Virus record (IMG/VR): IMGVR_UViG_3300045988_119195
Location: 1 to 59,879 of that record
Direction: 5' to 3' (one strand)
DNA from: a virus
DNA length: 59,879 nucleotides
Under the pieces are notes generated by a model. That model did not search any database, was not told where the DNA came from, and saw nothing but the letters and a program-made list of their open reading frames with translations. This document shows positions 1 to 59,879 of the stretch, one piece after another. Each line of letters opens with the position of its first letter. The stretch's first letter is position 1. Position numbers and translations under genes: made by a program.

Positions 1-76
1 ATTCACCGTCTTTGGATTCACCGTCTTTGGATTCACCGTCTTTGGATTCACCGTCGTTGGTTTCACCTTCAGGCTT
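1..76. repeat. 15-bp tandem repeat TTCACCGTCTTTGGA: 3 perfect units (2-46) plus 2 degenerate units; same array as 59818..59879
   Basis: Direct reading. Bases 1-46 equal 59834-59879. Confidence 0.9.
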
Positions 77-328
77 TTCCGCAGCAGCGTTCTTACCACG
101 ACCTTTGGCAGGAGTCTTTTCTGATTCAGACTTGCTGTCTTCAACAACAGCTTCGACTTCCTCAATCAGTTCAGGAACTGGCAAACCGAACTCAGAGCAG
201 ACATCGACTTGACCGTCATAGTCTTCTTGGAACAGTTGCACAACAGAGCCACCAGTGTAGAACACGCCGTCGCTGCCGACGAAAGACACGTTGGTTTTGA
301 ACTTAACCATTTTGATAGTTTCTGGCAT
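1..328 (-). CDS. Head-module protein in the lambda FI position, 5' part; its acidic (ESKDG)n repeat tail runs off the left edge and resumes at 59808..59879
   Basis: ATG at 328 with AAGGGG 7 nt upstream, directly after the capsid gene stop. The frame is open to base 1. Overlapping the identical 46-nt ends keeps the frame and gives ...ESKDGESKDGESKDGESKDEANEL stop. Confidence 0.6.
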   Translation of the reverse strand, partial: MPETIKMVKFKTNVSFVGSDGVFYTGGSVVQLFQEDYDGQVDVCSEFGLPVPELIEEVEAVVEDSKSESEKTPAKGRGKNAAAEKPEGETNDGESKDGESKDGESKDGE

Positions 329-339
329 TTTCATACCCC

Positions 340-1416
340 TTATTGAGTTACATCTGCAATGCGGAATACGCTGTTTGGAGTCAACGTAATCGGCAACGGA
401 GCAGATTGGGTCAACAAATAGGTTGTTGACGGTTCATTAACACGGAATTCTTTGTGGTGCATTTCAGTCGCAATCCAGCCAGCATCTGCATCTTTGATAG
501 CACCGAAGGCCATTACACCTGCGAATTCACGGCTGTCGAAACCGATAACTTCGCCGTCAGCAACGTAGCGTTTAGGCAAGCCATCTGCGCCGAGGTAGCT
601 GCGGTTGTCGACGTACACTTCGATGGTTGTACCATTCAATGCTGTGAATCGAGCCACCATAGCAACACCACGTACATCACCAACATGCAACAGGTTCATG
701 GTCAAATCAGAACCACGGATATTGCGGTCGAGCAAATGAGAGCGTTCTTTGGCGGAGAAGTAGGCGTAGAAGGCTGCCCACGCACCACGACCCATAATCA
801 GGGTGTCGACTTCAGAAGTGTGTGATTTTTCATACACCAAGTCAGACATTTTGGCCAAGATGGTCAATGGGTTCACGTTCGCAGCAGTCCATTTGTCTGC
901 ACCTAAAGTGCTCATAGTCAGGGCTGGGTCACGGAAATAGCTCACGGTAGTGGTTGGGTAGTCGTCACCGCTAATGGTCAACTCACCACGAGAAAAGGCG
1001 TTAAAGGCCATCAATTCGTACAGGTTGTTCATTTTGATGCGGTGCATTTGCATTTGCTTGGCGCGGATTGCCATTGCGCGTTGAGCAGGGGTCATGCTAC
1101 CGAACAGTTGTTCACCAGCTACACGGTGTTGCAGACGTTCATCCCAAGCATCGAGGGAATCTTTTTCCTTAGCGTATGCTGGGCGGAAAGATTTCACATC
1201 GAAGTTTTTGTTTTGGTTGACCTTGCTCACCACGTTAGGCGCAACGAATTTGGCGATACCACGGTAATCTTCGAACACGTCGTCGAAAATAATCACGTCG
1301 GATTTTGCCAAGAAGGTGTTACCGAACAAGGTGCGGTAGAATGATTTCGGAGTTTCCAGCTTGCGAATCAAGCCACCTTGAATCAGGGTCTCCGTTAAAG
1401 TTTGTGAGTTTGGCAT
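340..1416 (-). CDS. Major capsid protein, lambda gpE family
   Basis: 358 aa. C-terminal ...YLLTQSAPLPITLTPNSVF resembles lambda E ...FTMIQSAPLMLLADPDEFV. Sits after the decoration and protease genes. Confidence 0.9.
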   Translation of the reverse strand: MPNSQTLTETLIQGGLIRKLETPKSFYRTLFGNTFLAKSDVIIFDDVFEDYRGIAKFVAPNVVSKVNQNKNFDVKSFRPAYAKEKDSLDAWDERLQHRVAGEQLFGSMTPAQRAMAIRAKQMQMHRIKMNNLYELMAFNAFSRGELTISGDDYPTTTVSYFRDPALTMSTLGADKWTAANVNPLTILAKMSDLVYEKSHTSEVDTLIMGRGAWAAFYAYFSAKERSHLLDRNIRGSDLTMNLLHVGDVRGVAMVARFTALNGTTIEVYVDNRSYLGADGLPKRYVADGEVIGFDSREFAGVMAFGAIKDADAGWIATEMHHKEFRVNEPSTTYLLTQSAPLPITLTPNSVFRIADVTQ

Positions 1417-1428
1417 AATTAACCTTTC

Positions 1429-1839
1429 TTAAGTACGTTGTACTGGGTTTGTTTCACAATTTTCGAAGAAAATTACGCTGGAGTTAAACTTGCGCAATTT
1501 TTCGAGTTTTTGTGCAACAGTCTCCATTCCACTGAACAAGCCAGTTCCAAAAACAAGGGCGTTGATATTGAACGTGCCGTGCGTGTAAACACTTACTGAC
1601 TCATTGCTTTTTGCTGCAAAAGCAGTAATGCAAAGCTGTTTGTCGTTACTCAGTGCTTGAACACCTTCTAAGTCAGTAATAACAGTTACCTTACCAGCAT
1701 TTGACAAATGACACAACGCATATTGCTGAATTTCGCCACCCGCCGTCGCTGAAACAGTCACTGGCAATGGAGTTTGTTTTGCAAACAACGGAATGTGTTC
1801 ACCACCAACCGCTTTGATATTTTCACTTTTCGCAAACAT
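1429..1839 (-). CDS. Head decoration protein (lambda gpD-like)
   Basis: 136 aa ORF immediately upstream of the capsid gene. The SVYTHGTFNINALVF segment resembles lambda D TFYKSGTFRYEDV. Confidence 0.6.
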   Translation of the reverse strand: MFAKSENIKAVGGEHIPLFAKQTPLPVTVSATAGGEIQQYALCHLSNAGKVTVITDLEGVQALSNDKQLCITAFAAKSNESVSVYTHGTFNINALVFGTGLFSGMETVAQKLEKLRKFNSSVIFFENCETNPVQRT

Positions 1840-1850
1840 GTTTCAATCCT

Positions 1851-2258
1851 TTATTGGTTGCTTTTCAAGAAGTTGGCAACAGCGTCAATATCGGCTGCCA
1901 GTTTGGTTGCTTCAGACTCATTACCAACGTCAGCACCCACGTTTGGTTGGGCTGTTTGAGCCATGGCATCGGCCAACAAATTAACTGCGGCTGCTGGTTG
2001 TTGAGCAACAGGTTGCTCCTTAACATCTTGCGCTGCGGCATTCAGAGTCTGAATAGCGTCTTCAACACTCATGCTGGTGTTGAACGCCAGATGATGTGCT
2101 AATTTGCTGTTTTTAGTAGCTGCTTCGGCAGTGATAATGCTCTGAATGCGGCTGCGTTCGGCATTTACATCGGCTTGGGCAACAGGGGCTTGAGGCGTTT
2201 GAGCCTGCGGTTCAGTTTTGGTTTCGTTCACCGCCTGAACTGGATTTTCATTAGACAT
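1851..2258 (-). CDS. Nested in-frame scaffold protein (lambda Nu3-like arrangement)
   Basis: Internal ATG at 2258, in frame with the protease ORF, preceded by the strong SD GGAGGG (gttaatcacggagggacgtATG). Confidence 0.45.
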   Translation of the reverse strand: MSNENPVQAVNETKTEPQAQTPQAPVAQADVNAERSRIQSIITAEAATKNSKLAHHLAFNTSMSVEDAIQTLNAAAQDVKEQPVAQQPAAAVNLLADAMAQTAQPNVGADVGNESEATKLAADIDAVANFLKSNQ

Positions 2259-3131
2259 ACGTCCCTCCGTGATTAACTTAACAGCCCCTTCGACGCTAAT
2301 TACGTCGTCGATGAGACCAATCGATTTTGCATCTTGCGCAGTATAACACGCCGCCTGCGTCTTTACTACATCTTCAACGGCAAGCGAACGGTTCGCACTT
2401 ACTAATGATACGAAGTCTCGATAAGTTGCGTCAATTCTTTTTTGCATATTTGCTTTTACAGAATCGGTCAAGTCTTCGTATGGGTTGCCGTCAACTTTAT
2501 GTTCACCTGCTTTGATGAATGTTACAGAAACACCTTCCTTTTCCAGTGCTTTCTCGTAACTTGCGTGCATAGCAACAACGCCGATAGAACCGATTCCGCT
2601 GCTTGGTGTAGCCTTAATTGACGTACATGCCGAAGCAATCGCGTATGCCGCAGAATAGCAGTTGCTGTCGACGATAGCATGAATTTCTTTTTGTGAACGA
2701 GCCGCCTTGATGTAATCAACTGTTTCAAAACAACCAGCAACTTCGCCACCACCAGAGTTAATATCCAAGATGATATTATCGACAGACTCATCAGCCAGTG
2801 CAGTTGCGATTGCATTTTTGATGTAGTTGTAGCCAGTGATAAAACCATAAGTCGCGTTAAATCGATTCACCAATGCCCCGAATACAGGAATTACTGCTGT
2901 TGTACCAATCCTGCCATACATTGTAACGCCGCCCACCGCAGAAGCACCGATGCTTCGAGCCATAGTTTGTTTAACCATGTCGACGCGACCTTCTTCTGTT
3001 TGCAACACTGGGTTAGTCATGTTGACGTTCAAATCGGTCAAAAATTTACCAGCAGCCTCCTGCTGCACAGCGAGATATAACGTTTGCTGTGAGGCAAGAG
3101 ACGCAACAATAGGATGTACTGAATTACTCAT
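1851..3131 (-). CDS. Prohead protease / minor capsid protein C (S49 SppA/ClpP-type) with C-terminal scaffold domain
   Basis: Peptidase S49-like motif LDINSGGGEVAG. ATG at 3131 overlaps the portal stop (ATGAGTAA). The C-terminal third is A/Q-rich and helical. The track ORF extends to 3191. Confidence 0.8.
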   Translation of the reverse strand: MSNSVHPIVASLASQQTLYLAVQQEAAGKFLTDLNVNMTNPVLQTEEGRVDMVKQTMARSIGASAVGGVTMYGRIGTTAVIPVFGALVNRFNATYGFITGYNYIKNAIATALADESVDNIILDINSGGGEVAGCFETVDYIKAARSQKEIHAIVDSNCYSAAYAIASACTSIKATPSSGIGSIGVVAMHASYEKALEKEGVSVTFIKAGEHKVDGNPYEDLTDSVKANMQKRIDATYRDFVSLVSANRSLAVEDVVKTQAACYTAQDAKSIGLIDDVISVEGAVKLITEGRMSNENPVQAVNETKTEPQAQTPQAPVAQADVNAERSRIQSIITAEAATKNSKLAHHLAFNTSMSVEDAIQTLNAAAQDVKEQPVAQQPAAAVNLLADAMAQTAQPNVGADVGNESEATKLAADIDAVANFLKSNQ

Positions 3132-4773
3132 TTTCGCCATCTTTCGAATTTTCGTTATCGGGATTATCTCCTTTTTTATCTTCGGAATCAACAGACTCCC
3201 CAGATTTTGAAGATTTTTTGTTTACAACAGCTTTTTCCGCGCCATCATCAATGACAATACCCAAGCGTTCAATCTCCTCCTGTTCGCGCTTACGTTGCGC
3301 TAACAATTCACGCCAGTCATAGCCCATGCGAGCCGCTTCAATTTCGAGCGTTGACAGACCAAACTTGGTTTTGAGAATAGCTGCCTGTGTTTCCTTCATC
3401 TCGTCAATCTGACCACGAGCCGCGCCAATCCATGAGCATTGCGCCAGAGCGTCGAAGATTTCTGGATTCTCATAAATCCATGCCGCTGTCTTACCCTTCG
3501 GCAAAGGAACAGAACCGTTATTGATTTGCTCTTCCAACCATAAGCGGTAGACTTCAGTCGCAAATTTATCCGCGACGGCCTTTTTGCGTGACTGCATGAA
3601 TTTGAATGTTTCATTCATGCTCGCGCGTGCGCTAGAGTAGTTTGTTTTGGTGTAGTCGCGAGAAAACTGTTCGTAACTAACACCAAGACCAGCCGCGATA
3701 TGACGCAGCAGTGACTGCTCATACTCAGAACCCGTACCGCTCGGCTGACCGAGTTGTTGCAGGTTCAATTTAGTATTTGGATGTAGAACTGGAATTCGTG
3801 CGCCATCCAACTGAATATCACGGGTCGCTGTGTGTTGCAGAATAGAGCCAAGCATTGACTTGGCGGCAATATCAAAGCTCACGCCGTTTGGATTACCACC
3901 CATAATTTCAGTAATCATTTGCGGCGGCAAATCACTCTCAATACTCGCGGCATACGTTGCTTGCAGGACTGCCTGTTGCAATTCAACGTCTTGGAAACGA
4001 CGAGTCATACGCATTTGCTTTAACACACTCACCATCTCGCTTACGCCACGCACTTGTTCGGGCATCAGTTGGTCGATGATATGAATAATTTGCTTACGAC
4101 CCCACTTAGTTTCAGCAGGAATACGCTTCCACTTAAACAATTTCTCGGTTTGAGTGTAATCATACGGGTGCGCTTCCATGATGTGATAAGCAACAGGTCG
4201 ACCATATTTATCACGTTCAATACCTGTTTTCAATGTGTCAGTATCCATCTGCCCGTTTGGATTACTCAGGCGTTTTGGGCTAATCATCTGAATAGCCGTA
4301 GCGTATGGGCGTTTTCGGTCGACAATCCATTCCGCAGCCGCGAGGACTTCACCGTGAATTAAAAATACACCGACTGCCTGACGCACCATGGCGGTGAAAT
4401 CTTTAATACCACTTGCATCAAGCCAGTGTTTAGCACTCGATGCAGTATTATTGAATTTAGACTCGACCATACGTTGAAAGTTGTACAGCCACTCGTCGTC
4501 ATCAACACCCAAAACATCGACGTTCGGCTGCGAATTCAATTTGAATTGCGAGCCGACAATATTATCTTTGTGAATGGCCACAACACCACTGGCGTAACCG
4601 TCGTTGAGAACTACGTCACGGGCGCGGTCATCGATGATGTCTTTTTCAAAACGCAACATTGCGTCCATCGGCAACGGAGATGCCTCCCACGTTGCCATTT
4701 CACGGCTGGTTCGGTTTGCACCATCAAGGCCACCTGTGCCGCCGTGCGATTTGTATCCGTCAATGCCTGACAT
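3124..4773 (-). CDS. Portal protein, lambda gpB family
   Basis: EQSLLRHIAAGLGVSYEQFSRDY...SSARAS is nearly identical in pattern to lambda B EQSLLRYIAAGLGVSYEQLSRNY...STARAS. Confidence 0.9.
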   Translation of the reverse strand: MSGIDGYKSHGGTGGLDGANRTSREMATWEASPLPMDAMLRFEKDIIDDRARDVVLNDGYASGVVAIHKDNIVGSQFKLNSQPNVDVLGVDDDEWLYNFQRMVESKFNNTASSAKHWLDASGIKDFTAMVRQAVGVFLIHGEVLAAAEWIVDRKRPYATAIQMISPKRLSNPNGQMDTDTLKTGIERDKYGRPVAYHIMEAHPYDYTQTEKLFKWKRIPAETKWGRKQIIHIIDQLMPEQVRGVSEMVSVLKQMRMTRRFQDVELQQAVLQATYAASIESDLPPQMITEIMGGNPNGVSFDIAAKSMLGSILQHTATRDIQLDGARIPVLHPNTKLNLQQLGQPSGTGSEYEQSLLRHIAAGLGVSYEQFSRDYTKTNYSSARASMNETFKFMQSRKKAVADKFATEVYRLWLEEQINNGSVPLPKGKTAAWIYENPEIFDALAQCSWIGAARGQIDEMKETQAAILKTKFGLSTLEIEAARMGYDWRELLAQRKREQEEIERLGIVIDDGAEKAVVNKKSSKSGESVDSEDKKGDNPDNENSKDGENE

Positions 4774-4781
4774 AATATCTC

Positions 4782-5033
4782 CTAGAAGTATACTCGCAGT
4801 GGTTTATAACCGTGACCCATGAGCACGTTATCCAGCAAACCACACGCGCGTAGCTCCATCTCCATTCGGCGAATCAGGTCGGCCAGCACGGATAGGTTTG
4901 CTTTTTGATATTCGATGCGCTCACCGTTCTGGTCAATCACCACCGTTACGTTTTGGCCAGACGCAATACGAAAATACGCGTCTTTCGCGTCTTTTAATTG
5001 CTCTGGTGTGTATGATGTGCAATTACAACTCAT
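4782..5033 (-). CDS. Head-tail joining protein gpW-like
   Basis: 83 aa from ATG 5033 (SD GGAG 7 nt upstream), between TerL and portal as in lambda. Pattern similarity to lambda W (..A...L..G..V.VV.D.NG..IEY..A....L...I). Confidence 0.7.
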   Translation of the reverse strand: MSCNCTSYTPEQLKDAKDAYFRIASGQNVTVVIDQNGERIEYQKANLSVLADLIRRMEMELRACGLLDNVLMGHGYKPLRVYF

Positions 5034-5034
5034 A

Positions 5035-7182
5035 CTACGCTCCCTGTAATCTGTTAATTTCATCCCAACTCAACTCGGAATAAGATTGTTGGGCTTCGTG
5101 AATGACAACATTATCTCCTGTTTCGTCCGTTGCATCAACTGGAGCATAAACAAGTGGATTTTTGTTCCATTCATCAAACAGCGGCGGAGGATTTGCCCAA
5201 TCGATACGGTCAATCATAAGTAATTTAGAGATTGACACCCCGATACAGTAATACAGCAAGTCCCATGCTTCGTTGTTTTGATGCGGTATCTTTTCCCACT
5301 TGGTTGCAGTTCGTATCTCGGCACACAACTCTTGATAGAACTCAATCGATAACCAGTCTGGGAAGGTAATCAGGCCATGCGCCACTTCGGTAGCATCAAG
5401 TCGATTCGACAATGTATCTTTCAACAAATTCGAATTCAGCATCAATACAGGAACGTCACCACGCGCCGCGCTCAAGGCATCCTTCTTGGTTGCGTCAGGA
5501 TAAGTAATAAACGCCCTTGGTGAGTTCGGCGTAACGACACCTTTCACCAAGTGGAATCGCGCCGCCTTGCGCTTGTTTTTCAAACTACGGTAAAAGTCGT
5601 AGGCCATAGACGTTACGCTTTCACCCTTTTCACGAGCATAACCGCCACTGTCACATACGGTCATGGTTACACCCATCATACGACCGCTTCCGTCGGCAAG
5701 CGGATAAAGCCTATCCATGACTTCAGTTTCAATCAACGACCAGTCTTCCAAGAAAGTCGCTGGGCGTACAAAGTAATTGTCACCATCTTCGTCGATACGC
5801 GCAGATTTGCGAATATCGAATCGGTCAATCACTGTAATATCGAACGGCGCACCAGCAGAAATGCCATGCACTTGTACCACGAATCTGTTCTTCTGCACGT
5901 CGACACAAGCAATCAAATTTCGAACGCCGATAGGAACAACACGCTCACCAATATCAACCGCGCGGTCTTTCAAATGTTCAGGCAGACGCTGAGACACTTG
6001 TGATTTAGGCACATACGGCTCGGCCAAGTCGGTATTGTAGAACTTCTGCAACGCTTCTTCTGAACCAGTGGTTTTAAACTCTTCTTCCGCCGCCAAATAC
6101 ATGGTTACGAGTTGACCCCAGCTAACAAACGCAGCAGCAACACCGCGCAGCCAGAATGACGCAATTCTCGTTTTGCGTGGGCTACCTACCAACTCACCAT
6201 GGCGGTTGAAGTACATACCGTCTTGAACCCACACGCCAGTTTGCTGCATTGCATGACGTTGGGATTGCTCAATTCGTCCGAAACATTTCGGGCATTGCAG
6301 GTAGGTCGAAGCGGCAATATCAATCATGTTGGTAGCCTTCTCATCCCATTTGAGCATCGAGAAAGTACCTTCAAAGCGTTCGTTACAATGTGGGCAAGCC
6401 CAGTACCATCTACGTCTATCGCCTCGGTTATAAAGCGCAAAAATCCCCTTCGTTGGAGGGGCTTCATGCGAACCAGCAACTTCAACCCAATGAGGGTCTT
6501 CGATTGGTCGACTTGGGCTACTCTCTGCCAAGCACATACGATACGAACCAAAGGTCGTTGTACGTTTTGCAGCCAAGTCATAAGGCGAACCATCACCACC
6601 AATGTCGTCGGGCATACGGTCATAATCGGTCAACATGACGCGCGGAATCGGACGACCTGCCAACTCAGATACACTCGGGTGCGCTAATGACAAAAACACC
6701 CCATTCTGGAAGTGTTTGTCACTGATATTGTCTGCGTCACGGTCTCCGTTCAACAAATCACCGCATTCCTTGGTATCACGCAACAACTTATCAACACGGC
6801 GTTTGGAGAAGTCGCGGCTCATTGCCGAGGTTGGGTTGATAATTAACATATCCATCGGGTCGCCATGGATTGAAAAACCAGTCCAGTTCACAATCAGGGC
6901 ATCTGTCTTACCGCACTGCGCAGGAGCGACCATTATCACGCCGTCATGAATCGGGCTGCTCAACATATCCATCGGCTCAATCATGTACGGAGTAGTTGAG
7001 TTCTTCCAATAACCAACATAAGAACCTCGGTTATTGACGTATCGATATTTTTCAGCCCATTTAGAAACGGTAAGTCGTTCTGGCGGTTGCAGAATGGACG
7101 ACAGTTCTACAAACATATCAGACAGACTACTGTACTGCCCGATTTTCTTAAAGGTCGTCAAGCTCTCGGTCATCAACGTCAT
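5035..7182 (-). CDS. Terminase large subunit, lambda gpA family
   Basis: 715 aa. Walker A-like VAPAQCGKTD. Size and position upstream of gpW and portal. Confidence 0.9.
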   Translation of the reverse strand: MTLMTESLTTFKKIGQYSSLSDMFVELSSILQPPERLTVSKWAEKYRYVNNRGSYVGYWKNSTTPYMIEPMDMLSSPIHDGVIMVAPAQCGKTDALIVNWTGFSIHGDPMDMLIINPTSAMSRDFSKRRVDKLLRDTKECGDLLNGDRDADNISDKHFQNGVFLSLAHPSVSELAGRPIPRVMLTDYDRMPDDIGGDGSPYDLAAKRTTTFGSYRMCLAESSPSRPIEDPHWVEVAGSHEAPPTKGIFALYNRGDRRRWYWACPHCNERFEGTFSMLKWDEKATNMIDIAASTYLQCPKCFGRIEQSQRHAMQQTGVWVQDGMYFNRHGELVGSPRKTRIASFWLRGVAAAFVSWGQLVTMYLAAEEEFKTTGSEEALQKFYNTDLAEPYVPKSQVSQRLPEHLKDRAVDIGERVVPIGVRNLIACVDVQKNRFVVQVHGISAGAPFDITVIDRFDIRKSARIDEDGDNYFVRPATFLEDWSLIETEVMDRLYPLADGSGRMMGVTMTVCDSGGYAREKGESVTSMAYDFYRSLKNKRKAARFHLVKGVVTPNSPRAFITYPDATKKDALSAARGDVPVLMLNSNLLKDTLSNRLDATEVAHGLITFPDWLSIEFYQELCAEIRTATKWEKIPHQNNEAWDLLYYCIGVSISKLLMIDRIDWANPPPLFDEWNKNPLVYAPVDATDETGDNVVIHEAQQSYSELSWDEINRLQGA

Positions 7183-7789
7183 CGATTCGTTCTCCTGTTA
7201 AATCTTCATAGCGAGCGACACGCTCTTTCTTCGCACGCTCCCCAAACTTGTCGGCAACAGCCTTGCTAACACCTAACATTACTTCATCCAGTAATCCAAC
7301 AATTAAGGTTCGCTGTTCTGGAGTAAGCGTTGTCAGGCGGTCAATGGTGTCGGGTATCAGCTTCACGCCCATTGCGAACGTCTTGTTAAGCTCGGATACA
7401 GCATCAATTACGTCCGCTGTATGCCAGTATTCCCCTGCTTCGACAAGATAGCTCAGACGGGCTTTCTTTGCCGCCCAGAAGTCCTTTTTCAAGGCTATCG
7501 GGAAGTGGCCTTTGTGAAAGACTTCTTCCCATTCCTCGTCCGTCCATACAGGCGGAACGCAGACACTTGCGATGTCACGAATAGCATAAATATCAGCCCC
7601 GTTTCGCGTACCTGATGGCTGAATCTTTGCTTTCCGTACCAAATTACCAAGTTCGGTGTTATGGACGTGAAAAATCAGGGCGGCCTGTTTAATGGTCACG
7701 CCCTTACTCAAAATATCATCGATTGTCAGCGTTGCGTTTGTGCCATTGCCTAGCATTATTGCAGTCGATGCTTTCTTCATGTTAGCCAT
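7148..7789 (-). CDS. Putative terminase small subunit (HTH at N-terminus, acidic C-terminal tail ...RELDDL)
   Basis: 213 aa directly upstream of and overlapping TerL. HTH-like segment TIKQAALIFHVHNTELGNLVRKA. The call is position-based. Confidence 0.55.
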   Translation of the reverse strand: MANMKKASTAIMLGNGTNATLTIDDILSKGVTIKQAALIFHVHNTELGNLVRKAKIQPSGTRNGADIYAIRDIASVCVPPVWTDEEWEEVFHKGHFPIALKKDFWAAKKARLSYLVEAGEYWHTADVIDAVSELNKTFAMGVKLIPDTIDRLTTLTPEQRTLIVGLLDEVMLGVSKAVADKFGERAKKERVARYEDLTGERIDDVDDRELDDL

Positions 7790-9461
7790 GTTTTAAAGCC
7801 TTTTTCACTTTTTGTATTAGGTCAAAAAATACGTTTTGTGTGTTTTGCTTACCTTCCCAGCAGGATTTCTTAACAACAACATCATAAGTGTTCGCGGCGA
7901 GTAGGTTGTAGACAAGAACCTTGTCATTTTCCTGCCCACGTCGTGCAAGCCTACGCAGAAACTGGTAGAACTGACCGTAGCTGAAGTATACGTCGTAGTT
8001 GATTACGATATGACCACCTTTTTGAAGGTTTAGGCCATGCGCCCCAGATTTAGGGTGCATCAACAGCATCTTAATTTCGCCACGATTCCACGCCGCTTTT
8101 TGTGAACCTTTTCTGTCCATCTTCACCGCGTGAGGGAAGTGTTTCTGTAACAAATTGAGGCTGCCTTGATGATAATATGCAATCAGGAAATTCTCGTCTG
8201 GATGACGAGCCATCAACTCGCGCAACGCCTCAATTTTTGCAGTATGCAGATAATGAATGGTTCTGTCCTGCACAACGCCGCCGAAATCGTTGATGGTTTC
8301 TTCGCTGTCGTACACAAAGCCAGCGCAAATCTGCATCATTTTCTGCAACACAGACACTGCCTGTTCAGCCGCGATAGTAGAACCGTCAACGGTAATCATG
8401 CCCGTGCCGCTCATTGCATTATACAATTCCCTTTGTTTTTCGGGCAAATCATATAACACATCTTCGATTACATACGGCGGTATATCCTTCAAATAATCCT
8501 CCTGTTTCATGACAAGCGTAATATCCGAAATCAGACGGGTTATTTCATCCGCAGAACCCTCCTTCAACGTGATTTTGTAGTTGTAAGGGTTTACGTTAAA
8601 GTAACGTTCCTTGTACTCGGTCATTGTTCGACCAAGGCGTTTACCGCCATCAAGCAGTTTGATTTGAGCAAACAGGCCGAGATAGTTTTCCGCTGCTGGT
8701 GTTGCGGTCAGTTCGTAAAAGTGGGTCGTTTTGTGCTTGATTGAGTCGAGTGCCTTCCAACGTTTCGTTGTCGCATCCTTGATGCCGTCGCTCTCGTCGT
8801 AAATTACACAGTCATAAATCCAATCCTCAGTACCCCAAGCATTAACCAACCACTCAACCATCTCATGATTGATGATGTGTATTACAGTCGGGTGTTCTTT
8901 CTCGTATTTGCGAATCTGCACACCTGCGGCCTCAACACGCGCTGTTTCAGTGAGCCATTTGCGATATTCCTTCTCAACAGCCGCCGTTGTTTTCTTCAGC
9001 AAGTCGTTGCGCTCGGCTTCTGAAATATTAGGGTTATTCTTCAAAAACTTGTTGACCCTAGTATTAACTTTTCGGTTAATTTTTCGAAGGTCTTTGTCGT
9101 CAAATGGTCGATTTTTCGCATTTCGGGCGTATTCGTTTACCGCTTCGATAATGTGTTCGGCACGCACCAGTTTGTAGCTAAGTGGGGCTGAGAACGACCA
9201 TTTTGCTATCTCATCGCCCCATGTTTGGTTGGCTACCTTCAGAGGGGCGATAATCAGCACTTTGTTGATTTTGTCATCATCCACCAAATCTCGTATCAAC
9301 TTCAAGCATATTGCCGTCTTACCCAAACCTGTATCGATAAATAATGCACTTCTTGGGTTCTTCTTCAAAAAGTCGATAGCCGTAAGCTGATAGTCATCCA
9401 AGTGATGCTCATGTAATTCCACGTTATTAAAACGTGATTTCAATTTATCTAAATATGACAT
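7782..9461 (-). CDS. SNF2/DEAD-like superfamily 2 helicase
   Basis: Motif I DTGLGKT, motif II DESD, C-terminal helicase domain. ATG at 9461 with SD GGAGGA. The track ORF extends to 9521. Confidence 0.8.
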   Translation of the reverse strand: MSYLDKLKSRFNNVELHEHHLDDYQLTAIDFLKKNPRSALFIDTGLGKTAICLKLIRDLVDDDKINKVLIIAPLKVANQTWGDEIAKWSFSAPLSYKLVRAEHIIEAVNEYARNAKNRPFDDKDLRKINRKVNTRVNKFLKNNPNISEAERNDLLKKTTAAVEKEYRKWLTETARVEAAGVQIRKYEKEHPTVIHIINHEMVEWLVNAWGTEDWIYDCVIYDESDGIKDATTKRWKALDSIKHKTTHFYELTATPAAENYLGLFAQIKLLDGGKRLGRTMTEYKERYFNVNPYNYKITLKEGSADEITRLISDITLVMKQEDYLKDIPPYVIEDVLYDLPEKQRELYNAMSGTGMITVDGSTIAAEQAVSVLQKMMQICAGFVYDSEETINDFGGVVQDRTIHYLHTAKIEALRELMARHPDENFLIAYYHQGSLNLLQKHFPHAVKMDRKGSQKAAWNRGEIKMLLMHPKSGAHGLNLQKGGHIVINYDVYFSYGQFYQFLRRLARRGQENDKVLVYNLLAANTYDVVVKKSCWEGKQNTQNVFFDLIQKVKKALKHG

Positions 9462-9723
9462 CTGCTTCCTCCAGAGTGGAAATGACGTAAACGCTCGCGC
9501 CGTGTTTGCGCATAGTGTCAATTACTCGTTCTTGTTCAGGGCGCAATTTACCAGCGTCATTCTTGAACTCAACGTAAATGGTGTTCCCGTTTTTAATAAA
9601 CAGTCGGTCGGGGAAGCCGTTTATGCTGGCTCGTTCAATTTTGACCTGAAACCAGCCGCGCTTTTCGGCAAGCAGACGGCTGGTTTTCTCAATGCGGCTT
9701 TCGCGTTGACTCAGTGATTTCAT
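9445..9723 (-). CDS. VRR-NUC domain nuclease
   Basis: 92 aa. GFPDRLF...VEFK...G.L...Q pattern typical of VRR-NUC (PD-(D/E)XK). Confidence 0.75.
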   Translation of the reverse strand: MKSLSQRESRIEKTSRLLAEKRGWFQVKIERASINGFPDRLFIKNGNTIYVEFKNDAGKLRPEQERVIDTMRKHGASVYVISTLEEADVIFR

Positions 9724-11786
9724 TTGCGCTTACATTTACCGCAGACCCGACTATCTGCTGGTAACTCATCCGCATAAACCCATTCATCATGGCGGTCTTT
9801 GAGACGTGCTTCGCACAACGCGTCTTTAGTCGACAGGTCGATACGATGCCATGTCTGCTGGCCGTCACGACGACCCCACTTGATACCGCCGCCTTTAACA
9901 AGACCAAACGCCTGCGCTTCCTTCGGCACGCCGCGCACGCCGAGACGGTCGAGCATGGAGTACGCTTCGCGGACGTACCAGTCGTAGTCGATGTCTGACG
10001 GGAACTCATCGGGTAAATCCATGGCTGGCATTGCGCCCTTGGTTAACGGAACGTTATTGCCCTTCGAATTCACGATAGTTGTGTCTGTTTTCGTTGAGTA
10101 GTACCAACGCACAACCTTACCGAGATACTTGCCGTCTTTATAAGCACCGCCTTTTACCTGCTGGAAGTTCGTAAATTTCAGGAAATCTGTACAACCTTCG
10201 ATAGTCTCACGAATAGGAATGCCGCGCTCAAGGTAGGCCATGACAGCCTCGATACAGACTTGGCCGTTACCAGACTGGCTCAAGCCGCGTTCGGCGTAAT
10301 CGCCTTTGCGTTTCCACTTGAGTTTTGTTTCGCCTTTTGCTGGGGCTTTCAGCGCGAGATAGCTGTTCACAGACTGGCTGTAAATTGCCAAGTATTGCGT
10401 GAATTCCATGTTGAAACCAGTTTCGATTTCCCACAAGTGAATCTCGCGTTCGGCCTTCCAGAAGTCATCTTTCTTACCGTAAATCACGATACCATCGGTA
10501 TTGGCGGATACGATACGCAAGCCAGCTTTCTCAATGCGCTCAATGAGCATCAGCAAGCAAAGCTGACCTGTAATAGTCACCTGAATCATCATCTTAGGAC
10601 TGTACAGGAAGCTGTAAATTGACGACAACTTACCAAACGAGCCGTTCAGTACAATCTTGTAGGTATTACAGATGGTCTGTTTCTCTGGCAATTTTTTCCA
10701 CTTCGCGCGGTCGTCGCGGAATCGCGTGTAGTTTCGCAGGAATGGAAGGCCGCAGTTTTCAGGATAGTATCCGCCGTTGATAATTATGGATGGATAATAT
10801 GACGTTACGTCGGCATCGCAAATAATTTCGTCTTCGGCGGCAATAATGGCTTGACCACTCTCGTTTGAGTGCAAGCCGCCAATGCCCATTGTGTAGAGAC
10901 CTTTGCCAATCTGAATCTTCATGGAAGCCAATTCTTTCGGCATCTTCACATGACCAGAAGGCTCGATTTCAAACACTGTATGCTTCAACAAGTCATGCAG
11001 GTCTTGCAACGTCGGATGCTCAAAATAGATGTAATCAGGAATGTCGTATTTGAATCTACGCTTAATTGTGTTCGGTTCTGGTCGGTAAATTCGACAGCCA
11101 CGGTCTTTTTCGATGACGTGCTTGAAGATGGCCTCACCAACTTGTGCGTCCGACTTGGAACGAACATCGATTTTATATTGCTTCGAAATCTCGATACGCA
11201 AATCAACTTGAGCCTTCACGGTTTCATACAAGCGCAGAGTGTTGGCCGTATCGTTATCACAGTATTTTGCGATGTCGTCCATCTCGATAAGAGATAGGGT
11301 CTTGTCAGCATCGATTGGGAGGTCTTGGAGCTTCTGACAGCCGATTCGCGCAGCGTATGCTTTAAGGCTTAACGTACCTGTCGGAATCTCAAAAATATCA
11401 ATGTGCTGCATGTATGATGGGTACTCAAGTTCGTACAGGCGCATGAATTCCCACGAGCGCAAGGATTCACGCTTCTGCTTCTTGCCGTTTTCGTCGATGT
11501 AATCAGCACCAATCAGCAAATCGGATGCTTCCTTAAGCTCGGCGTTGCTAACGCCTTCCAGCGCATACATGAGCAGCGGCATATCGTAATGGTTGCCGTT
11601 GAACGTGACTACGGTTGACGAGCGCAGCCATTGACGAATGCCTGTTGTATCGAGTTTTGAGAAATCGTTCCTCATTTCAAAATGTTTGGTGTTTTCTGGA
11701 TTAAGAGCGTCACGGAATGCGACCAAGAAGTAGTTAGGATAACATTCAATATCCATAATTACGACGTTTGAGCGATAGTCAAACAT
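9720..11786 (-). CDS. DNA polymerase, family B-like, with N-terminal 3'-5' exonuclease
   Basis: Exo I MDIECYP. Motif A DVTSYYPSII, motif B KIVLNGSFGKL, motif C SANTDGIVI. C-terminal CGKC zinc-like motif. Confidence 0.8.
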   Translation of the reverse strand: MFDYRSNVVIMDIECYPNYFLVAFRDALNPENTKHFEMRNDFSKLDTTGIRQWLRSSTVVTFNGNHYDMPLLMYALEGVSNAELKEASDLLIGADYIDENGKKQKRESLRSWEFMRLYELEYPSYMQHIDIFEIPTGTLSLKAYAARIGCQKLQDLPIDADKTLSLIEMDDIAKYCDNDTANTLRLYETVKAQVDLRIEISKQYKIDVRSKSDAQVGEAIFKHVIEKDRGCRIYRPEPNTIKRRFKYDIPDYIYFEHPTLQDLHDLLKHTVFEIEPSGHVKMPKELASMKIQIGKGLYTMGIGGLHSNESGQAIIAAEDEIICDADVTSYYPSIIINGGYYPENCGLPFLRNYTRFRDDRAKWKKLPEKQTICNTYKIVLNGSFGKLSSIYSFLYSPKMMIQVTITGQLCLLMLIERIEKAGLRIVSANTDGIVIYGKKDDFWKAEREIHLWEIETGFNMEFTQYLAIYSQSVNSYLALKAPAKGETKLKWKRKGDYAERGLSQSGNGQVCIEAVMAYLERGIPIRETIEGCTDFLKFTNFQQVKGGAYKDGKYLGKVVRWYYSTKTDTTIVNSKGNNVPLTKGAMPAMDLPDEFPSDIDYDWYVREAYSMLDRLGVRGVPKEAQAFGLVKGGGIKWGRRDGQQTWHRIDLSTKDALCEARLKDRHDEWVYADELPADSRVCGKCKRK

Positions 11787-11853
11787 GATATATTTTCCTT
11801 TTGTGCTTGGTTAGACAACAGCAGCCATTGTGGAAGTGTGTCAGTACCAGTTG

Positions 11854-11893
11854 ATAAAAAAATACCCAGCGTGTTTTGTTTTCGCTGGGTATT
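11854..11893 (-). terminator. Intrinsic terminator after the SSB gene
   Basis: Stem AATACCCAGCG/CGCTGGGTATT followed on the minus strand by T7. Confidence 0.7.
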
Positions 11894-11904
11894 TGTTCAG
11901 ACGA

Positions 11905-12525
11905 TTAGATTTCGTCGTCGTCTTCAGTTTCCCAATCAGCGTCATCACCTTCGTTGACACCGCTTGAGCCGAGTTTCAAATCAGTTTGTTTGTTGTGAAC
12001 TTGAACCGCTTGCAAATTCAGAGTCATACCAGCACCGAATTTTGGACTTTTCCAACCGTAGAAGTCGAACAGAATGGTCATGTGGCGACCGTTGCGATTC
12101 AATTCTTCGATTTCTTCCATGTCTTCAGGGACGCGGCGGTTCAGCTTAGTGCCTGCGCTGTTACGGACGGCAGGAGGGAAACTTTCATTGGCGGAGAAAC
12201 GGATGCGATAAAAGTCTGGAATATCGCTGTCTTCGGGGAGGTTCTTAACGCGGCTACCGTCTAACAAGCAACGGTTTTTAACTGCAACGTCTTCCCAGTC
12301 TTCGCCCTTCGCCATGTGTTGACGGATAAGGTCTTCGAGAATTTTGATTTCTTTGGCGTGTTCTTCTTTGTTCAAGAATGCTGTCAGGCTGTATTTTTTC
12401 TTATCGCCTTCCTCAAAAGCACGAGGATGGTCGATGCGAGCGTACCATGTAGGCACGTTTTTCAGCATAACAGTACCGTCTTTATATTCAACCAGACAAC
12501 CAACTTTACGTTCAATGTTTGACAT
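11905..12525 (-). CDS. ssDNA-binding protein, DUF2815-like, with acidic C-terminal tail (..ETEDDDEI)
   Basis: ATG 12525 with SD AGGAAA. VMLKNV..Y.RI..P......KKKYSLT pattern. Located between the Cas4-like nuclease and the polymerase, as in known DUF2800/DUF2815 modules. Confidence 0.6.
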   Translation of the reverse strand: MSNIERKVGCLVEYKDGTVMLKNVPTWYARIDHPRAFEEGDKKKYSLTAFLNKEEHAKEIKILEDLIRQHMAKGEDWEDVAVKNRCLLDGSRVKNLPEDSDIPDFYRIRFSANESFPPAVRNSAGTKLNRRVPEDMEEIEELNRNGRHMTILFDFYGWKSPKFGAGMTLNLQAVQVHNKQTDLKLGSSGVNEGDDADWETEDDDEI

Positions 12526-12594
12526 TTTATTTCCTAACATATTAAAAATTACATGGGCTTTCTTTGGTTTGCCGCCCACACGGTAGCAAATAAC

Positions 12595-12671
12595 TGGTCA
12601 GAGTGGTAGGACTCGAACCTACGACCTCCTGCTTCCAAGGCAGGCCATCTACCAACTGATATTACACTCTG
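12595..12671 (-). tRNA. tRNA-Pro (anticodon UGG), CCA encoded
   Basis: Acceptor CAGAGTG/CACTCTG, A73, anticodon stem CCTGC/GCAGG, loop CTTGGAA, T arm GTAGG-TTCGAGT-CCTAC, D loop AGTTGGTA. There is one extra nucleotide between the acceptor and D stems (77 nt). Confidence 0.85.
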
Positions 12672-12675
12672 GTAA

Positions 12676-12939
12676 GGGTGGATGGTCGCTTTGGCGAGCG
12701 ACGCTGGTAATGAAAGAAGCAATGCGCGGAAAAAAAGTTACCAGACAACATCCATAAACTGTCGAGCGTTTGATTTGAAAGAGTGACGCTCACATCTCTT
12801 TAGCCGTTTGGAGTTGGGTGGATGGTCGCTTGCTTTGGCGAGCGACGCTGGTGAGGAATGCCGAGAAAAAAATTCACCAGACTGCATCCATAAACTGAAG
12901 GGCGTTTGATTTGAAAGAGTGTCACCCACTTCTCTTTAG
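12676..12939. repeat. Two tandem copies (12676-12803, 12816-12939) of a ~125-nt element predicted to fold as a multi-stem RNA; candidate ncRNA pair
   Basis: About 80 percent identity between copies. Shared stems TGGATG/CATCCA, GTCGCT/AGCGAC and AAAGAG/CTCTTT. Stem CTGGTAA/TTACCAG in copy 1 becomes CTGGTGA/TCACCAG in copy 2 (compensatory change). Confidence 0.7.
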
Positions 12940-14159
12940 TCTTCGAATTTCGAATCCATGTCGATAATGCTCAAAGCAGGTCGCTTATCGCCGATTGGTG
13001 CGATGGTTGGTCTTCCACTTGATTCATCTACCAACGTTTTCAATGGTTCGAAGTCGATTTTATGACGTTTGCAGAGTTTCTCTGCCTGCGCCACACTAAC
13101 AAGCTGTCTTGGCTGGAATTCATCCAAATCGAATACCGTATCTTGCTGGATAAAATTAAGTGTGTGAGCCTCGTCGACCCACTTCCGTTGTTTCCTGCCG
13201 CTGACTAACTTGTATGAGTGCATTTTACCGCCTTTCATGGCGAAGTCAAGCAGTTTTTTCTCAATTTCGGTGAAGAAAGATGTAACTATTTTGATTTTAC
13301 TGTAAATCTTTTCGACATCTTCCATGCCCAATTCGTCAATTTCAGGTAATTTTGCCAGATAAGTGTCGTTAGCAATACGCTCTGAAACAGGTTCTTCTGC
13401 GTCAAATTTGTCACCGATTAGCTCTTCGATATAACGCGCTTGCTCAGGGCATTGAGCCTTCACGCGACACCAGCGGCAACCTTTCTCGGTAACGACGCGT
13501 TCGGCGTTCGGTTCAAGTGCGGCTTTCGCGCGTTCCTTGACGTATTCGCCAAACTTGAGCAGTTCTTCAACGCTGATTTCCCACGTTGAGAAATGATTCA
13601 GACGCGGCTGACAAATCCGCATCTCAACAGTCCTGAAGTCATACAGGAAGCCGAAGTCGTGTAGTACACCAAGCGCGTATATCTGCAACTGCGTGTTGTT
13701 TTCAGCGTCAACGGTAACACCCATGCCATATTTCAGGTCGGTGATTGTCAGCTTATCGTCGCTGCAACAAACGTGGTCGGACGTGCCTTTTTGGTTCGGG
13801 ATAGGGGTTAAATGGCTGAAATCAACCTTAACCTCCACGAACTTATCGCCGTCTTGGTCGTTGCACCAGTTGACGTATTCGGCTACATAGTCAAGCATCT
13901 CTTCAGTTACTTCCACGTCGAACCCGTCGACTGTTCGTACTTCGCCAAGATGTTGGATGGGTTTACGACCACTACGCAGCCAGATTTCGGCCATTTCGTG
14001 CGCGACAGTGCCTTCTGCGGCTGCTTCGGACGAACCGCTACCATCCATTGCCCGAATTGCTAAATTCGCCAATAGACTGCCTGAGCAGTTAAGCCACATT
14101 TCGCTGGAACTTGGCGAGAAGACGGAATGGCCGTCTAATTTGATTTCAATCTCTTTCAT
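12936..14159 (-). CDS. PD-(D/E)XK exonuclease, Cas4/RecB-like (DUF2800-like) with Fe-S cysteines
   Basis: N-terminal SSSEMWLNCSGS, DLKYG motif, QL..YALG, C-terminal CRWCRVKAQC. ATG 14159 with SD GAGG. The track ORF extends to 14171. Confidence 0.75.
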   Translation of the reverse strand: MKEIEIKLDGHSVFSPSSSEMWLNCSGSLLANLAIRAMDGSGSSEAAAEGTVAHEMAEIWLRSGRKPIQHLGEVRTVDGFDVEVTEEMLDYVAEYVNWCNDQDGDKFVEVKVDFSHLTPIPNQKGTSDHVCCSDDKLTITDLKYGMGVTVDAENNTQLQIYALGVLHDFGFLYDFRTVEMRICQPRLNHFSTWEISVEELLKFGEYVKERAKAALEPNAERVVTEKGCRWCRVKAQCPEQARYIEELIGDKFDAEEPVSERIANDTYLAKLPEIDELGMEDVEKIYSKIKIVTSFFTEIEKKLLDFAMKGGKMHSYKLVSGRKQRKWVDEAHTLNFIQQDTVFDLDEFQPRQLVSVAQAEKLCKRHKIDFEPLKTLVDESSGRPTIAPIGDKRPALSIIDMDSKFED

Positions 14160-14173
14160 ACGAAACCTCATAT

Positions 14174-14203
14174 AAAAAAAAAGAGCGGATTAACCGCTCT
14201 TTT
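14174..14203 (-). terminator. Intrinsic terminator
   Basis: Stem AAGAGCGG/CCGCTCTT followed on the minus strand by T9. Confidence 0.75.
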
Positions 14204-14207
14204 CGAA

Positions 14208-14816
14208 TTACAAATCTGATTCAGCTTCGGCTTCAGCAACCTCTTTCGCGGATTTCAATGCTTCGTACAACTTGTCGTAGTTTTCAGCAGGTACGTCCGC
14301 AGTTTTAGCCGCGCCGCCTACTTCTGCGATGATTTGTTTGGCGCGTTCCAACCATGAGCGACCGAGTGTACCGAGTTCTTTAGCGGCAGTTTTCACGTCA
14401 TCCAAGCTGTATTTCGGAGTAACAGGTTCTTCCTCTTTCTCCTCAATCACGTCCTCTTCCATTTTGGCAGCACAAGCGTCGATTACGGCTTGGTATTTGT
14501 CTTCAGGAGTGCGTTTCACAGTGGCAACACCAGCAACTTCTTTCAAGATGGCCTTAGCTACATCCGCGCCGTGTTTAGCCTTCACATCGAGCAATGCTGC
14601 CTGAACAACGTCCAGTGTGATGTCATTTTCGTCGGCGGCTGCTTCGGCTGGGGCTTCTTTGCGTTCTTCAACAGGTTCTTTCACCGCTTCAGGCGCAGGG
14701 GCTTCCTGTTTAGTCGGTTGGCCTTGTTGCGACAGCACTGCGGCTGTATTGCGGTCGAGGGCTTCAGTCAAACTCACCATTGCAGTGTAGAGTTGAGTCA
14801 GGGTAATTTCGTTCAT
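14208..14816 (-). CDS. Hypothetical A/E/K-rich protein with internal duplication and acidic C-terminus (..AEAESDL)
   Basis: ATG 14816 with SD AAGGAAG. Lies in the replication operon. Confidence 0.6.
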   Translation of the reverse strand: MNEITLTQLYTAMVSLTEALDRNTAAVLSQQGQPTKQEAPAPEAVKEPVEERKEAPAEAAADENDITLDVVQAALLDVKAKHGADVAKAILKEVAGVATVKRTPEDKYQAVIDACAAKMEEDVIEEKEEEPVTPKYSLDDVKTAAKELGTLGRSWLERAKQIIAEVGGAAKTADVPAENYDKLYEALKSAKEVAEAEAESDL

Positions 14817-14864
14817 TTTAGTCTTCCTTATGTTGGGGTTAACAAACAAGATTTGGTTTAGGAA

Positions 14865-14909
14865 GTTGCATATTACCGTGTTTCACAGCAATATGCAACA
14901 CTTTTTTTT
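14865..14909 (+). terminator. Plus-strand-oriented intrinsic terminator lying between two minus-strand genes
   Basis: Stem GTTGCATATT/AATATGCAAC followed by T8 on the plus strand only. Confidence 0.5.
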
Positions 14910-17508
14910 ATAAATCTTCCAATTCTTCCTCCTCGATGACAGCTTCAAACTTTTTGTCATACTCAAGTTCTGGGTTAACCGCGTCGGTAACGTACTGTCT
15001 GATAGCGGCGGATAGTTTCACCGAAGCATTTTTGAATCGTGTTGGATTCTTGGAGTAAATCGTGTGCAGATACGACTTATCAATCTCAGGAATACGCACT
15101 GCATTAACAACAAGCTCGTAACCCAGTGGTATCAAGTGCTGTTGCCAACGAATATTAGCGTCCCTGAAGTTTTTGTCAGCAAGTTTCATTTGGCGGAAGT
15201 ATTTCACATCCAGAAACTCTTCACACAAGAACGGGTCGTCATTCTTGGCAACAATCTCCAACAACTCCTGAATGGATTCAGGCATATTCTCACTAATCAA
15301 ACGCTGGCGTGAAACTGTGCGCGGTGCATCATAGTAAGACAAAAACTCGTCGCTAACTTTAACTTCGGTTCGGAAGTATTTTCGCAAAGCACCTGCATGA
15401 TTTTTGTAAGTGTTGTGCAGGTCAGGGTAGTATTTTGGGTTCTCTTTCTTGAACTGCTCAATCTTACTGGCTTCCTGCCATCGGGAGTAGATGGCGAAAA
15501 TACGTCGGTCTGAAGAATCAATCGGCAAGGCAGCCAGTCGGTTACTTAAAAACAGATAGTTCGCCGTATTCGGTACGTTGATTTCATCCTTACCCTTTGC
15601 AATCATTGCGATGGTCGGGCTGGCGATGATGGTTTTGAGTTTATCGTAAATCTCAACGCCTTTAACACCAGCCAAATGCACTTCTTCGACTGTACCGAAG
15701 CTCAAATTGGTCGCCCATTTCGTAAACCCAGACTTCATTGCATCTTGCGATACGATTTTGGCGTTTTCCTTACCAATCATCGCGGAAATCAGGTAATGAA
15801 AGAACGATTTACCATCACCGCCGACACCATGCAGGAATACAGCCCATCCGAGTGTGTAACCCGTGTATTGAACCTGATAAGCAACCCATTGACGGAAGAT
15901 TTCGCGTTCACGAGGGTCTTCAATCATGTGCTCAAAATGCTTTTCAACCAATTCGATGGCTGCCAAATCACCCTTAGAATAGCGAGAAGGCTCTTCAGGC
16001 ACATTCTTGCTGTCATAAGCATTGATATATTGGTACTTGGAGCGTTCACTGAATTTGAACAAGTTGCCCATCGTAGGCATGTACACCGCGTCAATTACTT
16101 TAGGTATTTTGTACGCTCGTAAGGCCAAGTCCTGTGGACGCATTTTCATACTCATTGCATCCGACACGGAGTGATAAATCAGCGTATCAAACGATGTTGG
16201 GGAAACCGCCAAACCTTCTTTCGTATCGTAGAATTTGTCCCCATTAAGCAAATATACCCAGTTTTTCATATAGTCGGGTGTGTCGAACTGCTCAATGGCC
16301 TCAGTAAGTGTTTTTCGAACCGCGCTTGCACTGATTTTCTCACCATATAATCGGGTATATGTTCGGGCAATGACGTGTTCGATTGCATTCTGCTGCGCCG
16401 TAGTGAATCGGTTATACGAAGCCTCCGCAATCAATTCGTCATATTTACGAATGTCATCGCATTCTTCGAACATCTGCTTTAGATTCTCAAATGTCTGCGT
16501 GAAATTTTCATTCTTTGCAGATGAGTAATAGTCATACAGAACACTTGCGAATGTCACCACGTTTGCACGGTCATTACGGAAGCTCTTCCATTTCGCACGA
16601 AGGTTTGAGTCTTTGATGTCATAGGGTTCTCCCGTAGATGGGTCAGTGGCTTTTCGTGACCATGCCTTCCAAATTTGATAGCCCTTTTCAGAATCATCAA
16701 TTTGAAATTTAATTGCCTGACCAATAGCCACCCATTTTTCATAACTGTCGTAGAAACCCTCGGTTAAGGAATTAACAATTTCCTCAACGCGCTCGTCCGA
16801 GATTTTCACCTGCTTCGAGTCGTTATAGAGTTCGTAATCCTCATCCTCTTCAATGTGAACGTCATCTAATTTGACGTTATGTAAATTGGTGAGAGCAATG
16901 CGCTCATACTCATTCCGATACATCAAGTCATCAAAATATCGGAACAAGGGTTGAATCATTTCAGGTCGGAAGGTTGGTAAATCCTCAACGCGCTCAATAT
17001 CGAGCAGGGAGTAATCATTCTCCCATTCATAATGTAACCCTTCTTCATCGGGATAATCACCGAATGCTACAAACTGACGATGGCCGTCTTTGCTGTTATT
17101 CAACAACTCAATTTGCATACGTCCATATTTTTCGCAATACCACACTGAAGACACAATTTTACCAATGTTGCTGGCGATATAGCATGGAATCAACGCTTTT
17201 GGTTTCTTTCCGCGACGAACCATGATTTTGTCGGTTGAGAGCATTTCGCGGACGTATTGAATGAGTTCGCGTGCTGCGTGAGGGTCTAAAACGTCGATGT
17301 CAATCGCCAAAAGGTGTTTGCTGGTGATTACACCAAGTCCTGCCTTGTCGCCGAACTTCTTGAGCATCTGTCTATATGTCTGCTCCGTCTGGGGTAAGTT
17401 TTCCCAACTAATCCCTTCTGGGAATTTTTTACCCTGAGTAATTGGTATGACCTCGAAACCTCGCTTCATAAGTGGCAGCGCAGTGTCTTTATAATAGCGT
17501 TTAATCAT
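14908..17508 (-). CDS. Bifunctional primase-polymerase / SF3 (D5-like) helicase
   Basis: 866 aa. N-terminal prim-pol-like LLAIDIDV, Walker A FLHGVGGDGKSFF. Acidic tail ..EEEELEDL. Confidence 0.8.
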   Translation of the reverse strand: MIKRYYKDTALPLMKRGFEVIPITQGKKFPEGISWENLPQTEQTYRQMLKKFGDKAGLGVITSKHLLAIDIDVLDPHAARELIQYVREMLSTDKIMVRRGKKPKALIPCYIASNIGKIVSSVWYCEKYGRMQIELLNNSKDGHRQFVAFGDYPDEEGLHYEWENDYSLLDIERVEDLPTFRPEMIQPLFRYFDDLMYRNEYERIALTNLHNVKLDDVHIEEDEDYELYNDSKQVKISDERVEEIVNSLTEGFYDSYEKWVAIGQAIKFQIDDSEKGYQIWKAWSRKATDPSTGEPYDIKDSNLRAKWKSFRNDRANVVTFASVLYDYYSSAKNENFTQTFENLKQMFEECDDIRKYDELIAEASYNRFTTAQQNAIEHVIARTYTRLYGEKISASAVRKTLTEAIEQFDTPDYMKNWVYLLNGDKFYDTKEGLAVSPTSFDTLIYHSVSDAMSMKMRPQDLALRAYKIPKVIDAVYMPTMGNLFKFSERSKYQYINAYDSKNVPEEPSRYSKGDLAAIELVEKHFEHMIEDPREREIFRQWVAYQVQYTGYTLGWAVFLHGVGGDGKSFFHYLISAMIGKENAKIVSQDAMKSGFTKWATNLSFGTVEEVHLAGVKGVEIYDKLKTIIASPTIAMIAKGKDEINVPNTANYLFLSNRLAALPIDSSDRRIFAIYSRWQEASKIEQFKKENPKYYPDLHNTYKNHAGALRKYFRTEVKVSDEFLSYYDAPRTVSRQRLISENMPESIQELLEIVAKNDDPFLCEEFLDVKYFRQMKLADKNFRDANIRWQQHLIPLGYELVVNAVRIPEIDKSYLHTIYSKNPTRFKNASVKLSAAIRQYVTDAVNPELEYDKKFEAVIEEEELEDL

Positions 17509-17548
17509 TTTTCCTTCACTTTCCTATCAAATAGAGGGGTTTGATGCA

Positions 17549-17578
17549 ATTCTAGGTTAAAACTGACTTTATCGTCAA
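17549..17578 (-). promoter_or_regulatory. Sigma70-like promoter for the replication operon
   Basis: TTGACG-N18-TAGAAT on the minus strand, about 40 nt upstream of the primase start. Confidence 0.5.
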
Positions 17579-19080
17579 GCTGGCTTTTTCAATTTACGTA
17601 TGTAAAGAACTCTTAACGACCAATCTCACGATTTTTGGAGCGCAAAATTCCAAAATTTCCAAATTTGCCAAAAAATTTGTGTTAGAAAGAGTCGCCAAAA
17701 TGGAATTTTTCCAAAAATTGAGATTGGGTTTTCATTTTTCATGTTTTTAAACGCATGACAGAACTTATAGTTTCGTCATAGATTCATTAACATTGTTAGA
17801 TGATAACCGTTCTCATCAAGCAAAAAAAAGTCATTTTGTAAAGACGTTTTTGGACTTTCTAACGACCAAAAAATTTACTAACAAACAAAAAGTCCTATAA
17901 AAATCAACAATTTGTAGATTTTGTAAGAAGTAAGGAAAAAACGCCAATATTGCTATATGTGACGATACGAATGTGTATTATATTTCCTTATAGTGTTGTT
18001 ATACCTTTTCCCCTTTCTTCTTTTTTTTTATTATATAAGAAAATAAAGAAATTTCCTAACATTCTAACAAATGCACTTAAGTTACTGGAATTATTGGAGA
18101 AAATCTGTAAGGAGGCTTCCTAACAAGTCCTAACAGCCTTACAAAATAAGCTACATCGTTGATTTTTAAGTAAAACACCAAAAATGACCGATTTTTGGCA
18201 CTGGCTCAGTTGGTGCTAACAAAAATAACACAAAAATTCACATTATTTCACAATCAGTCTGTCGGCGAAATTGCCCTCCAAACCGTTGGGACTGACCCTC
18301 AAAAACACCAAAATATCGATTCCTGCCCCAAAAAGCACCCTCAGGGCGATTTTTACACCCTCACCTATACCTACCCCTACCTAAAGGTCAAAATTCAATC
18401 TGAGACGCTCTACGCGCGAAATTGAGAAACTGAAAATTCAGAAAATTGGCAAGATTCTCCGTATTTTAGAAAAATCTATAAAAATCAACAATTTATAGCT
18501 CAAAAAATTGACATTTGTAGAAATCGGCGAATAAATAATTGATTTATAAGGAAATTTACAAACTAAATTTTTTTAATCATCCGCTTATTTTTAAAACGCA
18601 TAAAAATTTCGTTAAAAATCAAAGACTACCGAATATGCAAAATCGGCGCATTCTCGGAATCGGGGGTTCTGCGCCCGCACCGACCGCTCTCCGCTCGCCG
18701 AAAGTACCTTTTCGAAAGCCACAATGTAAAGACGGCCTCTTCTTTACATTTGCCGCCATACCTTTTGACGGCGGCGGCCTCCAAGCGCGGCGGCTTTTAA
18801 CTCAAAGCGATTAATTTATTTTTAAATAATAGTGAATTGTTAGCGTATCATGTAACACGAAAAGCCGCTAAAGGCTTGATTGAAATAGACTATATAAAAT
18901 GTTAAGTTAATCAATTCTATAACTTAACATTTCCGACAGATAAAAGAAAACCGCCTAAAGGCGGCGGATTGAAAGCGCGTGATTTATGCGTGTAACGATT
19001 GTTAGGATAGAATAAGGCGGCGGCTTGATAGCAATCAGCAAAGCATAGGCCGAAAAGAAAACCGCGAAAAGCAAGCCGCT
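17579..19080. other. Long ORF-free AT-rich region with iterons, inverted repeats and A-tracts (candidate origin / regulatory hub)
   Basis: No credible ORF on either strand. Repeated TTCCTAACA-like motifs, a 30-bp imperfect inverted repeat (17620-17651 / 17696-17727), phased CCAAAAT tracts, duplicated CTATAAAAATCAACAATTT, and ACCCTCA x3. Confidence 0.6.
18942..18964 (-). terminator. Weak intrinsic terminator candidate
   Basis: CCGCC-TAAAG-GCGG stem followed by TTTTCTTTT on the minus strand. Confidence 0.35.
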
Positions 19081-19114
19081 AAAAGAAAACCGCCCGATAA
19101 ATATCAGGCGGTTT
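19081..19114 (-). terminator. Intrinsic terminator ending the leftward early operon
   Basis: Stem AAACCGCC/GGCGGTTT followed by TTTTCTTTT on the minus strand, 6 nt after the stop of 19120..19359. Confidence 0.7.
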
Positions 19115-19119
19115 ATTAG

Positions 19120-19359
19120 TCATTGTATAACGTCGCTTTCGTCAACGTCCGTTATTTCCAGTTTCAGGCCGTCTTTGATTGACTTGATACAAGAGTTTAT
19201 TTCACTTTCAAAGAATCGCTGATAAGTCGACAATTCGTCTTCATTTTTAGCGTATGTGAAACCATTGGAACATGCAAGACAATTTATTTCATGCGCCGCG
19301 TCTTGACTGTATATAGAACCGTCAACGGATACGCATTCTAAACGCTTCCAATTCATCAT
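19120..19359 (-). CDS. Hypothetical early protein
   Basis: ORF with start overlapping the upstream stop (TGATGATG). Confidence 0.55.
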   Translation of the reverse strand: MMNWKRLECVSVDGSIYSQDAAHEINCLACSNGFTYAKNEDELSTYQRFFESEINSCIKSIKDGLKLEITDVDESDVIQ

Positions 19360-19511
19360 CAATCTTCCTTTTCGTCGTTGCTATCCATTGTGAAGGCGGC
19401 CTCTATCAATACGTAGGCGAATATGGCTGTCATGATGAAGGCTATAAAGTTTCCCGATTGCATGGCGGCGAATAACGCGCCCAATGCCGCTAAGTACATC
19501 ATTTTTTGCAT
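19359..19511 (-). CDS. Small hydrophobic membrane protein (50 aa), not in the ORF track
   Basis: ATG 19511 with SD GAAAGGA. MQKMMYLAALGALFAAMQSGNFIAFIMTAIFAYVLIEAAF... gives two TM-like segments. More plausible than track ORF 19381..19566. Confidence 0.5.
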   Translation of the reverse strand: MQKMMYLAALGALFAAMQSGNFIAFIMTAIFAYVLIEAAFTMDSNDEKED

Positions 19512-19522
19512 TGCTTATCCTT

Positions 19523-20260
19523 TCACCAAGTGATAACTGAATAATCCATTTTGGATAATTCGTCAACGGCTATATCTCTTAATTCTTTATTCAATTCTGG
19601 CATATTGTCTAAAGATTCCGTGACTGTTTCAAAGAGATAGTCCAACTGATACGAATCGTCATAAATACCGCCCAATGAATCGCTATCTATCACATCACCT
19701 GTTAAACAGTCTATCAAATCAATTGCAAAATAAAGCGGCGTTTGATATGCGTATGTTTTAAAGTCTGAAACGATATATTGCGCGTCTTCTTCGTCAATGC
19801 CTTGCAAATAAATTTCCGCGTATGCGTCGCTATCGTTTCCGCGTGCAATGTGTTTGAATTCCGCCATTGCCTCTTTCCAATCCGCGCCGCCTTCATCACC
19901 GCATAGATTGTTTGCCCAATCGATAAATGACAATGACAACAAACCTTTACGGGCAATGTCAATTGAATAGCCTTTGTTTTCGTCCATTTCTTGAAATAAG
20001 ATTGCGGCCTCTTCTTCGTTCAATTCCATCGAATCAACGGCTTCTAATTTCAATTCATCCATATAGGCTTTGATTGAATTGGGCGTTTCAACGTCTTCAG
20101 GCTTAAAGCGTTTTGCGTCTGGTTTATCAAAGCGTGTCCAGATATAATCATTAACGCGGCTCAATTTGCGTTCTTCGATGAATTCATGGAACATATGACA
20201 GCCTATATCATCGGCTTCAATTTTAATTTCTAACGCCTGATTATTTTTGATGAACATCAT
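19523..20260 (-). CDS. Highly acidic early protein (possible DNA mimic; function unknown)
   Basis: ATG 20260 with SD AAAAGGA. Very D/E-rich 245 aa. The track start at 20281 lacks an SD and abuts an operator. Confidence 0.65.
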   Translation of the reverse strand: MMFIKNNQALEIKIEADDIGCHMFHEFIEERKLSRVNDYIWTRFDKPDAKRFKPEDVETPNSIKAYMDELKLEAVDSMELNEEEAAILFQEMDENKGYSIDIARKGLLSLSFIDWANNLCGDEGGADWKEAMAEFKHIARGNDSDAYAEIYLQGIDEEDAQYIVSDFKTYAYQTPLYFAIDLIDCLTGDVIDSDSLGGIYDDSYQLDYLFETVTESLDNMPELNKELRDIAVDELSKMDYSVITW

Positions 20261-20281
20261 TTTATTTATCCTTTTATCCAT

Positions 20282-20349
20282 TTCTGACCAGAATCAAACT
20301 GTTTGCCATTTCTGGCCAGAATCAAACTGTTTGCCATTTCTGGCCAGAA
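20282..20349. promoter_or_regulatory. Three 28-bp-spaced copies of palindromic operator TTCTGGCCAGAA (first copy TTCTGACCAGAA)
   Basis: Copies at 20282-20293, 20310-20321 and 20338-20349, inside the 28-bp tandem unit CATTTCTGGCCAGAATCAAACTGTTTGC. Confidence 0.6.
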
Positions 20350-20365
20350 TCAAAACTTGTAATCT

Positions 20366-20935
20366 TTAGCCTTCAAAACATGCCCACTTCAAAACGGCGG
20401 TTTTGTTGCTTACGCCTAAAACACGCCCTACATGTGCTTCAAAGTCTGATAAATGGCGGCGCGTAGTGTTGGAATAGTTTCTTGCATTCCGTTGCAAGTA
20501 AATAACATTTGTGTTTACTTTCCACGCGGCGATAACGGTAGAATAGCTAACCAAGACTTCATAAAATCCGCCGTTGTCATGATAGTAATTCAGAATCCAA
20601 GCTTGCTTGCTTTTGATTCGTGACTTATTGCTAATGGCAGCGGCTAATCGTGCATTCGAACGGTAGACGCTTTCTGCCAGTTCAATGGCCTTGAAGTGAA
20701 ATTCTTCTTTATCGGCGCATATTTCAGCGGAAAATCGGCGATATTCGTCATTTTCATCATAGACAGTAAACATGATTGCCGCATGGCCTCTATCGTTTAC
20801 AACGTCTTCAGATTCAAACTTCAGGCCATTGCCTAAATAGTCTTTAGCGTGTATTAACGCGCCTTCTTTTGTGTATGCAAAGCGATTCAGGCATTTGCGA
20901 AGGGCTGCGATTTTTGAAATGTTGGATTGTTTCAT
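20366..20935 (-). CDS. Hypothetical early protein
   Basis: 189 aa ORF in the leftward operon. Confidence 0.65.
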   Translation of the reverse strand: MKQSNISKIAALRKCLNRFAYTKEGALIHAKDYLGNGLKFESEDVVNDRGHAAIMFTVYDENDEYRRFSAEICADKEEFHFKAIELAESVYRSNARLAAAISNKSRIKSKQAWILNYYHDNGGFYEVLVSYSTVIAAWKVNTNVIYLQRNARNYSNTTRRHLSDFEAHVGRVLGVSNKTAVLKWACFEG

Positions 20936-20989
20936 TTTAAATTTCCTTTTCGTTGTTTATAGACTGTTTACAGTCTGCTTTGGGTTAAA

Positions 20990-21310
20990 TTATAAATAGT
21001 GACAGTTGCATTTTTTGACGATTGCTTCCATAGTCCAGACGTTTGAGTTAATCAGGAATGGTGGGATGCCTTTTTCAAACAATGCTATTCTTAAAGTCAA
21101 GATTTTTTGTTTTGCGGCTGAAACAGCGGCTTTATGTGTTTTTACAAACTCTTCAAACTCTTCGTCTGGAATATCGCCGATGGAAACTTTTTCAAGGTTT
21201 TCTAATTCGGTTTGGGTTTCGACAATTTCTTCTTCAGTTTTTGAAACTTCTTTTATTTCAGTCAATTCGGCAATCATTGCTTCAATGGCTTGAATTTTTT
21301 TCGCCGTCAT
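20990..21310 (-). CDS. Hypothetical acidic coiled-coil early protein
   Basis: 106 aa ORF in the leftward operon. Confidence 0.6.
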   Translation of the reverse strand: MTAKKIQAIEAMIAELTEIKEVSKTEEEIVETQTELENLEKVSIGDIPDEEFEEFVKTHKAAVSAAKQKILTLRIALFEKGIPPFLINSNVWTMEAIVKKCNCHYL

Positions 21311-21374
21311 TACCAGTAACGATTTTATTCAGCATTTCTTGCAATTCGGCGGCCATGTATTCATTGATAATCAT
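21282..21374 (-). CDS. Possible 30-aa leader ORF
   Basis: ATG 21374 with SD AAAGGAAAC 5 nt upstream. Overlaps the start of 20990..21310 out of frame. Confidence 0.25.
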   Translation of the reverse strand: MIINEYMAAELQEMLNKIVTGNDGEKNSSH

Positions 21375-21414
21375 GATGTTTCCTTTGTGTTTCGTGTTTG
21401 TTTCGATAGGTTGT

Positions 21415-21442
21415 ATTATACGCCTTTTTTAAAACTTGACAA
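21415..21442 (-). promoter_or_regulatory. Leftward sigma70 promoter PL2
   Basis: TTGTCA-N16-TATAAT on the minus strand. The -35 overlaps a plus-strand TTGACA. Confidence 0.6.
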
Positions 21443-21525
21443 GTATTATTTTAAAAATATTTTAGATTTAAGCTTAAGTTGTTGATTTTAAATAGAATTA
21501 ATTTAAAAATTAATCATAAATCATA
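21415..21525. repeat. About 110-bp promoter module, copy 2 (paralog of 22742..22852)
   Basis: Roughly 85-90 percent identity by eye, including ...TTGACAAGT.TTATTTTAAAAATATT..AGATTTAAGC.TAA.TTG.TGATTTTAAATAGAATTAATTTAAAAA. Confidence 0.85.
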
Positions 21526-21533
21526 TAGCGATT

Positions 21534-21574
21534 TTCTGGCCAGAATTACACTCTTTAGCCTTTTCTGGCCAGAA
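21534..21574. promoter_or_regulatory. Two more copies of palindromic operator TTCTGGCCAGAA (29-bp spacing)
   Basis: Copies at 21534-21545 and 21563-21574. The second extends to the perfect 16-mer TTTTCTGGCCAGAAAA. Confidence 0.6.
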
Positions 21575-21578
21575 AATA

Positions 21579-22046
21579 TCAGGCGGCCTTCTTCCAAAAT
21601 TTTGAGAAAAAACGGCTTTCAGCGGCTTTGAAATTGCCGTTTCTCAAAAGGTTTCGAATCTCAAATAATTGATGGAGGCCGCATTTCTCAGCTTCAATTT
21701 CATAGCCGCCGTATGTGTAATAGTCGGTTTCACCGCGGCGCATTGGAACGATTGGATAAAAATCGCCTTGTGATGAAGTATGAACGCCGCCCGTCGCTGA
21801 ATTGTTTTTCAAGGCCGCTGATTCAGCCGTCAACCATTCATCGGGGAATGTTTCGCCGTCTAGTTTCACCAAGCAATCGGGAATCGCTTTCAGCGCGTCG
21901 ATATCTACAAATGACAAATTGCAATTAATTGTCATTTCAAAAACCGTAAACAGGTTGAGTTTCTTTCCGATAGTCTTCACGTCAACAATAGCACCCGCTG
22001 CTTCTTTGAAAACGCGCTGATTGGTAGTTTGGATTTTTGCATACAT
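21579..22046 (-). CDS. Hypothetical early protein
   Basis: 155 aa ORF. Confidence 0.65.
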   Translation of the reverse strand: MYAKIQTTNQRVFKEAAGAIVDVKTIGKKLNLFTVFEMTINCNLSFVDIDALKAIPDCLVKLDGETFPDEWLTAESAALKNNSATGGVHTSSQGDFYPIVPMRRGETDYYTYGGYEIEAEKCGLHQLFEIRNLLRNGNFKAAESRFFSKFWKKAA

Positions 22047-22064
22047 TTTGATTTTCCTTTTCTG

Positions 22065-22346
22065 TCAAATTGTTGGTTTCAAGTCATAGACTTTGCGCAA
22101 TTTAGTAATGACTAAATCTTTACCCTTTGCCGTTGCTTTGATGTAAACGGCGTTATTCAAATGATTCTTAATGGTTTGGGGATTCGTGGACGGATAAAAT
22201 TCCAAATCTTTAGCCGTCGGTTTCACTACTTCCATCAAACCGCCTTCCAAGTATTCCGACAGGTTATTATGGCGTTTATATACAGGAATTGCCCTGTTTT
22301 CGTTTACGCTGATAAACAAGTCATTATAGTGTTTAAAGCTGTTCAT
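22065..22346 (-). CDS. Hypothetical early protein
   Basis: ATG 22346 with SD AGGCGGA. The track ORF extends to 22412. Confidence 0.6.
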   Translation of the reverse strand: MNSFKHYNDLFISVNENRAIPVYKRHNNLSEYLEGGLMEVVKPTAKDLEFYPSTNPQTIKNHLNNAVYIKATAKGKDLVITKLRKVYDLKPTI

Positions 22347-22356
22347 AGTTTCCGCC

Positions 22357-22701
22357 TTATTGAATGAAATAGCGTTTATCAAAGATTCCCCAATCGTCGG
22401 AATTGCTTCCAATCAATGCGCCGCTATCGGATTTTGGGAAATAGACAGCAATGCAATCTTGTTTCAATGCGTCGGATAAATCCTTAATCGATTTTTCAAA
22501 ATCGATATATTCAGCGTCTGATTTTCCAGTCAAAATCAAAGTCTTTTCTGTTTCAGAATCGGCGATTTTGGCGGAATCAAAATCAAGATTGAAAATAGGA
22601 AGAATTGACAATACATTTCCGACTTTCAAATCTTCCATCACGCCGCCGCGCGTCATGTGTGGACTAGTTTTCAGGCCGATATTTAAAACAAATTCACGCA
22701 T
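22357..22701 (-). CDS. Hypothetical early protein (first gene of the leftward operon)
   Basis: SD GAAAGGA upstream of ATG 22701, downstream of PL1. Confidence 0.65.
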   Translation of the reverse strand: MREFVLNIGLKTSPHMTRGGVMEDLKVGNVLSILPIFNLDFDSAKIADSETEKTLILTGKSDAEYIDFEKSIKDLSDALKQDCIAVYFPKSDSGALIGSNSDDWGIFDKRYFIQ

Positions 22702-22741
22702 TTTTAAATCCTTTCATTTCGTATTTGGTTTCGATATGTGA

Positions 22742-22769
22742 ATTATAGCCTTTTTAAAAATTTTGACAA
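22742..22769 (-). promoter_or_regulatory. Leftward sigma70 promoter PL1
   Basis: TTGTCA-N16-TATAAT on the minus strand, about 40 nt upstream of ATG 22701. Confidence 0.65.
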
Positions 22770-22852
22770 GTCTTATTTTAAAAATATTTGAGATTTAAGC
22801 CTAAATTGCTGATTTTAAATAGAATTAATTTAAAAAATAATTCTAATCAGAC
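22742..22852. repeat. About 110-bp promoter module, copy 1 (paralog of 21415..21525)
   Basis: See copy 2. Confidence 0.85.
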
Positions 22853-23043
22853 GCTAATTTTTCATTGAAAATTGCCTATTAATGAACGCGCGCGTAAATA
22901 TTACAACAAAAAGAATTTGTCAATAATCAATCGATTAATTATTGCTATCAATTCATAGCTTTTAACAATCAGTCATTTGTCATTAAATTCGTCGCGGATT
23001 CGTTTCCGCCGCCGATTGTTCAATAGTCTAACTGCCTGATTTT

Positions 23044-23176
23044 CCTAGACAAGACACCAGCGAATTCGCCCCTAGACAGGCTTCCTCCCGATATAGAAAT
23101 TTCACCCCTAGACAGGCCGTCTCCCGATATAAAATTTTCACCCCTAGACAGGTCGTCTCCCGATATAAAATTATAA
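23044..23176. repeat. Three 36-bp tandem iterons CCCCTAGACAGGnCGTCTCCCGATATAAAATTTTCA plus one partial copy
   Basis: CCCCTAGACAGG starts at 23069, 23105 and 23141. A partial CCTAGACAAG lies at 23044. Confidence 0.85.
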
Positions 23177-23267
23177 ATGCGGCACAATTCAATACGAGTA
23201 AATCGCCTTTGAAACAAATTAATTTCGAATTAAAACAACGATATTTGCAATAATTGAAATTTAAATC

Positions 23268-23296
23268 TTGACAATCCTTACACGACACTCAATAAT
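23268..23296 (+). promoter_or_regulatory. Rightward sigma70 promoter PR
   Basis: TTGACA-N17-AATAAT, 34 nt upstream of ATG 23330. The CTTGACAAT context is shared with the three cassette promoters. Confidence 0.55.
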
Positions 23297-23329
23297 GTGA
23301 ACGCTTACTAGAAACAAAAGGATTTACAG

Positions 23330-23686
23330 ATGGAACAGAAAACAGAAACTCGCGGCGTGAAGAAAGGCACGAAGCGCGGTAGTTACACTACAAAGAAAGA
23401 CATATTCCGCACCCCGAAACTCGGCACAACCGAATGGGAATTGTGGCGATTGGAAGTCGGTCAGACCTACACGGTGACGCGCTATCTGCATGTGGATGAA
23501 GCAACTGAAGAAAAGCTGCGTAAATTGAAAAGCTCTATGCGCTCTCAGGTTGCAAACTATTTCAAACAATTACGCAGCGATATTTACAAGCGCGACTTCA
23601 CCGTGGCCGTGTATGAGATTTTCGACGAGAACCGCAAAGCGTTCGTCGTATTCTGCGTAACGACAGCCGTTGAATGGAAGGGTTAA
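23330..23686 (+). CDS. Hypothetical basic protein
   Basis: SD AAAAGGA. First gene of the rightward operon. Confidence 0.65.
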   Translation: MEQKTETRGVKKGTKRGSYTTKKDIFRTPKLGTTEWELWRLEVGQTYTVTRYLHVDEATEEKLRKLKSSMRSQVANYFKQLRSDIYKRDFTVAVYEIFDENRKAFVVFCVTTAVEWKG

Positions 23687-23688
23687 GA

Positions 23689-24492
23689 ATGGCTATTGAA
23701 GGTATTAATGTTGCCGCAATCATGGTTGATAATATCGACGCGACTAAACGAATGATACAACAGGCGACCAATGTCCGAGCAATCGGCAACGCCGCCTACA
23801 ACCGATTTATTGTAGCGGCTCAGAATGGTGCTGGTGTAGATGAAATCTTGATGAAGCTGCCTATTGATATTATTCACGAACCGCGTGAGTTTGCTGAAAA
23901 AATTTGCAGGGATGCCGAATTTCTGAAAAGTATACCCGAATACGACAAATGGCTAGGCAAACCGCAAAATAAATCGGGCGAAACGCAGCCTAATGGGTAC
24001 GCTAAAACGGTAGGCAAACCGCAAAATAATTTGTTTAATTCTCCACGCCCGAATCACACTGAAACGGAAGGGGAAGCCTTTGCAAAGCGTACCTTTGAAG
24101 TGATGCAGGATATTCATATCAAGGATGATGTATTTCTTTGCTATGACAAAACAATCATTGCCGCGCTGCATACTCCTCACGGTATATTCCTCGGCACAAA
24201 CGGTATCAAGAAGAAACCGTCAGCGCATATCTGCCCACGCAAAGGGCAAAGCATTAACCAAGGCTACGATAAGTGTGTTGAGCAATGCCAGCAGCCGTCT
24301 CACGCTGAACTGGCGGCTCTTATGAAGTATAAGGCACGCGTATACGAGCCTGATTTTGAAAACAGTTGGATGGAAGTATACGGGGCAAAAGAAGTATGCT
24401 ACCACTGTAAAACAACGCTCGAATTAGTAGGAATTCAGCGCATTATCCTCAAACCCCTTAATCAATTAGGAGAAATCCATGGCTATCAATAA
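23689..24492 (+). CDS. CMP/dCMP deaminase-like zinc enzyme with a ~130-aa N-terminal extension
   Basis: HAELAAL ... CYHC zinc motif with GTNG...C...C upstream. ATG 23689 with SD AAGGG. GKPQN duplicated in the linker. Confidence 0.6.
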   Translation: MAIEGINVAAIMVDNIDATKRMIQQATNVRAIGNAAYNRFIVAAQNGAGVDEILMKLPIDIIHEPREFAEKICRDAEFLKSIPEYDKWLGKPQNKSGETQPNGYAKTVGKPQNNLFNSPRPNHTETEGEAFAKRTFEVMQDIHIKDDVFLCYDKTIIAALHTPHGIFLGTNGIKKKPSAHICPRKGQSINQGYDKCVEQCQQPSHAELAALMKYKARVYEPDFENSWMEVYGAKEVCYHCKTTLELVGIQRIILKPLNQLGEIHGYQ

Positions 24493-24940
24493 AGACGATT
24501 ACGAGTTGATGAAACCTTTGTTGGATGACCCAAACAAACGAATCATCGTTGATATTACTCTTCCAGAAAGTCAGTTCACGCAAATGATGCGCCTGCTGGG
24601 GCAACGTCTGCTGAAAGTGACCCAAGACTTCGGCAATTCAACGCACTATGGCCTGACTGAACGCGGTGAAGAAGAAGTTCGTAACTACGAAGCAAACGCC
24701 GTAGACGATATGATTGCTGAAGCCGACGTAAATAAATATCCAGCATTGTTTGAAAACAAGGTAACTGGCGTGATTGTGTTGGGCATCAATCCAACATGTG
24801 GCACGATTGTTAAAGAAGCCACGGTTGAATTCGAAATCGGTCAATTCCCTCTCTACGTCGGCACATTCCAAACATGTTTCCAACCATTTTTCGACGAAAC
24901 CGTTTGGAAGCGCGTTGAATCTGTAACTATCAACCTCTAA
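24479..24940 (+). CDS. Hypothetical protein
   Basis: SD GGAG. 153 aa. Confidence 0.65.
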   Translation: MAINKDDYELMKPLLDDPNKRIIVDITLPESQFTQMMRLLGQRLLKVTQDFGNSTHYGLTERGEEEVRNYEANAVDDMIAEADVNKYPALFENKVTGVIVLGINPTCGTIVKEATVEFEIGQFPLYVGTFQTCFQPFFDETVWKRVESVTINL

Positions 24941-24950
24941 GGAGCAGGTC

Positions 24951-25817
24951 ATGAAAGCATTTATCCCCTATCAACTCACAAGCGATGTTGAGTTCGGCGG
25001 TCTGAAGGCAAATCTCAAACCGATTGAGCCTCAAGGTTTGGCCTCGACCGTAACTTATATTGCACCACATCCATGCCTGTATCCCGACGAAGCCGAAGAC
25101 GGCGTGGTTGTATTCGGCGAAGACTACAAGAAGGTAGAACTTCATGTCGTCATCCGCGAGCGTGTCGTTCCTGCTTCTTCTATCCGTGACTTTGTTAACG
25201 AGAAGGAGAAAGAATACTGCAAAGATACCGATGCCGAACGCGCTCCACGCAAACTGCGTCAGGAATGGAAAGAAGACTATCTCGTGGCAAAACTCCCGAC
25301 TGCGCCGCTCAAGACAACAGTTGTACCTGTTCTGTTCCTGATTGACGAAGGCTACGTCCTCATTGGTACATCGTCCCAGAAGATTGCAGACCGTGTAGTT
25401 GGCAAATTACTCCTCACCTTGCGCAATTTCTCTGTACGTCCGTTTAACACGGAAAACTTCGACTCATGGCTGTGGGAGCAGGTAAGCAGTGTCGATAACG
25501 GTGATGTCGCTGGTATGGTTGAATACGAAGACAGCGTGACTGGTGTGCGCGTGCGATACAGCGGTGATTATGAGCTTTCCGAAGCCCGTATTGCCATCGT
25601 GAAGAATCCTAACAATCGGGTTCGCTCGGCAATGTTTGACTTGGTTGGCAGTTGCACATGTGTCATCAACGACAAGGCCGTCGTGTCTCAGATTAAACCC
25701 GAAGCATCGAAGGCTACGACTGCCGATAAAACCGTTGATGACAAACGCGGCAAATGGTATATTGATACGCAGATGTGCGTTGATATTCTGAAGCTGCTCA
25801 CAAAAGCGAAAGGTTAA
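24951..25817 (+). CDS. RdgC-like recombination-associated protein
   Basis: About 290 aa. Pattern ...ERVVPASSIRDFV.EKE........RKLR.EWKED....LLP.A......V...ID......L.GTSS.K.AD.V...L resembles RdgC, from memory. Confidence 0.5.
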   Translation: MKAFIPYQLTSDVEFGGLKANLKPIEPQGLASTVTYIAPHPCLYPDEAEDGVVVFGEDYKKVELHVVIRERVVPASSIRDFVNEKEKEYCKDTDAERAPRKLRQEWKEDYLVAKLPTAPLKTTVVPVLFLIDEGYVLIGTSSQKIADRVVGKLLLTLRNFSVRPFNTENFDSWLWEQVSSVDNGDVAGMVEYEDSVTGVRVRYSGDYELSEARIAIVKNPNNRVRSAMFDLVGSCTCVINDKAVVSQIKPEASKATTADKTVDDKRGKWYIDTQMCVDILKLLTKAKG

Positions 25818-25821
25818 TGTC

Positions 25822-26664
25822 ATGTCAATACAGTTACCTTACGAAGCTGGTGTTGCGTATCCAATCACAACATCGGCTATTGCCGAGATTGCCCAGCAAC
25901 TCCAAGAAAAACGCTTAGGCAAAGGCGAAAGCGTTTTTCTTCCAGAATTCCCAATGGAACACACTAGCGCGTTGAACTCGGCACTCATCACTGGCATGAA
26001 TGTTGCGTTCTACACCAACGCAGACAGCGTATACGGCGGCAAAGGGGTTCGCATTTACTCCTTGCACGATATTAAGAACTCCATCAAGGAAGAAGCGCGT
26101 TTAGCTGGTGATGGTGCGGCTTCCAAGAGCAACTCTGATTCGTGGAAGCGCCGCATCGAAAAATGGTTCGGTTTCGAGTTGGAAGATGTTGCGTTCTTCT
26201 GGGATAGCAAAGCGCAGAAAGTTTTTGTCGCTAACAAAGACGATGACCCGAACTTTGAACCAGCAGAGCATCAATACCAACTGGGTTTAGTTACCGCTTT
26301 TGCATATATGAGTTCGGCTGGTGAGCATTATCGCGGTGGGGCTGCCGAACCGCCGAAACCAACCCATTTTACCCACTACGAAATGCCACAAATCAACGTA
26401 TGGCAAGGCGTGAAGCAGGTTATCTGGATGTACGACGAAACGGATGATGTTGTGACCGAGCATAGCGACTATCCGAGTGCAATGGAGTACACAACCAGCT
26501 TCGACGTTGAACACCAATTCGAACAAGCCCCACTGATTGCGTGGTTAGCGTATAATGCGGCCAAGAGCTTCGTGAATGACAATTCGCTTCTCTCAGGTGA
26601 AGAACCCGTGGCCGTCGTCGTTCAGGAAGAGATTGTCTCAACCGATGAATTGGAGGACTTGTAA
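25822..26664 (+). CDS. Hypothetical protein with acidic tail ..STDELEDL
   Basis: 280 aa. SD AAAGG. Confidence 0.65.
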   Translation: MSIQLPYEAGVAYPITTSAIAEIAQQLQEKRLGKGESVFLPEFPMEHTSALNSALITGMNVAFYTNADSVYGGKGVRIYSLHDIKNSIKEEARLAGDGAASKSNSDSWKRRIEKWFGFELEDVAFFWDSKAQKVFVANKDDDPNFEPAEHQYQLGLVTAFAYMSSAGEHYRGGAAEPPKPTHFTHYEMPQINVWQGVKQVIWMYDETDDVVTEHSDYPSAMEYTTSFDVEHQFEQAPLIAWLAYNAAKSFVNDNSLLSGEEPVAVVVQEEIVSTDELEDL

Positions 26665-26697
26665 TGTCTACTGAGCAAAAAGGACGATACGTTCGAT

Positions 26698-26808
26698 ATG
26701 GATAACCTCGACGCGCTGGATGCCGTCGAAGGCGTAGTTGTTGAAGGCGGTTTTGACCCCGAAACAGCAGAGGATGATGGTTGCGCTGGCGGTGCTTGCA
26801 AAATCTAA
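26698..26808 (+). CDS. 36-aa microprotein mimicking the C-terminal redox tail of class Ia RNR alpha subunit (ends DDGCAGGACKI)
   Basis: MDNLDALDAVEGVVVEGGFDPETAEDDGCAGGACKI stop. E. coli NrdA ends ..DDGCESGACKI (from memory). The start overlaps the stop of a 13-codon ORF (26664-26705), which is itself TAATG-coupled to the upstream gene. Confidence 0.5.
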   Translation: MDNLDALDAVEGVVVEGGFDPETAEDDGCAGGACKI

Positions 26809-26879
26809 ATCCTGAATCAACCGCTCGGTTTTAAAAGACTGGGCGGTTTAATACAAACACTTAGCATAAGGAAAATATC

Positions 26880-27581
26880 ATGATTATCGGTTTAGTTGGT
26901 AAAGCAGGCGTTGGTAAAGACACCGCTGCTCAAATTTTAAGCAAACTCAAAAACATGCCTATTGCATCTTTTGCACGGCCTTTACATGAAGCAGCCAAGT
27001 TCGTCTTCGGCGATGATTGCTTGGAGCGCGATAAGAAGGAGACACCAATGCCTTTCGATGTTGAAGGTTTTGACAAACTGCGCGAAGGCTGGCTGATTCC
27101 GTTCTTGAAGACTGAGGAAGTCCAGTCCATTACAAACGATGAGAAAATCTTTTACAACCTCATACGCCTTGTATTTATCGACAGCGAGGGTGATTGTACA
27201 TATCCAGCTCCATACGAGCAGTTATCACCGCGCAAATTCATGCAGTTGCTCGGCACTGAATATTTCCGTTTCTGTATGGATGACTTCTTCGTCCGTCTTA
27301 TGCAGAATTCATACAAAGACGTTATTATTCCCGACGTTCGCTTTGAAAACGAAGCCGCTATCTGCGACCTGTTGATTGGTATTCATCGTGACGTTCCTTC
27401 TGTGAACGGTCATGTCAGTGAGGAATTTGCTGACCTGCTTATTGAAGGCGAAGATGATGGTGAGAAAGGTGTAATTATGGTAGATGGCAATTGGGTCGAT
27501 TACCTGATTGTTCACAATACTCAGGATATTCTCAGCATGGAACAAAAACTGTTAAAACAATTCAATTTAGGCTATATTTAA
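26880..27581 (+). CDS. Deoxynucleoside monophosphate kinase-like P-loop protein
   Basis: N-terminal MIIGLVGKAGVGKDTAAQIL is typical of phage dNMP kinases. Confidence 0.65.
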   Translation: MIIGLVGKAGVGKDTAAQILSKLKNMPIASFARPLHEAAKFVFGDDCLERDKKETPMPFDVEGFDKLREGWLIPFLKTEEVQSITNDEKIFYNLIRLVFIDSEGDCTYPAPYEQLSPRKFMQLLGTEYFRFCMDDFFVRLMQNSYKDVIIPDVRFENEAAICDLLIGIHRDVPSVNGHVSEEFADLLIEGEDDGEKGVIMVDGNWVDYLIVHNTQDILSMEQKLLKQFNLGYI

Positions 27582-27595
27582 TACTCTATTAAATG

Positions 27596-27634
27596 AAGCA
27601 CTTAGCTCTATTTTACGGCTAAGTGCTTTTTAAT
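27596..27634 (+). terminator. Intrinsic terminator of cassette 1
   Basis: AAGCACTTAGC-11 nt loop-GCTAAGTGCTT followed by TTTTT. Confidence 0.8.
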
Positions 27635-27637
27635 TGC

Positions 27638-27666
27638 TTGACAATACTTAAGCGTATCGATATTAT
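27638..27666 (+). promoter_or_regulatory. Promoter of cassette 1
   Basis: TTGACA-N17-TATTAT, followed by the conserved CA-rich leader CAACCAACGACAAACAAAGGAA. Confidence 0.7.
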
Positions 27667-27702
27667 TCACTCATCAACCAACGACAAACAAAGGAAAAGA
27701 TT

Positions 27703-28095
27703 ATGGCCTACAACAAAGAAGCCCAACGGTTGTTTAAACAGCACAACCTCAAACTTCCGAAACTCATTAAGGATTATCGGGGTGTTCTATACTATGATGA
27801 CATCAGCCGAATGCTCGACCCTATGCCAGACAGTGAAGATAAAAAGCAATTAGTTCGGGTTTTGAACTGCAACGATGTTGGCTCAGTCAAGGCCGACAAG
27901 TACGGGAATCCTCGTTACATAATTCCAATTGAATACTTTGCAAAAGACGGTGTTGTTAACGAAAAGTTTGTACTCGGCTTGACCAAGGGCGTATTTAAGA
28001 AATACAACGGTTGGAGTGGTAAATATCTCGTGACAACAGCATCATCTCGTTACGAACTCCTGACAAAAGTAATCATGGTGTTGGGGCGTGATTAA
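27703..28095 (+). CDS. Hypothetical protein
   Basis: SD AAAGGAAAAG. 130 aa. Confidence 0.65.
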   Translation: MAYNKEAQRLFKQHNLKLPKLIKDYRGVLYYDDISRMLDPMPDSEDKKQLVRVLNCNDVGSVKADKYGNPRYIIPIEYFAKDGVVNEKFVLGLTKGVFKKYNGWSGKYLVTTASSRYELLTKVIMVLGRD

Positions 28096-28096
28096 A

Positions 28097-28348
28097 ATGG
28101 ATGAATACGAAATCATAGACCTTGTGAATAACTCTGTATTTTTGACGGAAGATATTCACGACAAAATAAACGAACTGTCAAGCAAATATAACTTCGTAAA
28201 CTGTGCTGAAGTCGGTATCAATGTTGAGACCGATAGCGATGAAGTAATTAAATTGATGGTTAGCGATTATTACCGACCCGATTACGTCGTTGGTTTCGCC
28301 GAAATCGACGATAAATTCTCTAAACTCATCATTCGAAAGGTGAAATAA
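28097..28348 (+). CDS. Hypothetical acidic protein
   Basis: ATG 28097, right after the upstream TAA. The track starts at GTG 28088. Confidence 0.6.
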   Translation: MDEYEIIDLVNNSVFLTEDIHDKINELSSKYNFVNCAEVGINVETDSDEVIKLMVSDYYRPDYVVGFAEIDDKFSKLIIRKVK

Positions 28349-28567
28349 ATGAAAGTAAATGCTCTGTATGCCATCAAAAACGTGGTGGTTTTCTTGATTC
28401 TTTTCTATGTCGATGCACAATTGCTCGACAAACTGTTCAGCGCAAAAGGCGTAAGCGATATTCTCGTGTTCCTCGTATCGCTCTTCTTTATGCTGGCAGC
28501 ACTGATTGTACATTCCCACTTTTTGTACGAAACTGTAACTCCTAAAAAGGAAGCCAAAAATGATTGA
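28349..28567 (+). CDS. Small membrane protein, two TM segments and a charged C-terminus (holin-like topology)
   Basis: VVVFLILFYV.. and ILVFLVSLFFMLAALIV.. segments, with C-terminal KKEAKND. Confidence 0.6.
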   Translation: MKVNALYAIKNVVVFLILFYVDAQLLDKLFSAKGVSDILVFLVSLFFMLAALIVHSHFLYETVTPKKEAKND

Positions 28568-29372
28568 ATGCCAAGTAATTGCCGACAGCATCATGGGTGG
28601 TACTCGTATTACCTCGGTGCAAGTCAAATACCCTCGCTTTATCCTGCCTCAACTGAACACCCATCGCGTATTCAGCCGCAGTACCGCATCAAGCCGTGCC
28701 GTGCCGACGACCAAGCTGATTGATATGGTTCGTAAAGAACCTGTTGTGCCCGTACACTGGGGTCAGAACCAAGCAGGCATGGTTGCCGAGCAGCAGTTAG
28801 ATAAAGGCCGTGCCGCTGCTGCTGAGAGTGTCTGGAGGGAGGCAGCCCATTTTGCTGCCAATACTGCTCAACTGCTCGCCGACATCGGCGTGCATAAGCA
28901 GGTTGTTAACCGTATTCTCGAACCGTTTATGTGGGCGGAAACCATCATCACCGCGACCGAGTGGGATAACTTCTTCAAACTGCGTATTGCCGATGACGCA
29001 CAGCCTGAAATTCAAGCACTGGCAAAAGCGATTAAGAAGGCAATGGATGAATCCGTTCCAGTTCAACGTCCGTGGCATCTCCCCTATTTGTCTGAGGATG
29101 AACTCAACGACAACAGCTTCTTAGGCAAATACACAAAGAAAGCGAAAATTTCAGCCGCACGTTGTGCCCGTGTATCGTACCTGAATCACAACAAACTGAA
29201 GCCGTCTGTCGATGAAGACCTGAAACTTGCCGACCGACTGATTGAAGCAGGCCACATGTCACCGTTCGACCATCAGGCATTGTTCAACAACGCGGAGGTA
29301 TATCGCAACGAAAACCGCAACTTCCGAGACTGGAAGCCGTATCGCGCAATCTTGGAAAGCAAAGGGGTGTAG
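28560..29372 (+). CDS. thyX: Flavin-dependent thymidylate synthase ThyX
   Basis: ThyX signature (R/T)HR..S....S.R present as THRVFSRSTASSR. Confidence 0.8.
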   Translation: MIECQVIADSIMGGTRITSVQVKYPRFILPQLNTHRVFSRSTASSRAVPTTKLIDMVRKEPVVPVHWGQNQAGMVAEQQLDKGRAAAAESVWREAAHFAANTAQLLADIGVHKQVVNRILEPFMWAETIITATEWDNFFKLRIADDAQPEIQALAKAIKKAMDESVPVQRPWHLPYLSEDELNDNSFLGKYTKKAKISAARCARVSYLNHNKLKPSVDEDLKLADRLIEAGHMSPFDHQALFNNAEVYRNENRNFRDWKPYRAILESKGV

Positions 29373-29374
29373 TG

Positions 29375-29677
29375 ATGAGCCGAAGTTTGAAATTACTGGC
29401 GTGCATGCTGTACGTTACGTTTGCGACAACAGCCTGTCACCCAAATGTGCAAACCCATGACGACAGTTTTGACAAAGAACGCTTTAACAAAAATGTTACG
29501 CGTGTTGCGGTTAGTAGTGTGCCGAACAAACCGTATGTCATGAATGAGTATGCAGTACGCTATGCCGATGACCGTCTCGTTCATTGTCTGGCACTGGAGT
29601 TCAAACCACCAGTGGGTTCTGCCCAACAAATCAGTCTGTCTTGCGACTGGGGACGGAGTACCTATGAAGGCAAATGA
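29375..29677 (+). CDS. Putative lipoprotein
   Basis: Signal-like LLACMLYVTFATTAC with a lipobox-like ..TAC. Confidence 0.55.
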   Translation: MSRSLKLLACMLYVTFATTACHPNVQTHDDSFDKERFNKNVTRVAVSSVPNKPYVMNEYAVRYADDRLVHCLALEFKPPVGSAQQISLSCDWGRSTYEGK

Positions 29678-30026
29678 TGATTGCGGCTGCGCTCGCCGTC
29701 AATTCACCGACGAATTATTCGGGGTGATTAACGACACCAGCAAACGCCAAATGGAATTGGAAGAGTATTTACTGCTTACATTCATCGAAGGCGGCACTGT
29801 TGACCTTGCGTGCCTAAGCTTCGGCGAACGCGTGAAACTCGACAGCCTCGGTGAAGAAGGCGTTATCTTCGCACCAGTGACAGGCCAGTTCCGTATGCAG
29901 CGTGTCTACTTTAAAGAGTTGTGCGCTCGCTACGTTAAGACTAAAATCGGTATGGCTTTAGTCGACAGATTTTTAAAACAACCCCTCACGGGTTTATATG
30001 GAGAAGACAATGAACGTCAAGATTAA
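29664..30026 (+). CDS. Hypothetical protein
   Basis: ATG 29664 with SD GGACGGAG. The track ORF from 29544 would overlap the lipoprotein gene. Confidence 0.55.
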   Translation: MKANDDCGCARRQFTDELFGVINDTSKRQMELEEYLLLTFIEGGTVDLACLSFGERVKLDSLGEEGVIFAPVTGQFRMQRVYFKELCARYVKTKIGMALVDRFLKQPLTGLYGEDNERQD

Positions 30027-30450
30027 GAAGATTCACCCCGACGCGAAAGTGCCTGTATACGGCAGCAAGGGTGCAGCATGTTTCGACCTGTATGCTGCAC
30101 GCATTATCGACACTGCTGACGATATTGAGCGCACCGTTACATACGGCACAGGTTTGCAATTCGAAGTACCAGAAGGCCATGTGATGATGATTTACAGCCG
30201 CAGTGGTCACGGTTTCAAAAACGGCATTACCTTAGTAAATGGTACGGGTGTAATCGATGCTGATTATCGCGGCGAAGTATGTGTCAAGCTGCGCAAACTA
30301 AACGTTAGCATCCACGGTATGCCAGCCGTCGGCGAACGCATTGCGCAGGCGATGATTATTCCTGTCGAACAGGTTGCCTTCGAAGAAGTCGACGAACTGT
30401 CAAGCACCGAACGCGGCGAAGGCGGCTTCGGTAGCACGGGAGTTAAATAA
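30010..30450 (+). CDS. dut: dUTP pyrophosphatase (trimeric dUTPase)
   Basis: GVIDADYRGEV and C-terminal ERGEGGFGSTG motifs. ATG 30010 with SD GGAGAAG (alternative start 29998). Confidence 0.9.
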   Translation: MNVKIKKIHPDAKVPVYGSKGAACFDLYAARIIDTADDIERTVTYGTGLQFEVPEGHVMMIYSRSGHGFKNGITLVNGTGVIDADYRGEVCVKLRKLNVSIHGMPAVGERIAQAMIIPVEQVAFEEVDELSSTERGEGGFGSTGVK

Positions 30451-30824
30451 TGACTTGTACCCAAGCGAAAACACTGAGCTACGGCCAGTACCACGCCGTC
30501 GTCGACGACAGTGCGGTAACTCTGCGCATCGGCTCGAATCCGAAAGACAGTCAGACTGTATTGGTTGTGCCGAATACCCATATTGACCAAGTGCGCCTGT
30601 TGCTCACCGACGCGGTTAAGCTCAAAAACCATCTGATTGGCATTGACAAAATCCGCAAATGCACCAACGTATCGGAGAAGGTTAAAGACTTGACTGACGA
30701 CGCATTGGTCGTGCTGATTACAGAAGCCCTTGTAGACCTGAATGCCGCTGCTGAGAAGCACGGCGTGTCTAAAGAAGACCTGTCTTGCGTGTTGCAGGTA
30801 TACGCCTCGCAGAATCAAGCCTAG
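30450..30824 (+). CDS. Hypothetical protein
   Basis: ATGA overlap with dut. 124 aa. Confidence 0.6.
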   Translation: MTCTQAKTLSYGQYHAVVDDSAVTLRIGSNPKDSQTVLVVPNTHIDQVRLLLTDAVKLKNHLIGIDKIRKCTNVSEKVKDLTDDALVVLITEALVDLNAAAEKHGVSKEDLSCVLQVYASQNQA

Positions 30825-30834
30825 TGCTTCCCCG

Positions 30835-30867
30835 ACCCATAGTGTAAACTATGGGTTGTTTTTTTTT
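30835..30867 (+). terminator. Intrinsic terminator
   Basis: ACCCATAG-loop-CTATGGGT followed by TTGTTTTTTTTT. Confidence 0.8.
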
Positions 30868-30887
30868 ACCAATAACGGGAGTAAGGC

Positions 30888-32564
30888 ATGTCTTGTGAAA
30901 TCGGATATGTGAAAGTTGACCTGCTCAAAGCACTCGGCATGAGTGATAGTCAGGCGATTAAGACGGCGATTGAATGCGCCGCAGCAACAAAGACCTTCAT
31001 CGAGTTCGGTGAAGGCACATACACCCTAGACGAACAGATTCGTATGGACGAACGCCATGCTGGTATCCGTGGTATCAAGGGTGCTGGTATGGGCAAAACC
31101 AACATCGTTTTCAACTGGGAGCAGCCTGAAAACTGGGACGCGAACACGAACAAAACAGATGCCCGTAAGTGGTGCGGTATCATCGTCGACGGCCTTCCAG
31201 ACGTAACACTGGAAGATTTCAGCATTGAATACAAAGGCACTTTCCACTGGAAAGGCGAGACCTATCGCGGTTCTGTCATGAATATTATGATGGTTGATAC
31301 TACCAACGGTCTGGTTCAGCGCGTAGAATCGAAAGGCTCTAACCGTATCGGTATCTTCTTCACCTCTCACAATGGTGAGGTTGTTGCTCTGGGTGAGCAG
31401 TTTAAGAAAGGTACTATTACCCTCGACCAGTTGCGTGAGGCGACTATTAAGGCCAGCGGCAACCGCGCTATCGAGTGTCACTCGCACCATAACCGCGTGG
31501 CTGGTATCGCCTACGCGTGGCAAAAAGACTTCCAAGCATTTAACAACTACTGTCACCATAACGGCCATGAAGCAAACGGCGGCACTGGTTATGGCATTAC
31601 CGCTCTGTCAGGCTCGTTGAATTTCGGCTTGAATAGCATGATTAAGGGTAACAAACTTGAGCGTAACTATCGCAAAGGTCTTGATTCCCATGATGCCGTT
31701 GACTTCATCGCCGAAGAGAACAACATCCTCGATAACCGCCTACATGGTTTTGCATACGAGAACCGCCAGTATCCAGTGGCCTACATCCGTCTTGTAAACA
31801 ACACTATCCACTTCGACGGTACGTTTGTACTTGAGCGTGATGAGAATGTTGCAGAAGGTGCGCAGTTAGACCTGAATATGGACTACTATCGTGAAAGCGG
31901 TATTCGCATCGAAATCAAGCAGCAACCATGGCAGCAATGGGTTACACAGGTCAATCCCGAAATCATCATCGAAGGTAACACGATTACGGGTATGAATAAA
32001 ATCGACACGATTCAGCGTGGTTCGTATTGGTGCATCGAGTATCGAAACAACGACCAAGAAGCCAAGCCAAACGTGAAGATTCGGAACAACCGAATCACTG
32101 GCAATGGTCGTCTGACTTCGTTCCTGTCTGCGTTTGCCAAAGCACCAGCTGTAAAATACGGCATGGGTGACTTCTTGTTCTCCGACAATATCATGGAATG
32201 CGAATATTGCGACGGCGTGCCTTTCTACGTTGAAGAGAACAGCAATGCTGCAAACGACCATTCTGTCATTATCGAAAACAACATCGTGAAGGTTACTTCG
32301 AAGAACACCGTCACCAAGGCTACGTCTTTGAAGGCCGCCGATAAACTGTTCTTCCGCAATAATCAGTTGCACTTGCCTGCTGATTTCGGTCGACCAACCT
32401 CACGCTTCTATGTGGGCAATCCTGCTGCACAAATCAGCTACACCGATAACGACATCTATACACAGTCTCTGATTAACCAAGTTCGTGCCAACTGGCTTGA
32501 TAACAGCGTGTCGGCGAATACGGTTATTCAGCGAAACAGGGTTCTTACAATAAATAATTTGTAA
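30888..32564 (+). CDS. Right-handed beta-helix (pectate-lyase superfamily) protein; candidate polysaccharide depolymerase / tailspike
   Basis: N-terminal D..AI..AI..A......F.EGTY pattern. Repeated NN.I.GN / N.I..N beta-helix rungs. Confidence 0.6.
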   Translation: MSCEIGYVKVDLLKALGMSDSQAIKTAIECAAATKTFIEFGEGTYTLDEQIRMDERHAGIRGIKGAGMGKTNIVFNWEQPENWDANTNKTDARKWCGIIVDGLPDVTLEDFSIEYKGTFHWKGETYRGSVMNIMMVDTTNGLVQRVESKGSNRIGIFFTSHNGEVVALGEQFKKGTITLDQLREATIKASGNRAIECHSHHNRVAGIAYAWQKDFQAFNNYCHHNGHEANGGTGYGITALSGSLNFGLNSMIKGNKLERNYRKGLDSHDAVDFIAEENNILDNRLHGFAYENRQYPVAYIRLVNNTIHFDGTFVLERDENVAEGAQLDLNMDYYRESGIRIEIKQQPWQQWVTQVNPEIIIEGNTITGMNKIDTIQRGSYWCIEYRNNDQEAKPNVKIRNNRITGNGRLTSFLSAFAKAPAVKYGMGDFLFSDNIMECEYCDGVPFYVEENSNAANDHSVIIENNIVKVTSKNTVTKATSLKAADKLFFRNNQLHLPADFGRPTSRFYVGNPAAQISYTDNDIYTQSLINQVRANWLDNSVSANTVIQRNRVLTINNL

Positions 32565-32583
32565 TTTAATACTCTGACAAATG

Positions 32584-32622
32584 AAGCACTTAGCTATATT
32601 TTACGGCTAAGTGCTTTTTAAT
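32584..32622 (+). terminator. Intrinsic terminator of cassette 2
   Basis: Same hairpin as cassette 1, followed by TTTTT. Confidence 0.8.
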
Positions 32623-32625
32623 TGC

Positions 32626-32654
32626 TTGACAATACGTATGCTTGAATATAATAT
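32626..32654 (+). promoter_or_regulatory. Promoter of cassette 2
   Basis: TTGACA then TATAAT (15-nt spacer) or TAATAT (17-nt spacer). Conserved CA-rich leader. Confidence 0.65.
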
Positions 32655-32690
32655 TTACACATCAACCAACAACAAACAAAAGGAACTGAA

Positions 32691-32954
32691 ATGGCTCTGA
32701 AATTTCTGAAAAATATGCTCGGTATTTCATCAAAAAGCAAAGGCAGTGGCGCACCCTTATATGGTAAAACCAAACATGATTTCCCACTCTAGCAGCACTA
32801 TAAAGGCGGTCTATATCGACTCTTGCTGGTAGCACGTTCAGAGGTGTCTGGTTTGGAGCAGGCTGTATACCGCTCTGAATCAACAGGTGTCGTTTATACG
32901 CGCCCAATGCGTGAGTTTAAAGACAAATTCAAAGCATTCGACGTGGGTATGTGA
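32691..32954 (+). pseudogene. DUF1653-like gene interrupted by an in-frame TAG (32790-32792) at the conserved Tyr position
   Basis: SD AAGGAA then ATG 32691. After the TAG the frame reads QHYKGGLYRLLLVARSEVSGLEQAVYRSESTGVVYTRPMREF, matching the DUF1653 pattern Y.HYKG..Y.....A.HSET.E..VVY......WVRP..MF. Confidence 0.6.
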
Positions 32955-32955
32955 T

Positions 32956-33258
32956 ATGAAATATAAAGATAAACTTGAGGTTATGTTCTGGCACGGCATT
33001 AATCGTGATGGTGTTACAGCAACACACCAAAGCACTTTGCGCGTGGAGATTGTGTCACCTTCCAGCGAACATGGCTTGGCTCGTATCATCATTGAGCATA
33101 CTCGTGAGGACGTTTGCCATCCAGTCACAGGCTACGGAACAGAAACTAATTATGCGTTTGCCGATTTAGCTGAAGAGGAACTCGATACCCTAATCGGCAT
33201 GTTGGAAACATGCAAATCTAAACTCAAAGAAGGAAATCAAAATGAAAGTAATCAATAA
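32956..33258 (+). CDS. Hypothetical protein
   Basis: ATG 32956, just after the DUF1653 stop. The track ORF from 32887 overlaps it. Confidence 0.55.
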   Translation: MKYKDKLEVMFWHGINRDGVTATHQSTLRVEIVSPSSEHGLARIIIEHTREDVCHPVTGYGTETNYAFADLAEEELDTLIGMLETCKSKLKEGNQNESNQ

Positions 33259-33820
33259 CAAACATCACTTCATGGTCGACTTAGAAACACTTTCGTCAGA
33301 ATCGAATGCACATATCCTTGAAACGGCTTTGGTTTGTTTTGACCCTGTATCTGGTGAAGTGTATAAGCATGGCACATTTCATGTACGTCATGGCTTGGAT
33401 AAACAAGCAGGTGCTATTATCAGCGTAGAAACTCTTGAGTGGTGGTATAAAACAAACCGTGGTTATCTTGCCAAATTACTGAATCCCAAAGACGAGGATA
33501 AAGAGGTTCTGGCCTCCACGTTACATCGAATGCAAGCTCTGTTTGACGACGCTCGCGGCGATGGCGGTCTCCTTGTATGGAATACAGGTATGTTCGACGT
33601 GGAATTACTCAACAACGCTTTCAAACGCATTATCAACCCAAACATGACGTTGATTAATTTCTGGGAAGTTCGTGATTGTCGCTCACTCCGAACAATCGGG
33701 GATATGTTCCCTCGTTTGCAGCAAACAGTACCTGAAGCAACGCACAATGCCTATGAAGACTGTATTCGTCAAATCGGGTATATTACCGACGTTACTCAAT
33801 ACTTGGCTAAACAGGACTAA
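33242..33820 (+). CDS. DEDDh 3'-5' exonuclease (Rv2179c-like)
   Basis: Motif I VDLETLS, internal WNTGMFD, motif III HNAYEDC. Confidence 0.7.
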   Translation: MKVINNKHHFMVDLETLSSESNAHILETALVCFDPVSGEVYKHGTFHVRHGLDKQAGAIISVETLEWWYKTNRGYLAKLLNPKDEDKEVLASTLHRMQALFDDARGDGGLLVWNTGMFDVELLNNAFKRIINPNMTLINFWEVRDCRSLRTIGDMFPRLQQTVPEATHNAYEDCIRQIGYITDVTQYLAKQD

Positions 33821-33821
33821 C

Positions 33822-34010
33822 ATGGCTACAACAATGAAACGCTTATCGCGGAATGACATCAAGGTATTCCGTAGTAATTTTGACAGACGCAATGCTGTCA
33901 TGCACGGCGGTATTTCTTACCCGAAACCGCTACCCAAATCGGTGATTGCTCGCCGAACCCAGCGTCAAGTTGAGATGCGCTTTAAGCATCGTGACGAAGA
34001 CGATATTTAA
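33822..34010 (+). CDS. Hypothetical basic 62-aa protein
   Basis: ATG 33822 follows the upstream TAA by 1 nt. Confidence 0.5.
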   Translation: MATTMKRLSRNDIKVFRSNFDRRNAVMHGGISYPKPLPKSVIARRTQRQVEMRFKHRDEDDI

Positions 34011-34032
34011 CTTACCAAAGAAAGGTTCTACC

Positions 34033-35331
34033 ATGAAGAAAACTCTCATTGCTCTGTGCGTTACGCTCGTAGCATCATCCCAATTAACGATGGCGGAAGT
34101 CGGTCGCAGTGCGGTCGCTATCGGCAACTACGTCACCGCCGAAGGCGATGGTTCAACCGCGATGGGTATGCACTCCCACGCATACGCGAATCTATCGACC
34201 GCCGTGGGCGCACACTCCAAGGCAAGCGGCGTGACCTCACAGGCATTCGGTAGCGCGTCGTGGGCTAAGGGTTACTCCACGACAGCGTTGGGTAAAGGTA
34301 CACTGGCCGAAGGCTCTGCATCGACCGCCGTGGGCGCACACGCTACGACAATCGGCAATAGCTCCTCCGCACTCGGCCTGCACGCAAACGCCATTGGTGG
34401 CCAAAGTACGGCTCTGGGTCAGTCCTCAGTGGCTCGCGGCGACCAATCAACGGCTATCGGTAGCGGTGCTACGACAGAAGCCCGATTCAGCACGGCTATT
34501 GGTACAAACGCTAAAACCGAGCATTACAGCGGCGTGGCTATCGGCTTCAACTCGACAACCAGCGACTTCAAAGGCGTTGTCAGCAGCACCATTGATGGCG
34601 TTACCTACGGCAAGTATGCTGGTCATCGCCCGACATCGGCGGTCTCTATCGGTTCGAAAGGCTTTGAACGCCAGTTGCAGAACGTGGCTGCTGGTAACGT
34701 AACCCAAACATCAACCGATGCTGTCAACGGCTCGCAGTTATATGCCGTGGCTTCGCAGGTCAGCACCAATGTGAAGGTGAATAACGAGCAGGACGTTCGC
34801 ATTGCGGCAAACAGCGAACGCATCACCAACGTCTATCACACGGTACAGCAATACTCTGGTTGGATGGAAACGCAGGAGTCGGAAATTTATAGCCTGAAGC
34901 TGCGCGACCGTGATTTGCGTAACAAAATCACCGAACTGAACAAGCTGATTGAAGGCAACTTCGACGCAATTCGTAACGACATCAATAAAAACCGACGCGA
35001 CAGCAATGCAGGTATTGCAGGTGCAATCGCAATCGGCACAATGATGCAGCCATACGAAGCAGGTCAAAGCGCAATCACTGTCGGCGCAGGTTCGTTCAAG
35101 AATGAAGCCGCTATTGCTATCGGCGCGTCACATATCACCGAAAATGGTAAGTGGGGCTTTAAAGGTGGCGTGTCGGCTGATACTCGCAAGAATATTGGTG
35201 TCGGCTTGAGCGCGGCATACTTCTTCGGTGCAAAACCGAAACCAGTTGCCGCACCACAGCAGGTGATTGTCAAAGAAACCGTGGTGGTTCGTGAACCAGC
35301 AGTTGTTACTGAAAAGAAAATTCGTCAGTAA
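34033..35331 (+). CDS. Trimeric autotransporter adhesin (YadA/Hep_Hag type) with Sec signal peptide
   Basis: MKKTLIALCVTLVASSQLTMA signal. Repeated S.A.G...A.G head motifs. Neck/stalk AVNGSQLYAV. Coiled coil. YadA-anchor-like AGIAGAIAIG...GVGLSAAYFF. Then 34 extra residues. Confidence 0.8.
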   Translation: MKKTLIALCVTLVASSQLTMAEVGRSAVAIGNYVTAEGDGSTAMGMHSHAYANLSTAVGAHSKASGVTSQAFGSASWAKGYSTTALGKGTLAEGSASTAVGAHATTIGNSSSALGLHANAIGGQSTALGQSSVARGDQSTAIGSGATTEARFSTAIGTNAKTEHYSGVAIGFNSTTSDFKGVVSSTIDGVTYGKYAGHRPTSAVSIGSKGFERQLQNVAAGNVTQTSTDAVNGSQLYAVASQVSTNVKVNNEQDVRIAANSERITNVYHTVQQYSGWMETQESEIYSLKLRDRDLRNKITELNKLIEGNFDAIRNDINKNRRDSNAGIAGAIAIGTMMQPYEAGQSAITVGAGSFKNEAAIAIGASHITENGKWGFKGGVSADTRKNIGVGLSAAYFFGAKPKPVAAPQQVIVKETVVVREPAVVTEKKIRQ

Positions 35332-35350
35332 CTTAATGTTGTAATAAATT

Positions 35351-35389
35351 AAGCACTTAGCTGTATTTTACGGTTAAGTGCTTTTTAAT
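35351..35389 (+). terminator. Intrinsic terminator of cassette 3
   Basis: Same hairpin with one G-U pair, followed by TTTTT. Confidence 0.8.
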
Positions 35390-35392
35390 TGC

Positions 35393-35421
35393 TTGACAAT
35401 ACTTATAGGCATTGATATTAT
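35393..35421 (+). promoter_or_regulatory. Promoter of cassette 3
   Basis: TTGACA-N17-TATTAT. Conserved CA-rich leader. Confidence 0.7.
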
Positions 35422-35454
35422 TCACTCACCAACAACAAACGAAGGAACTTGAAA

Positions 35455-35961
35455 ATGAAACATACCGACGAAGAATTGCGTGAGATGTTGCTTATGGTAA
35501 ACATTGAGTTATCGCGCTTAACCGAGAAAATGTTGAGCATGAAAGCCCCTGCCGCACTGATTCACAAAATCTTAGGTACAGACAGAATTGATGGCGTTGA
35601 AGAGGATATTATCAATAGGCAAGACCGTTATAAGCGCGTTCGTTCAGCATTAAATTGCCTGTACGATAATGACGTTGACTTACCATATAACGAAAATGTT
35701 TATTACTTCAGCGAAAAAGAAGGTGTTTCGTGGGGTAAGATTGAAGAATTACTTAGTGACGACTCGCTGTATGACGGGGAGATGTTCGTGTTAACCGTCG
35801 AAGAAATTGTGCCGAAGTTGTTGAAACCACTGCTCGACGTATGTATCGAAGACCAAAAACCTGAAGATATTCGCAAAGTAGCAGAATCTATCGCGTATGT
35901 GTTTGAACACATGCTTGAATGTGAGGAGGAAGGGGAGTTGACAGTCCATGAGAATCTGTAA
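35455..35961 (+). CDS. Hypothetical protein (paralog A of 36206..36703)
   Basis: 168 aa. SD GAAGGAA. Confidence 0.65.
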   Translation: MKHTDEELREMLLMVNIELSRLTEKMLSMKAPAALIHKILGTDRIDGVEEDIINRQDRYKRVRSALNCLYDNDVDLPYNENVYYFSEKEGVSWGKIEELLSDDSLYDGEMFVLTVEEIVPKLLKPLLDVCIEDQKPEDIRKVAESIAYVFEHMLECEEEGELTVHENL

Positions 35962-36202
35962 AGAACAGCCAGTTTATTGGGACGGAAAATACCTTCTACA
36001 ATGCAAGCATTCGTTGAATCGTAAATCAAAGATTCACTATTTGATGTATTGCAACCATCTCGGTTACACCAAGTCAGGCAAGATTAAACTGCGTGTATTC
36101 GGTGAACGGTATGCCCACACCAAAGGTGGTCGGGTACGATATATCGACAAACCTTGGAATGTGGTAGAAGCAAAAGAATATGGTGTATTTAAGGAGTATT
36201 AA
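35948..36202 (+). CDS. Hypothetical basic protein
   Basis: 84 aa ORF. Confidence 0.55.
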   Translation: MRICKEQPVYWDGKYLLQCKHSLNRKSKIHYLMYCNHLGYTKSGKIKLRVFGERYAHTKGGRVRYIDKPWNVVEAKEYGVFKEY

Positions 36203-36205
36203 ATT

Positions 36206-36376
36206 ATGAATATCACTGAAAAAGATGACGATGTGTTGCACAACAGGTTATACGAGATTGTGCGTGGTGTTGATAATCTCCGTATGCTGTTGTTTGAAAT
36301 GGGTGCTACTCCCACATTCATCGTTGAAAACTTACTACGTTGTGATGCAGAAAGCACTGAGGAATATGTCGACTGA
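36206..36376 (+). CDS. Hypothetical protein, N-terminal half of paralog B (ends at an in-frame TGA)
   Basis: SD AAGGAG 8 nt upstream. 56 aa, colinear with residues 1-60 of paralog A. Confidence 0.5.
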   Translation: MNITEKDDDVLHNRLYEIVRGVDNLRMLLFEMGATPTFIVENLLRCDAESTEEYVD

Positions 36377-36703
36377 ATGACACTTCGTGTCGAACGTATG
36401 CGTTTAGCAGTTGACCAGCTTAGTGTTCACGATGTTGATTTATCCCATAGTGGTTATCTGTACTACTTTAGCAGGGAAGGATACTTTATAGCAATTACCG
36501 TCACGGCTTTGTTGGCCAAAGACAGCGATTACGATGGGGAAGATATTGCGGTTGACCTTTCGGCAGTTATCCCCGAAATTCTCACCCCAGAATTGCATGA
36601 TGCGGCCAAACGTTCCAACTGGGAAGAGAGTAAGCGCATCAATGAGGCGATTGCCTACGTTCTAACACTACTTGATAAACAAAAGGAAAATTCAAATGGC
36701 TAA
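36377..36703 (+). CDS. Hypothetical protein, C-terminal half of paralog B
   Basis: The ATG directly follows the in-frame TGA (GTCGACTGAATG). Colinear with residues 60-168 of paralog A (..DVDL....YYFS.EG.. ..YDGE.. ..IAYV). Confidence 0.6.
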   Translation: MTLRVERMRLAVDQLSVHDVDLSHSGYLYYFSREGYFIAITVTALLAKDSDYDGEDIAVDLSAVIPEILTPELHDAAKRSNWEESKRINEAIAYVLTLLDKQKENSNG

Positions 36704-37127
36704 ACATCCACATGCAGAACTCATGAAACTCTACGCTGAAGACGCGATGACGACAGAACAACCATGGGAATTATGGGAAGTTCGACTAAAAGGCGACCCA
36801 GCATGGATTCCAATGGGAACATGGCCGATATGGGGTTCTGATTGTGAATATCGTCGTAAACCGAAAATGGCTAAAATTGACGGCATTGAATTCCCCGAAC
36901 CCTATGTGCCGTTTGAGATAATTAGCTCAGGGCGTGTGTTTTACACGATTAATGTGTTTGATAAAGGTATCGGCATCTCAGCAATCAAAAGACATTCTTC
37001 TAATCTTGAGAAATTTGACGACCTTCTGAAACGCGGTCTCATTTTTAAACAATCGGAAGATTGTGAACGTTATATTGAAGCACTGAGCAAGTTAAACAAC
37101 AAAATCATCGAATATTTTAATCAGTAA
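36696..37127 (+). CDS. Hypothetical protein (tandem paralog 1)
   Basis: MAKHPHAELMKLYAEDA..PWELWEV, compared with the next gene. Confidence 0.6.
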   Translation: MAKHPHAELMKLYAEDAMTTEQPWELWEVRLKGDPAWIPMGTWPIWGSDCEYRRKPKMAKIDGIEFPEPYVPFEIISSGRVFYTINVFDKGIGISAIKRHSSNLEKFDDLLKRGLIFKQSEDCERYIEALSKLNNKIIEYFNQ

Positions 37128-37140
37128 ACGAAAGACTAAA

Positions 37141-37575
37141 ATGGCTAAACATATTCATGCAAAATTGATGGAACTGTACGCAAAAGACGCGGTAGTAAGT
37201 GATTCACCTTGGAAGTTTTGGGAAGTTTACGACCCAGAGGCTGATAAATGGGTAACTCTGCGAAAGAATCCTGAATGGTCTGTTGATAAGCTCTATCGAC
37301 AAAAGCCTACGCAATTACAGATTGAAGGTGTTACGTTCCCAATACCATACAACGATGAGCTTACTGTTGGTGATACATACTATTTACCAGAACTCACGGC
37401 TGGTGACATCAAAGTGGTCTCTGCCAAGTGTACGCGTAATGCAAAAGAAAACCTTGAGCGTAAGCAAAAAGACGGTTTTTTGTTTGAAACCCATAACAAA
37501 GCCCGTCGTTACGCAATGGCTCTGAAAGAATTAAACAATAAACTTCGAAAAAATCGCATATTAACCAACAACTGA
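37141..37575 (+). CDS. Hypothetical protein (tandem paralog 2)
   Basis: MAKHIHAKLMELYAKDA..PWKFWEV. Confidence 0.6.
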   Translation: MAKHIHAKLMELYAKDAVVSDSPWKFWEVYDPEADKWVTLRKNPEWSVDKLYRQKPTQLQIEGVTFPIPYNDELTVGDTYYLPELTAGDIKVVSAKCTRNAKENLERKQKDGFLFETHNKARRYAMALKELNNKLRKNRILTNN

Positions 37576-37584
37576 AAGACTATT

Positions 37585-37809
37585 ATGAAACGCAAAATCT
37601 GTTTTATGGAATACGACAACAACGCAGCAGCGTATGTCGAGACTCACACAACACCAGTGGCAAATCACAAAGGCTTGTCTGAAATTGAAAAGAATGCACG
37701 CCGTGAATGTGCTAAATTGCAACGCAAGAACCCACAGGCAAAACTGGCGTTTATCATCTTCGATGAGCATGGGGAGGCCGTCGTGAAAAAGGAATATTCC
37801 GATGACTAA
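37585..37809 (+). CDS. Hypothetical protein
   Basis: 74 aa ORF. Confidence 0.5.
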   Translation: MKRKICFMEYDNNAAAYVETHTTPVANHKGLSEIEKNARRECAKLQRKNPQAKLAFIIFDEHGEAVVKKEYSDD

Positions 37810-38008
37810 GTTCCGTGTATGTAAAAACTGCGGTGTTGAGTATCCGCTGGATAAAGACCATTTCCCTTACCGACGAAATGAGAATTATGCGAGCGGTACT
37901 CAATACCTCTACCGATGCCATGATTGCCAACGCGCGTACAACATGGCGATGAAACGCAAACAGCGTACTCGTGATAAACAGAAAGGTCTTAAGCGTGAAT
38001 TCCAATAA
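37802..38008 (+). CDS. Small zinc-ribbon protein
   Basis: CKNCG ... CHDCQ cysteine pairs. Confidence 0.55.
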
Positions 38009-39107
38009 CCAATACTCCATCTTCCCGAAAGTCGTGAATGATGCAACTGCTGAACCCATGTTCTTAGGCAACAATATCAACGTTCAGCGTTATGACAAAC
38101 AGAAGTATGAGTTTTTCGACAAGATGTATGAAAAACAAATCAGCTTCTTTTGGCGACCCGATGAAATTGATTTGAGCCGCGACCGTATCGACTTCGGTAA
38201 ACTCAGCGATGCCGAGAAGCATATCTTCACCAGCAATCTGAAATACCAGACCCTTCTCGATTCAATTCAAGGCCGCAGCCCTTCAGTAGCGTTCCTGCCG
38301 CTGACATCGTTACCTGAAATTGAAGAGTTCATCAACGCATGGGTTTTCTTCGAAGGCATTCACTCCAGAAGCTACACCCACATCATCCGCAATGTGTATC
38401 CGAACCCGTCAACGGTACTCGACGACATCATGGTTAATGAAGCAATCATGCGCCGCGCTACGGCCATCGGTGATTACTATGATGACCTGATTCAATACGC
38501 GATGCGTATGCACATGGGCATGGAGTATGACCGCAAAGAACTCAAACGCCGCTTGCTGCTGTGCATGGTATGCGTTAACGTACTGGAAGCAATCCGCTTC
38601 TACGTTTCCTTCGCGTGTTCTTTCGCTTTTGCCGAGCGCGAGTTGATGGAGGGTAATGCTAAGATTATTAAGCTCATTGCCCGTGATGAGGCTTTGCACC
38701 TGTCTGTAACGCAGACCATCCTCAATTACTGGCGAACTGGTGCGGATGACCCTGAAATGGCTGAAATCTGGGTTGAACATCAGGCCGAGATTGTGAAAAT
38801 CTTCGAAACCGCCGTGGAGCAGGAAAAAGAATGGGCTGACTATTTGTTCAAAGACGGCTCTATGCTGGGTCTGAACAAAGACATCCTGAACAATTACGTT
38901 GAATTCATCACCAACCAGCGTATGCGTGCAATCGGCCTTGATATGTTGTTCCCGAACTCGACGCAGAATCCAATCTCATGGATTAACGCATGGCTGTCAT
39001 CTGACAACGTACAGGTTGCTCCGCAGGAAGTTGAGATTTCATCCTACCTGATTGGGCAAATCGACGCGGAAGTCAACAGCGAAGATTTGAGCGATATTAC
39101 CCTGTAA
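37995..39107 (+). CDS. nrdB: Ribonucleotide reductase class Ia beta subunit
   Basis: Colinear with E. coli NrdB by eye ([58 protein letters not shown]-terminal [17 protein letters not shown]). GTG 37995 with SD GAAAGG aligns with the E. coli N-terminus. The track start is 37971. Confidence 0.93.
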
Positions 39108-39113
39108 TTGATA

Positions 39114-39149
39114 AACCCTCGGTTTCGCGGTAAACTGAGGGTTCTTTTT
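39114..39149 (+). terminator. Intrinsic terminator after nrdB
   Basis: AACCCTC-16 nt-GAGGGTT followed by CTTTTT. Confidence 0.65.
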
Positions 39150-39166
39150 ATAAAAGGATACTTAAT

Positions 39167-39931
39167 ATGGATACTTACAAAACACCGCTATTGAGCGTTA
39201 CGCAACGCGCGATAGCACGCGATATGGATGTCGCATGGATTCAGGCATGGCTGAACGTGAACTGCGGCACAAATCTGGAAGTCGACGGCGTATGGGGTAC
39301 GTCATCCCGTGCGGAATTCATCGCGGCTATGACCTGCCGAAACGCAAAAGCCATCACCGCTGAAGAAATGCAATCACTGGTTCGCCGCCTCGGTGACGTA
39401 AACGATAAGCGCATTAAAGCCATTGCCAAGGTTGAAAGTGCTGGTAGTGGTTGGTTTAACAGCGGCCTGCCGAAAATCCTCTACGAACGCCACAAGTTCT
39501 GGAAGCATGTTCACAATGCGGTCAATCGTGTGAAGTCGTGGTTCGCCAATCCTTTGGCTGGTGACTACACCATGGATGCAAATAACAACGGCATTAATGA
39601 CAGTTGGGAGAAACTCTCACTGGCCATCGGCAAAGACCCTCTGGCTGCGCTTATGAGCGTGTCTATCGGCAAGTTTCAAGTCATGGGTGAATACTATGCG
39701 CAATGCGGCTACAACCATCCAATCGAGATGCTACACGCGTGTAGCCGTAGCGAAATGGCTCAATACGAATTGCTGGTAAATTACATCCTGAATGTTGCCA
39801 AGATTCTGCCTGCCTACAACATGCTCTCAACAGACGCTGAGAAGTGTCGCTCTTTTGCCCGTGCATACAACGGCGCAGGTTATGAGAAGAACCGCTATCA
39901 CGTCAAACTTGCGGAGGCCATGAAGCAATGA
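39167..39931 (+). CDS. Endolysin: N-terminal peptidoglycan-binding domain plus N-acetylmuramidase (DUF3380-type) domain
   Basis: PG_binding_1-like IQAWLN....L.VDGVWG..S. Catalytic-domain pattern IKAIAKVESAGSGWF...PKILYERHKFWKH...GKFQVMG..Y...YNGAGYEKN.Y..KL. Confidence 0.85.
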   Translation: MDTYKTPLLSVTQRAIARDMDVAWIQAWLNVNCGTNLEVDGVWGTSSRAEFIAAMTCRNAKAITAEEMQSLVRRLGDVNDKRIKAIAKVESAGSGWFNSGLPKILYERHKFWKHVHNAVNRVKSWFANPLAGDYTMDANNNGINDSWEKLSLAIGKDPLAALMSVSIGKFQVMGEYYAQCGYNHPIEMLHACSRSEMAQYELLVNYILNVAKILPAYNMLSTDAEKCRSFARAYNGAGYEKNRYHVKLAEAMKQ

Positions 39932-40320
39932 TGAAATATCTCACAAAACCAATCGGTATTGTTATCGCCGCCATCATTGTTCTGGCTATCGGCGGCGTGA
40001 TTGAGAAGTATCGCGTAGAAGGGCTTGTAGAAGCGTCATATACGAAGGGTAAGGCCGATGCTATGGCAAAGGTATTGTCTGACACGCAAAAGCTCTCTCA
40101 GACGCTCTCAGCCGACCTAAACGAAGAGTTCGCTCGTCATAGCGAATATGTAATCAACGAAATCAAAGAAGAAAGGGTTCAACGAAATGAAATTGCTAAA
40201 CTCTTGCAAACGGGCGTTTACGTCAATGGTAATTGCCATGAGCTTACTGGTATCGGCCTGCTCAACGACAAAATCCGAAGCCGTTATCTCACACCTAACC
40301 ATACCAGCCCTGCCAAATAA
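39928..40320 (+). CDS. i-spanin (Rz-like)
   Basis: N-terminal TM IGIVIAAIIVLAIGGVI, then a charged coiled periplasmic domain. Directly after the endolysin. Confidence 0.75.
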   Translation: MMKYLTKPIGIVIAAIIVLAIGGVIEKYRVEGLVEASYTKGKADAMAKVLSDTQKLSQTLSADLNEEFARHSEYVINEIKEERVQRNEIAKLLQTGVYVNGNCHELTGIGLLNDKIRSRYLTPNHTSPAK

Positions 40321-40492
40321 TCTGGCTACCCCATGCGCCCCACTGGAAGAAATCACCGATTTGAGCGCAAAAGCTAATTATTTATGGCAATTTGACACCA
40401 TTACCAAGTATAATGAGTGTTCCGCGTCGAAAGACGCACTTGTTAATGTTTACAACACACTTAAGGATAAATTAAATGAAGAACGTAAATAA
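40187..40492 (+). CDS. o-spanin (Rz1-like lipoprotein), overlapping the i-spanin in another frame
   Basis: Lipobox LLVSAC after a signal sequence. Overlapped spanin architecture. Confidence 0.7.
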   Translation: MKLLNSCKRAFTSMVIAMSLLVSACSTTKSEAVISHLTIPALPNNLATPCAPLEEITDLSAKANYLWQFDTITKYNECSASKDALVNVYNTLKDKLNEERK

Positions 40493-40781
40493 AGAAACCT
40501 TCATCGCTATGTTGATGAAGAACGGCAATGTGAGCAAGGCCGAAGCTACCGCCCAATACAACAACTTCATCAAGACTTTGGATGAAGCCCTGTTGACTGG
40601 CAAGACCGTGCTGATTGGTGATATTTGCCGCATGAAAGCAACCATGCGCAAAGGCGGCAAGGGCATTAATCCGCAAACTGGCGATATTGTTGACCGTAAG
40701 GATTGTCCGCGCATCAAATGCACTGTCTCCAGTATGTTTGCTCCGAAAATCGAAGCTGCCGTTGCCACTGGCGACAAATAA
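40476..40781 (+). CDS. HU/IHF-family DNA-binding protein
   Basis: ..G.......F.......R.G.NPQTG..I........K pattern (GINPQTGDIV). Confidence 0.8.
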   Translation: MKNVNKETFIAMLMKNGNVSKAEATAQYNNFIKTLDEALLTGKTVLIGDICRMKATMRKGGKGINPQTGDIVDRKDCPRIKCTVSSMFAPKIEAAVATGDK

Positions 40782-40787
40782 AAATAA

Positions 40788-40816
40788 CCCCTCCGACTTT
40801 TAAATCGGAGGGGTTT
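40788..40816. terminator. Bidirectional terminator between convergent operons
   Basis: CCCCTCCGA-8 nt-TCGGAGGGG with T-rich flanks on both strands. Confidence 0.75.
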
Positions 40817-40858
40817 AACCCACTCAAATAAAGGAAAATATACCGTCTTTAGGTATAT

Positions 40859-41215
40859 TTAATTGTATCCGTCTTTGTCGTTTTCGTCAATACCAAACCA
40901 CTTTCTCAGCTTTCGCTTAACGCCATTAGTTACAGTATCGACCAAGTCTTTAATAAAATCAGGTAAGAGGGCATTAATTGTCAGGAGTACGTCGTCAGAG
41001 ATATAACCGATGACCCAGCCGACCGTAGCTGATTTCATCACTGTGCTGCTTCCCATCCAAGTCTCAATCACCGCAGCAGAACTCAAAACTGCTGTAATAA
41101 GCACCAAGATATAAACTCGATACCCGACTTCTTTAATGGAAACCCCTAAAAGTACGGCAATCGATGCTGCCGCCATGCCTACTATTGTATTTAAGCTGAG
41201 TATGTCGTTCCACAT
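40859..41215 (-). CDS. Membrane protein (3 TM-like segments)
   Basis: ATG 41215, 4 nt after the upstream stop. The track ORF extends to 41278. Confidence 0.55.
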   Translation of the reverse strand: MWNDILSLNTIVGMAAASIAVLLGVSIKEVGYRVYILVLITAVLSSAAVIETWMGSSTVMKSATVGWVIGYISDDVLLTINALLPDFIKDLVDTVTNGVKRKLRKWFGIDENDKDGYN

Positions 41216-41219
41216 TTTA

Positions 41220-41660
41220 TTATCCCAATTGTTGATGCAGTTCGCGGTTACGCTTCCCCATGTGACGACCTGCAACAATAATCAGGATACCCCAGGCTGG
41301 ATACGCTACCATGAAACCGTTTAGTGGCGGGAATAATGCAATAAACGCCCACCCCATTAACAAAATCAGAAACCCTGATAATTGTAACATTAAATCACTA
41401 ATCAATCTGCATTTAATGCACTTGGTATTTATCAACAGCGCAATATTTACAATTGCACCCGATAGGTTGGCAAGCAGCCAGAACCACCAGTCATGCTTGC
41501 TAACATGGTAGAAACTCGGCATTACCGAGTCATTCACATGTCGGTCATACAGCATGACAGCCACTGTCAAAAGCATCACGAATATTGTGAATAGTTTTAT
41601 TTCGGTTGCAAAGTGTACAACCACCCATTGTTTTATAGATTTCATTGATTTGAACTCCAT
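41220..41660 (-). CDS. Membrane protein (about 4 TM segments)
   Basis: Hydrophobic ORF. Start uncertain (ATG 41660 or 41645). Confidence 0.55.
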   Translation of the reverse strand: MEFKSMKSIKQWVVVHFATEIKLFTIFVMLLTVAVMLYDRHVNDSVMPSFYHVSKHDWWFWLLANLSGAIVNIALLINTKCIKCRLISDLMLQLSGFLILLMGWAFIALFPPLNGFMVAYPAWGILIIVAGRHMGKRNRELHQQLG

Positions 41661-41667
41661 GGTTAAC

Positions 41668-41705
41668 AAAATTAATCATATACAGGGGAATTAACCCCTG
41701 TATAT
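41668..41705 (-). terminator. Hairpin / terminator after the tail tip gene
   Basis: ATATACAGGGG-6 nt-CCCCTGTATAT followed by a T-rich stretch on the minus strand. Confidence 0.55.
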
Positions 41706-41715
41706 TAGCAGCATG

Positions 41716-44700
41716 TTATTTGGTTGTCATTGAGTGTGTGAAAGTTTGCCAAGACTCGACGTTATCACGCTTAGAAGCAAGTTCAATCGTGATATGCTGC
41801 GGCCACTTGGCGAGCAACATCGAATTGCAAACCGCTTTAAATTCAGACTCGTTCAATGCTTTGTTGAAAACGAATAATTCATCCAACACTATAGAGTTGT
41901 CGAATTTAGCACCGTATGCACCATCCGAGTCTGGGATTGACCCTTTACCAACATAAACCCCATCGTTCACTTCCGTGAATAAGGTATCATTAGCAGCGGC
42001 GTTGAACTTAGACGGTATTGTAGTCCCGTTAACAAACATCGCAAGGCCGTCATACAGCCTATTCGAACCAATTCGAATAAACGCAGCCTTCGCTGGAGCA
42101 GTTATCGTCGTCCCTTGTGCAATTGTACCATTACTTCTATAAACACCGCTATATACACTCGCTGGAGTGTTTATAGGACGTTTAGCCGCATCATAGAAGC
42201 AATAGAAAGTTTCAGGGTTCTCACCACCATCATACGAATTTTCATTCGTCCACGCTCGATATGAATACTTAGCACCAGCAGTTACTGGGATGTAATCACT
42301 AATGGCTGCTTCCTTCAAGGAATCGGCTAAATCCGCCGAACCTTCCTCAAACGCATTAGCTACTGCCGTCTTCCGAATCCATAAGTTGACAGGTTCTGAA
42401 GCAGTGTAGGTAAACAATTTGAATAACGGGCTTATTACTCCTAAAGAAATTTCGCCGTCGTTGACCCACAAAGAAACTTTTCCAGACGAATAGTCGACGT
42501 TTACGACAACATCCGACCATCTATCAATATCCTCAATCGGCGATTTGACAATGGCTCGCAATTTCCCGAACGAATAGAATCCGAAGTAAACGTTACTTGT
42601 ATCCGTCCACAAAGCGCATCGGCCTTTGCCTGTTTTATCTTGGGGAATGTAAACCCTGTGCGCCTCGGAATCATGCCTAAATCGAGCACCCACTGCAAAA
42701 GAGTTGTTATTCAACGCTGCGTCCATTGATAACTTAACAAACCCGTCTCCAGAAAACTCGATTGCCTTGTCACCTGTGACAGCCCCATCGGTATAACTAG
42801 TGCCTTTTGATACAAATTGGGTATTATTCGTTCCAGCGACAGGTGCTCGCGTATTCTTGAAATTGTAGTGATACACAAGACCTGTAATTGAAGTCGGCAG
42901 CACAACGGATTTCCTATTCTTTGGCGGTTTAACCGCAAGTGAGAAATCAGTAATACCATCCTGCTCAAAAACGGCATTCTCTGTGTTGGTTTCTACAATC
43001 TTCAGGGAATATGTTGTGTTTTCTTCTGGTGCAGCATGACCTGCTTTCCAAGAGTATTTCAAAGATGCGAACTTCCTGTTACGACCATCCCACGTTAAAT
43101 TAAGTGTATCCGTAGATAGCATTTCTGACGGGTAATCCATGCTATTAATCATTACGTTGGCTGGAGGTAAAGGTTTGTACGCACGGCCTTCCAGCGTTGC
43201 TTCAAATACAGTGCTGTTCTCGAAAGAAAGAGTTCCTCGCGTGGTGTTTGTCAGCAATCGATAATGCAGCCTATCACCTTGAGCGTGGAAGGTTTCATCC
43301 GCACCGTCACGGGCATCTGTTATCCAACCAAACTCGCCAATCCCGTGAGTATCTGGGAGAGTATCAAGAATCGCACGTTCTACGCGGATTTCTCCTAATT
43401 CCTCGTTGATAGACATGATTCGCATTGCTTCATTTTTAATGACAATGTACATCGTGTCTTCTATTTTTGACGGAGGATTCTCAATCCACGCAACGGTCAA
43501 AACCTCATCAAGATAACCCACTGGGTCTGCTAATTGGAAATTTGACGTGAATGATTCCTGAGTCAGAACTTTCTTGTACTCGGCTTCAACGTCATTATAA
43601 GCAACCAAGGCATCGTAAGACTGCGCGGCAGCGTTAGGTGAATCAGCCAGTAGGCGAACAAAACTGTTACCATCATTCATGTTAGCCTGCTTAACAGCCG
43701 CTTCACCTGCAAAAGCAACCACGTCATAGTACGGTGCTTCCCAGATGCGCACATTGCTTACAGGTAAAATATTGCGAGGTCTCGTATCAGTCCACAGCAC
43801 TTCTTGTTGAGACGCGTATGTTTGCTTAGGCATACCAAACACGTCCTCCACAGCCTCAATGGTAATTGTGCCGTCGTCAAATTCCCCACGGGTAATATTC
43901 ATAACACGACATGGCATTGATACTATACCCAGAGCATCCCACTGGAAGCGGAATACGTCGCCGTGTTGCAGAAGGAAACCCAAACGGTTTGTTTTCAGAC
44001 TAATCTTGGCAAGAGGCGTGCTTAAGGCATGCAATTCGCGCTGGGCAATTTTCGTAGCGAGTTCTGGTTCATGCACGCCCTCATAGGTCTGATTACTGGA
44101 TATGACGTTGCCTTGAATTTCAATAGCGGATAGATTTTGAACAGTAACAACCGCATTGGATTCATTCCTGTCTCGATAGGTTAGTACGACTTCGTTGGGA
44201 CTATCGCCCCATGACGCTCGTTCGAAGCTATCAACTGAAATGATACAGTCTTCATTCAAAGTCGGTAGCTTTGCCACATCATAATTGTCACGAATAAGGA
44301 TTAGTTCGAACTTACCAGTGATTACGTTTATGCGAAGAGTTGCATCAATGGTATCTAAGATTTTACCAATGAAGTCTTCAATGGCTTCTTCATTGCGCCA
44401 TGCGAGCGACAGGCCGAAACTCTCATTGAACAATGTATCTGCTGCTGCTTTGAAGCTAACTTCATCGATGTCGCTTGGTGTGTAGCCCATGCCCCATGAA
44501 GCGTTTGTTAGAATTTTAAAAATGATATGCGCTGGATTCATGTCATTGCATGGTATGCGCGAGCCGTCGTCGGCGAAATGGTCTGAGCCTTGAATGATTG
44601 CTTTTTCTGGATACCATGCACCACCGCCGCTCCAGCCGTCCAGAATGGATTGAACCCGAACCCAGATAGATTTAAAATAAGGAGACATGGCTGCCCAGTA

Positions 44701-45435
44701 GAAAGGCTGCGTTCCTTTTCGGTCAATCACTTCGTCTCGGATTTCATTGGCGAAAAATTCCGAAGCACTCATACGAGTTTTCGGGTTTTGTATTAGATTA
44801 CCAACAACAAAGGCGCGGTATGCGTACATCAACGCAGCCGCGCGGTATGTTCCGTATATCTTCTTCTGTTCTTCAATGGGGTCTACAAACTCACCCTTGC
44901 GTCCATTGCGGTTGATGTCTTCGTTAGAGCCTTCTCGATATGGTCGCACGCCATCATAGAAATTGGATACAAACGAATATGCCTGCTCCTTGGTTATTTC
45001 CCGATTTGTTGTCAGTAGACCCCTTGGGTTATAACCAAGCGCACTTTCGGCATATTCAGACATGATACTCATATTGAAGTTGATTGCTCGCAACTGGGAT
45101 TTCTGGGAACGTCCTGCTGAACCAAATACCATTGTTAACAGACCTCTTTGAGCAGAGGTCGCACCGCGCATTGTTTCAACATACGGGTCAATAGGCTGGT
45201 CTTTTTTACCTGAGTAAACGGTGATTCGGCCAGCAACGCCGCCCTCACGCTTTTCACCTCCGAAAAGGTCTCGTTTGTCGATGTCGATATGCCCGTCTTG
45301 AATCTCACCGCTCCACGCAGTTCGTTCCCCAAAGACAAGTTGTGTGATTTTATCAACAGGAGCATGTGCTATGGCGATTTGAACCCCTAGGCGATACCAA
45401 TAGCCGATAACCACGCTCTTTTTCTTAGCACCCAT
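41716..45435 (-). CDS. Host-specificity / central tail tip protein (lambda J / GTA g15-like) with C-terminal LamG-like lectin domains
   Basis: 1239 aa from ATG 45435 (SD AAGGAAA). The NPAHII..IL.....G...SDID..SF segment is typical of the phage-tail_3 family. C-terminal ConA/LamG-like segments. Confidence 0.8.
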   Translation of the reverse strand: MGAKKKSVVIGYWYRLGVQIAIAHAPVDKITQLVFGERTAWSGEIQDGHIDIDKRDLFGGEKREGGVAGRITVYSGKKDQPIDPYVETMRGATSAQRGLLTMVFGSAGRSQKSQLRAINFNMSIMSEYAESALGYNPRGLLTTNREITKEQAYSFVSNFYDGVRPYREGSNEDINRNGRKGEFVDPIEEQKKIYGTYRAAALMYAYRAFVVGNLIQNPKTRMSASEFFANEIRDEVIDRKGTQPFYWAAMSPYFKSIWVRVQSILDGWSGGGAWYPEKAIIQGSDHFADDGSRIPCNDMNPAHIIFKILTNASWGMGYTPSDIDEVSFKAAADTLFNESFGLSLAWRNEEAIEDFIGKILDTIDATLRINVITGKFELILIRDNYDVAKLPTLNEDCIISVDSFERASWGDSPNEVVLTYRDRNESNAVVTVQNLSAIEIQGNVISSNQTYEGVHEPELATKIAQRELHALSTPLAKISLKTNRLGFLLQHGDVFRFQWDALGIVSMPCRVMNITRGEFDDGTITIEAVEDVFGMPKQTYASQQEVLWTDTRPRNILPVSNVRIWEAPYYDVVAFAGEAAVKQANMNDGNSFVRLLADSPNAAAQSYDALVAYNDVEAEYKKVLTQESFTSNFQLADPVGYLDEVLTVAWIENPPSKIEDTMYIVIKNEAMRIMSINEELGEIRVERAILDTLPDTHGIGEFGWITDARDGADETFHAQGDRLHYRLLTNTTRGTLSFENSTVFEATLEGRAYKPLPPANVMINSMDYPSEMLSTDTLNLTWDGRNRKFASLKYSWKAGHAAPEENTTYSLKIVETNTENAVFEQDGITDFSLAVKPPKNRKSVVLPTSITGLVYHYNFKNTRAPVAGTNNTQFVSKGTSYTDGAVTGDKAIEFSGDGFVKLSMDAALNNNSFAVGARFRHDSEAHRVYIPQDKTGKGRCALWTDTSNVYFGFYSFGKLRAIVKSPIEDIDRWSDVVVNVDYSSGKVSLWVNDGEISLGVISPLFKLFTYTASEPVNLWIRKTAVANAFEEGSADLADSLKEAAISDYIPVTAGAKYSYRAWTNENSYDGGENPETFYCFYDAAKRPINTPASVYSGVYRSNGTIAQGTTITAPAKAAFIRIGSNRLYDGLAMFVNGTTIPSKFNAAANDTLFTEVNDGVYVGKGSIPDSDGAYGAKFDNSIVLDELFVFNKALNESEFKAVCNSMLLAKWPQHITIELASKRDNVESWQTFTHSMTTK

Positions 45436-45634
45436 GTTTATTTTCCTTTTCTCGTTTAATGGCAATTTGCAGAACAGTTTTTGCATCAATATCGCTAAAC
45501 TGTTCTGCTGCATCAAAACTTATTCCGTTTTGTAAAAAATCAAACCAGTTCAGATTATGTATCCTGAACCATTCTCGTGCGCCGTGATTACACATACCAG
45601 CAGCACGAATATCCTGTATGTAAACCCTTGGCAT
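45425..45634 (-). CDS. Hypothetical tail-module protein
   Basis: 69 aa ORF between hub and tip genes. Confidence 0.5.
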   Translation of the reverse strand: MPRVYIQDIRAAGMCNHGAREWFRIHNLNWFDFLQNGISFDAAEQFSDIDAKTVLQIAIKREKENKHGC

Positions 45635-45642
45635 AGACAGTC

Positions 45643-45870
45643 CTATGATTTAATTTCGTCGGTTTTAGCGTCAAAGTAATCGATTACATTCGAATCTTTG
45701 ATTAGTATAGTACCAAATATAACAGGAATTGTCTTACCTGCTTCTGCGGTTGGAACATCGAAGTTACCAACTTGTGCATCTTGGGGCTTGGCTCGACGGG
45801 CTGTGTAGTATGAAATAGCATAGCTCACAACCATCATAACCAAGGCATAGACTAGTTGACCCCAAATCAT
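45643..45870 (-). CDS. Small tail-module protein with N-terminal TM segment
   Basis: Strong SD AAGGAGG. 75 aa. Confidence 0.6.
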   Translation of the reverse strand: MIWGQLVYALVMMVVSYAISYYTARRAKPQDAQVGNFDVPTAEAGKTIPVIFGTILIKDSNVIDYFDAKTDEIKS

Positions 45871-45879
45871 AAAGCCTCC

Positions 45880-46719
45880 TTAATAAATACTTGAACCGCC
45901 GAATGGATTCTGGATGGGAATAAATGGCTGGCCGCCGTAATTCTCAATATTATCAAACTTAGCCCGACATGTTGTATGCGTTTTGTCGCAACCTGCGAAC
46001 ATTGTAACCTCTGTATTATTGACTTCCATACCCAACGGAATTGCGTTCAACGTTATTGTGTTTGCGCCACTGCTGACAATCTGCCGATATTCAACAGCAC
46101 CAGTCTGGGCGTTCTTATAGCGAATATAACCGCCATTAAACCATCCTACTGGCTTACCATGAGCAATGGATACAACAACACCCAAAATACCAACTGGGGT
46201 CTCTTGGATGGAGAATGCGCCTCTTGCAACAGAGCAGGCCGAGCCGTAGAGTGTGTGCGTGCATTGTCTACTGAATTTACGAGTGACTCCGACGCGCAGC
46301 AAGGATGAAAATACACTTTCTGCGGTAATTACCAATTCAGCACCTGTCCAGTTCACGTTTGTCACGCGACCCTTCCAAACGGTGATTGTTTGCTTATCAG
46401 GGAGTTGATAACCGAGAAAGGCATGGTATTGTTGAATGGTCAGTGTGATTGGTTCGCTCGGAGGTGTTACCTTAAACAACGAACCAAAATCACTACCACG
46501 CCCAAGGCGAACCTCAATATCGGATTTCGACGCGTCTGATGTTTCCTCCGTCTCCCCACGTCGAATGGCTGCCGCACGGAAGGTTTTACCGTCGTATACA
46601 ACATCTTCGACACTGGTAGTGTAATACCAAGACTTACCAGAGTAATTGATGGTATATAACTCGACGGGGCTGCCATCCTCGTAAGAGTTCTCATAATCCA
46701 AGTATGTATCATTGCTCAT
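45880..46719 (-). CDS. Tail hub protein with DUF2163 / BR0599-like domains (RcGTA g13-like)
   Basis: C-terminal ..F.GG.I......G........S.....L.......V..FAGCDKTHTTCRAKFDNIENYGGQPFIP matches the BR0599 signature GCDK...C..KF.N..NF.GFP. Confidence 0.7.
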   Translation of the reverse strand: MSNDTYLDYENSYEDGSPVELYTINYSGKSWYYTTSVEDVVYDGKTFRAAAIRRGETEETSDASKSDIEVRLGRGSDFGSLFKVTPPSEPITLTIQQYHAFLGYQLPDKQTITVWKGRVTNVNWTGAELVITAESVFSSLLRVGVTRKFSRQCTHTLYGSACSVARGAFSIQETPVGILGVVVSIAHGKPVGWFNGGYIRYKNAQTGAVEYRQIVSSGANTITLNAIPLGMEVNNTEVTMFAGCDKTHTTCRAKFDNIENYGGQPFIPIQNPFGGSSIY

Positions 46720-48429
46720 TTAAATTTCCCTTATCTGTTGTAGGTTTACTGCTATTTGCGCCACGTTTCTGCTCAAATATTCAATAGCAATATCATCGCC
46801 AGCAAATCGCATTCGTTGCATGAAATTCACTTCGATGATATTCCCAATAGGGATGTTCGCATCAAATGCTTCTGTGAAGGTGATTGTGCTATTTTCGCCA
46901 TTGAGCTTAACGTTATCAATTGTTCGATAGTACGTTTTTGACTTCGTGACTATTCGCATATACTTGCGGTCTTTCGAAGCGTTCACAATATTGGCAAGAC
47001 TTTCACCACGGATTGTCATGAGATGTGAATTTTCAACAATATCAAAAGCAACAATCGCATCATTGGTGTAGCTCGGAACAAAGAAAGACTTCAAAGCTCC
47101 TCGCTGTCGATGAATAAACGCTCGCCACCATGTAATCTCACTTGGTGTTTTTGCTACGAACGTAAGCTCGCGTTGTGCAAGAGAAGGAACACCTCGATTA
47201 TAAACCTGTTCAAGACCGTAACCATAATCAACAGTATCGATTACAGCGGCGTAACGCTCAGTTGGTGTATTTACCCAGTTTGGCTTCTTATCCAGCACCT
47301 CAACTCCGTTAATTTTTATAGCGGATGGTGCTTGTTCTGGCATAGGAATGCCTCGAAAATCACCTGTCATCTCAACATCAATAGCACCAACACGAGAAGT
47401 CAGGGCATTGAGTAATGCTTCCTGACTCAATCTCATTCGTGCCGCTGGAAATACTCTATCCCCAACTTGAAAGTTTTTTGAGATGAGCGATTCCGTTGTG
47501 ATTACGTTGCCGTCTACGCTGTCAATCATCAGTGTATCAGTGTATGAGCCGTCTCGCCACAAAACGACAAGACCACCTTTAACAAACTCAAGAAGACTGT
47601 CTTGTACAGTTATTTTGTTACTACCTGACGCAATCGGCTTACTCAGCGTTGTTGACTGCCACCATAAAGGCATACTGAACTCTTTGTCATGCCAGCCATG
47701 AATGGTATTGCGTAGCTCGGTCAGAATCTCACGCCGTGGATTGGCTGAATAACTAATACGTCGTCTCGGATGAGTCATCAACGACCTGCGCTGTTCCTTT
47801 TTGTTGTAACTGGTGAGAATATCTGTTTTATATTCAAACTGCTCATTAACACTGCTTTTCCAATTAGGCTCAACATTCCACAATACCAACCGAGAACCTG
47901 TTACGGTTAATACAACCCGTTCTGCGTTGGAGAAATCCAAAAGTATTTTACCGTTGATTGTAACCGCACCACTACCAGACAACAGAATGCGCATATCAAC
48001 CGAGCGATAAGGAGGTATTGTGATTGGATACCCTCCCTTTTCTGATAAAACACGAATACCATCAATATTTACAATGGATGTACTGGTTAAGGTTATCGGG
48101 TATTCATGGGCATTGAATATGGAAAACCTTTCCGTTTTATCACCAGTCACAACCCCTGTATTATACAAGGATTTACTGGTGATAACGCGGTGATAGAACA
48201 TCCCAAAGCCCTGCTCATTCAGATATTTACCACCATCCTCGGTATGATATACGTCAATCTCAGCAGGATAATTCATTGCAGTCGATTTGACGTTTTTATC
48301 CCTACCAACAAACACTTCTTTAAAGGAAGTTTCAGGAACGACAAAGACACTATTCTTTTCAGAATAGGTTCTTACCATTCCGTATGGTAATTGATGGGTT
48401 GGTGATTTGTTATTTTGAAAATACGCCAT
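46720..48429 (-). CDS. Tail tip / distal tail protein (position-based)
   Basis: 569 aa ORF between the tape measure region and the hub. Confidence 0.45.
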   Translation of the reverse strand: MAYFQNNKSPTHQLPYGMVRTYSEKNSVFVVPETSFKEVFVGRDKNVKSTAMNYPAEIDVYHTEDGGKYLNEQGFGMFYHRVITSKSLYNTGVVTGDKTERFSIFNAHEYPITLTSTSIVNIDGIRVLSEKGGYPITIPPYRSVDMRILLSGSGAVTINGKILLDFSNAERVVLTVTGSRLVLWNVEPNWKSSVNEQFEYKTDILTSYNKKEQRRSLMTHPRRRISYSANPRREILTELRNTIHGWHDKEFSMPLWWQSTTLSKPIASGSNKITVQDSLLEFVKGGLVVLWRDGSYTDTLMIDSVDGNVITTESLISKNFQVGDRVFPAARMRLSQEALLNALTSRVGAIDVEMTGDFRGIPMPEQAPSAIKINGVEVLDKKPNWVNTPTERYAAVIDTVDYGYGLEQVYNRGVPSLAQRELTFVAKTPSEITWWRAFIHRQRGALKSFFVPSYTNDAIVAFDIVENSHLMTIRGESLANIVNASKDRKYMRIVTKSKTYYRTIDNVKLNGENSTITFTEAFDANIPIGNIIEVNFMQRMRFAGDDIAIEYLSRNVAQIAVNLQQIREI

Positions 48430-48439
48430 GTCACATACC

Positions 48440-49444
48440 CTATTTTATTTTATACGCAATACCAACGTTTCCTGACATAGTGTAGTCGCCCGTACCTTTT
48501 CTTGAAATTAACGGGAAGCACAGCCATTTATCATCAACAACGGAGGCGTTTTCAATCCCGTCAATAGCAAGTATACAAATTTCATTTGTATAAAAAAGAG
48601 GAATAGCTGGTTGATGTATGTCAGACGTAGGAAACGTCGCGTACCAATTTAACGGATACATTGGAGCGCGTCCATTAAACCGATTTGTTCCGTTTTTTAC
48701 AAACGGATAAGCAGATGTTGACACCCGTTTGTATGTTCGAGTCGGAGTGTTAGAATTACTGGCCTCTGCATTGTATTCGTAGTATGCGCTTACAACAACA
48801 TACTCGTTGTTTAGAATAATATGCGAGCCAGAATACTGAATATCACCACCTCTAGTATTCCCATTACCAAGTCCTACGAGAAATGGATGCGTTACGCTTG
48901 ATGGGAAAGACATATTTCCGTTACTGCTCATAACAATATTATTGTTTAGTTCAAATTGAGTACCTCCAGCAGTCTCCCCTCCTGAAATATCCCCGTAGGT
49001 TTCGTATTTACCAACGGCATGATGAACATACACACCACCTTTGGTCTCAAAAACGAATATCACAAACGAACCTGTATTCACCATATACAGGTTCAATATA
49101 GGTAATGTAAAGACGCTGTTAGCACAATTTCTACAACGAACCATTCTATCAAACGAGATATTATCGCTGCCATCTTGCACAGTAAGCGATGTTATTACTG
49201 GTTTGTTAACAAACACTTTTGTCCAGATGTTTACTTGGCTATCAGAATGATAGTAAGCAATTCTCCCTATGGCAAACGTAAAATATTTACCGCCTTTGTG
49301 TTTCATGGTAAACACTGTTCTCTGAGCATCCTTTGCCTCTTCTAAAAGAACAAACAGACCGCTCTTAATCATGAAATCTTTCATCTCATTGATTAATAAT
49401 TCATTGGTTGTAATCCGCTTTGTTACCTTTTCAAAATAAGCCAT
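48440..49444 (-). CDS. Hypothetical tail-module protein (paralog of 49451..50413)
   Basis: 334 aa. Shared C-terminal pattern with its neighbour (..DG.....D..W/Y.CFP). Confidence 0.55.
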   Translation of the reverse strand: MAYFEKVTKRITTNELLINEMKDFMIKSGLFVLLEEAKDAQRTVFTMKHKGGKYFTFAIGRIAYYHSDSQVNIWTKVFVNKPVITSLTVQDGSDNISFDRMVRCRNCANSVFTLPILNLYMVNTGSFVIFVFETKGGVYVHHAVGKYETYGDISGGETAGGTQFELNNNIVMSSNGNMSFPSSVTHPFLVGLGNGNTRGGDIQYSGSHIILNNEYVVVSAYYEYNAEASNSNTPTRTYKRVSTSAYPFVKNGTNRFNGRAPMYPLNWYATFPTSDIHQPAIPLFYTNEICILAIDGIENASVVDDKWLCFPLISRKGTGDYTMSGNVGIAYKIK

Positions 49445-49450
49445 ATTTCA

Positions 49451-50413
49451 CTATTCCATTTTTATTGCACACCAGTCGTTGTAACTATTTCCCACGGATG
49501 ATGGGAAACATATATAACGCGCCCCATCAACAGTAAGTATGTTTTCTGGTGAATTTTCAAAACCACTAACGTAAAACGCCCCGTCTAACCAACCAAGCAT
49601 GTTATACACATTTTGAATTTGATGTAATCCAATTGGAGACAAAACATAATTATTGTCGTATGTTTTACCTTGATATAACTCACTTACATACGGAGTTAAG
49701 ACGAATTGTTCTACGCCATTACCTAAACCAGTATTTCGACTAGGACTTCCTCCATACAGAATTCGTCCTTCTGGACTAACCATAATAGAAGTTGACTCTT
49801 CGCTGGAATGATAATCCGCTTTAACTGGAATCCAGAACGAACCGTTTTTCGTAATATCTGTAACAGCGTATGTACTGTATGTATCATTCGTGCTACCTGC
49901 CACCATGTGTGGGTATGGATACTCTCTATCTGTCGCACACGGCAAGACGAAACCGCAGTACATTGACATATATGTACTGCCGATTTTAGCAACAATTATA
50001 AAACGTCGACCGTTCGCAAAGAACCAATATGGTATTGGTTTTTCCCATAAAGCAATTGCTGTTCGAATTTTAAGGTTTTGTCTAAATTGATTCGTTATTG
50101 AGACAGATGGTGTCCATGTGCGTGCCAAGTAAGCAATCAAGGTATAACACGGACGCGTTTTCGAAATTGACATCCCCATCGGTACGTAGATGCGGTCTTG
50201 TCCATCCATGCCGCGCCCAACAAAACATCGTTGTAGTACGAAGCTATCAAGCGCATTCAAGTCATAATTGTTGTTATAAGGCTCAATTATATTATCCTTA
50301 AGTGATTCCCATTGTTGCCCAGCGGCCACGAGTGTGGGATTTGTTGTTAAAAACTTTTCGAGCTTTAACAACAAATCCGCTGCGTGGGAGGCTGTTCCTA
50401 TTTCAAAAGCCAT
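49451..50413 (-). CDS. Hypothetical tail-module protein
   Basis: ATG 50413 with SD GAGGAAA. The track ORF extends to 50485, into the tape measure gene. Confidence 0.55.
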   Translation of the reverse strand: MAFEIGTASHAADLLLKLEKFLTTNPTLVAAGQQWESLKDNIIEPYNNNYDLNALDSFVLQRCFVGRGMDGQDRIYVPMGMSISKTRPCYTLIAYLARTWTPSVSITNQFRQNLKIRTAIALWEKPIPYWFFANGRRFIIVAKIGSTYMSMYCGFVLPCATDREYPYPHMVAGSTNDTYSTYAVTDITKNGSFWIPVKADYHSSEESTSIMVSPEGRILYGGSPSRNTGLGNGVEQFVLTPYVSELYQGKTYDNNYVLSPIGLHQIQNVYNMLGWLDGAFYVSGFENSPENILTVDGARYICFPSSVGNSYNDWCAIKME

Positions 50414-50420
50414 AATTTCC

Positions 50421-53400
50421 TCATAATCTACCGAAAGCCTTTCGCTCACGCCCAGCAGCCTGAATGAGAATTTTTCTACCCCCACTCGACTGAAGAGCCT
50501 GCTTCAATGCCTCTTTCGGGTCAAAACTATTAATTACCGTTAGCGGTGACCCAGATGAGTTATTCTGACTCATATTGTTCCTGTGACGAGGGTCATCTTT
50601 AGTAATAACCTCTTCACCTTTCTGTAAAACAGCAGGAACTTCATCTGGAGCTAACCCGACAATACCACCACTATGATAGCGTACAGCACCTTGGAAAACA
50701 AGCGGATTTAACTTTTTACCACCTCCCTTACCACCACCTACAATACCACCAGTGTGGAACAGATTGGCATATTGCATGAAGCCTGAAATGTCAGGCATCT
50801 GCACTGACGCACCGCCGAAGAATGACGACATGGCTTTTTGAATAGCAAGGCTGATAAGCTGTTGCACAATCAATTTAGCTATTTGACGCAACGCGTCTGC
50901 TGCCCATTGAGCCATTGCCTGACCCAAGTTTGCAAATGCTTCGCGGCTGCTCATAGCCCCAGTTGCGATACCAGCGAGACCTTGCGCCATAGCGTCGAAT
51001 GCCGTCATTGCGCCATTGCTAAGAGTCTCATAAGTAACTTTCATCAACTCGACTTCACCCTTGGTATGAGTGGTTTCAGTGCCAACATCTTTAATCTTAG
51101 TCACAAGGTTTGTGAGATTCGCATAAGATGCCGAATCACCAAACGCAGCCATTATTTGCTGTGCATTTGCAACCAACTCTTTCATCTGCGGAGCAATATT
51201 GTTCAAGTAGGCTTGAACATTCTCTTCCATCTTAGTGATAGATTGCTGACCGCTTATAACGAGTTGCTCCTGCAATTCTTCGAACTGACGCTTGCGTTGC
51301 AAGAAATCATCAAGGCGTTTTGCCATTGAATCAACTGCGAAGTTTGCTGCCTGACGGCGTGGATTTGATGCTTGGTCAGATTGCTCTGCGCCAAGTCGCT
51401 CACGCTGATTCAGAATCGCAGTTTGTTGTTCTGGTGACAGTTTGGAGAACGCTTCGCTATTGATTATTTCGTCGAGCTTTTTAATGGCATCCGTCATGCG
51501 TTCGACATATTTCAGAGTGCTTTCAGACATCTTAGCCTGAGCCTCTTCAATAGTAATCACACCGCGCGATACCGCACTGCCGAGATATTCTGCGCTGTTG
51601 GCGCGTTCTTTCTCAATATCGTTGCGTTTCTTCTCAAGTGAATCGAGGAAGGCATCGACTTGTTCGCCGAGAGCTTTCTGCGCCTGCAATTCAGCGTATT
51701 TAGCCAGTTGCGGTTCAAGCTGTTTAGACCAAGCGAGAGCCTCTTTACGGCTGACGTTCTTACTTTGAGCATATTCCAGAGTAAGAACCTCAAGCATCTG
51801 TTTAACCTGTTTGTCATTATCAGGTTGAATGATGTTCTTGAAGCCGTCGATAATCTCGTTCAGCGTAGAGCCAGACAGGTCAACCGACAGGGTTGATGGG
51901 TCGCGGTTAATCAAACCCTCAACGCCGTTGACACCCATCGCTTTGTACATCTCACGAATCGCGTCACGGGCACTCTCAGTTACCTTCTCAACCAGAGAAT
52001 CGGCTTTGTCAAACGCAGCGTCGTCGTCTTTCTGCTGTTTGGTTACGGCTTTATCCTGTTTCCAACGTTCCTCTTGTGCTTTGTAGAACTCAAGAACTTT
52101 GTTGTCATTACCTGCGTTATGGCTTACTGAGCCAGTTGAACCTGTAATGGTTACAGAATTACCACCAGTAAGACGGACGATAGTCGGCTTGTAGTTCGGG
52201 TTACGAGCCATTTCAGCCAAGTATGCACGAGAAGACGCGCCTGTCTTGGCATCAATACCATACTTACCCTGTTTGGTATCAGATACCCACTCGTTACCGT
52301 TATAGATGGATGTATGGCCGTATTTATGACCTTTGATAGCACCCCAGCTAACCACGTCACCTTTTTGGGGAACATAGTTTGCTGAATAAGGGATTTGTTG
52401 CCAACCTTTGCCATACTTCAACAGGTTTTTGGCTGTCACATTACCGTTACCCTTAATGTACGGAGCAGCTTGTGGGTCAACAGCAGCAAGCGCACGTTTA
52501 ACGTAAGTGGCACATTGTTTTGTAAAGGTAGCAGCAGCACGTTTGGTAGCCAAATCAGCAGCAGCCGCAGCGCGTTTATCTACCGCGTAAGAAGACGTAC
52601 CTGTTGAACCACCAGAAGAGTAATTTTCATACGGGTCATTTGCCGCGTATTTCGATTTGACCTTCTGACGCTCACCCAGATACCAGTCACCAAGGTTGTT
52701 GTAACCCTTCATCGGGTCATCTTTGAGACGGCCTTCGCGGTAATCGATGAGCTTCTGAATCATCTTCTCGTAAGACAATTCTTTCTCAAGTCGTCTCAGC
52801 GCAGCTTCTTCGGCGCGTTGTCGAGCCTGTTCAGCTTTCTCACGGGCTTTGTTGACTTTCTCGTCAAGATTTTTGGCTTCTTCGGCCTTCTTAGCAGCGT
52901 CAGCGGCTGCTCGGTTCGCAGCATCCAACGCAGTCTTTTGAGTGATGTCGTTGTCGGTTTCGTTAACCTTTTTGCGCATCTCTTCAAGACGCTGGTTAAG
53001 TTTCGCCTCTACGCCGTTCTCATTAACCTCCAGCGATACATCCATGGAGATTTTGTCGGCATCTGGCAAAGCAGCCTCAATACCTTTAAATTTCTTGATA
53101 ACGTAATCGGCAAGACCACCGAGATACAGGAAGGTTGTTTTAAACGCAGCGGTTAACGCGTCAATCATTCGAGCAAGATAGCGAATCGCGCCAGTCCAGC
53201 CGCTCTCAAACTCTTTGGCACTTTTGTTTGATTCTTTGGCCGTATCAACGAAGAACGAACCAATCCATTCCGTTGCGTCGGCAACCAAATCGCCAATGCC
53301 TTTTATCACGACACCGATAGCTTCGGAAATCAAACCGAACGCCTCGGAAATCAACCACAACACGTCTGACAGCATTTGCATGCCAGACACAGCGTCTTCA

Positions 53401-55928
53401 GACTCACCACTCAATCGGTTGATGCCTCGTACAATACCGTCGAAAATTGCTTCGACAAGCTCGAATACGATGAAGGCTTTGAACAAACCAAATGCAATTT
53501 TCGCAGCAGACGCAAGCACACCAATCAGACGGCTAATCGGTGCAACAAGCAGACCCAAGCGACCACCAGCAGCAGCTGCACCACCCAAACCTGTACCAAC
53601 AGACGGAGCTACTTTTGCGATAAGACCCATCTTAACGGCGAAGTTTGTAATAGCCGCGCCAGCAGTCTTCAGGCCAAGACCGAACGTGCGCATTGTCGCG
53701 GCCAGTGATACGAACATCTGAGCCGCACCAATGGCCAGTAATGCGCCGAATGCAATCACTAATTCGTTGGCGTGTTTAACCGCCCAGCGCAGCGCGTCGA
53801 TAGCAACATTCAGCGCAGTCGCAATAGCCTCAGCCCATTGTTTAGCTTCGTCCGAACGGAAGAAGTCACGGACTTCACGCAGCAAAGCGGTGAAATTATC
53901 CATAACGCCAGCATCTGCGATGATACGAATCCAGTCTTTAAACGCGTTGTTCAGGCGTGACTGTTCAGCAACGAGAGACTTCTGAGTTTTCTCGATGTTT
54001 GAGCCGTAAGTTTGTTCAATCAGAGCGGCAACTTTTGGCAATACATCGGCGGCTAGAACTTTGCCGTCCTTCATCATGGTCATCAGTTCGGCATTGCTCA
54101 CGCCCAATGCTTTGGCAAACAGGTTTGTCGCAGCAGGTAAGCGGTCAGCCAATTGACCTTTCAACTCCTCGGCCTGAACGGTTGTTTTAGACAACATTTG
54201 CTCAAGGGCTTTATAGATGCCAGATTGAGTTTCGGCATCTGCGCCCATCAATTGACCGAAGCCAGAGAACTGCTCGAAGATGTATTTCACGGTATTAGAG
54301 TCGAGTTTGGCCTCTTTACCAGCTACGAACAGTTTGGCCGAATCCTGAATAATCGTACCCAGTTCCAAACCCATGCGTTCGGCGGTATCGCGGAAATACT
54401 TCTCCAATTCACCTGCGGTTGTATCCCAGTTGTCAGCCAGCACTTCAGCACGAATCTTCAGCGTAACGCCTTCCTGACCGTCCTTGACGACTTTATCGAG
54501 TGCCAGATACAGGCCACCTAGAGCCGCGCTGAGAGCCAGCACTTTACCGCGTGCCTGTTGCAAGAACACCAGAATGCCCTGTTTACCCTGCAACCAGCGG
54601 TCGAACGCATCGGCTGTTGATTCGGTAGAGTCTGACAGATTCTTGATTTGAGAATCCAGAGCTTTCGACGCAGCGGCGGTACGCGCAGCGTTTGCCGCCA
54701 GACGTTGTTCGGCCTTCGTGAGTTTATCGACGTTAACGCCAGCCTCGCCAAGAATGCGTGCAGTTTGTTCAACCGCAACTTTTTGACGTGCGAAGGCCGC
54801 GCCAGATTGATTTAATTGGGCTACCAACTGGCGCAGTTTGGCAATCTCTTGGGTTGTCGCGTTACCGCTGGCAACTTTTGAATTCAGTTTGGCATGTTCG
54901 GCGCGAGTTGTTTCATAGGCTGTGCGCAGCTTCGCTAATTCAGCAGATTGTTTGCGATATAGGTCGATATTACCAGCTACGACTTTGAGCTTCTCTTGAG
55001 CAGCACGCAGCTTATCCATGGCATCGCTCAACGCTTTCACGTCGGTTGCGGACTTACGCATTGTGGTGCTTGCGTTTCGTACAGACGTAGTAATATCAGC
55101 CATCGCGTTTTTATGGTCATGTGATGGATTGAGTGCTCTACCAACTGCGTCTGAAACTGACGGCTGTTGCGCAGCACGCGCTTCGGCAATTTGTTGAGCA
55201 ATAGATACGCGTTGAGCGTTGATTTGATTGCGTTGGCTTTGTACGTTACGACGGCGTGCTGCTTCAGCAGCGGCTTGTTGCTGCGCCAGTTTCAAGGCTT
55301 CTTGTTGCAGGCGAATCTGTTCTTGCAGTTCTTTGCGTCGGTCAGCCGAGCGTGAGGTTATCTCGTTCTGGCGTTGCAGAGCAGCCTGCGCATTACGCAT
55401 GTCGATGATGGTTTGCAACGTGCGCTCATAGGTCTTTGTCAGACCTTCCTGAGCGCGTTGGATGTTGTTTGTTGCCAAGCCGTGCGCTTCAGCCTCAAGA
55501 CGTTGACGCTCATAAGCATCAGCCTGTTTCTTAGCGGCCTCAGCGGCTTTGATTTGAATAGCTTCCAATCGTGCCAGTTTATCGGCTTGTGCTTTGGTCG
55601 GCACGCCGAGGGAACTGATTTTGTTGGCAAAGTCGTCATACGCGTCGCTGGCATCTTTAGCGCGTTCCGCACTTGATGCCACGTTGTCGGCGAGTTTTGA
55701 CAACTTACCGAGCATGGTTTGCAGTTCAGTAAGTTTTGACGCTGCGGAAGCCAAACCCTTCAAGCTGGCTTCATAGGCTTTAAAGTCGGCCTTACCTTTC
55801 GAAGCCGACTTTGCCTGTTCGTTCAGGTCGTCTTTAAGACCTTTGATGTTTTTGCGCACATCGTTAATTGTTTTACCACTGTAATCCTGTGCGCGGATTT
55901 CTAATTCAACTGAGCGATTTTCAGCCAT
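50421..55928 (-). CDS. Tape measure protein with embedded CHAP/NlpC-P60-like peptidase domain
   Basis: 1835 aa, long coiled coils, central hydrophobic G/A-rich segment. QCATYVKR...GDVVSW...GHTSIY (Cys/His) domain encoded near 52200-52600. Confidence 0.85.
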   Translation of the reverse strand: MAENRSVELEIRAQDYSGKTINDVRKNIKGLKDDLNEQAKSASKGKADFKAYEASLKGLASAASKLTELQTMLGKLSKLADNVASSAERAKDASDAYDDFANKISSLGVPTKAQADKLARLEAIQIKAAEAAKKQADAYERQRLEAEAHGLATNNIQRAQEGLTKTYERTLQTIIDMRNAQAALQRQNEITSRSADRRKELQEQIRLQQEALKLAQQQAAAEAARRRNVQSQRNQINAQRVSIAQQIAEARAAQQPSVSDAVGRALNPSHDHKNAMADITTSVRNASTTMRKSATDVKALSDAMDKLRAAQEKLKVVAGNIDLYRKQSAELAKLRTAYETTRAEHAKLNSKVASGNATTQEIAKLRQLVAQLNQSGAAFARQKVAVEQTARILGEAGVNVDKLTKAEQRLAANAARTAAASKALDSQIKNLSDSTESTADAFDRWLQGKQGILVFLQQARGKVLALSAALGGLYLALDKVVKDGQEGVTLKIRAEVLADNWDTTAGELEKYFRDTAERMGLELGTIIQDSAKLFVAGKEAKLDSNTVKYIFEQFSGFGQLMGADAETQSGIYKALEQMLSKTTVQAEELKGQLADRLPAATNLFAKALGVSNAELMTMMKDGKVLAADVLPKVAALIEQTYGSNIEKTQKSLVAEQSRLNNAFKDWIRIIADAGVMDNFTALLREVRDFFRSDEAKQWAEAIATALNVAIDALRWAVKHANELVIAFGALLAIGAAQMFVSLAATMRTFGLGLKTAGAAITNFAVKMGLIAKVAPSVGTGLGGAAAAGGRLGLLVAPISRLIGVLASAAKIAFGLFKAFIVFELVEAIFDGIVRGINRLSGESEDAVSGMQMLSDVLWLISEAFGLISEAIGVVIKGIGDLVADATEWIGSFFVDTAKESNKSAKEFESGWTGAIRYLARMIDALTAAFKTTFLYLGGLADYVIKKFKGIEAALPDADKISMDVSLEVNENGVEAKLNQRLEEMRKKVNETDNDITQKTALDAANRAAADAAKKAEEAKNLDEKVNKAREKAEQARQRAEEAALRRLEKELSYEKMIQKLIDYREGRLKDDPMKGYNNLGDWYLGERQKVKSKYAANDPYENYSSGGSTGTSSYAVDKRAAAAADLATKRAAATFTKQCATYVKRALAAVDPQAAPYIKGNGNVTAKNLLKYGKGWQQIPYSANYVPQKGDVVSWGAIKGHKYGHTSIYNGNEWVSDTKQGKYGIDAKTGASSRAYLAEMARNPNYKPTIVRLTGGNSVTITGSTGSVSHNAGNDNKVLEFYKAQEERWKQDKAVTKQQKDDDAAFDKADSLVEKVTESARDAIREMYKAMGVNGVEGLINRDPSTLSVDLSGSTLNEIIDGFKNIIQPDNDKQVKQMLEVLTLEYAQSKNVSRKEALAWSKQLEPQLAKYAELQAQKALGEQVDAFLDSLEKKRNDIEKERANSAEYLGSAVSRGVITIEEAQAKMSESTLKYVERMTDAIKKLDEIINSEAFSKLSPEQQTAILNQRERLGAEQSDQASNPRRQAANFAVDSMAKRLDDFLQRKRQFEELQEQLVISGQQSITKMEENVQAYLNNIAPQMKELVANAQQIMAAFGDSASYANLTNLVTKIKDVGTETTHTKGEVELMKVTYETLSNGAMTAFDAMAQGLAGIATGAMSSREAFANLGQAMAQWAADALRQIAKLIVQQLISLAIQKAMSSFFGGASVQMPDISGFMQYANLFHTGGIVGGGKGGGKKLNPLVFQGAVRYHSGGIVGLAPDEVPAVLQKGEEVITKDDPRHRNNMSQNNSSGSPLTVINSFDPKEALKQALQSSGGRKILIQAAGRERKAFGRL

Positions 55929-56660
55929 AATGACCAGTTCCTATGTGATTCAGCATTTCTCGCAATGCCATGTTCAACTCTTTCAACGCGTCCTGTTTGA
56001 TGTCGGTATTGCTCGCGTCGAAAATCATTTTTGTCAGAGTTCCGTATAAAACAAAGTCCTGACGGCGACGTTCGCGTATTAACTCCGCCTCATTACGCAA
56101 CATTATAAGCGAATAAAGGCGAGCCTGCGAGTGTCCGTTTGCTAAACAGATACTCACATCTCGCCTTAGACTTAGCATAAATGATTCGAATGGATGATAC
56201 GGGTCTAGTTCGCCGTCGCCGCTTTCTCCGAAAGCATTTTCTGAATGGTTGGTTTGTCCAGAGCCGCCAGCAGTCTTTTTTTTAAATTGTCAGATTCGTT
56301 CATCGTCAGGTCGATGATTGCGATTACGAAGTCCATCTGTTTACCGATACCCATTTTGGTATCCCAGATTTCACCAGCGGTGAGTTCTTCGTCGCCAACG
56401 GTGTGTTTTTCACCCTTGTCGTTAATTGCCGACAAGAACGCAGCACGCGCCAAGTCTGGAGCATATTTGATAATGCTGTTGGCAACATCCATCAAGTCGT
56501 CAGAGCCTTTTGACTTAGCCATCACTTCGTCAAATGCTTCCATCAAGCGCACGCCGTTAGACTGCCATTGAGCAGACAGGTCAGCAAAATTCAAACCACG
56601 GACGGTCACGCCGTGCACTTCCTTTGTCGGGGATACCAGTCCCGAAAGATTCATTTTCAT
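55921..56660 (-). CDS. Tail assembly chaperone fusion (gpGT analog) made by -1 frameshift at A8 (56276-56283)
   Basis: TTA AAA AAA AGA in frame 0. I translated the -1 frame by hand and it is open from the slip site through ORF 55921..56178, which has no SD of its own. Confidence 0.65.
56205..56660 (-). CDS. Tail assembly chaperone (gpG analog)
   Basis: ATG 56660 with SD GAGGTAA, between the major tail and tape measure genes. Confidence 0.7.
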   Translation of the reverse strand: MKMNLSGLVSPTKEVHGVTVRGLNFADLSAQWQSNGVRLMEAFDEVMAKSKGSDDLMDVANSIIKYAPDLARAAFLSAINDKGEKHTVGDEELTAGEIWDTKMGIGKQMDFVIAIIDLTMNESDNLKKRLLAALDKPTIQKMLSEKAATAN

Positions 56661-56735
56661 TGTAGTTACCTCATATAAAAAAAACATGGCAAAGCGGAAT
56701 ATACCACTTTGCCATGTTTTACGCAACGTTAATGC

Positions 56736-57590
56736 TTATACCAAGCTAGTCGGTTGACCGTTGATGTACAACTTAGAGCCTACACCTTCAGCTTCAAGAG
56801 CAGTAATGTTGAAGGCCATACTAGACCAATCCTCACCGCCTTTCAACGCAAAATCGCCATTCGCAGACAAGCGAACTTTAGGCATCCAGTATTGACGGTT
56901 CTCGCCTTTGGCGTTACAGCCGCGGAACAAGAGTTCGCCAACGATAGATTGGCCTTTGGAGATGATGACCTCACGGGTTGCTTTTTTCAGGTCGTAAGTA
57001 ACCACAATCCAAGAACCTTCGGCTTTGATTTTATTGGTTGACGCAGTGTCACCAATCATCAGGAAACCTGTTTCTGGAGTGTATTCGAAGTCTACGCCTT
57101 CAACCAAGGTTGATTCCACTGGAGTACCTGCCTTGGCTTTGCTTTCGTCGGCAAACACTTCAATTTTAGTGATGGTTGCTGCGAATACGCCATTTGGGTT
57201 TTCTTTGCTTGTACCCAAGCGATAGCCCAGAGACGGGTATGCCTTCAAAGTATCTTTTTTGCCAGTGGCGGCAACTTGGGTTTGGTTGTTCACATCACCT
57301 GCGAAGAACATCGCCAAGTTCTCGGTATTGATGTTGTCCAGTGTAAAGCTGCCAGTCAGTTTGGAAGAGGTGATGATTTCTTCGTCAGTGGTGTTATAGC
57401 CACATTCGGAAGATTTGTGTTCCAAGGTTTCGTTTTCTTGAGTCAGGTTCAACTCTTTGGACGAACCCAAATAACGGAAACCCTTCGCATCGGCTTGGCG
57501 TTCAACGCCGTTGACGATTGGGAATTGGTTAAATTCAATACGGCCATTTGCCAATACCAAGGCTTTGGTCGCGCCGCGTGTAATAGCCAT
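56736..57590 (-). CDS. Major tail protein
   Basis: 284 aa ORF directly upstream of the chaperone pair. Position-based. Confidence 0.7.
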   Translation of the reverse strand: MAITRGATKALVLANGRIEFNQFPIVNGVERQADAKGFRYLGSSKELNLTQENETLEHKSSECGYNTTDEEIITSSKLTGSFTLDNINTENLAMFFAGDVNNQTQVAATGKKDTLKAYPSLGYRLGTSKENPNGVFAATITKIEVFADESKAKAGTPVESTLVEGVDFEYTPETGFLMIGDTASTNKIKAEGSWIVVTYDLKKATREVIISKGQSIVGELLFRGCNAKGENRQYWMPKVRLSANGDFALKGGEDWSSMAFNITALEAEGVGSKLYINGQPTSLV

Positions 57591-57617
57591 TTTGCTATCC
57601 TTTCTTTAGGTGATTAA

Positions 57618-58118
57618 TCAAAGTTCAGCATACGGGTTTGCGTTGTCATACGCGACGCTGAATGAGAAGTAGATATAAAAATACGATTTCGATTGTACCT
57701 CATCAGGAGGATTATGGCAAACAGGCGAATCATATTTAAAGTTGCTTACTAAGCCGCCGAGATTATACCACTCTTTGTACTTAGCACCGCCCATACGACC
57801 ACCGTCAATCGCATGAATCTTATTGAACGCCTGTTCGATTTTTGCGATTTGCTCATACGCTACGTCGATAGGGTGTTCGACATTCTCAACGTCAACATAA
57901 CCAGACAACAAGAAGTCAACGCGGTCATTGCGAATTGTCTTGCCTTCGTCTGCGCCAGTGTTGCTGTTACCAGCACGAATCGTTTCATTGATGATGATAC
58001 AAGGCAACGTAACGTCAGCACCGATGACCTGACGACCACGATACACGCGAACGCCTGTTTCCTGTTCAAGCAGAGCGCATAATTTTTTCAAAGCCGTTAG
58101 GCGAACATGTTCCTTCAT
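57618..58118 (-). CDS. Tail terminator (gpU position)
   Basis: Synteny with lambda Z-U-V. Confidence 0.55.
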   Translation of the reverse strand: MKEHVRLTALKKLCALLEQETGVRVYRGRQVIGADVTLPCIIINETIRAGNSNTGADEGKTIRNDRVDFLLSGYVDVENVEHPIDVAYEQIAKIEQAFNKIHAIDGGRMGGAKYKEWYNLGGLVSNFKYDSPVCHNPPDEVQSKSYFYIYFSFSVAYDNANPYAEL

Positions 58119-58726
58119 TATTTTTCCAATCTATTGAGTTGTCGTAAAAATTCAACTTCGAGGTACTTGGCAATCCGCGCCTGATTGCGCTTGGCCGTAT
58201 CCCACATCACTTGGTCTACCGACGGAGCATACAGCAACCACGCCCTCATGGATTTGATATAGCGACCGCCGCCGTGGGTAATACCGCTCGGCGGAGTTGC
58301 ACCACCACCTTTTGTTCGTGTCAGGATACCGATATTACCAGATTTCCCGAATTTGTGAACAAATGCGTGCTTCATCACCTTCGTCGAAGTCGGTTTAACC
58401 TTAACGCGAACACCGCTTGTTGTCTTGGACGGTAGCGTGTTCGGATTCGGGCGGAAGCGGTTCAGCATTGTCGGTTGGTCACGGGCGTAAATGGCCGCGA
58501 CGAGTGAACCTTTCGTCGCATATTTCGCAACGCCTGTTTTGTCAGGGTTGTTCAGATACGAGGCTTTCCAGTTGATTTGCTTACGCATATCTTGGCGCAC
58601 ACGAGATAGTGCTTCACGCTTGGCTGTCTGGTTAATAGCCAAGCGTGCTGCCTCAGCGGTTCTGTCTGGAAACGCTTTGAACATTTTCTCCAGTGATACC
58701 AGATTTTCCAAGTCAATCGTAATCAT
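58118..58726 (-). CDS. Tail completion protein, lambda gpZ-like
   Basis: ..AAEAARLAINQTAKREALS.VRQDMRK.. resembles lambda Z ..AAAMAINRVASSAISQSASQVARETK. Confidence 0.6.
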   Translation of the reverse strand: MITIDLENLVSLEKMFKAFPDRTAEAARLAINQTAKREALSRVRQDMRKQINWKASYLNNPDKTGVAKYATKGSLVAAIYARDQPTMLNRFRPNPNTLPSKTTSGVRVKVKPTSTKVMKHAFVHKFGKSGNIGILTRTKGGGATPPSGITHGGGRYIKSMRAWLLYAPSVDQVMWDTAKRNQARIAKYLEVEFLRQLNRLEK

Positions 58727-59072
58727 GATTCACTCGCTGCTGCAAATGAGTCGCCTGCCACTTCTCGATGTAAATACCGTCGTCATCTAGTCGCGTATTC
58801 AGCACATACTCCTTGCTGTCATACACGATTTTATCGCCGACGCTGAAACCAAGTGCACGGGCTTCACGAATCGTACACAGCACAACCACTGCACCATCAG
58901 AAAGTTCTGCAAAACCCTGATAGTCGATGTCGCCAGTCAGGTTAATCTTGGTGTGCACTCGAACGCGACAGTCGGAAACACGTCCACTTGCGGCTGAAAT
59001 ATGTTTCGAGGGAACACCCATCTCATGATGCAAGTCGGCACGTGCTTTTCGTTTTATATCAAGGAAGCTCAT
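58713..59072 (-). CDS. Head-tail joining protein (FII position)
   Basis: Synteny only. Confidence 0.45.
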   Translation of the reverse strand: MSFLDIKRKARADLHHEMGVPSKHISAASGRVSDCRVRVHTKINLTGDIDYQGFAELSDGAVVVLCTIREARALGFSVGDKIVYDSKEYVLNTRLDDDGIYIEKWQATHLQQRVNHDYD

Positions 59073-59075
59073 CCG

Positions 59076-59741
59076 TTACTCCACGACGTATGCTTGATAC
59101 CAGATACCTTTAACGTCAGGTGAGTAGTTCGTAGCGAATTTAAAACCTGTTGTCGTGATACCTGCCAAATATGCGAAACGCTGCGTTGATTCATTTTTCA
59201 AGTCCATAGTAACAATCACAAAAGGGACTTTTGAGAAAGTCTTAGTGAATGCAATCGGCACAAGGGTGTTATTCTCAAACTCACCAAGTGTTGCTTTTGG
59301 AATGTATTTGGCCTCAAATTCCTTAAAAGTCGTGCCACCTACTTTACCAGACCACAATTCATCTTCCAGTAGTGAAATGCGACGCTTGATTCCAGCGTCA
59401 TCATACGGTGCTGGCGGAGTACCGACCAATTTACCGATTTGCTCTTTGAAATTCATCTCAACTGTTTGGTCGTGGGTAGTATTACCAGATTCACCGATTT
59501 TGAAAATCAGCTTATTGCCGTCTGCGCTTGGAGTAACGGACTTCAAGTGTAAATCAGGAGTTTGCGCAGGAATCAACGGACGTAAATCCACTGTTTTTGT
59601 CTCAGTGCCAATTGTCGCACTGAGCATGCCATTCAAGAACTTAAAGCTACCGAAGGCTGCTTGTGTTGCTGGTGCTGATTGACCACCACTGTCGTTTTCC
59701 CAGTGTTTTCGAACTTGGTCATAAATGTCGATGTAACTCAT
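59076..59741 (-). CDS. Structural-module protein with C-terminal H-type-lectin-like domain
   Basis: C-terminal FTKTFSKVPFVIVTMDL.....QRFAYLAGITTTGFKFATN.....KGIWYQAYV fits the H_lectin pattern F...F...P.V......D...........V...GF..........V.W.A. Confidence 0.5.
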   Translation of the reverse strand: MSYIDIYDQVRKHWENDSGGQSAPATQAAFGSFKFLNGMLSATIGTETKTVDLRPLIPAQTPDLHLKSVTPSADGNKLIFKIGESGNTTHDQTVEMNFKEQIGKLVGTPPAPYDDAGIKRRISLLEDELWSGKVGGTTFKEFEAKYIPKATLGEFENNTLVPIAFTKTFSKVPFVIVTMDLKNESTQRFAYLAGITTTGFKFATNYSPDVKGIWYQAYVVE

Positions 59742-59753
59742 TTTATTTATTCC

Positions 59754-59794
59754 ATAAAAATAGGTTTCGTGCTAATTCTAACACGAAACCTATT
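59754..59794 (-). terminator. Intrinsic terminator after the capsid/FI-like genes
   Basis: 13-bp stem AATAGGTTTCGTG/CACGAAACCTATT followed by TTTTTAT on the minus strand. Confidence 0.8.
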
Positions 59795-59807
59795 TGCTAA
59801 GAAGATA

Positions 59808-59879
59808 TTACAATTCGTTAGCTTCGTCTTTGGATTCACCGTCTTTGGATTCACCGTCTTTGGATTCACCGTCTTTGGA
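59808..59879 (-). CDS. 3' end of the junction-spanning FI-position gene (see 1..328)
   Basis: ..SKDGESKDGESKDGESKDEANEL then TAA at 59808-59810. Confidence 0.6.
   Translation of the reverse strand, partial: SKDGESKDGESKDGESKDEANEL
59818..59879. repeat. 15-bp tandem repeat array, right-edge copy
   Basis: Three perfect units at 59835-59879, preceded by one degenerate unit. Confidence 0.9.

Follow-up and report, generated by a model that had tools for sequence, protein, structure and literature searches.

The locus at positions 32691–32954 of the phage genome analyzed here raises a simple question: when a small gene carries an in-frame TAG exactly where its relatives carry a tyrosine codon, is the stop decoded, is it an error of the sequence or has the gene been lost? 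We consider it quite probable that the change is a recent and real nonsense mutation, leaving a 33-residue disordered peptide; this would make the allele null, or barely leaky, in an accessory gene that is conditionally useful. The window, i.e. the whole stretch of DNA that was analyzed, is a complete uncultivated viral genome of 59,879 bp from IMG/VR, and the same sequence is found in the human oral metagenome run ERR589702 (PRJEB6997). Genes for a tape-measure protein (1,835 aa), a tail protein (1,266 aa), a large terminase, a portal protein, a DNA polymerase and a primase mark the phage as one of the siphovirus type. The two ends of the record (1–46 and 59834–59879) repeat 46 bp inside a 15-bp tandem repeat, ATTCACCGTCTTTGG, that lies within coding sequence; this end repeat probably marks the circular closure of the assembly and no physical terminal repeat. 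The phage NrdB (37995–39104) is closest to NrdB of the Neisseriaceae (Conchiformibius, Eikenella, Alysiella and Neisseria, at 66–67% identity), with 62–65% for Enterobacterales, Vibrionaceae and other Proteobacteria. This protein comparison gives a weak hint of a Neisseriaceae host, which fits the oral source.

The DUF1653 gene and its interrupted reading frame

The gene lies on the plus strand and begins with the ATG at 32691–32693, preceded by a Shine-Dalgarno sequence (AAGGA, 32680–32684). From this ATG, the frame reads 33 sense codons, the TAG at 32790–32792 and 53 further codons up to the TGA at 32952–32954; re-reading the sequence returned exactly the coordinates, frame and in-frame TAG that an earlier, sequence-only reading had given for a DUF1653-like gene. 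The 5' part (32691–32789, plus strand) is a poorly conserved tail that is predicted to be disordered, and these 33 codons would be the entire product under the standard code. The premature amber codon (plus strand) takes the position of Tyr34, its mutated base, 32792, being G in the window and T or C in all relatives. After the TAG, the frame begins QHYKGGLYRLLL... and runs on to the terminal TGA. This 3' part (32793–32954, plus strand) holds, according to Pfam, dN/dS and AlphaFold2, the whole undamaged domain (QHYKGGLY...RPMREF...) together with the TGA, and stays untranslated unless the TAG is read through. Restart of translation does not rescue the domain. The first in-frame ATG after the TAG is codon 73, in keeping with the earlier remark that none precedes residue ~70, and the TTG or GTG codons at 45, 52 and 55 are without a Shine-Dalgarno sequence. 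A functional restart was therefore rejected, also because a product started at TTG45 or GTG52 would miss strand 1 and the HYKGG motif. An antisense ORF of 81 aa (32662–32907) was likewise rejected as a gene, as stops are present in it in one relative (G001).

The gene is the first one past a terminator-like hairpin and a promoter, both on the plus strand, which agrees with the earlier description of a gene with a good Shine-Dalgarno sequence directly after a cassette promoter. The hairpin (32584–32619; AAGCACTTAGC / GCTAAGTGCTT) was read from the sequence and has an 11-nt loop followed by a T-run. A simple terminator scan did not pick it up, because its loop is longer than 8 nt. The promoter (32626–32654) is of the sigma-70 type, TTGACA-17-TAATAT, with TATAAT and a 15-nt spacer as an alternative. 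Spacer base 32636 is G in the window only and T in six relatives. The hairpin forms the opening half of an intergenic cassette that is repeated three times in the genome (about 27576–27696, 32562–32686 and 35328–35454; 81–87% identical), each copy consisting of a hairpin with an 11-bp stem and a T-run that is followed by a sigma-70 promoter close to the consensus and by a leader. Each copy insulates a separate accessory unit. The Logan contigs end at these cassette repeats.

The family assignment, which the sequence-only reading had proposed from the motif, is borne out by the PF07866 (DUF1653) profile. When Tyr is placed at the stop, the read-through product reaches 32.3 bits (E 1.3e-7), above the gathering cutoff of 23.5 bits, and the match spans the stop, from residue 33 to 78 (profile positions 2–48 of 62). 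With X at the stop the score is 27.8 bits; the part downstream of the stop reaches 29.1 bits by itself, and the 33-aa piece before the stop gives no score against the profile. Among residues tried at the stop position, Tyr scores best (32.3 bits), followed by Trp (30.1), Phe (30.0) and Gln, Ser, Leu, Lys or Glu (27.4–27.9), so that the profile favors an aromatic residue, and Tyr most of all, at this position. An exhaustive HMMER search found 171 representatives of the family, with matches that begin at query residues 32–34. In a family alignment of 81 sequences, 60 of the 75 distant members have Tyr in column 34 and 73 of them an aromatic residue or His, which, together with Tyr in the ~209 close homologues described below, upholds the claim that the TAG replaces a conserved tyrosine. 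H36, Y42 and Y60 are invariant in this alignment, and K38, G39, R71 and F80 reach a conservation of at least 90%; all of these residues are found in the window. The stop thus occupies the first conserved residue of the domain, and the Y-x-H-Y-K-G-G-x-Y motif and the later Tyr, Arg and Phe are all present, with only Y34 replaced, by the stop. What the window carries at this gene is not an uninterrupted reading frame, given the TAG, and is a disrupted allele of a DUF1653 family member.

The predicted structure of the read-through protein places the tyrosine in the same way. AlphaFold2 models residues 31–80 with a pLDDT of 95–98 as a small beta-sheet plus a helix, and residues 1–30 as disordered (pLDDT about 53); Tyr34 lies within the first beta-strand (residues 33–36) of the confidently modeled domain. 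A Foldseek search with residues 31–85 of the read-through protein (model m1a1584cf2535) gave 3BE3, a DUF1653 crystal structure from Bordetella bronchiseptica that shares the fold of the predicted domain, as the top solved structure (E 3.8e-3, probability 1.00, TM 0.49/0.55). In BFVD, many phage DUF1653 proteins match the predicted fold, including phiKZ gp023 and ICP1 ORF60. Unlike the window protein, most family members are without the 30-residue disordered N-terminal tail. The matches after 3BE3 are Tudor/SH3-like domains that interact with RNA polymerase, i.e. the Mfd RID, the CarD N-terminal domain and the UvrD C-terminal Tudor domain, with E-values of 0.1–0.6, which are not significant, at probabilities of 0.9–0.98; 52–59 columns are aligned, with an rmsd of about 3 Å and an identity of 14–21%. 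This resemblance of a model should be taken as a possible lead to a role of DUF1653 in binding the host RNA polymerase and as no family assignment.

Other searches returned little that bears on function. A literature search found DUF1653 mentioned once in passing and PF07866 never, and no function for the family. PHROGs and NCBIfam hold no family for the protein or its neighbors, a PDB sequence search returned only chance beta-lactamase matches (E about 0.1), and, among deposited phages, megablast found no match and tblastn only distant DUF1653 genes of Serratia jumbo phages. In five phage-like proteins (P0072, P0088, P0142, P0143 and P0146), DUF1653 is fused downstream of Phage_gp49_66 (N4 gp49 / Sf6 gp66), and a crAss001_48-related domain often follows it there, which makes a recurring three-domain architecture. 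These fusion partners provide no functional lead for DUF1653.

Codon 34 in relatives and the base at 32792

Codon 34 is TAC or TAT in all 19 orthologous places, i.e. in 6 IMG/VR genomes and 13 metagenome places. In the protein collection, the homologues form 18 clusters, and those that cover ~209 member sequences are full length and carry the Tyr; the remaining ones are three single-sequence clusters with altered C-termini and one further cluster of a shorter, 58-aa form. An in-frame stop at codon 34 occurs in none of the 19 places and none of the 18 clusters. The exact protein that the window would encode with Tyr at the stop is found on 7–9 contigs from at least five other samples. One of the contigs from another sample (L039) has the same gene throughout except for T at 32792, and three more (L024, L038 and L040) have one additional, synonymous base difference in the gene. 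The lesion is thereby seen to be TAT to TAG, by a single T-to-G transversion at 32792, which bears out the earlier statement that the stop lies one change away from a Tyr codon.

On two grounds, the T-to-G change is very recent. When codons 35–87 are compared with more distant orthologues, dN/dS is 0.008–0.08 at a dS of 0.46–1.29, as compared with 0.19–0.72 for the N-terminal tail, and the domain downstream of the stop is thus under strong purifying selection. No second defect is found in codons 35–87, so that the domain past the stop is undamaged. In addition, the rest of the gene matches an intact allele in other samples. Among the options that the sequence-only reading had listed, it is the recent nonsense mutation that these two observations favor. 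As for the tail, two short-form orthologues (L025 and L033; FLRR01000901.1 and FLRR01000313.1) begin MINNKQDFELYEHYKGG…, start ten codons upstream of the Tyr and are without the 30-residue N-terminal tail, which appears from these sequences to be optional for the family.

The relatives that carry the near-same gene overall share only about 90% identity with the window. Two mosaic blocks (~32680–33315 and ~31600–32000) are 99.5–100% identical to L024, L038, L039, L040 and L042, and the comparison suggests a recent recombinational exchange of the block with the DUF1653 gene and the 100-aa gene that follows it among co-circulating oral phages.

An allele that differs only at 32792 and circulates elsewhere is also what one would expect if the G were a sequencing or consensus error and the true phage had TAT and an intact gene. 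We consider this unlikely, and the points on both sides should be weighed. The TAG allele is present in the IMG/VR record, in an ENA MEGAHIT contig (59,990 bp) and in a Logan contig of ERR589702, and the truncated 33-aa product is called on the MEGAHIT and Logan contigs, in JGI/IMG and in NCBI nr. Over 2.8–6.3 kb, the MEGAHIT and Logan contigs match the window at every base. As the lengths of the records differ, by two units of the tandem repeat after assembly overlaps are removed, the window is a third, separate assembly, and the agreement of three separate assemblies on G excludes artefacts of a particular assembler. All three, however, share one run, ERR589702, and a systematic read error or a consensus error at low coverage could be common to them. 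Assemblers of the type used for this run drop k-mers seen once and keep the majority path, and a self-closed contig of 60 kb implies usable coverage; both speak against such an error.

The kind of change gives a further argument in each direction. In a block of ~750 bp that is shared with six other contigs, the window has three private bases, 32636 (T>G), 32792 (T>G) and 33089 (G>T). All are G/T transversions (n = 3) and none is synonymous. G/T transversions are a class linked to oxidative damage and read artefacts, and such a pattern near the gene is a little suspicious. Genome-wide, however, G/T-type changes make up about 15% of the window-private substitutions, with a transition fraction of 0.74, and this spectrum is the same as that of three relatives (G001–G003). 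A genome-wide burst of oxidative damage or error was rejected on this basis, and the assembly is not error-rich. The window genome also has two further gene lesions, described below, where four relatives have none, which would favor an error-prone record; one of the two, however, differs from the relatives at three bases and is no single miscall. We infer that the reads do carry G at 32792 and that the full-length protein is not made.

Possible decoding of the TAG, and other lesions in the genome

A real TAG could still be decoded, by an amber suppressor of the host or by efficient context-dependent read-through, in which case a full-length, functional protein would be made and the allele maintained. 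The stop falls exactly on a Tyr codon one step away, the domain downstream of it is perfectly intact and the base after the stop is C (TAG-C), with which termination in E. coli is comparatively weak. All the same, this explanation appears very improbable to us. The stop is missing from every orthologue, and the recency of the change fully explains the intact domain. The only tRNA in the window and in four complete relatives is tRNA-Pro(TGG), beyond which Rfam found nothing; the phage and its relatives thus encode no suppressor tRNA, as had been noted earlier for the phage tRNA. Of 72 crude gene calls, 8 end in TAG, among them genes of 715, 334 and 270 aa, and a strong suppressor would extend those 8 proteins. 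A supF-type laboratory host, which had been put forward together with a check of the host genotype, does not apply here, as the source of the genome is a human oral metagenome and no cultured stock or laboratory sup strain.

The same counts bear on two further ideas. Recoding of TAG throughout the genome was rejected, given the 8 normal terminations at TAG and the single interior TAG; under the standard code (table 11), the coding density is about 90%. Regulated or programmed read-through, another of the options raised earlier, is not supported, since the stop is conserved in no orthologue and TAG is an ordinary terminator elsewhere in the genome.

We screened for lesions of this kind as single interior stops that are backed by at least three of the four complete relatives. 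The screen found two genuine interior stops in the window, the TAG at 32790–32792, which is the only genuine interior TAG, and a TGA at 36374–36376, and none in the relatives. The TGA splits a gene of ~160 aa (36206–36703) that in the relatives is a continuous ORF with Glu at this point (…YIDEM…). The window reads GAC TGA ATG and the relatives GAC GAG ATG, a difference of three bases, with the nearest relative being only 91% identical at this locus. As the TGA directly abuts a conserved Met codon, the TGAATG junction could allow termination and reinitiation; neither piece of the split gene has a known family. A third break shifts the frame in an A/G run near 26680, within a small gene (26665–26808), where the window has CAAAAAGGACG and the relatives have CAAAAAGACG or CAAAAGAACGACG. 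One relative (L028) also has an out-of-frame length of the A-run near 26680, so that the run is length-variable, and an internal ATG could still allow a Cys-rich C-terminal peptide to be made. As these other lesions are a TGA and a frameshift (at about 26680), the breaks in this genome are not amber-specific, and an amber suppressor would rescue neither.

Loss of the module and comparison with known amber codons

The DUF1653 gene is followed, on the plus strand, by two other genes of a three-gene module. The first encodes 100 aa of no known family (32956–33258) and is probably translationally coupled, because a single base separates its ATG from the TGA of the DUF1653 gene; the private base at 33089 is a missense change in it, S45I. 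We find it probable that the premature stop also lowers translation of this gene, with the coupling being lost. The third member encodes an Rv2179c-like (PF16473) exonuclease (33242–33820) and overlaps the end of the 100-aa gene. Parts of the module are missing in other natural variants. A contig from another sample (L061; ERZ26134664 NODE_250) is without window positions 32910–33006 and 33232–33809, by which the end of the DUF1653 gene and essentially the whole exonuclease gene are gone, and a GenBank protein from a metagenome-assembled Caudoviricetes (P0027) implies a different deletion, of ~890 bp, that starts at codon ~58 and reaches the last part of the exonuclease gene. These are independent natural deletions in the same module, and the DUF1653 gene can accordingly be lost. 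A frameshift allele (L060, protein P0028) was not counted as a natural knockout, as its two indels are both located in A-runs, where they may stem from errors in the reads.

Taken together, our preferred explanation runs as follows. Within the phages of one human oral sample, a T-to-G change at 32792 would have turned the TAT that encodes Tyr34, a residue of the first DUF1653 beta-strand, into TAG. Under the standard code, translation would then stop after 33 codons and yield a disordered tail without the domain, and the allele would be null or, at best, weakly leaky through basal misreading of the stop. The gene would be part of a non-essential early or accessory module, as partial deletions of this module in other natural variants suggest. 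Since the domain is under strong purifying selection across the wider lineage, the protein normally matters, and a null allele at majority frequency therefore needs either relaxed or reversed selection in the host at hand or hitch-hiking.

A variant of this explanation, and no exclusive alternative to it, is that loss of the module is selected rather than neutral, with the module being costly in some hosts, e.g. when sensed by a host defence, and the amber codon being an escape mutation that is polar on the coupled downstream genes. Disruptions are recurrent and independent (the amber codon here, the two deletions in L061 and the one of ~890 bp in P0027), the three private changes in the window (promoter spacer, nonsense and missense) could all alter function, and neutral decay is unexpected in a domain that is otherwise strongly conserved. 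The counts are, however, tiny, at three SNPs and, in a set of more than 200 sequences, two or three variants with a deletion, and the literature search found no defence system or sensing relation for DUF1653. Sporadic null alleles of accessory genes are, moreover, common without selection and need none here. We thus regard selected loss as quite unlikely, and are similarly doubtful of its stronger form, in which the amber codon would be one of several selected knockouts of an early module and DUF1653 perhaps a Tudor-like binder of the host RNA polymerase. If this were true, natural loss-of-function alleles in metagenomes would mark a defence trigger.

To return to the recent nonsense mutation, it is an ordinary thing for a gene of a known domain family to carry an amber allele in nature. 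The locus points to neither an alternative genetic code nor programmed read-through and, as a single natural nonsense allele in a genome record that holds two further small-gene lesions, it carries little weight alone. In annotation, it should be labeled as a disrupted DUF1653 gene, and taken neither as two tiny ORFs nor as evidence of recoding. The module as a whole, being strongly conserved yet repeatedly lost, is a reasonable candidate for a conditional function, such as host takeover or counter-defence.

Two known systems offer a comparison. In the classical amber (sus/am) mutants of laboratory phages such as lambda and T4, likewise, a sense codon one step from UAG became UAG and the product was truncated; a Tyr codon turned into UAG is the textbook case that a supF-type suppressor restores exactly. 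Unlike these mutants, the allele in the window comes from a natural oral community, with no mutagenesis or selection on suppressor strains, no suppressor is encoded and the gene is accessory and not essential. With phages that recode a stop codon, e.g. TAG as Gln (code 15) among crAss-like and Lak phages, the window shares an in-frame TAG in conserved coding sequence, and both are uncultivated and human-associated. In recoded phages, in-frame TAGs are numerous and usually found within late genes, a suppressor tRNA is often encoded and genes avoid ending in TAG, whereas the window has one TAG, no suppressor tRNA, TAG in use as a terminator and Tyr at this position in all relatives.
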